Positions 1 through 27,879 of a stretch of DNA of 27,879 bases are shown here, piece by piece. The DNA lies in assembly GCA_036562395.1 (NCBI GenBank), contig DATCKF010000040.1, forward strand, positions 1 to 27,879, read 5' to 3'. The DNA is from Bacilli bacterium. GTDB lineage: Bacteria > Bacillota_I > Bacilli_A > ML615J-28 > CAG-698. Numbering within the stretch: the stretch's first letter is position 1; each line of letters begins with the position of its first letter. The position numbers were made by a program, and so were the translations under genes. The notes under the pieces are model-generated. The model made no database searches. It was not told the DNA's origin and worked only from the letters and a program-made list of their open reading frames with translations.

Positions 1-479
1 TCTTCCATATCGTTATGTTCATAACGTAATAGTTTTGCATAACTTAAGCGACATGCATCATAAATACTAGCATGATTTTCTTTGTCGCCTATAATAACAT
101 CATTTCTCCCACAAACCGCACTAATAATTCCTAGATTCGATTGAAAACCTGTTGAAAATGTCATTACTGCTTCTTTTTTTAAGAAGTCACGTAATTCCTC
201 TTCCAATTTCACATGAATATCCAACGTTCCGTTTAAGAAACGTGAACCACTACAACCTGAACCATATTTTTTGACTGCTTCAATTGTAGCATTCATAACT
301 TCAGGATTAGATGTTAATCCTAAGTAGTTGTTAGAACCAAGCATAATGATCTTGCGACCATTAAACATCATTTCTGTGTCTTGTCCAGATTCTAAGGCTT
401 GGAAATAAGGGTAAATTCCTTTATCCTTAACGCTTTGAACAAATTCTAAATATGGTCCCATTTTACTAAATAAATCCAT
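1..479 (-). CDS. PLP-dependent alpha-oxoamine synthase, serine palmitoyltransferase (SPT)-like; 5' partial, runs off the window edge
   Basis: Not in the ORF track; translated by hand from ATG at 479 (RBS GAAAGAGGGA): MDLFSKMGPYLEFVQSVKDKGIYPYFQALESGQDTEMMFNGRKIIMLGSNNYLGLTSNPEVMNATIEAVKKYGSGCSGSRFLNGTLDIHVKLEEELRDFLKKEAVMTFSTGFQSNLGIISAVCGRNDVIIGDKENHASIYDACRLSYAKLLRYEHNDME. Motifs SNNYLGL, GSRFLNGT, STGFQSNLG and HASIYD are family hallmarks and closest to bacterial SPT. The PLP lysine lies outside the window. Confidence 0.8.
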   Translation of the reverse strand, partial: MDLFSKMGPYLEFVQSVKDKGIYPYFQALESGQDTEMMFNGRKIIMLGSNNYLGLTSNPEVMNATIEAVKKYGSGCSGSRFLNGTLDIHVKLEEELRDFLKKEAVMTFSTGFQSNLGIISAVCGRNDVIIGDKENHASIYDACRLSYAKLLRYEHNDME

Positions 480-511
480 TTGTGTTCCCTCTTTCTTTAA
501 CTAACAAAATC

Positions 512-540
512 ATTATAGCATATCAATAGAATTTCGTCAA
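512..540 (-). promoter_or_regulatory. sigmaA-type promoter for the SPT-like gene
   Basis: Minus strand TTGACG (540-535), 17 nt spacer, TGc-TATAAT (517-512): near-consensus with extended -10. Confidence 0.75.
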
Positions 541-581
541 TAATCAAAAGGTGATATCATTATTTCAAAAGATAAAAAAAA

Positions 582-611
582 TTCAAATATATAGAGATTT
601 TGTGGTAAAAT
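582..611 (+). promoter_or_regulatory. putative sigmaA promoter of the mnmG operon
   Basis: TTCAAA (582-587), 18 nt spacer, TGg-TAAAAT (606-611), 15 nt before the ATG. Confidence 0.5.
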
Positions 612-626
612 ATATGCGGTGATAAA

Positions 627-2501
627 ATGTATGATGTAATCGTCATCGGTGGTGGGCATGCGGGAATCGAAGCAAGCCTTGCTGCTAGTAGACTAAATAA
701 TAAAACTTTAATGATAGTAGGCAATAAGAAAAAAATCGCAAGCATGCCATGTAACCCTTCCATCGGTGGACCAGCTAAGGGGATTATTGTCCGTGAAATT
801 GATGCCTTAGGTGGAGAAATGGCAAAAGCAATTGATGCAACCTTATTGCAAGTAAAAATGCTTAATGTTTCAAAAGGTCCAGCCGTTCGAGCATTAAGAG
901 CCCAAGCAGATAAGGTTACATATCCGAAATATATGCGTGAAGTATTGTCTGCAGAAAAAAATTTAGATATTCTAGAAACTTATGTTATCGGATTAGATAT
1001 CAAGGATAATCGTGTTTGTGGAGTGATTACTGAAAATAATGAATTAATTACTGCGAAAGCTGTAGTTATTGCCAGTGGAACATATCTTGCTAGTCGCGTC
1101 TTAATTGGAAGTGAAGCTACACCTTCTGGACCTGAAGGTGAAAGAACAACATCAAAATTAAGTGAAAACCTTAAAAAATTAGGTTTTGAATTAATTAGAT
1201 TAAAAACCGGAACACCTCCAAGAGTTAAGAAAAATTCAATTGACTTTGATAAAATGATTCCGCAATACGGTGACAATTATCCATGGAAGTTTAGTGATGA
1301 GACAATGGAAACACTTCCTCTTGAAAAACAAGTTGTATGTTATTTAACATATACAACCGCAAAAACTCACGAGATCATTCGTAAAAACTTACACCTTTCA
1401 AGTATGTATTCAGGATTGATTGAAGGTGTTGGACCTCGTTATTGTCCATCTATTGAAGATAAGGTTGTTAGATTTGCTGATAAGGAGAGACATCAAATTT
1501 TTATAGAACCCGAAGGAATGGAACTTGATGAATTATATGTTCAAGGCTTTTCAACAAGCCTTCCTCGTTATATTCAAGAAGAAATGATTAAAACTCTTCC
1601 AGGATTAGAAAAGGCGATAATTACGAAATATGCTTATGCGATTGAATACGATGCGATTAATCCATTAGAACTTAAAAATAATTTAGAGACGAAAAAAATT
1701 GAAAACTTATTCTTTGCTGGGCAAGTTAATGGTACAAGTGGATATGAAGAAGCAGCATGTCAAGGATTAATGGCAGGAATCAATGCATCATTAAAACTTC
1801 ACAATAAAGAAAGTTTTGTCCTTCGTCGTGATGAAGCATATATAGGGGTCTTAATTGATGATTTAATTACTAAAGGTGTTCGTGATCCATATCGAATGTT
1901 GACATCAAGAGCTGAATTTAGGTTATTATTACGCCATGATAATTCAGAAATTAGATTATTAAAACATGGTTATGAAATTGGACTAATTAGTGAAGAACGT
2001 TATTCTCGTCACTTAGATAAATTAAAATTAATGGATGAAACAATAAAGAAATTACACGAAATTAAGATAACTCCTAAATTAGCAGTTAATGAATATTTAG
2101 AAAAGCAAAATAAAATGCTCATTAATGAAAAATTAAGTGGATATGATTTTTTAAAACGTCCAGAGATCGATTTTAATGATATCGAATTTGCAACTGGTGA
2201 AGATTTTTCATATTTAGATAATGATATGAAAGAAGAAATATTAATTTCGATAAAATATGAAGGTTATATTTCAAAAGCTTATAAACAAGCCCAAAAAATG
2301 CAATCATTAGAAGCTAAGAAAATTCCTGAAGATTTAAACTATGACCTTGTTCCTAATCTTGCTTCTGAAGCCAAAGATAAGTTAAAGAAAGTTCGTCCAC
2401 ATACAATTTCTCAAGCATCAAGGATTAGTGGTGTTAATCCTAGTGATATTGCTGTCTTATTAGTATATATAGAAAGTAGAAGAAAACATGGATCCTTTTA
2501 A
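627..2501 (+). CDS. mnmG: tRNA uridine-5-carboxymethylaminomethyl(34) synthesis enzyme MnmG (GidA)
   Basis: 624 aa; FAD-binding GGGHAG, MPCNPSIGGPAKG, RLKTGTPPR, GPRYCPSIEDK, GQVNGTSGYEEAA, YRMLTSRAEFRL. Confidence 0.98.
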   Translation: MYDVIVIGGGHAGIEASLAASRLNNKTLMIVGNKKKIASMPCNPSIGGPAKGIIVREIDALGGEMAKAIDATLLQVKMLNVSKGPAVRALRAQADKVTYPKYMREVLSAEKNLDILETYVIGLDIKDNRVCGVITENNELITAKAVVIASGTYLASRVLIGSEATPSGPEGERTTSKLSENLKKLGFELIRLKTGTPPRVKKNSIDFDKMIPQYGDNYPWKFSDETMETLPLEKQVVCYLTYTTAKTHEIIRKNLHLSSMYSGLIEGVGPRYCPSIEDKVVRFADKERHQIFIEPEGMELDELYVQGFSTSLPRYIQEEMIKTLPGLEKAIITKYAYAIEYDAINPLELKNNLETKKIENLFFAGQVNGTSGYEEAACQGLMAGINASLKLHNKESFVLRRDEAYIGVLIDDLITKGVRDPYRMLTSRAEFRLLLRHDNSEIRLLKHGYEIGLISEERYSRHLDKLKLMDETIKKLHEIKITPKLAVNEYLEKQNKMLINEKLSGYDFLKRPEIDFNDIEFATGEDFSYLDNDMKEEILISIKYEGYISKAYKQAQKMQSLEAKKIPEDLNYDLVPNLASEAKDKLKKVRPHTISQASRISGVNPSDIAVLLVYIESRRKHGSF

Positions 2502-3129
2502 AATATATTATGATTTTTTAATTTCGGAAAATAATAAATATAATCTGACAAGTATTACTGATGAAGAAGAAGTTTATTATAAACATTTCCAAGATTCATT
2601 AAAAACTTCTCTTGCTCTTGATTTTACAAAAGTGCAAACTTTATGTGATATTGGGAGTGGTGCTGGCTTTCCAGGAATTCCTTTAAAAATAACTTATCCT
2701 CATCTCCAATTAACAATTATCGAACCAACTCAAAAAAGATGTCGATTTTTAGAACAATTAGTTTTGAAATTATCACTTAATGGTGTTATAATTAGGAATG
2801 AAAGAGCAGAAGATATCAAAGATTTACGAGAAAAATTTGATGTTGTTTGTGCTCGTGCGGTCGCAAGTCTTCCAGTCCTCTTAGAATTATGTATTCCTTA
2901 TGTTAAGGTTGGAGGATATTTTATTGCTTTAAAAGGTTCTAATTATCAAGAAGAAGTTAATAACTCAAAAAATGCTTTAGAAGTGCTAAAGTCGGAAATT
3001 GAAGATATTATCGTGTATGAGTTGGATAAGGGTTATGGTACACATAGTCTTATTAAAATCAAAAAGAATTTTCCAACAAACAAAATTTATCCACGTCGTT
3101 TTAGTCTAATCAAAAAACAAAGTTTATAA
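2488..3129 (+). CDS. rsmG: 16S rRNA (guanine(527)-N7)-methyltransferase RsmG (GidB)
   Basis: NLTSIT, KHFQDSL, SAM motif DIGSGAGFPGIPL, ARAVA; overlaps the mnmG stop by 14 nt. Confidence 0.96.
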   Translation: MDPFKIYYDFLISENNKYNLTSITDEEEVYYKHFQDSLKTSLALDFTKVQTLCDIGSGAGFPGIPLKITYPHLQLTIIEPTQKRCRFLEQLVLKLSLNGVIIRNERAEDIKDLREKFDVVCARAVASLPVLLELCIPYVKVGGYFIALKGSNYQEEVNNSKNALEVLKSEIEDIIVYELDKGYGTHSLIKIKKNFPTNKIYPRRFSLIKKQSL

Positions 3130-3142
3130 TAAGGAGGAGAGT

Positions 3143-3913
3143 ATGGGGAAAGTATTAGCCATCGCCAACCAAAAAGGTGGAGTTGGTAAAACGACAACCG
3201 CTGTGAATTTGTGTGATGCACTCTCACGTGAAAATAAAAAAGTTTTATTAATTGATTTAGATGAACAAGCTAATGCTACAATTGGTTTAGGAATTTCAAG
3301 AGAACTTGTTGGCGTTACCAGTTATGATTTATTAACAACAGATATTTCTATTCGTGATTCCATTTATTTTTCAATTAATAATGACTTTGACTTTGTTCCT
3401 GCTTCAATCAAACTTTCAGAGATTGAAACAATGATCGGGAATATTGAAAATAATAAGTTTGTGCTTGCGAAAAAGATTGATGTTGTAAAAGAGGAGTATG
3501 ATTTTATTATTATTGATTGTCCACCTTCACTTGGAATAATTATTGATAATGCTTTATTTGCAAGTGATGCGGTGATTATTCCAGTAGAATGTGATTATTA
3601 TGCATATGATGCGTTAACGCAAATGGTCAATAAAATAAATCAAATCCAAAAACAAAAGCGCAATTTTAACCGCTCCTTAACTATTGAAGGAATCCTCATG
3701 ACAAAACTTGATAATCGCAATATCTTTGGTTATAAAATTGTTGATAAGGTTAAAGATTTATTTCCTTCAAAAATGTTTAAAACGATTATTAATCGTTCTA
3801 GCCATTTACAAGAAGCACCGATGTATGGAAAGACTGTTTTAAAATATGCATACAATTCACGGGGAAGTAAAGAATATCGGGAACTTGCTAAGGAAATAAT
3901 AAACAATAATTAG
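3143..3913 (+). CDS. parA: ParA/Soj family ATPase
   Basis: ANQKGGVGKTTT deviant Walker A, IIIDCPPSLG, EAPMYGK; RBS AAGGAGG; usual position after rsmG. Confidence 0.93.
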   Translation: MGKVLAIANQKGGVGKTTTAVNLCDALSRENKKVLLIDLDEQANATIGLGISRELVGVTSYDLLTTDISIRDSIYFSINNDFDFVPASIKLSEIETMIGNIENNKFVLAKKIDVVKEEYDFIIIDCPPSLGIIIDNALFASDAVIIPVECDYYAYDALTQMVNKINQIQKQKRNFNRSLTIEGILMTKLDNRNIFGYKIVDKVKDLFPSKMFKTIINRSSHLQEAPMYGKTVLKYAYNSRGSKEYRELAKEIINNN

Positions 3914-3922
3914 GAGGTTATC

Positions 3923-4750
3923 ATGTGGGATAAAATTAAAATTTATATCCAAAATCATACGGGTGTAGTTATTGCGGTTGCAGTAACGATTGTTGTTACC
4001 TTTTTACTACAAGTTGCACTAACTCTTGCGATTAATAGTTATACCAAAAGAGTTAAAAATAGACGCGCAGTGACACTTGCAAAATTAGTTCAAAGTATCA
4101 TTCGTTATGTTATCTTTATTATCGCTGCAATCTTTATTATTAACTTCTTTGGAGTTGATCTTACAGCTTTATTAGCAGGAGCGGGAATTGCTGGATTAAT
4201 TATTGGTTTAGGTGCTCAAAGTTTGATTAGTGACTTCCTTGCTGGTTTAGGAATTGCTTTTGAAAATTATTATGAACTTGATGATGTTGTTGAAATAAAA
4301 GGGTTTAAAGGTACTGTTATTGAAATGGGCTTACGATCAACCAAACTTCTCAATTGGAAAGGAGAAGTAAAAATAATTGCTAATGGTGAAATCAAAGAAA
4401 TTATCAATTATTCTCGTAGTTTTTCAATGGCAGTTGTAAAAGTGGTTATTTCATATGATGAAGATATTGATAAAGTTATATCCCTACTTGAAGAAAAACT
4501 TCCAGCGATGAATGAAAGCTTCCCAGAAATAATAGAAGGGCCAAATGTGATTGGCGTAACAGAATTACAAGATAAGGGTGTTGAAATTCAGATAAATGCG
4601 AAAACAAAAGCAGAAGGACATTATGCGATTGAAAGAGCATTAAGAAAACGTGTCATTCAAATTTTATCTGAACGTAATATTCGTATTCCTTATCCGCAAA
4701 TCGTCTTCCAAGAGTCGAGAAAGGAATCGCAAAGTGACGACAGCAAATAA
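3923..4750 (+). CDS. mscS: small-conductance mechanosensitive channel (MscS family, YkuT-like)
   Basis: N-terminal TM helices, GIAGLIIGLGAQSLISDFLAG, GTVIEMGLRSTKL, NIRIPYPQ; RBS GGAGG. Confidence 0.9.
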   Translation: MWDKIKIYIQNHTGVVIAVAVTIVVTFLLQVALTLAINSYTKRVKNRRAVTLAKLVQSIIRYVIFIIAAIFIINFFGVDLTALLAGAGIAGLIIGLGAQSLISDFLAGLGIAFENYYELDDVVEIKGFKGTVIEMGLRSTKLLNWKGEVKIIANGEIKEIINYSRSFSMAVVKVVISYDEDIDKVISLLEEKLPAMNESFPEIIEGPNVIGVTELQDKGVEIQINAKTKAEGHYAIERALRKRVIQILSERNIRIPYPQIVFQESRKESQSDDSK

Positions 4751-4922
4751 ATATCAAGTTGGAGAAATCCTTGAATTTAAAAAAGTTCATCCTTGCGGTG
4801 AAAAAAGATGGGAAGTATTGCAAATAGGGGTATCATATAAATTAAAATGTGTGGGCTGTGGAAGAGTGATAATCATTCCACGCGTTGAATTAAATAAAAA
4901 AGTAAAAAAACCCAAACCTTAA
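4734..4922 (+). CDS. DUF951 family small protein (62 aa)
   Basis: KKVHPCG...WEV...KLKCVGCGR motif. Likely start is GTG 4734 behind AAGGA, overlapping the mscS end, rather than 4650. DUF951 usually follows mscS in Firmicutes. Confidence 0.85.
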   Translation: MTTANKYQVGEILEFKKVHPCGEKRWEVLQIGVSYKLKCVGCGRVIIIPRVELNKKVKKPKP

Positions 4923-4931
4923 GGAAAAACG

Positions 4932-5633
4932 ATGATTGCAAATGTTGTTAATTTTCTTTCGATTATTTTAGGTGGTAGTCTAGGATTAATCCTAAAAAAG
5001 ATAATTAAAAAAGACATGTGTGATGCCATTCTTAAAGTAATTGGAATTGTTGTTATGGTGTTTGGGATTGTGGGGTTATTGACATCAGTAATTACCATTG
5101 ATGGTAATAATATTAAAAGCAATTATGAATTGTTATTATTAATCAGTTTAACAGTCGGAACCTTGATTGGGGAATTATTAAAAATTGATAATCGCTTAAA
5201 TCAGTTTGGAAAATTCATAGAGCAAAAATTTAATAAATCCCATTTTGCCATTGGTTTTATTAATGCGACATTAATCTTTTGTGTTGGCGCTATGGCGATT
5301 ATTGGTAGTGTTAATGCTGGCTTAGGTGATCCAAAAATCATATATTTAAAAGCGATAATTGACGGTATTACTGCTATCATTTTAGCATCAACATTAGGTT
5401 TTGGGGTTCTCTTTTCAAGTATTTTCGTATTGTTATATCAAGGTAGTATTACTGTAATCGTGATAACTTTAGGTGATATTTTTGATCACGAGTTTATTAA
5501 TACATTTAGTATGGTAGGTTATGCTTTGGTCTTATGTATCGGATTAAATTTCTTACGCCAAGAAAAGCTTAAAATTGCGAATATGCTACCATCACTTGCT
5601 ATTGTTATTCTTTATAATATCATCAAGATGTAA
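4932..5633 (+). CDS. DUF554 (YdfK-like) membrane protein
   Basis: Multiple TM segments; FCVGAMAIIGS, LKAIIDG, LGFGV, NMLPSL motifs. Confidence 0.88.
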   Translation: MIANVVNFLSIILGGSLGLILKKIIKKDMCDAILKVIGIVVMVFGIVGLLTSVITIDGNNIKSNYELLLLISLTVGTLIGELLKIDNRLNQFGKFIEQKFNKSHFAIGFINATLIFCVGAMAIIGSVNAGLGDPKIIYLKAIIDGITAIILASTLGFGVLFSSIFVLLYQGSITVIVITLGDIFDHEFINTFSMVGYALVLCIGLNFLRQEKLKIANMLPSLAIVILYNIIKM

Positions 5634-5659
5634 ACGACTTTTCAGTCGTTTTTATTTTT
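5632..5659 (+). terminator. intrinsic terminator of the mnmG operon
   Basis: AAACGACT-tttc-AGTCGTTT followed by a T-rich tail. Confidence 0.85.
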
Positions 5660-5666
5660 GATTAGT

Positions 5667-5695
5667 TTGCATTAAAAGATTTCATATGTTATAAT
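5667..5695 (+). promoter_or_regulatory. sigmaA promoter of ABC operon 1
   Basis: TTGCAT, 17 nt spacer, TGt-TATAAT. Confidence 0.75.
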
Positions 5696-5717
5696 TTTAA
5701 AGTATTTTGGAGGGATT

Positions 5718-7487
5718 ATGAAGAATGCCATAAAATCATTTATCTTAATGATTCAAAAATATCCATATAGTATTTTAATTTATATCGCTTCAATTATTAC
5801 GAGTGTTGCGATTGTCAATATCCCAGTAAAAGTAATTGAAGAAATTGTCAAGGTCTATGAAGGAGATCAAGATTTTAATAAAGTCATTAAAATTTTAATT
5901 ATTGCTTCAATTTTCCTCTTTATATGTTACTTAATGACAATCATGACAAATTATGTTAATGCATATATTGAAAGAAATTTTAAAGCTGAATTATCAATCA
6001 TGTTTTATAAAAAACTTGATCATATTGATTATGATTTTCATGAGAATCCGAAATTCTTAAATGATTATACACGGGCTTTAGAACAAGGAACGGAAAGAAT
6101 ATATTTATGTGCAAATGGAGTAATTGAAACTTTAAGAATCTTTTTCCAAAGTATGTCGCTTTTGATTGTCATTTTTAATATGCATTATTTAGCAGTTGTC
6201 TATGCCATAATGATTGGCTTTATTTATATGTTAATAAGGATTAAAGTTGGAAGATTAGATTTTAAAGCTCTATCGCTTCAACGTCCATATTTTCGTAAAA
6301 GGAATTATGTCAATCGGACTTTTTTTATTAAAGATGCAATGGCTGATTTAAAAACAACTGCTATTTCTGATTTATTATTGGAAAATAACGAAAAAGCTAA
6401 TGATGGAATTATTGAAATTATTGATAGTGTTACAAGTAAAAAAACTTTCTTTACTTATCTTGGAGAAATATTAATATCTTCGATTTATCCAGTTACTCTT
6501 GGAATTCTTGCTTATGTTACACTTGATAACTTTGTCCTTTCTGACTTTTCCGCATTAACTCTAGCAGCAACCACTTTATCAACCTTAGTTTCACAATTTG
6601 TTAGAGTTCTTGCTGATTTAGAAAATAATGCTTTGGAATGTAAAATTCCATATGAAGTATTAGAAATGACATCTATTATTGAAGGAGTTCAATATGAAGA
6701 AGTCAAGGATGATTTTCAATCTCTTGAAGTGAAAGATGCTTCCTTTTCATATGATGGGATTCATTTCGTCTTACAAAACATTAATATGAAAATTAATAAA
6801 GGTGAAAAAATTGCCATCGTAGGCGCTAATGGCGCGGGGAAGACAACTTTAGTAAAATTATTATTAAGATTATATGATGTAAATAGTGGTGCTATTTATC
6901 TTAACAATCAAGATTATAAAAATGTCACTGCCAAATCATTACGTAAAAAAGTTGGTGCGGTTTTTCAGAATGTTGAAGTATATGCGGTGAGTATTGCGGA
7001 AAACATTTTATTAAGGACACCAGTTACTGAAGAAGATTATCAATTAATTGATGAAGCATTAAAGTTTAGTGGTTTGGATCAATATGTATATAGTTTAGAA
7101 GAAGGTATCAATACCGAAATCACTCGCGAATTTAATAAAAAAGGAGCGATATTTTCTGGAGGACAAATGCAACGTTTAGCGATTGCTAGAGGTTATGCGC
7201 AAAACTATGAACTATTTATTTTAGATGAACCAAGTAGTGCTTTAGACCCTCTAGCAGAAGCCGAAATATATCAGAATATGATTGAACTGGGGAAAAATAA
7301 AACTATTGTTTTTATTTCTCATCGTTTAACTTCAACTGTTAATAGTGACCGGATATATTTGTTCGCTAATGGAACGATTGTTGAAGCGGGGACACATCAA
7401 CAGTTAATAGCTCTTAATGGTATTTATAAGCAAATGTTTACTTCACAAGCTAGTAAATATCTTGGAGGTAATTATGAAGACAATTAA
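5718..7487 (+). CDS. ABC exporter, fused permease/ATPase, subunit A of pair 1
   Basis: N-terminal TMD; GANGAGKT, FSGGQMQR, ILDEPSS, SHRL; RBS GGAGG. Confidence 0.93.
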   Translation: MKNAIKSFILMIQKYPYSILIYIASIITSVAIVNIPVKVIEEIVKVYEGDQDFNKVIKILIIASIFLFICYLMTIMTNYVNAYIERNFKAELSIMFYKKLDHIDYDFHENPKFLNDYTRALEQGTERIYLCANGVIETLRIFFQSMSLLIVIFNMHYLAVVYAIMIGFIYMLIRIKVGRLDFKALSLQRPYFRKRNYVNRTFFIKDAMADLKTTAISDLLLENNEKANDGIIEIIDSVTSKKTFFTYLGEILISSIYPVTLGILAYVTLDNFVLSDFSALTLAATTLSTLVSQFVRVLADLENNALECKIPYEVLEMTSIIEGVQYEEVKDDFQSLEVKDASFSYDGIHFVLQNINMKINKGEKIAIVGANGAGKTTLVKLLLRLYDVNSGAIYLNNQDYKNVTAKSLRKKVGAVFQNVEVYAVSIAENILLRTPVTEEDYQLIDEALKFSGLDQYVYSLEEGINTEITREFNKKGAIFSGGQMQRLAIARGYAQNYELFILDEPSSALDPLAEAEIYQNMIELGKNKTIVFISHRLTSTVNSDRIYLFANGTIVEAGTHQQLIALNGIYKQMFTSQASKYLGGNYEDN

Positions 7488-9249
7488 AAATAATGTTGCA
7501 ATATTAAAATATGTTTATAAATTCTGTCCATTAATGATTATATTTGCTCTTTTTTATATCGTTTCAACAAACATCCTTGCAATTAGTAAAATTAATATTA
7601 TTGCCAAAGCAATTGATTTAGTAACTAGAGGGGAAGATATAAAAATTTTACTTTTGGCTTTATGTGAATATTTAATAATCATTTTAATAACTTCAATATT
7701 TACGATTTTATTTAATAATTATATTCGTCCTCGTAATCGCACATTATATATTAAAAACATGCAACAGTTTTTGTTTGCGAAAGTCAAATATATTGATATG
7801 GAATCATTTGATAACCCTGAATTCTATGATAATTATTCACGAGCTTTACGGGAAGGAACTTATCGGGGTATTCAAGTTTTTGAAGAATTAGTCCATTTTA
7901 TTGCTGCCATAACAACAACAATAACTATCGGAATTAAAATTGTTGTCAGTGATTATTTATTAATTGCCATTATTTTAATTTCTTCAATTGTCAATATTGT
8001 TGTTATTAATATTATTAATAAAAGATGGTATTATTGGAGTAAAGAAACTGAACAAGATCGTAGGATGTATCAATATATTAATCGTACTTTTTATCGTCAA
8101 AGATTTGCTGGAGAAATTAAGACAACACCGATAAGTGATTTACTCATTAAAAAATATCGTAATACTGCTCAGGAAATTAATCAGAAATATGCAAAAACAC
8201 ATTTAAAATTAATTAAATTTCATACCATTTTTCACATCTCAAAAGTATTTATTGAATATGGTGCCAGTACTTTATATTTAGGATATCGCTTATTTAAAGC
8301 AACAAATAAAATTTCTATTAGTACTTTTACTGCTAGTTTAAATGCGGTCTCGCAATTTTCTAGTTATTTTACCGATGCGATTAATTTCTTAACAAGACTT
8401 AAAGAATATGCTTTATATATTGATGATTTCTTATGGTTAATAAATTATGAACCAGAACTTGAAAAAAACGAAGGAAAAAGTATTGATGAAATCAATGATT
8501 TAAATTTAGTTAATGTTAGTTTTAAATATCCAGAAGCTTTAAACTTTAGTTTAGAAAATATTAATATCAATATTAAAAAAGGTGAAAAAATAGCTTTGGT
8601 TGGTCCGAATGGGAGTGGTAAAACAACTTTAATTAAATTACTATTACGTTTTTATAATCCTACTGATGGTAAAATATTAGCTAATAATTTAAATTATAAT
8701 GATTTAATGATTTCATCACTACGAAATAATTATGCAGTTGTGTTTCAAGATTTTCAGATTTATGCAATGACAATTGGGGAAAATATCTTAATGAGAAAAT
8801 TAGAGACTAATGAAGATGAAGAAAGGGTATGGGATGCCCTTGAAAAAGTAGGAATGAAAGATAAAATTATGATGCTTCCAGAGGGAATTAATACGGAAGT
8901 GACAAGAGAATTTAATCGTCAAGGGGCTGTTTTTAGCGGCGGAGAAATCCAACGCCTAGCAATTGCCAGAGTCTTTGCTAGCGATGCAAGTTTATACATT
9001 TTAGATGAACCGACAAGTTCACTTGATCCATTATCAGAAGAAAAAATAAATAAATTAATCATAAAAAATGCAGAAAAGACGATGATAATAATAGCACATC
9101 GATTATCAACGGTCGTTGATGCTGATTGGATTTATTTAATTGATAAAGGAAGGGTTGTTGAAGAGGGGACACATGAAGAGCTACTTCGCCAAAATGGGAT
9201 GTATGCGAAAATGTTTTTAACTCAGAAAAGTTTATATTTAGAACGGTGA
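7474..9249 (+). CDS. ABC exporter, fused permease/ATPase, subunit B of pair 1
   Basis: TMD; GPNGSGKT, FSGGEIQR, ILDEPTS, AHRL. Start moved from 7417 to ATG 7474 behind GGAGGT, overlapping the upstream stop. Confidence 0.92.
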   Translation: MKTIKNNVAILKYVYKFCPLMIIFALFYIVSTNILAISKINIIAKAIDLVTRGEDIKILLLALCEYLIIILITSIFTILFNNYIRPRNRTLYIKNMQQFLFAKVKYIDMESFDNPEFYDNYSRALREGTYRGIQVFEELVHFIAAITTTITIGIKIVVSDYLLIAIILISSIVNIVVINIINKRWYYWSKETEQDRRMYQYINRTFYRQRFAGEIKTTPISDLLIKKYRNTAQEINQKYAKTHLKLIKFHTIFHISKVFIEYGASTLYLGYRLFKATNKISISTFTASLNAVSQFSSYFTDAINFLTRLKEYALYIDDFLWLINYEPELEKNEGKSIDEINDLNLVNVSFKYPEALNFSLENININIKKGEKIALVGPNGSGKTTLIKLLLRFYNPTDGKILANNLNYNDLMISSLRNNYAVVFQDFQIYAMTIGENILMRKLETNEDEERVWDALEKVGMKDKIMMLPEGINTEVTREFNRQGAVFSGGEIQRLAIARVFASDASLYILDEPTSSLDPLSEEKINKLIIKNAEKTMIIIAHRLSTVVDADWIYLIDKGRVVEEGTHEELLRQNGMYAKMFLTQKSLYLER

Positions 9250-9252
9250 TTT

Positions 9253-9996
9253 ATGAATTGTGTTCTGTTTATTCATGGGTTTTTAAGTGATCACCATGAT
9301 TTTGATGCTATCATTCCTTATTTATCTTTAAAATATCATCATCTTGAATTATTAGATCTTCCTGGTCATGGTCCAAGTTTTGGTGATGGTAATTTTGAGG
9401 TTGAGAAAACATTAGATTTTGTCTTAGAAATATATGATAAATTATTTGTCAAATATAAAACAATTGATGTTTTTGGATATTCAATGGGAGGAGCACTTGC
9501 ATATTATCTAGCAATAAAAAGAAAGATCAATAAACTTATCTTACTTGCTCCTGCTTGTAAATACTTTAATTTTCGTTTACCTTTTTCAAGAATAAAAAAC
9601 TATTTACGATTAAGAAAAAGTTTAAATCTTGCAAAAGAAAATAATGACGTAAATGAAATAAATTCTTTACAAGAAAAAATTGAAAATATTAAGATTGATG
9701 ATAATATTACTTTCAAATTTATCAAGGAACATTACCTAACTATAAAGTTTCCTATTTATTTCTTAACTTTTCGAAAACTTATTAAAGAAATAAATAAAGA
9801 ACCACTTCCTATTAATACACCAACTCTCCTTTTATATGGGGAAATTGATCAGATTATACCAAAAGCATCAATTACTTACTTAAGCAGTTTGTGTCGCAAT
9901 TCCAAAGTAATTATTTATGATGATGTTTGTCATTTAATGCTTCTAGCAAATGATTGTACAAAAATAATTAATGATATTTTAGATTTTTTAGAGTGA
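9253..9996 (+). CDS. alpha/beta-fold hydrolase (carboxylesterase/lysophospholipase-like)
   Basis: FIHGF oxyanion motif, DLPGHG, nucleophile elbow GYSMGG, GEIDQII (Asp), VCHLM (His). Confidence 0.88.
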   Translation: MNCVLFIHGFLSDHHDFDAIIPYLSLKYHHLELLDLPGHGPSFGDGNFEVEKTLDFVLEIYDKLFVKYKTIDVFGYSMGGALAYYLAIKRKINKLILLAPACKYFNFRLPFSRIKNYLRLRKSLNLAKENNDVNEINSLQEKIENIKIDDNITFKFIKEHYLTIKFPIYFLTFRKLIKEINKEPLPINTPTLLLYGEIDQIIPKASITYLSSLCRNSKVIIYDDVCHLMLLANDCTKIINDILDFLE

Positions 9997-10061
9997 AGTG
10001 AAGGATTTGATTAAAAGAAAGGCTAATATGCTAATAATATAACGCTTCATCAACGTTATAG

Positions 10062-10086
10062 AAGAATAGGAAAACCTATTCTTTTT
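10062..10086 (+). terminator. intrinsic terminator after the hydrolase
   Basis: AAGAATAGG-aaaa-CCTATTCTT-TTT. Confidence 0.85.
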
Positions 10087-10089
10087 CGT

Positions 10090-10118
10090 TTGACATCAAT
10101 AAATAATTGTGCTAAAAT
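10090..10118 (+). promoter_or_regulatory. sigmaA promoter of ABC operon 2
   Basis: TTGACA, 17 nt spacer, TGc-TAAAAT. Confidence 0.8.
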
Positions 10119-10149
10119 TATATAATCATTAGAAATGAAAGGGATCAAA

Positions 10150-11904
10150 ATGCATTCTTTACTGAAAATTTACAAACTTTCATATCAGAAAAAGTACATC
10201 TTTTTTGCTATCATTGCCATATTGTTTTTGCTTGTTGAAGTGGGAATATCGTTAATCATTCCTTATTTTTCAAAGCAGATTATCGATAATGCGATTCCTA
10301 ATGGAGATTTAAATGAAGTCATAAAAATAGGATCAATTATCGTGGGAATTGCTTTGGGATCAGTTATTGCGATGGCAATAAATAATGTTGCTGCACAATA
10401 TCTTTCTGTAAATATTGCAACCGAAATGACTGTTGAATTATTCAAAAAAATTCAAAAGTTATCATTAATGAATGTTGATAAAATTACAACCGGAAAATTA
10501 TTAACGATAGTTTCCAATGATACGGTTCAAGTTCAAAATATTATCCGAATGAGTTTTCGTGTCATTATTAGAGCTCCTCTAACTTTAATCGGAGCAATCG
10601 TGATGGCATTATTTACAAATGCAAATATTTTTCTTGTCATATTAATTTTAGTTCCAACATTAACAATTTCTTTGTTTTTCATCTTTCGTAAGGCAACCCC
10701 AAGATTTCGATTACTACAACTTAAAATTGATAATTTAAATTCAAAGTTGGAAGAATCAATTGCTGGGGCTCGAGAAATTAAAGCTTTTGTTACGGAAGCA
10801 TATGAACAACAAAAATATGAAGAAGTGACTGAAGATTATCATCAAGCAATCATTAATGCCAATCGGATTATGGCATCATTAGATCCTGTGATTATGATTA
10901 TTAGTAACTTTGCTATTGCCATTATTGTATACATAAGTGCATTGTTATTAAATAAAGGGAATACAAAGATGGTTGGGACTGTGATGACATATATTCAATA
11001 TGTTCAACAAATAATCGGCTCATTAATGATTCTAACAAATGTTTCGGTAATGTTATCACGAGCACTGATTAGTGCTGAACGTATTGACAATGTTTTAACA
11101 ATGCAAATTGATATTGTAAATGATCCGAATGCGAAAATAGTTGATATTAAAGGTGATATTGAATTTAATCATGTTGATTTTGCTTACGCTGATGAAGAAG
11201 GTGAGCAAGATGGCATTACCTTAAAAGATATTACACTTAAAATAAACTATGGAGAAATGATTGGTGTAATTGGGTCCACTGGTAGCGGAAAAACATCATT
11301 AGTACAACTGATTCCTCGTCTATATGATGTATATCGTGGGGAAGTATTAATTGATGGTATTGATGTACGTGATATTGATTTAGATTGCTTACGTCACCAG
11401 ATCTCTTTTGTTACTCAAGAAGCAATCATTTTCGAAGGAACGATTGGTGATAATATCCGTCAAGGAAAAAATGATGCGACTATTGAAGAAATGGAAGAAG
11501 CGAGTCGACTTTCAGCTGCTTATGAATTTATCGAATCAACTCCAAATAAATTTGATACTTTGATTACGCAACGGGGAACAAGCTTATCTGGTGGTCAAAA
11601 ACAAAGATTATCACTAGCTCGAGCTTTAGTACGAAAACCAAAAATCTTAATTCTTGATGATTCAACAAGTGCTGTTGATGCTAATACTGAAGCGCAAATT
11701 AAAAATAATTTACGAACCATAAAAGATACAACAGTTATTATAGTTGCGCAAAAGATATCTTCAATTATTGATTGTGATAAGATTATTGTCTTAAGTAATA
11801 CAGGAACAATCGATGGCTTTGGAAAACATGAAGAATTATTAAAAACAAGTTCTGTATATCAAGAGATATATCAATCACAATTTGGAGGTGTAAAGAATGA
11901 ATAG
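10150..11904 (+). CDS. heterodimeric multidrug-type ABC exporter, subunit A (TM287/EfrC-like)
   Basis: TMD; GSTGSGKT, LSGGQKQR, degenerate Walker B ILDDSTS and AQK switch. Start probably ATG 10150 behind GAAAGGG; track start is 10135. Confidence 0.92.
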   Translation: MHSLLKIYKLSYQKKYIFFAIIAILFLLVEVGISLIIPYFSKQIIDNAIPNGDLNEVIKIGSIIVGIALGSVIAMAINNVAAQYLSVNIATEMTVELFKKIQKLSLMNVDKITTGKLLTIVSNDTVQVQNIIRMSFRVIIRAPLTLIGAIVMALFTNANIFLVILILVPTLTISLFFIFRKATPRFRLLQLKIDNLNSKLEESIAGAREIKAFVTEAYEQQKYEEVTEDYHQAIINANRIMASLDPVIMIISNFAIAIIVYISALLLNKGNTKMVGTVMTYIQYVQQIIGSLMILTNVSVMLSRALISAERIDNVLTMQIDIVNDPNAKIVDIKGDIEFNHVDFAYADEEGEQDGITLKDITLKINYGEMIGVIGSTGSGKTSLVQLIPRLYDVYRGEVLIDGIDVRDIDLDCLRHQISFVTQEAIIFEGTIGDNIRQGKNDATIEEMEEASRLSAAYEFIESTPNKFDTLITQRGTSLSGGQKQRLSLARALVRKPKILILDDSTSAVDANTEAQIKNNLRTIKDTTVIIVAQKISSIIDCDKIIVLSNTGTIDGFGKHEELLKTSSVYQEIYQSQFGGVKNE

Positions 11905-13699
11905 TAATTTTAGACGTCGTGGTCAAAGTCGTTTCTTACCTCCTCAAAAACTAAATAAAGAAACAGTAAAGAAAGTATTATCAAGAATTTGGTTTTATTT
12001 ACGAAAACATCCAGGAGTCTTGGTATTTGTAACTTTCGCAATTATCATTACTTCATCATTCAATCTTGCCTTACCAATCTTATTAAAATATGTTATTGAT
12101 AAATATTTAAATGTAACTTATGCTGATTTAACAGCTATCTTTATTATTGTTGTATCAACGGTTATCGCAACTTTAATTGTTGGAATCTTTAGTTATTTAC
12201 AATCATTTTTGATTGCGAAAGCAGCATCATTTGCAACGAAGGAATTAAGGAATGATGCTTTCCACCACTTAACAAGATTACCAATATCTTATATTGATAA
12301 TCAAGCTCATGGAGATTTAATTAGTAAGTTTACTAATGATACGGAAACGATTCTAAATTTAATTGCCCGAGTTCTACCGCAATTTCTAATTATGATTATT
12401 ACGCTTGTTGGGGCAGTTGTTTTGATGATTATCACTTCATGGCGATTATCAATAGTCGTCTTAATTGTTTTAACCTTAATGGTTGTTGTCACAACTGTCA
12501 TTTCTAAGGGTGCTCAAAAACATTTCATCGCTCAACAAGCAAAATTAGGAAGCATGAATGGAATTTTAGAGGAAGATATTAGTGGTTTAAAAGCAGTAAA
12601 GCTTTATAATCAAGAAGAAAATATGATTAAGAAGTTTGCTTTAGTAACCGAAGAATATCGTAAAGCTAATTTTAAAGGTAATTTATATGCGGGAATGATG
12701 ATACCATTAATTAGGCTAGTTGATAACATTTTATATGCTTTGATTGTTGCTTTTGGGGCATTATTTAATATTCGATATGGCGTTTCTATTGGTAGTATTC
12801 AAGCAATGACAAACTTCTCGAGAATATCATTAAGACCGGTTAATAGTCTTGCGGAAATATTTAATGTTATCCAGATTGCAATTGCTGGTGGCGAACGTGT
12901 CTTTCGAATCATGGATGAAAAAGATGAATATCAAAATGATAGTCAAAATGTCCTTGATGATATTAAAGGAAATGTTAAATTTCAAAATGTTTATTTTGAA
13001 TATAAGAAAGATTTAGAAGTATTAAAAAATATCAATTTTGAAGTTAAAAGTGGGGAAACTGTTGCCATTGTTGGACCAACCGGAAGTGGAAAGACAACAA
13101 TTATTAATCTTTTAACGCGTTTTTATGATGTAAAAAGTGGAGATATTTTAATTGATGGTGTCAGCATTTATGATTTATCAAAAAGCTTTTTACGTCGTCA
13201 TGTCGGAATTGTTTTACAAACCACATATCTTTTTAAAGGTACGGTATTTGAAAATATCAAATATGGAAAACCTGATGCGACAAGAGAAGAAGTAATCAAA
13301 GCTGCCAAACTTGCTCAGGTTCATGATATCATTGAACGTTTACCTAAAAAATATGATACGAAAGTAAAAGAAGGTGGATTAAACTTTTCTCATGGTGAAC
13401 GTCAACTAATATCAATTGCAAGAACAATCCTTGCTAATCCTTCTATTTTAATCTTAGATGAAGCAACTTCAAGTGTTGATACGAGAACTGAATCGCAAAT
13501 TCAAAAAAGCATGGATATTTTAATGAAGGGAAGAACAACCTTTGTAATTGCCCATCGTTTGCAAACTATTAAAAATGCGGATAAAATTATTGTCATCTTA
13601 AATGGTGAAATCATTGAAACTGGAAATCATCATGAATTACTTGCAAAGAATGGATTGTATGCGCAAATGTATAAAACCCAATTTAATTTAAATAATTAG
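11897..13699 (+). CDS. heterodimeric multidrug-type ABC exporter, subunit B (TM288/EfrD-like)
   Basis: TMD; GPTGSGKT, degenerate signature FSHGERQ, ILDEATS, AHRL; overlaps subunit A; RBS GGAGGTG. Confidence 0.93.
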   Translation: MNSNFRRRGQSRFLPPQKLNKETVKKVLSRIWFYLRKHPGVLVFVTFAIIITSSFNLALPILLKYVIDKYLNVTYADLTAIFIIVVSTVIATLIVGIFSYLQSFLIAKAASFATKELRNDAFHHLTRLPISYIDNQAHGDLISKFTNDTETILNLIARVLPQFLIMIITLVGAVVLMIITSWRLSIVVLIVLTLMVVVTTVISKGAQKHFIAQQAKLGSMNGILEEDISGLKAVKLYNQEENMIKKFALVTEEYRKANFKGNLYAGMMIPLIRLVDNILYALIVAFGALFNIRYGVSIGSIQAMTNFSRISLRPVNSLAEIFNVIQIAIAGGERVFRIMDEKDEYQNDSQNVLDDIKGNVKFQNVYFEYKKDLEVLKNINFEVKSGETVAIVGPTGSGKTTIINLLTRFYDVKSGDILIDGVSIYDLSKSFLRRHVGIVLQTTYLFKGTVFENIKYGKPDATREEVIKAAKLAQVHDIIERLPKKYDTKVKEGGLNFSHGERQLISIARTILANPSILILDEATSSVDTRTESQIQKSMDILMKGRTTFVIAHRLQTIKNADKIIVILNGEIIETGNHHELLAKNGLYAQMYKTQFNLNN

Positions 13700-13732
13700 T
13701 CATATTCTTAAATAAAATAAATATAATATAGT

Positions 13733-13788
13733 AAAGAAGTGCTTAAGACTTAGTGTGGATTACTGATATAAAAAAGCACTTCTTTTTT
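13733..13788 (+). other. long stem-loop with internal loop and U-tract (terminator of ABC operon 2 and/or a small RNA)
   Basis: 12-bp perfect stem AAAGAAGTGCTT (13733-44)/AAGCACTTCTTT (13774-85), inner helix TTAGTG/TACTGA, then TTT. Confidence 0.55.
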
Positions 13789-13803
13789 ATATTAAGGGTA
13801 AAT

Positions 13804-13830
13804 AAAAAAGCTAATTTCTTAGCTTTTTTT
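13804..13830. terminator. bidirectional intrinsic terminator overlapping the Sel1 gene stop
   Basis: AAAAAAGCTA-atttct-TAGCTTTTTT with A/T tracts on both sides, between convergent genes. Confidence 0.8.
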
Positions 13831-15382
13831 GTAAATATAATGTTTTTGCTTCAAATGAACCAAGTTTTATGGCATCAATTAAATATTTAAACCCATTTTT
13901 TTCATCATTGCTATCAAAGGAAATTGTTGCAAGCATTAAGGCGGCATCTTTTGAGCCATGAGATGAAGCATGTTTTAGTAAGGTTAAACCTTTTTTTGAA
14001 TCTTGTGGAACATCTTGACCTTGATAATATAAAGACCCCAAGATATAACTTGCTTCAATTCCTCCTAGTTTATGACTTTCTTCTAGATAATATAAAGCAA
14101 GATCTATATCTTTATTATCATTATTCATATAAAATAAACCAAGATTATAAAAACTATCTGCATTACTTGCGATTAAGTAAAATGATATTGCTTTGTCAAT
14201 ATTTTGACTTACTCCGATTCCATATTGATAACATTTACCTAAAAGATAATAAGCATTTAAATTTCCTAAAGCAATTGCATGATTGATAAGAAGAAGATGA
14301 TCTTCATTTTCTTTTTTTGCCATCAATATTTCCGCTGCTTTATATTTTGAAAGGGGACAACCAAGGCTTGAACCTTTAAGGTAATAAGTAAGGGCTAAGT
14401 CAAGATTTTGATTGACGATTTGTCCTTCATAATATGTATTACCTAATAAATAGTATGCTTCTTTGATATCTGCTTCTCGTAAATATTTAAGCCCTTTTTT
14501 AATATTCTTTTTATAATATATTCCCGATAATAAATATTTACCATATTTATAATAAGCTAATGGATCTTCTTCCTCTAAGAGCTTTTCTAAATATGCACGC
14601 CCGAAATATACATTCCATTCTGGACTGTTTTCATCTAAATAGATATCTATTAAACGATGAATAGCATCGGAATATCCGTAAGCGGCAGCAATTTCAAAAT
14701 GACTCATCGCTTCTTTTATATTCTTTTGAACAAACTCTCCACTTTGATATAATTTACCTAAGAAATAATGGGCAATTGGACTATTACCAGATGTTCCTTT
14801 TAAATATAAACGTAAGGCTTTAGCTAGGTCCTTTTGAACAAAATACCCTTTCTCATACATTAACCCCAAAAAAGCAGTTGCATTAAAGTTATTTAATCGA
14901 TCTGCTTCTTGAAATAATTGAAAGGCTTTTTGATAATTAATCGGAACAAGTGTTGATCCTAAATAAAGAATCCCAAGGTTCATCATGGCTTCAGGATGAC
15001 CTTTTTTTATTGCTTCTTCTAAAAGTTTTAAAGCTTTATCTTTGTTTTGTGGCAATAATTTACTATGTAAATAGATATTTGATAATTGCAAGGATGCTTC
15101 ACTATCACCAGCATGTTGTCCTTTTCGTAAATAAGTTAAACCTTTCTTTTCATTCTTTTGAACAACCTCACCATTTAAATATGCTAATCCTAAAAAGGTA
15201 TAAGCATATGGATAAATGGTACCAGCATGTTCGATAAGGCTAATACCTTTATTTATATCTTGAGGATAACTATTACCATAGAAATACATAAGTCCTAATT
15301 GGAATAGTCCAACCCCACCATTACTTGGATTTGAATTTATAAATTTATGTAACACTTCTTTAAATTTAGCGCTTTTTAACAT
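13811..15382 (-). CDS. Sel1-like (SLR/TPR) repeat protein, 523 aa
   Basis: About a dozen ~36-aa units of the type A-x-x-x-LG-x-x-Y-x-x-G-x-x-V-x-x-N/D-x-x-KA (e.g. FQLGLMYFYGNSYPQDINKG, YFLGKLYQSGEFVQKNIKEA); no signal peptide evident. Confidence 0.92.
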   Translation of the reverse strand: MLKSAKFKEVLHKFINSNPSNGGVGLFQLGLMYFYGNSYPQDINKGISLIEHAGTIYPYAYTFLGLAYLNGEVVQKNEKKGLTYLRKGQHAGDSEASLQLSNIYLHSKLLPQNKDKALKLLEEAIKKGHPEAMMNLGILYLGSTLVPINYQKAFQLFQEADRLNNFNATAFLGLMYEKGYFVQKDLAKALRLYLKGTSGNSPIAHYFLGKLYQSGEFVQKNIKEAMSHFEIAAAYGYSDAIHRLIDIYLDENSPEWNVYFGRAYLEKLLEEEDPLAYYKYGKYLLSGIYYKKNIKKGLKYLREADIKEAYYLLGNTYYEGQIVNQNLDLALTYYLKGSSLGCPLSKYKAAEILMAKKENEDHLLLINHAIALGNLNAYYLLGKCYQYGIGVSQNIDKAISFYLIASNADSFYNLGLFYMNNDNKDIDLALYYLEESHKLGGIEASYILGSLYYQGQDVPQDSKKGLTLLKHASSHGSKDAALMLATISFDSNDEKNGFKYLIDAIKLGSFEAKTLYLQKKLRN

Positions 15383-15438
15383 TTCATCACCTAACTTAAA
15401 AGTATTATATCACAAAAAATGCAAAAAAAAAGAAAATC

Positions 15439-15467
15439 TTGATTATAAGTGATATCAATGTTAAAAT
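15439..15467 (+). promoter_or_regulatory. sigmaA promoter of the DUF2779 gene
   Basis: TTGATT, 17 nt spacer, TGt-TAAAAT. Confidence 0.6.
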
Positions 15468-15482
15468 AAAATTGAGGGAGAG

Positions 15483-17327
15483 ATGGAAATGAGAATATCA
15501 AAAACAATGTTCAAAGAATATACACGTTGTCCACGGGTATGTGCATTAGATGATATTTATATGAAAAAATTAAATACTCATGTTTCCCCATTCGCAAACG
15601 ATGAATATTTTGATATTTTAGAAACATTACATTTAATGTTTGATGAAGAAACCGGTGAAGATTTAATAGATATTACTGATCCCCAACATGAAGCGTTATT
15701 ACCTTATTATCAACAATTAGAAGACTATGCAATGGAAGTTGCGAAAAGGAAATTTGGCAATAATATTATCCACAATATTGATGTGAAAAAGCAAAAGAGT
15801 TTTAACTTTTTTGATAATTATAATCATGAATATTATTGCTATCTGGATGGCTTTCAAGAAACAGATGATGAAGTCAGAGTCTTTGAAGTTAAAGCAACAA
15901 CTTCAAAAAAGTTTCAAACTTTAGGACCAGTAATTAAAAATCGTCAATATTCTATTTTTGAATGTAAAGATAACATTATGAAAATTTCTAATGAAGTGGA
16001 AATGAGTGATGAAAAGTTCATTAGTAATTATCAAAAATTATTTGATCGCTATTCAGATTGTGGGAAATATGTTTATGATCTTGCAATTGAAAGATACTTT
16101 ATTGAAAAAAGTTGTGAACAGTTTCATATTTATCAAAATAAAAAATTTACATATTATTTAGTGGTTTTAAACAGTGATTATACATTTGATGGAAAATATG
16201 TTGATGGGAAAATGGCATATAAACCTGATCAAAATGGTCAAGAAATTGTTACATTTATTAACTTAACTGATGTTACAAGTCAATGTTTAATTGATATTAA
16301 GTTTAATCATCGACGTTTACAAAAATATCTTGAAGACTTAAAAGTAAATGATTACCAATTAGGAGAATTTTGTAGGCGAAAGAAAAAAGATCAATGTTTA
16401 TTTTATAAAATTTGTTGGGAAAAAGTATTAAATGAAGGTTCAATTTTAGAATATTTAGGACTTCATCATGGTTTTCGTGATGAATTAAATAATCGTATTG
16501 AACCACTCGATTTAATCAATAAAGGTTATTATACAATTGATTCCATACCTCGCAAATGGTTGAATCGTAAAAATAATGTAATTCAACGTGATTGTTATGA
16601 TAATAATGTTGAATTTATACATTTTGCGAAAATATTAAGAGGAATTGATACTTTAAAATATCCTTTATATTATCTTGATTTTGAATCATTTAACAGCCCT
16701 TTGCCTAGATTTAAAGGTGAGCACCCTTATCAACAATCCCTTTTTCAATATTCATTGCATATTGAAAAAAGTCCTGGTCAATGTGATTTTGATAAAGATC
16801 ATCAAGATTTCCTTGCTAGTGATTTTGATGATCATCGTATAGAACTCGTTTCGAAGTTAATTAATGATATTGACTTAAAAAATGGGGGAACAGTTATTGT
16901 TTATAATAAAAATTTTGAATATGAAAGAATAAAAGAGTTAATGAAATTATTTCCTCAATATAAAGATCAACTAGAAAATATCAATAAACATATGTTTGAT
17001 TTATTATATTTAATCATGAATAATAAAGAGTTCTATTTGGATTTAGGATTTCCAATTGAAGATGCAGCCATCATTAATTATTACAATAATAAATTACATG
17101 GTTCATATTCAATTAAAAAAGTTCTCCCATTATTTTCAGATCTGACATATCAAGGAATGGAGATTGCTAATGGTACTGAAGCCATAACAGCTTATGCATC
17201 TTTTAAGAATCTTTTACCAGTAGAACTTGAAAAAGTAAAAGAAAATCTAAGGAAATATTGTAAACAAGATACATGGGCTATGTATGTAATATTAATGGGA
17301 TTAAAAAAGAAAGTAGGGTTAATATAA
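15483..17327 (+). CDS. DUF2779 domain protein: N-terminal PD-(D/E)XK/Cas4-like nuclease plus C-terminal RNase H-like (DEDD) domain
   Basis: ISKT-x-FKEY-x-RCP, LDG...FEVKATT, Cys cluster C-x8-C-x5-C; C-terminal YYLDFES, PYQQ-x-x-FQYSLH, VYNKNFE, SIKKVLP, YCKQDT. Confidence 0.8.
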   Translation: MEMRISKTMFKEYTRCPRVCALDDIYMKKLNTHVSPFANDEYFDILETLHLMFDEETGEDLIDITDPQHEALLPYYQQLEDYAMEVAKRKFGNNIIHNIDVKKQKSFNFFDNYNHEYYCYLDGFQETDDEVRVFEVKATTSKKFQTLGPVIKNRQYSIFECKDNIMKISNEVEMSDEKFISNYQKLFDRYSDCGKYVYDLAIERYFIEKSCEQFHIYQNKKFTYYLVVLNSDYTFDGKYVDGKMAYKPDQNGQEIVTFINLTDVTSQCLIDIKFNHRRLQKYLEDLKVNDYQLGEFCRRKKKDQCLFYKICWEKVLNEGSILEYLGLHHGFRDELNNRIEPLDLINKGYYTIDSIPRKWLNRKNNVIQRDCYDNNVEFIHFAKILRGIDTLKYPLYYLDFESFNSPLPRFKGEHPYQQSLFQYSLHIEKSPGQCDFDKDHQDFLASDFDDHRIELVSKLINDIDLKNGGTVIVYNKNFEYERIKELMKLFPQYKDQLENINKHMFDLLYLIMNNKEFYLDLGFPIEDAAIINYYNNKLHGSYSIKKVLPLFSDLTYQGMEIANGTEAITAYASFKNLLPVELEKVKENLRKYCKQDTWAMYVILMGLKKKVGLI

Positions 17328-17373
17328 TTAAATTACTTTCATATAATAATTTAGGTTGATTAATGCAAATTAA

Positions 17374-17408
17374 TTGACAAAAATAATTACATGCATATAA
17401 TGCATGTA
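17374..17408 (+). promoter_or_regulatory. sigmaA promoter of cysK overlapped by a perfect 9-bp inverted repeat (operator candidate)
   Basis: TTGACA (17374-79), 16 nt spacer, TATAAT (17396-401); palindrome TACATGCAT-ATA-ATGCATGTA (17388-17408). Confidence 0.75.
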
Positions 17409-17420
17409 TAAGGAGGAAAT

Positions 17421-18347
17421 ATGAGAGTATATCATAATATTACTGAACTAATTGGTAATACACCGTTAGTTGAACTGAATAATTATCAAAAAATCCATAA
17501 TTTAGAAGCCAAAATTTATGGAAAAGTTGAATATTATAATCCTGCTGGAAGTGTAAAAGATCGTATTGCTTATGCAATGATTAGTGATGCGGAAGAAAAA
17601 GGTTTATTAAAAAAAGACTCGGTGATTGTTGAACCGACAAGTGGAAATACTGGAATTGGTTTAGCTGCTGTTGCAGCAAGCAGAGGCTATCGTGTTATTC
17701 TCACTATGCCAGAGACAATGAGTGTTGAAAGAAGAAACTTGATGAAAGCATATGGTGCTGAAATTGTTTTAACACCAGGTTCAGAGGGTATGAAAGGAGC
17801 AATTGCGAAAGCAATGGAGATTGCAAAAAGCCTAGATGCTTTTGTTCCTAGTCAATTTGAAAATCCTGCAAACCCTAATATTCATTATAAAACGACTGGT
17901 CCGGAAATCTATCGAGATTTAGATGGAAAGATTGATATTTTCGTTAGTGGTATTGGCACTGGAGGAACAATTTCAGGTGCGGGAAAATATTTAAAAGAAC
18001 AAAATCCAAATATCAAAATTGTTGGAATTGAACCTGCTGATTCACCAGTACTAACAAAAGGGGTTGCAGGACCGCATAAAATTCAAGGAATTGGTGCTGG
18101 GTTTGTTCCAAAAACATTAAATACAGATATCTATGATGAAATTATTACTGTTGCCAATGAAGAAGCTTTTGCTGCTTCCCGTGAGGTTGCGAAAGTTGAA
18201 GGATTATTAGTTGGAATTTCATCTGGTGCAGCTTTACATGTTGCAAAACTACTAGCAGAAAAGCCTGAAAATAAAGGTAAAAATATTGTTGCAATCTTAC
18301 CTGATACTGGTGAAAGATATCTTTCAACTGTTCTTTTCAGCGAATAA
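17421..18347 (+). CDS. cysK: cysteine synthase A (O-acetylserine sulfhydrylase)
   Basis: IGNTPLV, PLP lysine [45 protein letters not shown]. Confidence 0.97.
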
Positions 18348-18353
18348 ATATGC

Positions 18354-18382
18354 TTGCAAATCTTCCTAAAACTTGTTATAAT
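18354..18382 (+). promoter_or_regulatory. sigmaA promoter of the DUF2179-type gene
   Basis: TTGCAA, 17 nt spacer, TGt-TATAAT immediately after the cysK stop; argues against the track start at 18350. Confidence 0.7.
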
Positions 18383-18406
18383 ACATATGTTTTAGGAGAG
18401 TGTAAT

Positions 18407-18973
18407 ATGTGGGAAGTGATTAAGGATTTTTTTACGGCGACACCGTGGTGGGAATTATTAATAATATTTTGTTCGCGGATTATTGAAGTATCGATAGGAA
18501 CATTAAGAATCATTCTTGTCAATAAGGGGTATCGTCGTATTGGTTCATTTTTATCTTTCTTTGAGATTGCGTTATGGGTATTCGTTGCTTCCCGAGTTAT
18601 CACTAATATTAGTGATGAACCATTTAAAGGCATTATTTACTGTTTAGGTTATGCTTTTGGTGTCTTTGTTGGTTCCAAATTAGAATCACGTTTAGCATTT
18701 GGTATGGTCTTAATTCAAACAATCACAAATAGTGTAACTGGAGCTTTAATTGTTGCGGAGTTAAGAAATCTAGGATATGGAGTAACAACGGTTAAGGCTC
18801 AAGGAAAAGATGATGAAAGACTAGTAATCATGGTTTATGCAAAACGCAAAAATCAAGATCATTTAATAAATATTATCAAAGGTATTGACGTGAAAGCATT
18901 GGTAGTATCCAATGATTTATCAACATTACAAGGTGGATATATATCATCGGGTTGGAAGAAGTTTGTAAAGTAA
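18407..18973 (+). CDS. UPF0316 / DUF5698-DUF2179 family membrane protein
   Basis: RIIEVSIGTLRII, FFEIALW, Y-x-LGYAFG-x-x-VG, LRNLGYGVT. Start moved to ATG 18407 behind AGGAG. Confidence 0.85.
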   Translation: MWEVIKDFFTATPWWELLIIFCSRIIEVSIGTLRIILVNKGYRRIGSFLSFFEIALWVFVASRVITNISDEPFKGIIYCLGYAFGVFVGSKLESRLAFGMVLIQTITNSVTGALIVAELRNLGYGVTTVKAQGKDDERLVIMVYAKRKNQDHLINIIKGIDVKALVVSNDLSTLQGGYISSGWKKFVK

Positions 18974-19003
18974 AAGAGCTACAATAAAGTAGCTCTTTAT
19001 TTT
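18973..19003. terminator. bidirectional intrinsic terminator
   Basis: AAAGAGCTAC-aataaa-GTAGCTCTTT between convergent genes. Confidence 0.88.
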
Positions 19004-20813
19004 ATTCAATAACATAGGCGATATTACGCCATACATTAAGGAAATTATTTAATTTATACTCTTCATAAACATTTGGCATGTTTGGATCATTTGCAAGAAT
19101 ATAAATTTCATTATTCTCAATACGATATCCACGGACAACAATTAAATGTCCCGATGTCGTCCAAGTTCTTCCGATTTCCCCAATCATTGTTCCCTTTACA
19201 GAGGCAGCAATTGGTCCTACAGTATCTAAATGATATAATAATTCTTGATATGAATACATTCTCTTAACATAACTTACTTCACCAAAGGCGCTCATACCAA
19301 CGGTATTATAGACCCAGTTACCATAGATATTATGCTCATAATCCTTTACAAGCCCAGCAATATAGCGATGTTCATAATTATCATAACTTGAGAAATTATG
19401 ACCTTTAAACTTAAGAAGCATTGTTGATGATGTAGCACTACAAATAATGTCACCAATTTCTGGAACAACATTTTGATTAAGTTTTGGAACATCATAATCA
19501 CGAGTTCTACTGATATTATCGATATTTACAGGATAACTATAATTAGGAATATTTAAAGCACTAGCAAGTAATGTTACTTTTGGTGTTTCAGTAGTAGTAT
19601 TAGTTCTTTTTAAAATAATTTTAAATTGTAAAGCAGATGCTTTTTTATTATTTTTCACAATTATCTCATCAGTTGTTAACTTTGCAATATTATCTTCTTG
19701 ATTTACAGCTCTATTTTGTAATCCTAATCCCCATTCTCCATATGAAAAATACTTGCTCCAATTATTATCAACTCTGACACGAATAAATAATTCACATGTT
19801 GCAGTTGTTGATGAGGTTGCTGCCCATGATGCTACTGCTTCTGTAAAGCCAAGCGTTTCATAAACTTCACTTTCATATGTTCCACTAGTAGCTTCATTAG
19901 TTAAGACGAGTAATCCATTCTTTATTTCAAGATTTTCCTTTTCGCCTAAGAAAGTGCGATCTAAGATTAAATGGTTATTTTTTGATACGATCACAGTAAA
20001 TTCCCTCCTATCCCCTGTGTTTAATGTTAATGTTAATTTGATTTCTGCACGACCACTAAAACCTTGAGCTATCGTTCCGTTATCAAGTAAAACATCATGA
20101 TTATTTGATTCCCAAGTGCCAGTCATATTAAAGGCAAACGTGGTTGGTAAATTGATGTTGTTTGCAATATTTGTTGCAATCTCAATATGATTAAAGACAT
20201 ATTCAACTTGTTCAGCTTTTGATAAAGCAATGATTGTAATTGGAATTTTTTTATTATATGTTCCTTCAGTAATGGTTGCAGTTACAGTTAATTCAATATC
20301 CGTATTATTAGGAATTAAGCCTACTTTTCCATCATTAGTTAAGGCAGATTGATTATTTGATGTATATGTTAAGTTTACTCTTTTTCCTTCATACGTCACA
20401 TATTTCGGAAGGGTAAGATTGGAGCTTGTTGAAAGGGGGATATTAAGGATATCAATAGCACTTTCTAAAAATGACTCAATATCTAAAGCTAAAACAGTAA
20501 TTGTAAATTCTTTAGTCTTATAATCATTTGTTGATGTAAGTGTTAATGTTAAGGTAACGGTTTGATTTTCAAACCCTTGTTTGATAACTCCTTCGGAACT
20601 AATAATATTTTCATCACTACTATTCCAAATGGCAAGAACCTCTTCACCATTTAAATCATATTTATCAGGTAATGTTAAATCTTCGTTTACTTCTTCGGGA
20701 AGATTTATTTCATTAAGCAAATCTTCTAATGTTTTGGTTGGGGTATTGTTATTATTTTTGGATCCACATCCAGCTAGGATTAAAAGTAATCCGATTAAAA
20801 GCAATTTTTTCAT
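19002..20813 (-). CDS. lipoprotein with three Ig-like repeats and a C-terminal C39-like cysteine peptidase domain
   Basis: Lipobox LILAG-C after MKK plus a hydrophobic stretch; three ~85-aa repeats (L-x-LP...W-x-S-x-N/D...G...V-x-LT-x-T...F-x-ITV); papain-like triad Q...ICSATS, GHLIVVRGY, ANDP. Confidence 0.85.
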   Translation of the reverse strand: MKKLLLIGLLLILAGCGSKNNNNTPTKTLEDLLNEINLPEEVNEDLTLPDKYDLNGEEVLAIWNSSDENIISSEGVIKQGFENQTVTLTLTLTSTNDYKTKEFTITVLALDIESFLESAIDILNIPLSTSSNLTLPKYVTYEGKRVNLTYTSNNQSALTNDGKVGLIPNNTDIELTVTATITEGTYNKKIPITIIALSKAEQVEYVFNHIEIATNIANNINLPTTFAFNMTGTWESNNHDVLLDNGTIAQGFSGRAEIKLTLTLNTGDRREFTVIVSKNNHLILDRTFLGEKENLEIKNGLLVLTNEATSGTYESEVYETLGFTEAVASWAATSSTTATCELFIRVRVDNNWSKYFSYGEWGLGLQNRAVNQEDNIAKLTTDEIIVKNNKKASALQFKIILKRTNTTTETPKVTLLASALNIPNYSYPVNIDNISRTRDYDVPKLNQNVVPEIGDIICSATSSTMLLKFKGHNFSSYDNYEHRYIAGLVKDYEHNIYGNWVYNTVGMSAFGEVSYVKRMYSYQELLYHLDTVGPIAASVKGTMIGEIGRTWTTSGHLIVVRGYRIENNEIYILANDPNMPNVYEEYKLNNFLNVWRNIAYVIE

Positions 20814-20918
20814 TATTAACCTCTCCTATATTTTTATTTTACCATATGAATAAGGAAAAATAAAGACAAAGATGATTGCAAAAGCAAAGAATTAATGTAT
20901 AATGTAGATGGTGAAATT

Positions 20919-21905
20919 ATGATAAAAGAAATTGATAAAAATATGAAAGATAGTACGAATTCAGTTGATGAAGTAAAATGGATTGATTTAAATAATCAAT
21001 ATTTAAGGGGACTCGCATTTTCAAATAATTTTTCACGCTTAGATAAAAATCATTTTGTTAGTGAAAATGTTCGTTATTTACAGAAACATCCAAGTGGAGT
21101 TAATATTACTTTTAAAACAAATGCCAAAGTAATAAAGATTAAAGCTGAAGTTGATAATGTTAGTTATATGTCACATATGACAGCAATTGGGCAAATTGGT
21201 TTTGATTTATATTATCTATATGAAGATAAATTTGTCTTTGTTGCCACAACCAAAATCAATCAAAAAAGTTATGAAGTTACATTATTAAATAATTTAGATG
21301 AAACCGAAAAAACATTCCGCCTATATTTTCCTTTATATATCGGGGTAAACGAAGCAAAGATTGGAATTAATAATGATGCAAATCTAAAATTTTATAAACC
21401 GCAACAAGAAAAGATTGTTATTTATGGAACATCAATTTCACAAGGAGGTTGTGCAACAAGACCAGGAATGAGTTATTCCAATATTTTAGATAGAATGACA
21501 AATTATGAATTTATCAATCTTGGTTTTTCAGGAAGTGCCCATTTAGAAGAAGAAATGGCGTATATTCTTAAATCAATTCCCAAAAAATATTTAATATTAG
21601 AAGTTGAAGCTAATAATACAACTAAATCTTTACAAGAAAAATTACCGAAGTTTTTAGATATATTAAAGGATGAAAAGATTATTTTGATATCACATTTTCC
21701 TCATCCGCAAGTATTATTATATCCTGATTTAAAATCAGCATTTGATATCAATTTTGAATTTCAAAAGCAATTTAATAATCTTACATTTATTGATGGCAAA
21801 GAGATGTTAAAAGAATTTAATTATGATGAAACGGTTGATACAACACATTTAACTGATTTAGGATTTTATTTTGTTGCTAAGTATTTAAAAGATTATTTAA
21901 AATAA
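20919..21905 (+). CDS. SGNH/GDSL hydrolase family protein (lipase GDSL_3-like with N-terminal beta domain)
   Basis: YGTSISQGG (block I), NLGFSGSA, DTTHLTDLG (block V D-x-x-H). Likely start ATG 20919 behind GGTGA; TTGCAA-16-TATAAT at 20876-20903 overlaps the track start. Confidence 0.85.
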   Translation: MIKEIDKNMKDSTNSVDEVKWIDLNNQYLRGLAFSNNFSRLDKNHFVSENVRYLQKHPSGVNITFKTNAKVIKIKAEVDNVSYMSHMTAIGQIGFDLYYLYEDKFVFVATTKINQKSYEVTLLNNLDETEKTFRLYFPLYIGVNEAKIGINNDANLKFYKPQQEKIVIYGTSISQGGCATRPGMSYSNILDRMTNYEFINLGFSGSAHLEEEMAYILKSIPKKYLILEVEANNTTKSLQEKLPKFLDILKDEKIILISHFPHPQVLLYPDLKSAFDINFEFQKQFNNLTFIDGKEMLKEFNYDETVDTTHLTDLGFYFVAKYLKDYLK

Positions 21906-22015
21906 AAAGAAGGACCTTATGGGTATGCCAATTATGAAAACAAAAGCTTATGTTTAGGTCCTTCATTACAATATATGAAAAAAGACTTGATATATGCAAG
22001 AAAGAAGGGGTGAAA

Positions 22016-22882
22016 ATGGATTATTATACAATCGATTTTGAAACAGCCAATGAGATGCTAACAAGTGCTTGTAGTATTGGGATTTGCGGTGTAGAAAATA
22101 AAAAGATTGTTTTCGAGAAATATTATTTGATTAATCCTGAAGAATATTTCTCCCCTTTTAATATTATGATTCATAACATCAAAGAAGAAGATGTAAAAGA
22201 CGCTCCAAATTTTCAAGAGTTATGGGATGAAATTAAAATCTATTTTGATAACACGATTGTTTTTAGCCATAATGCGAGTTTTGATTTTACTGTTTTAAAA
22301 TGTTTATTTGAAAAATATAAAATTTCAAAACCAACTTTTCATTTTGGCTGTACAGTTAAAATTGCCAGGGGATTATGGAATGATCGAGAACTTCCTAATC
22401 ATAAATTAGATACAGTTGCGAAATATTTAGGAATTGAGTTTAATCATCATCATGCTTTAAATGATGCTAGAGTATGTGTTGATATCATCAATGCTGGATT
22501 AAAAATGTATCAAGTATATGATGTATGTGAATTATATCAAAATTTATCTTTGAAATTTGGATATTTGGGTCCGGATAATTATTATAATACTTTCAAACTA
22601 CCAAATCGATATCGCAAAGGGATCAAGATTTGCGGCGATTCATTAAAAGACAAGTTGTTAGTAATCTCAGGTAATCCCAAACAAATGAAGAAAAAAGAGT
22701 TTCTTTATAAAGTTATTGAAAATGGTGGATATATTGATACGAAAGTAAGTAATAAATGTGATTATTTTGTGATGTTAAATGGGTATGATGGAGAAAAGTT
22801 AGAACAAGTAGAGTTATTAATAAAGCAAGGAATTAATATCAAAATTTTAACTGAAGAGATGATTTTAGAAATGGTGAAATAA
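22016..22882 (+). CDS. DnaQ-like DEDDh 3'-5' exonuclease with C-terminal BRCT domain
   Basis: IDFETAN (ExoI), HNASFD (ExoII), HHALNDA (ExoIII); C-terminal V-I-S-G...GG-x-x-x-x-x-V-x-x-K-C-D-Y BRCT pattern. Start moved to 22016 behind GGGGTG. Confidence 0.87.
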   Translation: MDYYTIDFETANEMLTSACSIGICGVENKKIVFEKYYLINPEEYFSPFNIMIHNIKEEDVKDAPNFQELWDEIKIYFDNTIVFSHNASFDFTVLKCLFEKYKISKPTFHFGCTVKIARGLWNDRELPNHKLDTVAKYLGIEFNHHHALNDARVCVDIINAGLKMYQVYDVCELYQNLSLKFGYLGPDNYYNTFKLPNRYRKGIKICGDSLKDKLLVISGNPKQMKKKEFLYKVIENGGYIDTKVSNKCDYFVMLNGYDGEKLEQVELLIKQGINIKILTEEMILEMVK

Positions 22883-23700
22883 TGTATTTGCAAATTGATC
22901 ATAATTTTTCTAATCAAACCTTAGAATCTTTTTTTAACTTTTATCATTTATCAAAGCAGACAGTATCCCAACTTGCAAAAGGCAAAAAAATATTTGTCAA
23001 TGATCAAGAAGTGGATTTAAATTGCAAGTTGCAAATAAATGATATTCTATATATTGACTTTCAAGATCATAAAAAGATACCACAATATAAAGGGAAAATT
23101 GATATTATATATGAAGATGATGATCTTTTAATCATCCATAAAGAACCGAATATTCTTGTCCATTCTGATGGTAATAGTATTGATACACTTGCTAATCGCA
23201 TCAGCTTTCATTATCAAAATGAAGAATATTGCCCTCGGCATATTCACAGACTAGACTATGAAACTAGTGGAATGGTAGTGTTTGCGAAAAATCCATTGGC
23301 ATTAAGTTATTTAGATAATTTAATTGCTAGTCATCAAATGAAAAAAGAATATATTTGTTTATGTCATAATGCATTTGTGAAATTAAAGGGAACAATTGAT
23401 TATAAGATTGGTAAAGACCGCCATGAGAATAAAATGCGTATTAGTACTACTGGTAAAGAAGCTAAAACGATTTATCAAGTTCTAGAAAATGGTCCGATAA
23501 GCAAAGTAAAAGTGCAAATTGTTGGGGGCAGACGTCATCAAATAAGAGTTCATATGGCTAGTATTAATCATCCCCTTATTGGCGATAAACTATATGGCAA
23601 AGGTGAAGATGAACGCTTAATGCTTCATTTTCAAAAGGTTGAATTTATTCATCCGCGTACACTTAAGACATTTATATGTGAAGATAATAATTATTTTTAG
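22882..23700 (+). CDS. RluA/RluD family RNA pseudouridine synthase
   Basis: S4-like N-terminus, IHKEPNILVH, catalytic HRLDYETSG, GRRHQIRVH, PLIGDKLYG; TAATG coupling with the upstream gene. Confidence 0.93.
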   Translation: MYLQIDHNFSNQTLESFFNFYHLSKQTVSQLAKGKKIFVNDQEVDLNCKLQINDILYIDFQDHKKIPQYKGKIDIIYEDDDLLIIHKEPNILVHSDGNSIDTLANRISFHYQNEEYCPRHIHRLDYETSGMVVFAKNPLALSYLDNLIASHQMKKEYICLCHNAFVKLKGTIDYKIGKDRHENKMRISTTGKEAKTIYQVLENGPISKVKVQIVGGRRHQIRVHMASINHPLIGDKLYGKGEDERLMLHFQKVEFIHPRTLKTFICEDNNYF

Positions 23701-23711
23701 AGGTGAAATAA

Positions 23712-24698
23712 ATGAGAAGACTAGGAAAAACTGATTTGGTAATAAATGAAGTAGGATTTGGGGGAATTCCCATTCAACGCGTTGATAAAGAGACCGTTAA
23801 AGATATTATTAAAGAATTGATTAATCAAGGAATTAATTTTATCGATACTGCTAGAGGTTACACAATTAGTGAAGAATATTTAGGGGAAGCATTAATCGGA
23901 GTAAGGGATAAATTTATCATTGCTTCAAAATCAATGGCAAGAACTTATGAAACAATGAAAAAAGATATCGAAATAAGTTTACACAATTTAAAGACAAATT
24001 ACCTTGATTTATATCAATGCCATAATGTCCAATTAGGTGAAGATATTAGTGGTGCAATTAAAGCGCTACTTGAAGCTAAAGAAGAAGGTAAAATCAGACA
24101 TTTAGGAATTACGAGTCATAGTTATGAATTTTTAGATCAATTACTAGATCAAGATTTGCCATTTGAAACAATCCAATTTCCGTATAATTTTTTGGAAACA
24201 AAAGCGGAAACGTTATTTAAAAAAGCTAATGTTAAAGATTATGGAGTTATCACTATGAAACCATTAGCAGGTGGCGCAATTGATAATGGAAAAGTTGCCA
24301 TAAAATATATTTTAAACAATCCTCATGTTAGTGTTGCAATTCCAGGTATGGCAAGCGTCGAAGAGGTTAAAATAAATGCAAGCGTAAAAGATTTCACTTT
24401 AACAGAAGCAGATTATAATTATATCGAAAAAGTTCGAAGTGAGCTTTCAGAAGATTTTTGTCGAAGATGTGGGTATTGCTTACCTTGTACCGTAGGTATT
24501 AATATTCCCGGAGCATTTCTTTTTGAAGGTTATTATAAACGTTATAATTTAAAAGAATGGGCCATTTCTCGCTATCAAACATTAAGTGTCAAACCAGATG
24601 CTTGTATTGAATGCGGAAAATGTGAAACAAGATGTCCATATAAATTAAAAATCATATCGAAATTAAAAGAAGTTAGAAAAACTTTTGCAGGTGTATAA
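23712..24698 (+). CDS. aldo/keto reductase with C-terminal 4Fe-4S dicluster domain
   Basis: GFGGIPIQR, FIDTARGY, YLDLYQCH, MKPLAGG; CRRCGYCLPC and CIECGKCETRCP. Confidence 0.92.
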   Translation: MRRLGKTDLVINEVGFGGIPIQRVDKETVKDIIKELINQGINFIDTARGYTISEEYLGEALIGVRDKFIIASKSMARTYETMKKDIEISLHNLKTNYLDLYQCHNVQLGEDISGAIKALLEAKEEGKIRHLGITSHSYEFLDQLLDQDLPFETIQFPYNFLETKAETLFKKANVKDYGVITMKPLAGGAIDNGKVAIKYILNNPHVSVAIPGMASVEEVKINASVKDFTLTEADYNYIEKVRSELSEDFCRRCGYCLPCTVGINIPGAFLFEGYYKRYNLKEWAISRYQTLSVKPDACIECGKCETRCPYKLKIISKLKEVRKTFAGV

Positions 24699-25181
24699 AT
24701 GGATTTAAAGAAAAAATATCATATAGTGCAAACAATAATCTGGGCAATTACAATTATTAGTTTATTTGTAATCATTATTATCAATAAATCTGAAAAAGAA
24801 TATCGTTATTTTACTTATATTTTTTATAGTGGATATATGATTGTTCCCCTTTTATTAACTCTATCACAAATCTATTTCTATTATCGATTCGATATCGGTG
24901 ATAATAGTATATATGCCATCATCCCTTTTGTAAGTAAAATCATTTTACTCTTATTTGCAATGATTAGTTTTATTGATGCCTTAAAATTAACAGGAAAAAT
25001 TATTATTTTTAGTGTGATTATTTTAATTTGCTTATATAATCTTTATGCGATTTACATCCTTCGGAAAAAAGGTTATAAGTTTAATTTATTTACAATTTTA
25101 ACTGTTATATCGCTTTTATTATTGTTTGCTTTTTTAATCGTCGGTGTATATGTCAGTTGGAATTATAGCGTGAAATGGTAA
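24699..25181 (+). CDS. hypothetical membrane protein (about 5 TM segments)
   Basis: 160 aa, highly hydrophobic, starts directly after the AKR stop; no family recognised. Confidence 0.7.
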   Translation: MDLKKKYHIVQTIIWAITIISLFVIIIINKSEKEYRYFTYIFYSGYMIVPLLLTLSQIYFYYRFDIGDNSIYAIIPFVSKIILLLFAMISFIDALKLTGKIIIFSVIILICLYNLYAIYILRKKGYKFNLFTILTVISLLLLFAFLIVGVYVSWNYSVKW

Positions 25182-25209
25182 AAGAGACCTTAATGGTCTC
25201 TATCTTTTT
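25181..25209. terminator. bidirectional intrinsic terminator
   Basis: AGAGACC-ttaat-GGTCTCT with an A-tract before and a T-rich tract after, between convergent genes. Confidence 0.8.
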
Positions 25210-25970
25210 ATTAATCCTACGATTTTTATTTGCTTTTTCTTATGTGGTTCGACTTTATCAACAATCAATTTTAAGATATTATCATCAACAACATAAATGT
25301 TCTGTTCTTCGTCATCAATTAAAACTTTTTCTATTTCGTAATCATCAGGAAGTAACGTTTTAACTTCAACATCCGTTGCCACTTCATTACCGATGTTTTC
25401 AAGATTAATTTTATAATCATATGGTTTATTTGGATAAACGACATCAATTTCTTCAATATCACATAGAATCTTTGCAAATTTCTTTGTTAAAACAACAGGA
25501 TCAGTTTTTAATGTGTTATTATTATCAACTGTAACTGTTGAAGTTGATGTTAAATTATCATATTCTTCTTCATATTCATCAACTACAGTTTGATATGTTA
25601 TATATAAACTGCGATGTGGTTGCAGATTGGAAATAATAAATTCCAATTGATTATCCCGTTTGATAAATTTAAAAGGTTGTGCTGATTCAATACAAGATAA
25701 TTTTACTGATCCATCAACAAGCTTTTGACGATTGATATCTTCGTGAACGATTACTTCCTCTGCTGGATAATTACCTTCATTAGTTAAGATGATATTATAT
25801 GTTACAATATCACCAGGTTTAAAAAATTGGGTATCAGCAAACCGTTTAATTTTGACCAATACTTCACGAATCGTCGGATTTACCGCATTAGAATTTGTCC
25901 TTCCTTGAACAATCATATCACCTAAACTATAGTTATAATTGACTATTGCTCTCGTTTTTGTATTTTTCAT
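25200..25970 (-). CDS. DUF11 (conserved repeat domain)-like protein with two beta-sandwich repeats
   Basis: PGDIVTYNIILTNEGNYPAEEVIVHEDI and PNKPYDYKINLENIGNEVATDVEVKTLLP match the DUF11 pattern; RBS AGGAGG; no signal peptide. Confidence 0.75.
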   Translation of the reverse strand: MKNTKTRAIVNYNYSLGDMIVQGRTNSNAVNPTIREVLVKIKRFADTQFFKPGDIVTYNIILTNEGNYPAEEVIVHEDINRQKLVDGSVKLSCIESAQPFKFIKRDNQLEFIISNLQPHRSLYITYQTVVDEYEEEYDNLTSTSTVTVDNNNTLKTDPVVLTKKFAKILCDIEEIDVVYPNKPYDYKINLENIGNEVATDVEVKTLLPDDYEIEKVLIDDEEQNIYVVDDNILKLIVDKVEPHKKKQIKIVGLIKR

Positions 25971-25993
25971 AATCGAATCCTCCTATCTATAAA

Positions 25994-26021
25994 AATATAT
26001 GACTAAAAAATACAATTATGT
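25994..26021 (-). promoter_or_regulatory. sigmaE/sigmaK-like (mother-cell type) promoter of the DUF11 gene
   Basis: Minus strand ACATAAT-N13-CATATATT, just upstream of the RBS; no clear sigmaA promoter seen there. Confidence 0.5.
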
Positions 26022-26115
26022 ATACAACCTATTAATTTCTATATGTTTGTACATAGCAATTTGTAATGTCAATCTTTAGAATTTTTCATAATATATATTG
26101 AAAGGAGGAATAGTT

Positions 26116-26253
26116 ATGACAACAGTAAATCAATGCGGTAATATTAATCCATGTTGCGATAATACATTATATGGTTTTAGAAGAGGAAACAACTTTGCTT
26201 TTGTACTTGTGCTCTTTATCCTACTAGTAATTGTTGGAGCTGCTTGGTTCTAA
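26116..26253 (+). CDS. YjcZ/SscA family small sporulation membrane peptide (45 aa)
   Basis: Not in the track. MTTVNQCGNINPCCDNTLYGFRRGNNFAFVLVLFILLVIVGAAWF; the C-terminal FAFVLVLFILLVIVGA is the family signature (F-x-x-I/V-V-V-L-F-I-L-L-I-I-V-G-A); strong RBS AAAGGAGG. Confidence 0.88.
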   Translation: MTTVNQCGNINPCCDNTLYGFRRGNNFAFVLVLFILLVIVGAAWF

Positions 26254-26259
26254 TTGCCT

Positions 26260-26282
26260 AAAGAGGATAGCTGTCCTCTTTT
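26260..26282 (+). terminator. intrinsic terminator after the YjcZ-like gene
   Basis: AAAGAGGA-tagctg-TCCTCTTT-T. Confidence 0.7.
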
Positions 26283-26300
26283 ATAATGGAGGTGTGAAAG

Positions 26301-26459
26301 ATGAATAACCGTGAAGTTCGTAGTCTTTCTCAACTGATAAATCAAGCAATTGATGCATATGAAACGTTATTAAGGGACTTACAATATCGTGAAGTAAGGC
26401 CTAAAAAGCGTTCAAATTTTGGAAAGATTAAAGAATTTCTATTCAAAAGAGTGTTTTAA
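26301..26459 (+). CDS. small hypothetical protein (52 aa)
   Basis: Not in the track. MNNREVRSLSQLINQAIDAYETLLRDLQYREVRPKKRSNFGKIKEFLFKRVF; RBS GGAGGTG and its own terminator. Confidence 0.7.
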   Translation: MNNREVRSLSQLINQAIDAYETLLRDLQYREVRPKKRSNFGKIKEFLFKRVF

Positions 26460-26476
26460 CAGTAAATAAAAATACA

Positions 26477-26509
26477 AAGAACAGACGTAAATGTCTGTTT
26501 TTTCTTTTT
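26477..26509 (+). terminator. intrinsic terminator after the 52-aa ORF
   Basis: AACAGAC-gtaaat-GTCTGTT-TTTTCTTTTT. Confidence 0.8.
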
Positions 26510-26567
26510 ACTTCGACATATTCTTTTATAATTTCTCAAAAAATTGAGAAAATTTACAAAAAAATAC

Positions 26568-26596
26568 TTGCAATTTTATTTTCATTATGTTAGAAT
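26568..26596 (+). promoter_or_regulatory. sigmaA promoter of the riboswitch-mreB transcript
   Basis: TTGCAA (26568-73), 17 nt spacer, TGt-TAGAAT (26591-96); predicted +1 near 26603, just before riboswitch P1. Confidence 0.8.
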
Positions 26597-26607
26597 TTAA
26601 GTGTGTA

Positions 26608-26704
26608 AAATAAATATTCAAAGGGCAACTACTCGGAAACGATTAGAACGCAAAGTCACAGAGCTAAGGAGAAATCTATGCTGGCTGGGCCGCAATATTT
26701 ATTT
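26608..26704 (+). promoter_or_regulatory. cyclic di-GMP-I (GEMM) riboswitch aptamer
   Basis: P1 AAATAAATATT (26608-18)/AATATTTATTT (26694-704), 11 bp; J1/2 CAAAGGGC; P2 CTACTCG-GAAA-CGATTAG with GNRA loop, then ACGCAAAG; P3 GTCACAG-AGC-TAAGG...CTAT-GCT-GG-CTG-GGC with tetraloop-receptor-type TAAG/TATG. Equivalents of Vc2 G20 (26624), A47 (26652) and C92 (26693) are in register. Confidence 0.93.
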
Positions 26705-26775
26705 AAAAGATTATCATTTGACACCTTATGCCTGCTCGCATATTTTTTTGTGATATCTTAAATATTGCCAGGAAC

Positions 26776-26805
26776 GCTCCTTTGAATAAGGGAGTTTTTT
26801 GTTTT
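26776..26805 (+). terminator. riboswitch-controlled intrinsic terminator (expression platform)
   Basis: GCTCCTTT-gaat-AAGGGAGT followed by TTTTTGTTTT, between the aptamer and the mreB RBS. Confidence 0.85.
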
Positions 26806-26833
26806 GCACAAAAAATCTTTTAAGGAGGATAGT

Positions 26834-27871
26834 ATGAATGACAACAGACAGCAGAAGGGCAGAATGAATGTCGGAGTAGACTTAGGTACTTCTAGCCTTC
26901 TCATTTATGTTGAAGGTCGAGGAACTGTCTTCAATGAACCCTCGATCATTGCTGTTGACAAAGCAACCAAGAAAGTCGTTGCTGTTGGTTATGAAGCTGC
27001 GCAATTAGTTGGTAAAGTTCATGATAAGGTTGAAGTAGTTCGACCTTTGCAAGGCGGAGTGATTTCGGATGTGGAAATGATTCGTGAGATCTTACTTTAC
27101 ACTTTCGAAAAATTGTTTGGTGATAGTGATTCAAAGATCAATCGATTGTTGATGTGTGTACCTTCAGGAATTACTGAAACTGAAAAGCAAGCGATGATTA
27201 AGTTAGGTCAAGAATTAGGTGTTGATGACATGCGCATCGAAGAAGAAATTAAAGCCGCTGCAATTGGTGGTGGAATTGATATCTTCGTGCCATTAGGACA
27301 TTTAGTTGTTGACATTGGTGGTGGAACAACTGATTTTGGTGTTTTAGCACTTGGTGATGTTGTTCTTGGTCGTTCAACAAAAGTAGCAGGCGACGAGTTT
27401 GATCGTCAAATTACAAATTATGTAAAAGAAAAACACAAACTCGAAATTGGACCTCAAACCGCTGAAAGAATTAAAATTCATCTAGCATCTTTAACTGGTG
27501 ATTATCCTGAAGATGAAGAAGGAAACGTAGTTACTTATAATGCGATGGGTCGAGATTTAGTAACAGGTTTACCAAAAATGGTTGTTATTGAAGCTCATGA
27601 GATTCGATCAATTTTATTAAGTTGTTTTGAAACAATAAAATCAACATTAATTGCAACTTTAGAATCGACACCACCAGAATTATCAGGTGACTTAGTTGAT
27701 ACTGGCATTCTTGTAACTGGAGGAGGAGCTTTAATTAAAGGTATTAAAGAATACTTCGAAGATATTACAGGAGTGAAAGTAGAGGTTGCAACTTCACCAA
27801 TTACAGCTGTAATTGATGGAACAAAACGTCTTTTAAAAATCAATAGCCACCATTATTATGGGGAGTATTAG
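26834..27871 (+). CDS. mreB: actin-like protein MreB, Spiroplasma/Haloplasma-type (345 aa)
   Basis: GVDLGTS, NEPSIIA, RPLQGGVISD, VPSGITE, VDIGGGTTD, GRDLVTGLP, TPPELSGD, TGGGALI. Start is ATG 26834 behind AAGGAGG; the track's TTG 26804 lies in the terminator tail. Confidence 0.95.
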   Translation: MNDNRQQKGRMNVGVDLGTSSLLIYVEGRGTVFNEPSIIAVDKATKKVVAVGYEAAQLVGKVHDKVEVVRPLQGGVISDVEMIREILLYTFEKLFGDSDSKINRLLMCVPSGITETEKQAMIKLGQELGVDDMRIEEEIKAAAIGGGIDIFVPLGHLVVDIGGGTTDFGVLALGDVVLGRSTKVAGDEFDRQITNYVKEKHKLEIGPQTAERIKIHLASLTGDYPEDEEGNVVTYNAMGRDLVTGLPKMVVIEAHEIRSILLSCFETIKSTLIATLESTPPELSGDLVDTGILVTGGGALIKGIKEYFEDITGVKVEVATSPITAVIDGTKRLLKINSHHYYGEY

Positions 27872-27879
27872 AGGTGTAA

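Follow-up and report, generated by a model that had tools for sequence, protein, structure and literature searches.

YjcZ-family peptides and the window locus

The YjcZ family (TIGR01732 tiny_TM_bacill; PF09680 YjcZ_2), to which B. subtilis YjcZ belongs, consists of tiny peptides in which a variable head is followed by a near-invariant helix. B. subtilis yjcZ has been assigned to the sigK regulon (PMC517825), and SscA, a 28-aa, safA-dependent inner-coat protein of the same family, is needed for normal levels of CotB, CotG, and CotH (PMC13417171). The termini of the Bacillus family members are rich in glycine and aromatic residues (Fozo et al., PMC2887945). Here we analyzed a gene for a 45-residue peptide of this family in a 27,879-nt window, which is the entire contig C70 of the Bacilli MAG (G000). 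The window peptide shares with the described members the size class, the bipartite layout, the presence of several paralogs per genome, the restriction to genomes with sporulation genes, and a sigK-like −10 element. It differs from the Bacillus members in that its head is rich in cysteine, asparagine, and proline instead of glycine and aromatic residues, and in that its host belongs to an uncultured, small-genome lineage related to mollicutes. In addition, the gap between its promoter-like elements is 12 nt, compared to 15 ± 1 nt in B. subtilis sigK promoters. SscA is shorter (28 vs. 45 aa), and a role in coat assembly for the window peptide would be borrowed from SscA by analogy.

With this gene, a known family that is annotated routinely gains a new member, and near-identical homologs have been named by the NCBI pipeline. 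The protein HHU55248.1 ([quoted passage not shown]) shares 87% identity with the window peptide across 44 aa and belongs to the same long-head class, but its head has two cysteines (NCC) where the window peptide has three (C...NPCC); from its sequence, it is probably the ortholog in a sister species. The same product name is given to homologs in MAGs labelled Bacilli, Acholeplasmatales, Anaeroplasma, and Erysipelotrichaceae. Taken as a whole, the explanation that we consider likely is a working gene for a YjcZ/SscA (YhzE) sporulation peptide with the role proposed below.

Coding signal and family membership

26116–26253, plus strand: coding sequence of the 45-aa long-head YjcZ-family peptide (PF09680 and TIGR01732), with a hydrophobic helix after the Cys-rich head
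26101–26108, plus strand: ribosome-binding site AAAGGAGG, 7 nt 5′ of the ATG; GAAAGG(A/T)GG is conserved in orthologs

The open reading frame extends from the ATG at 26116 to the TAA at 26251–26253, and its product, MTTVNQCGNINPCCDNTLYGFRRGNNFAFVLVLFILLVIVGAAWF, carries cysteines at positions 7, 13, and 14 of the head. A first-pass annotation, made from the DNA alone, had noted a strong ribosome-binding site and three N-terminal cysteines and had placed the peptide in the YjcZ/SscA family. All three observations hold, the last by the HMM search that the annotation itself had proposed, in which PF09680 (40 bits, E 2.8e-10, curated cut-off 21) and TIGR01732 (36.6 bits, E 2.8e-09, curated cut-off 21.35) both matched above their curated cut-offs. 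With its 45 residues, its variable head, and its conserved C-terminal hydrophobic helix, the peptide also falls within the size range of about 25–60 aa of the family.

Comparison of the 16 hydrophobic-core codons with a genome of the same genus revealed seven synonymous and no non-synonymous differences, and the same codons in G007, from another genus, differ by 14 synonymous and one non-synonymous substitutions. Judged by these substitution patterns, the 45-codon frame is a real gene under strong purifying selection. An alternative start codon (TTG, 26098) would add six residues but falls within the ribosome-binding site. Several homologs in the databases begin with “KGGV”, which is the ribosome-binding site in translation; thus, the starts of these entries have probably been called too early.

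The exact 45-aa protein was already present in the protein collection, on 20 contigs and with NCBI among its sources. A phmmer search against 1.8 billion proteins yielded just seven matches, as a peptide of 45 aa is too short a query for so large a library, and two of these seven are long repetitive proteins that align to the Cys/Asn head.

Peptide architecture and paralog classes

Across 21 aligned long-head peptides, M1, A28, L31–L37, I39, G41, and A43 are invariant, including the complete LVLFILL core. This conservation is tighter than a generic hydrophobic segment needs and points to specific packing of the helix, either by self-assembly or by binding of a partner. An AlphaFold2 model built on this alignment has a helix spanning residues 23–43, with a pLDDT of 95 over residues 31–40, and a low-confidence head. 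The peptide is thus predicted to consist of a disordered head of ~23 residues with the three cysteines and a near-invariant hydrophobic helix of 19–21 residues that extends to the C-terminus.

A further family gene of the MAG, for a peptide of 32 aa (MYQRGYGFYGNNFAF...), is located where the ends of contigs C54 and C36 overlap. Because of this overlap, the three HMM matches in the MAG represent two genes. Both contig ends carry the same short-head gene with an identical upstream region, and the assembly was split inside or beside it. Two to three copies per genome are found in the relatives, and up to 11 in other families of the class. In both sampled families of the order, the copies fall into a long class (40–51 aa), with two to five cysteines in every head, and a short class (29–36 aa) with zero to two head cysteines. 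Long-class heads follow the consensus CC-x3-NP-CC, and in the window peptide a glycine replaces one cysteine of the first pair.

A search with a long-head profile, in which the 8,000 candidates sharing most words were scored, identified at least 1,382 clusters at 90% identity. The head has two to seven cysteines in all 118 top matches with a locatable core motif, and a CC pair in 116. Because the profile included the head, this result demonstrates that the Cys-rich subclass is large and not what share of the family it represents. On this sequence comparison, the Cys-rich long-head peptides are a distinct, large, and conserved subclass, which is a modestly new point. Cys-rich proteins that are thought to be cross-linked by disulfides also occur in the outer spore layers of B. 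subtilis (CotY/CotZ) and C. difficile (CdeC/CdeM). They serve as a model for a possible function of the head. These proteins are far larger and have no sequence relation to the window peptide, and their likeness to its head is a matter of functional speculation.

Co-distribution with sporulation and cell-wall genes

To follow the family across the order, we compared 41 genomes with sizes of 1.0–2.1 Mb, namely the MAG itself and 40 relatives that belong to two families of a single order. PF09680 matches and SpoIVA were found in the identical 28 genomes and were both missing from the identical 13. All genomes without the two genes belong to the MAG's own family (f1), in which 11 of 24 relatives have kept them, and one genus contains genomes of both kinds; in the other family, they are present in 16 of 16 genomes. 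About half of the sampled genera in the MAG's family lack the sporulation gene set. Every sampled genome of the order with SpoIVA encodes two YjcZ-class peptides. MurG has the same distribution as SpoIVA and YjcZ (28/41 present, 13/41 missing), so that within the order a link to sporulation and a link to the cell wall are inseparable. The two are separated by a sample of 101 genomes from the class, in which YjcZ accompanies a true SpoIVA in 26 of 31 genomes, but is missing from all 29 MurG-positive, SpoIVA-negative genomes and from all 41 MurG-negative genomes. As related genomes are not independent and the counts are of genomes rather than of loss events, this co-distribution is strong qualitative support and not a statistical test.

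The exact co-distribution of YjcZ peptides with SpoIVA in the 41 genomes is a modest novelty, and identifies these peptides as a part of the sporulation programme that outlasts heavy genome reduction. Their retention together with SpoIVA points to a role more central than the redundant Bacillus paralogs would imply. A bolder version of this idea, in which YjcZ-class peptides, far from being accessory, would anchor a minimal spore coat as part of its structural core and the CC-x3-NP-CC head would be its cross-linking point, we regard as doubtful. YjcZ-type peptides could also serve as simple markers to predict spore formation in uncultured gut bacteria. In the class sample, one contig (C1) of genome G086 has a SpoIVA match broken into several pieces, some of the smaller ones with in-frame stops, together with two weak YjcZ matches; this lineage may have decaying sporulation genes.

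The distribution also bears on the possibility that the product is a toxin-like membrane peptide of type I, controlled by an antisense RNA, and not a component of the spore. The YhzE family has been listed among type I toxin candidates; some of its members are encoded by phages and plasmids, and an antisense sRNA to yhzE-2 has been detected (PMC2887945). In line with this, the window peptide is small and hydrophobic and has paralogs. However, YhzE-2 was not toxic in E. coli or B. subtilis (PMC2887945, Fozo et al. 2010), YjcZ is restricted to genomes with SpoIVA, the conserved elements upstream of the gene are of the mother-cell type (see below), and a scan of the minus strand from 25900 to 26850 detected no sigma-70-like promoter. 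A toxin function is therefore highly improbable, and a sporulation peptide remains the preferred reading.

Sporulation gene set of the host lineage

The MAG comprises 947,757 bases in 173 contigs (60.6% complete, 1.55% contaminated, 30% GC). The long open reading frames of the window are all open under translation table 11, indicating that the organism uses the standard code and not the Mycoplasma code. The first-pass description of the genome as mollicute-like is reflected in the database names of relatives (Acholeplasmataceae bacterium), but is at odds with the standard code and the presence of MurG (242 bits). A contig search with MnmG gave Spiroplasma records alone, at 55–56% identity; this outcome is an artefact of matching AT-rich patterns in a set that omits close records, and was set aside as a placement.

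The MAG encodes Spo0A (305 bits, cut-off 200), SpoIVA (502 bits, cut-off 460; broken by a contig end), and a cluster in the order ftsZ, a 235-aa open reading frame, sigE, and sigG, in which SigE scores 308 bits with SigE as its best match and SigG scores 398 bits (cut-off 372). The 235-aa frame, located in the position of spoIIGA, had no family match. The C-terminal half of SigK is found at a contig end. In the MAG (60.6% complete), searches for SpoIIE and SASP gave no match; in a 95%-complete congener, SASP reaches 78 bits, SigK, present in full, 284 bits, and a divergent SpoIIE-like protein 162 bits, which is below the cut-off. The suggestion of the first-pass annotation that the lineage keeps, or recently lost, sporulation is thus supported by Spo0A, SpoIVA, SigE, SigG, and a partial SigK in the MAG and by the full SigK and SASP of the congener. 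The gene check that it had outlined came out positive, as spo0A, spoIVA, sigE, sigG, and sigK were recovered; SpoIIIAA was not found in the five genomes searched, and SpoIIE stayed below the cut-off.

Sporulation genes in orders related to mollicutes were already reported in 2024 (PMC10868615). That study describes several losses each of sporulation and peptidoglycan in the orders around Mycoplasmatales, reports ~25 sporulation genes kept by ~50% of the ML615J-28 family CAG-698 and ~90% of CAG-313, and predicts limited or fragile sporulation at best for ML615J-28; it makes no mention of YjcZ. Our proportions for the two families (11 of 24 and 16 of 16) agree with these figures, which makes ML615J-28 a tentative guess for the order studied here. 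Our gene content comparison supports a lineage that keeps a reduced sporulation gene set together with cell-wall genes, both of which sister genera have lost.

The sporulation programme of the SpoIVA-positive relatives looks unusually reduced. SpoIIIAA was missing from the five genomes searched, including the SpoIVA-positive, 95%-complete G001 and G007, and SpoIIIAE was not found in five SpoIVA-positive relatives that are all at least 94% complete (G001, G002, G007, G024, and G027). The SpoIIE-like proteins of G001 and G007 reach 162–196 bits against a cut-off of 491, and each of five genomes has just one SigF/G-type sigma factor above the SigBFG cut-off, which adjoins sigE in at least G001, G007, and G024. 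Together with the ~25 residual genes and the limited or fragile sporulation predicted for ML615J-28 (PMC10868615), these gaps would fit a relic or repurposed peptide, retained with a cut-down sporulation set by organisms that form no true endospores, and serving another function in the envelope or in differentiation. We consider this quite unlikely, given the strong purifying selection on the core codons, the joint retention or loss of the peptide with SpoIVA, and the intact SigE, SigK, SigG, SASP, and Spo0A (full SigK and SASP in the congener). Moreover, SpoIIIAE was detected in only one family of the class-wide sample, and other SpoIVA-positive, YjcZ-rich families, with up to 11 YjcZ copies, had no match either, so that its absence under the model used is not diagnostic. 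Borderline SpoVM-like matches (20–24 bits) occur in seven SpoIVA-positive relatives; the idea that YjcZ replaces SpoVM as the anchor of SpoIVA was dropped because SpoVM is probably present but divergent.

Promoter-like elements upstream of the peptide gene

26086–26095, plus strand: −10 block TCATAATATA of the mother-cell sigma type, sigK-like, which fits GCATANNNTA at 9 of 10 positions
26069–26073, plus strand: −35-like box TCAAT, 12 nt 5′ of TCATAATATA, conserved in long-head orthologs of both families

B. subtilis provides the reference promoters. The sigK consensus is KCACM at −35 and GCATANNNTA at −10 (PMC3416734) with a gap of 15 ± 1 nt (PMC517825), and that of sigE is TYATATTT and KCATANANTN (PMC3416734) with a gap of 12 nt (PMC517825); the −10 elements quoted for the forespore factors are CAWAMTA for sigG and GGNAANAMTR for sigF (PMC3416734).

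The first-pass annotation had recognized a match to the sigK −10 consensus, CATAATATA, at 26087–26095. With 30 occurrences of CATANNNTA in the window against 31.5 expected, the bare motif is at the frequency of chance and the match alone is without weight; what carries it is conservation in orthologs. The long-head orthologs examined in both families have (T/G)CATAnnnTA at an equal distance from the ribosome-binding site, with the CATA and the terminal TA kept; the pattern search missed some orthologs, and these statements refer to those examined. The annotation had also seen no convincing −35 element. A conserved box does exist at 26069–26073, although its distance is non-canonical (12 nt vs. 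15 ± 1). The 5-mer is TCAAT in the MAG and TCACA, TCATA, or xCACT in orthologs, and fits the B. subtilis KCACM at three of five positions in the MAG and at all five in three orthologs. In every ortholog examined, the gap between the box and the −10 block is 12 nt, 3 nt below the B. subtilis sigK optimum.

The spoIVA upstream regions of 15 relatives (L047–L061) served as an internal control and contain TCATATTT, a gap of 12 nt, and (C/A)ATA..., which is a textbook sigE promoter. In one family, the −10 block of spoIVA begins with AATAT rather than CATAT. The promoter of the peptide gene, as far as its motifs tell, clearly differs in type from the sigE promoters of spoIVA and of the adjacent DUF11 gene (see below) in the same genomes. 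Both the −35 5-mer and the −10 block, down to its last A, would fit sigK, but the gap does not. The short gap may reflect a lineage-specific sigK geometry, dual use by sigE and sigK, or a regulator site. Since textbook sigE promoters are present in the lineage, this conserved short-gap promoter, a further modestly new point from the sequence comparison, offers a clean test of the spacing of mother-cell sigma factors.

A shifted −10 element that would restore the canonical sigE spacing was rejected, as it fits only two of six orthologs and CATA is invariant 3 nt upstream. A genome-wide scan of the MAG for a preferred −35/−10 gap gave no peak, with counts too low for one to emerge. The short-head paralogs of family f2 (L030, L034–L036, and L038) share an upstream CGTA(A/G)(T/A)ATA in place of CATAnnnTA, which looks like a −10 element that is degenerate or of another type.

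The spacing also leaves room for a peptide that is linked to sporulation but synthesized in the forespore or controlled by a different regulator, with the upstream box as a repressor or activator site instead of a −35 element. The box lies 3 nt too near for canonical sigK or sigE geometry, and in several orthologs it is located within a repeated TGTCAT/TATCAC element. However, KCATAnnnTA fits the sigK −10 and not CAWAMTA of sigG, no match to GGNAANAMTR of sigF is evident, and yjcZ of B. subtilis is sigK-dependent (PMC517825). We thus regard this arrangement as very unlikely and favor expression in the mother cell.

Gene neighborhood

26260–26281, plus strand: hairpin AAAGAGGAT-AGCT-GTCCTCTTT followed by TATAAT (9 bp, −10.2 kcal/mol)
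26301–26459, plus strand: 52-aa partner open reading frame with the ribosome-binding site GGAGG at 26288–26292
26476–26503, plus strand: strong intrinsic terminator, a 12-bp stem followed by a T run, which ends the two-gene unit
25200–25970, minus strand: divergent gene for a 256-aa DUF11-repeat protein (PF01345, PF24595, and TIGR01451)
25993–26021, minus strand: sigE-type promoter of the DUF11 gene, ACATAATT - 11 nt - TCATATATTT, with the same architecture in orthologs

The first-pass annotation had assigned the peptide gene a terminator of its own. A hairpin does follow the gene, and the stem AAAGAGGA..TCCTCTTT, with variable loops, recurs 3′ of the orthologs in four other genera; but at 26260–26281 the terminator scan made no call, and the hairpin does not differ significantly from shuffled sequences (z = −1.3). 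It may act weakly, as a terminator or attenuator that separates the peptide gene from the small gene 3′ of it. In relatives of family f1, an open reading frame of 52–75 aa with the C-terminal motif [IV]K[DEN]FL[FY][KR] is found 3′ of the long-head peptide gene. The 52-aa product of the window had no Pfam or NCBIfam family match. As the partner frame starts 3 nt past the stop codon of the peptide gene in two genera, the two genes probably form a single transcription unit, within which the hairpin would act as an attenuator.

On the other side, the DUF11 protein matches PF01345 (43.7 bits), PF24595 (44.5 bits), and TIGR01451 (34.4 bits), has no obvious signal peptide, and is 254–264 aa long across the MAG's family. 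In every locus examined, the DUF11 gene lies beside a YjcZ gene (in G014 as judged by coordinates), and the DUF11 protein of the window, used as a query, matched solely in SpoIVA-positive f1 genomes (10/41, counting G000). Its promoter is conserved across orthologs as (G/A)CATAA(A/T)T - 11 nt - TCATATATT(T/G) and resembles the spoIVA promoters of the relatives and the B. subtilis TYATATTT/KCATANANTN consensus. From these features, the DUF11 protein is a candidate spore-surface or coat protein. In family f1, the DUF11 gene, the long-head peptide gene, and the 52–75 aa partner form a fixed three-gene module, which is also modestly new.

Proposed role in the spore

The peptide gene would probably be transcribed in the mother cell during sporulation from the sigK-like promoter, possibly by both sigE and sigK. 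The transcript is probably shared with the small downstream gene, with the intervening hairpin lowering read-through. By analogy to SscA of B. subtilis, the helix may be packed into either the inner coat or the outer membrane of the forespore; it need not span a membrane, since B. subtilis spores display fusions made to the C-terminus of SscA. In such a position, the Cys-rich head would be turned toward the coat during its assembly and could form disulfide or metal cross-links, for which the product of the adjacent divergent DUF11 gene is a candidate partner.

Other features of the window

A precursor of a RiPP or bacteriocin was also considered for the peptide and rejected, since no maturation or export genes adjoin the gene and its distribution tracks SpoIVA. 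Elsewhere in the window, a 614-aa open reading frame (15483–17327, plus strand) has a weak match (57 bits, cut-off 225) to the UU173 family, which is known from Ureaplasma. Downstream of the peptide locus, a c-di-GMP-I riboswitch (RF01051, 50 bits, gathering score 35) is found at 26614–26697 on the plus strand, 5′ of an mreB-like gene (26804–27871), and belongs to a unit separate from the peptide gene.

Follow-up and report, generated by a model that had tools for sequence, protein, structure and literature searches.

The closest described counterpart of the locus reported here is Cd1 (Cdi-1-3), the riboswitch of the C. difficile flgB operon, in which a GEMM-I (class I c-di-GMP) aptamer is likewise followed by an intrinsic terminator with OFF logic, and which also controls an operon of several genes for an apparatus of motility or cell mechanics, expressed when c-di-GMP is low. 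Cd1 controls flagellar genes, whereas the operon described here encodes three MreB paralogues and a degenerate GGDEF-EAL protein, in hosts that are mostly wall-less and without flagella; moreover, the OFF direction is predicted here and has not been measured. Other members of the same Rfam family (RF01051) are Vc2 and Vc1 of Vibrio cholerae and Bc1-Bc5 of Bacillus thuringiensis (PMC4744006, PMC11218506, PMC4759541), which share with the present RNA a P1 stem, two hairpins that dock through a GNRA tetraloop and its receptor, and the equivalents of G20, A47 and C92; Bc1 likewise has a long expression platform with terminators. The targets of these riboswitches are adhesins, competence or chitin genes and chemotaxis proteins, and none of them is reported to precede mreB. 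The initial annotation knew of no described pairing of a c-di-GMP riboswitch with mreB, and we too found no account of one in the literature searched.

With regard to the controlled proteins, Spiroplasma swims using MreBs. Tandem mreB paralogues in wall-less or wall-reduced Bacilli relatives, as here, include those for SMreB1-5 of Spiroplasma and for the HMreBs of Haloplasma contractile, and the MreBs I1-I3 of Izimaplasma and Xianfuyuplasma form sister clusters of the Haloplasma clusters (10.1101/2020.05.13.095042; 10.64898/2026.06.16.731841). According to a 2026 preprint, Haloplasma MreBs can move a minimal cell, and these MreBs have been expressed in JCVI-syn3B. MreB motility is a feature of Spiroplasma and Haloplasma, whereas no movement has been reported for Izemoplasmatales, and neither of the two papers mentions a riboswitch, c-di-GMP or an EAL gene. 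The fourth protein of the operon resembles the degenerate GGDEF-EAL c-di-GMP receptors LapD and FimX, which also have a tandem GGDEF-like and EAL fold, have lost catalytic residues, are anchored in the membrane (as are, in our case, the Izemoplasmatales orthologues) and are genetically linked to a machine of the cell surface or of motility.

The stretch of DNA analysed in this study (the window) is a whole contig of 27,879 nucleotides, which ends 8 nt past the stop codon of mreB1. A promoter, a c-di-GMP-I aptamer, an intrinsic terminator, a ribosome-binding site (RBS) and an mreB start codon had been proposed to follow one another directly in it, and all five were recovered at the positions first assigned or no more than a few bases away, with nothing else credible between them. 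The predictions of the initial annotation that could be checked computationally all held. The same leader (aptamer, anti-P1 box and terminator) was found 125-154 nt upstream of the start codon of the mreB1 orthologue in 22 genomes, and the carriers include the cultured Ca. Xianfuyuplasma coldseepsis (zrk13, leader L077) and Izimaplasma HR1. The pairing of riboswitch and mreB is widespread and not unique to this genome. It is conserved in the Izemoplasmatales and in the window's own genus, as the survey of relatives proposed with the initial annotation has revealed, and the bacteria with this layout number more than 20 and are mostly wall-less; riboswitch and cassette are also present in two Spirochaetia-labelled MAGs. 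The survey did not extend to Haloplasmatales and Spiroplasma. Because the arrangement recurs in 22 genomes with covariation, it is far beyond chance.

The aptamer (26614-26697, + strand) gave a significant match to the RF01051 covariance model over its full length (1-87), with 50 bits (E 3.8e-7) against a curated gathering score of 35 bits, in agreement with the initial assignment. P1 consists of 10 bp between AATAAATATT (26609-26618, + strand) and AATATTTATT (26694-26703, + strand), and the inner seven pairs are retained in 20-22 of the 22 sequences. The first hairpin carries a GAAA tetraloop and the second a CUAAG/UAUG receptor; the columns of both show little or no variation in alignment A1, as read from the sequence, no structure having been determined. 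Also invariant in all 22 sequences of this alignment are G26624, the ACGCAAAG block and C26693. We take G26624 and C26693 to be the equivalents of G20 and C92 (Vc2 numbering, by way of the Rfam alignment and established structures). In GEMM-I RNAs the ligand contacts are G20, A47 and C92, and an A at the G20 position would mean a cGAMP variant. The aptamer satisfies the ligand-contact test, including the equivalents of G20 (which is not A), A47 and C92.

The window aptamer, which has a single C-U mismatch and an insertion of 1 nt, is the lowest scorer among the orthologues, the 21 others scoring 55-77 bits. When all 22 are aligned, the 30 aptamer pairs are formed in 91.8% of cells and 11 of them show two-sided change; none of 500 shuffles was as good, and slid controls were paired in only 27-41% of cells. 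The riboswitch is a known class of RNA with a new target, the mreB operon, and it probably functions as a class I c-di-GMP riboswitch, the binding of the ligand being inferred from the identity of the RNA.

A consensus scan placed a sigma-A-type promoter at 26568-26596 on the + strand (9/12 matches with TG), composed of a -35 box TTGCAA (26568-26573), a 17-nt spacer and an extended -10 box TG-n-TAGAAT (26588-26596), and transcription of the riboswitch-mreB leader is predicted to start at about 26603. The position of this promoter is kept in around 13 of the 22 orthologous leaders (TTGCA plus TGnTAnAnT, alignment A2). Contigs from RNA libraries of two studies begin at 26613 and 26632 and run through the terminator into mreB, and no RNA-library contig covers 26494-26559. 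Such contigs do not prove a transcription start, and the libraries may include DNA. A promoter-like TTGACA-17-TATTTT at 26718-26746 was rejected as a chance match: relatives do not share its hexamers, it precedes the terminator, and the aptamer is where the RNA-library contigs begin instead. A separate promoter bypassing the leader, which would have refuted the initial interpretation, is not evident, for the 29 nt available in the window between 26805 and 26834 contain no -10-like hexamer and none is conserved there in relatives. Two mechanically listed open reading frames, 26601-26753 (+ strand) and 26758-26904 (- strand), were also discarded, as they have no RBS and overlap the structured RNA.

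The expression platform begins with a variable spacer hairpin (26707-26758, + strand) that lies inside an alternative helix in the MFE folds; its sequence is not conserved, yet some hairpin is found here in most orthologues. It is followed by the anti-P1 box TAAATATTGC (26759-26768, + strand), the exact reverse complement of 26692-26701 and able to pair with the P1 3' strand together with G26692 and the C92 equivalent C26693. The anti-P1 helix, with at least 8 bp (CGCAAUAU with AUAUUGYG), is present in 20 or more of the 22 leaders, where it is located 4-16 nt ahead of the terminator arm and is more stable than P1. The intrinsic terminator (26776-26805, + strand), found by a terminator scan, is formed by an 8-bp stem, GCTCCTTT and AAGGGAGT with loop GAAT (26776-26795), and the T tract TTTTTTGTTTT that runs to 26805. 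A hairpin with a U tract lies 31-43 nt upstream of the ATG in all 22 orthologous leaders, with differing stem sequences, and the RBS AAGGAGG (26822-26828, + strand) is kept in all of them. A TTATTTTATAC motif on the 3' side of the terminator is conserved in Izemoplasmatales leaders and missing from the window; it is probably an extension of the U tract.

We consider it likely that this riboswitch attenuates transcription of an operon of mreB1, mreB2, mreB3 and a degenerate GGDEF-EAL gene, and that it is OFF when the ligand is bound. In the mechanism that we propose, c-di-GMP would lock P1 and the aptamer core, the terminator 5' arm would have only its own 3' arm to pair with, and the terminator would form. 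Without ligand, the anti-P1 box would capture the 3' strand of P1 along with C26693, a ligand contact; the aptamer would open, and its 5' segment UUCAAAGGG (26617-26625, + strand), the proposed antiterminator partner, would pair with the terminator 5' arm (26778-26786), allowing RNA polymerase to read through into the operon. In other lineages, one of the GGGC segments of the aptamer may pair with the terminator arm instead. The three MreBs would then be made at low c-di-GMP, like the motility genes of other bacteria.

The OFF direction, which the initial annotation had predicted, is supported by folding of the 22 leaders; it has no experimental demonstration, and no binding or transcription assay is available. 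All 22 leaders have a terminator, and the layout expected of an OFF switch, a terminator plus mutually exclusive pairing that involves the aptamer, is fulfilled, although the alternative pairings are thermodynamic predictions only. For the window leader, the free MFE (-45.4 kcal/mol) is the antiterminator and the aptamer-enforced fold (-37.7 kcal/mol) is the terminator, and this modelled gap of 7.7 kcal/mol would be within reach of tight ligand binding. The duplex of UUCAAAGGG with the terminator arm, at -13.7 kcal/mol (z = -4.6 versus shuffles), is present in the unconstrained MFE of the window leader. The alternative pairing is clear-cut in the window and in L037, whose ligand-free MFEs lack the terminator (P = 0.00), and at best kinetic in the other leaders. 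In 20 of the 22 MFEs for the stage before the 3' arm is transcribed, the terminator 5' arm is paired to part of the aptamer, but the full-length equilibrium fold without aptamer constraint still keeps the core terminator in 20 of the 22 leaders, and thus an antiterminator there would need to act kinetically. Its partner in those leaders is ambiguous, the candidates being the aptamer 5' AAGGGC and the GGGC or AAGGAG segments of the P2 3' strand. Variants of the aptamer 5' segment go together with variants of the terminator arm: in L095, the variant aptamer 5' segment UUCAGGGGC pairs with GCCCCUG at -15.6 kcal/mol, compared with -8.4 kcal/mol for the consensus segment; among the 11 variant leaders, the leader's own pairing was stronger than that with the consensus segment in six, about equal in four and weaker in one. 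These comparisons are no more than suggestive of covariation of the antiterminator.

The persistence of the predicted terminator in 20 of 22 leaders, even with the anti-P1 helix formed, also favors a genuine riboswitch of the opposite sign, in which c-di-GMP would promote read-through and the MreB cassette would be made at high c-di-GMP. Some class I c-di-GMP riboswitches are ON switches, and anti-antiterminator designs, too, have an anti-P1 box set apart from the terminator without overlap. However, an ON design would depend on pairing between the released anti-P1 box and the terminator, and we rejected it as the main reading because the terminator still forms (P 0.65-0.99) when the region 3' of the aptamer is folded by itself. 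The terminator-less ligand-free MFEs of the window and L037, and the complementarity of the terminator 5' arm to aptamer segments that ligand binding would hide, are also against it. An ON switch is unlikely, and the OFF switch remains our preferred interpretation.

The first gene behind the terminator, mreB1 (26834-27871, + strand; 345 aa), matches Pfam PF06723 (MreB_Mbl) with 361 bits over profile positions 2-321 of 327, and NCBIfam PRK13927 with 320.8 bits (cut-off 293); it stays under the cut-offs of the narrower models for canonical rod-shape MreB (TIGR00904; 297.6 versus 365.75) and MreBH (NF010540; 291.1 versus 515). The ATG at 26834, with its RBS and conserved N-terminus, was preferred over a TTG start at 26804 in the mechanical list of reading frames. 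The original claim that the riboswitch controls an mreB gene stands as to the identity of the gene, but not as to a lone mreB, for mreB1 is the first of three tandem paralogues in a four-gene cassette. The last 87 nt of the window overlap exactly with another contig of the same assembly (C121, locus L035), on whose minus strand lie mreB2 (5213-4200), mreB3 (4187-3153) and the GGDEF-EAL gene (3149-1851). It follows from this exact overlap that the operon consists of the riboswitch, mreB1, mreB2, mreB3 and the degenerate GGDEF-EAL gene. Three other loci (L037, L039 and L040) have the identical gene order, and an independent 44-kb DNA contig and a 4.5-kb RNA-library contig extend beyond the end of the window.

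The GGDEF-EAL protein matches PF00563 (EAL) with 129-151 bits, and its predicted fold matches tandem GGDEF-EAL structures, LapD among them, over the whole length. In all 21 orthologues KG(I/V)E replaces EGVE, and the DD of DDFGTG has become D[A/V/N/T]; they lose the general-base Glu and the second (metal-binding) Asp and fail the catalytic-set test for an EAL phosphodiesterase (EAL Glu, Asn, ExxE, DD, Lys, the general-base Glu of EGVE, and Gln). Unlike LapD and FimX, they retain the EAL Glu, Asn and Lys and the QG motif, and carry these specific changes (Glu to Lys in EGVE, DD to D-x). The residue roles are those described for RocR and TBD1265. For the co-transcribed protein, a role as a c-di-GMP receptor that works alongside the MreBs is more likely than one as a phosphodiesterase, its binding of c-di-GMP being putative and inferred; a prediction of its complex with MreB3 (score 0.00) gave evidence neither way.

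The distribution of this gene raises the question of what the riboswitch was selected to control. Carriers have 6-20 GGDEF genes each, and the GGDEF search proposed for the window's own genome yielded six matches; two relatives with no GGDEF genes keep the mreB trio and lack both the riboswitch and the EAL gene, and no RF01051 match was found in the 900-nt leader of L038 at E values up to 10. The EAL orthologue adjoins the mreB genes in around 20 Izemoplasmatales genomes. Conceivably, the GGDEF-EAL gene is the selected target, in a c-di-GMP feedback, and the mreB genes are merely co-transcribed and have no special link with c-di-GMP: riboswitch and EAL gene are present or absent together, the riboswitch lies straight before the EAL gene in one genome (G134), further copies of RF01051 in these genomes lie ahead of MASE3-GGDEF cyclases, and c-di-GMP riboswitches ahead of GGDEF or EAL genes are common. 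We regard this as improbable, since the residues lost in all 21 orthologues make c-di-GMP degradation doubtful, the EAL family was seen only beside the mreB trio (158 genomes searched), and the four genes and the riboswitch remain linked across two orders and in the Spirochaetia-labelled MAGs. Whatever was selected, the mreB genes are still behind the same terminator.

The genomes do not have the full set of partners of a canonical elongasome (MreC, SEDS/RodA and peptidoglycan precursor synthesis). MreC was found in none of the five genomes searched (G000 is only 61% complete, and G001 95%), and SEDS and MraY are absent from the Izemoplasmatales carriers G106 and G107; G000, G001 and G108 have SEDS, and the last two also have MraY. 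It is plausible, as the initial annotation inferred, that the MreBs form a shape or motility system and not a housekeeping wall scaffold, but this is an inference only. The SEDS protein kept in G000 and G001, the MraY-type transferase of G001, the amidase lipoprotein gene that follows the operon and the YjcZ-type sporulation peptide gene just upstream would fit ordinary guides of wall synthesis or sporulation, with c-di-GMP tuning wall growth in this genus. This is highly improbable, given that, besides the absence of an MreC match in the five genomes, the cassette and its leader also occur in G106, G107 and X. coldseepsis, described as wall-less (PMC8397711), and that published trees group the Izimaplasma MreBs with those of Haloplasma, apart from B. 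subtilis MreB (10.64898/2026.06.16.731841). X. coldseepsis has been described as coccoid and non-motile (PMC8397711), so no observation stands behind a motility role.

The cassette could also be a self-contained, c-di-GMP-gated MreB machine for shape change or movement in wall-less bacteria, a possibility that we hold to be doubtful. The riboswitch would set MreB synthesis, the membrane-anchored degenerate GGDEF-EAL protein, as a second c-di-GMP sensor at the protein level, would directly gate MreB filament assembly or force generation, and the entire module would move between phyla as a unit. If this were true, the non-motile coccoid Xianfuyuplasma would represent the high-c-di-GMP, switched-off state.

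We know of no function, phenotype or regulation of the Izemoplasmatales MreB cassette. With the present finding, it acquires c-di-GMP as a defined input signal, expression at low c-di-GMP as the predicted direction, and a candidate sensor at the protein level. As the leader is present in the cultured X. coldseepsis zrk13, the question is directly testable, and the relatives in which c-di-GMP signalling, riboswitch and EAL gene are all missing provide a natural comparative control. A cytoskeletal system joins flagella, pili and adhesins in the regulon of class I c-di-GMP riboswitches, c-di-GMP as a lifestyle signal is linked to the bacterial cytoskeleton, and the finding addresses the question of why wall-less bacteria retain multiple MreB actins.

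The only Rfam match in the whole window is to RF01051, the c-di-GMP-I riboswitch, which spans the full model at 26614-26697 on the plus strand with 50 bits (E 3.8e-7), compared with a gathering score of 35 bits. This match is flanked by the two strands of a 10-bp basal helix, P1, formed by AATAAATATT (26609-18) and AATATTTATT (26694-703). The initial annotation had described a complete GEMM aptamer here, together with a sigmaA promoter at 26568-96, an intrinsic terminator at 26776-805, and the ribosome-binding site and ATG of an mreB gene. All of these elements are present on the plus strand: TTGCAA, a 17-nt spacing and TG-n-TAGAAT at 26568-96, an 8-bp terminator hairpin at 26776-95 followed by TTTTTTGTTTT, AAGGAGG at 26822-28, and the ATG at 26834. 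The gene, mreB1, has 345 codons, and its product scores 361 bits against Pfam MreB_Mbl and exceeds the cut-off of NCBIfam PRK13927, but falls below those of the narrower TIGR00904 and MreBH models. Because the preceding gene ends in its own terminator (26476-26503), the mreB leader forms a separate transcription unit. A promoter-like sequence between aptamer and terminator (TTGACA-17-TATTTT, 10 of 12 positions, 26718-26746) has no conserved counterpart in relatives and probably arose by chance in AT-rich sequence. A 51-aa ORF of the YjcZ_2 sporulation-peptide family (26098-26253, 39.7 bits) and a divergent gene of 256 aa with DUF11/DUF7619 domains (25200-25970) adjoin the leader in the sister genome as well.

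The window comprises the whole of a 27,879-bp contig from a 948-kb metagenome-assembled genome (MAG) that is 61% complete. Its last 87 nt (27793-27879) recur without a mismatch, in reverse complement, at positions 5215-5301 of another contig of the same genome, C121 (locus L035); the two are adjacent pieces of one locus, split inside tandem mreB paralogues. C121 carries mreB2 (337 aa), mreB3 (344 aa) and a gene for an EAL-domain protein (432 aa) that starts 3 nt past the mreB3 stop, followed by a lipoprotein gene with aBig_2 and amidase_2 domains. The same gene order lies on a single contig in a 95% complete genome of the same genus ('Acholeplasmataceae bacterium AS08sgBPME_216'), in which the operon is preceded by an RF01051 match of 77 bits. 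Independent public contigs running past the end of the window, one of 44 kb from DNA and one of 4.5 kb from an RNA library, confirmed the join. Thus, mreB1 does lie downstream of the riboswitch as proposed, but it is not a lone target, since the operon adds mreB2, mreB3 and the EAL gene.

Within the GTDB order of the window, close MreB1 orthologues are restricted to its own genus (two of 106 genomes). A different order, Izemoplasmatales, which includes Ca. Izemoplasma sp., Ca. Xianfuyuplasma coldseepsis (G250) and Izimaplasma HR1 (G251), has orthologues of 64-74% identity in 22 of its 158 genomes. The window, the sister genome and 20 of these 22 genomes each have an RF01051 match on the same strand, 125-154 nt 5' of the MreB1 start. 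The EAL orthologue occurs in the same set of genomes and, where the contig is long enough, lies about 3.1 kb 3' of the mreB1 start. The remaining clade (G132, G134 and G137) has the EAL gene in first position; two units of RF01051 plus terminator stand before it in G134, and in G132 and G137 the upstream sequence is lost at contig ends. The G134 locus (L095, contig C64, minus strand 2022-1243) has two complete aptamers in series, each with its own terminator, separated by a short ORF (about 75 codons) that has a good ribosome-binding site.

The four-gene cassette, with a riboswitch of the same P1 sequence, was also found in two MAGs labelled Spirochaetia (L115 and L116; 5683-5777 and 6001-11264), and the three mreB genes plus EAL gene occur in Pleomorphochaeta sp. 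DL1XJH-081 (L113, 6001-10737), where no RF01051 was detectable at the cassette. These copies suggest that the module moved between phyla as a whole or that the bins are mislabelled. A HisKA_7TM-GGDEF gene lies just 5' of the Pleomorphochaeta cassette. In contrast to the carrier genomes, in which a search for GGDEF genes gave 6, 14 and 20 matches, two related genomes (L038 and L041) with an mreB trio at 72-74% identity have no EAL gene, no RF01051 and no GGDEF domain. This agrees with a view of the riboswitch and the EAL protein as the cassette's interface with c-di-GMP, but two related genomes amount to an anecdote.

RF01051 also occurs elsewhere in these genomes. The second aptamer of the window's genome (L001, contig C55, 1501-1575, 58 bits) is followed after 26 nt by a gene for a small signal-peptide protein (from 1602), broken at the contig end. 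Other copies in two Izemoplasmatales carriers, G106 and G107, precede similar secreted proteins of 160-200 aa without a Pfam match, a lipoprotein and three MASE3-GGDEF cyclases. The window's family commonly has two or three aptamers in tandem, about 120-200 nt apart (G012:C12 2117-2539, G020:C28, G003:C3, G021:C5, G008:C86 and G017:C3, the last with spacing up to about 1.3 kb).

In the alignment of 22 aptamers (window, sister genome and 20 Izemoplasmatales orthologues), standard pairs occupy 91.8% of cells, changes on both sides occur at 11 of 30 pairs, and the first hairpin covaries at each of its six pairs. None of 500 shuffles equalled these values, and sliding the partners reduced pairing to 27-41%. 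The GAAA tetraloop, its CUAAG/UAUG receptor, the ACGCAAAG block, G26624 and C26693 are invariant. The last two align with the ligand positions G20 and C92 (Vc2 numbering), and on the basis of established structures the RNA is predicted to bind c-di-GMP and not 3'3'-cGAMP. The window aptamer has the lowest score of the 22 and carries one C-U mismatch and an insertion of one base, yet every invariant position is intact.

A hairpin with a U tract lies 31-43 nt 5' of the ATG in all 22 leaders, and its stems differ in sequence while remaining complementary. An anti-P1 box, TAAATATTGC in the window (26759-68) and AUAUUGUG in most others, is located 4-16 nt 5' of the terminator and is complementary to the 3' strand of P1 plus the C92 equivalent. 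The anti-P1 helix is stabler than P1 in at least 20 of the 22 leaders, and in L089 it is altered on both sides together. The 5' arm of the terminator is complementary to the aptamer, most often to its 5' AAGGGC segment, which contains the G20 equivalent; folds computed without the 3' arm show the 5' arm paired to aptamer sequence in 20 of 22 leaders. This complementarity exceeds that of shuffled arms (shuffle fraction ≤0.02 in 13 of 22). Variant aptamer segments and terminator arms include UUUUAAGGGC with GCGCCUUAA, UUCCAAGGGC with GCCCUGG, and UUCAGGGGC with GCCCCUG. Across 11 variant leaders, the leader's own pairing was stronger than that with the consensus segment in six, about equal in four and weaker in one, which is only suggestive of a tendency for arms to match variant segments.

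Folded alone, the region 3' of the aptamer forms the terminator with a probability of 0.65-0.99. The unconstrained minimum free energy structure of the window leader (-45.4 kcal/mol) contains the anti-P1 helix and an antiterminator and lacks the terminator, whereas with the aptamer enforced (-37.7 kcal/mol) the terminator forms. Bound ligand would thus lock the aptamer and let the terminator form (OFF); without ligand, the aptamer would be pulled apart and its freed sequence would block the terminator. In the 20 Izemoplasmatales leaders, however, the full-length equilibrium fold retains the core terminator with or without the aptamer constraint, and therefore the switch there would be kinetic. 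On these predicted folds, the OFF switch proposed by the initial annotation is the probable reading.

In nine of the 22 leaders (L039, L072, L074, L077, L071, L082, L081, L085 and L090), a palindrome, GG(G/C)TCATATATGA(C/A)C, replaces the TTGCA -35 box about 60-75 nt 5' of the aptamer. Absent from the window, it looks like the binding site of a dimeric regulator. A further motif, TTATTTTATAC(A/T), is kept between the U tract and the ribosome-binding site in most Izemoplasmatales leaders but not in the window; it could be an extension of the U tract, a weak -10 element or a sequence with which the anti-P1 box pairs.

Contigs from two metatranscriptome runs of different studies start at 26632 and 26613, 10-30 nt 3' of the predicted transcription start, and both extend past the terminator into mreB1 and further, in one case for about 3.2 kb. 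Both runs lack coverage of 26494-26559, and in one a separate contig over the upstream genes ends at 26449. This pattern is expected from the predicted transcription unit with read-through, but transcript ends cannot be proven from contigs, and DNA may be present in RNA libraries. The locus is present in DNA runs of 11 studies, including anaerobic digesters, bioreactors, sludge, soil, manure and landfill.

The EAL domain of the fourth gene product is clear (129-151 bits), and its nearest solved relatives are active phosphodiesterases. The glutamate of EGVE, which is the general base in RocR, is replaced by an invariant lysine (KGIE/KGVE) in all 21 orthologues, and DDFGTG has A, V, N or T in place of its second Asp. 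The orthologues keep the EAL glutamate, the Asn, the Lys and the QG motif. An AlphaFold2 model (pLDDT 85) matches tandem GGDEF-EAL structures, including PA0575, MorA, DosP and LapD, over about 426 columns, so the N-terminal 170 residues are assigned to a GGDEF-like domain that Pfam does not recognise. Izemoplasmatales orthologues have two extra N-terminal transmembrane helices. Without binding data, we lean towards a degenerate GGDEF-EAL protein acting as a c-di-GMP receptor.

MreC was found in none of the five genomes searched, and SEDS and MraY are absent from both Izemoplasmatales genomes tested. The window's genus keeps one SEDS protein, and the sister genome also has an MraY-type transferase; the YjcZ_2 ORF, the DUF11/DUF7619 gene and the SEDS gene suggest that the genus retains sporulation and some peptidoglycan synthesis. 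X. coldseepsis has been described as wall-less, coccoid and non-motile (PMC8397711). Izimaplasma and Xianfuyuplasma have three MreBs (I1-I3) in sister clusters of the Haloplasma MreBs, which can drive movement of a minimal cell; a riboswitch, c-di-GMP and the EAL gene are all unmentioned in these reports (10.64898/2026.06.16.731841; 10.1101/2020.05.13.095042). A role in shape or movement is a reasonable inference but has not been shown.

Full-text literature searches for a c-di-GMP riboswitch with MreB, Izemoplasma, Izimaplasma, Haloplasma or Acholeplasma gave no description of the pairing. The observation of the initial annotation is confirmed and its interpretation supported. The RNA itself belongs to a well-known class, within which it is ordinary, and has a standard terminator platform. 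The novelty lies in the target of the riboswitch and the conserved cassette around it, which make a biologically interesting regulon.
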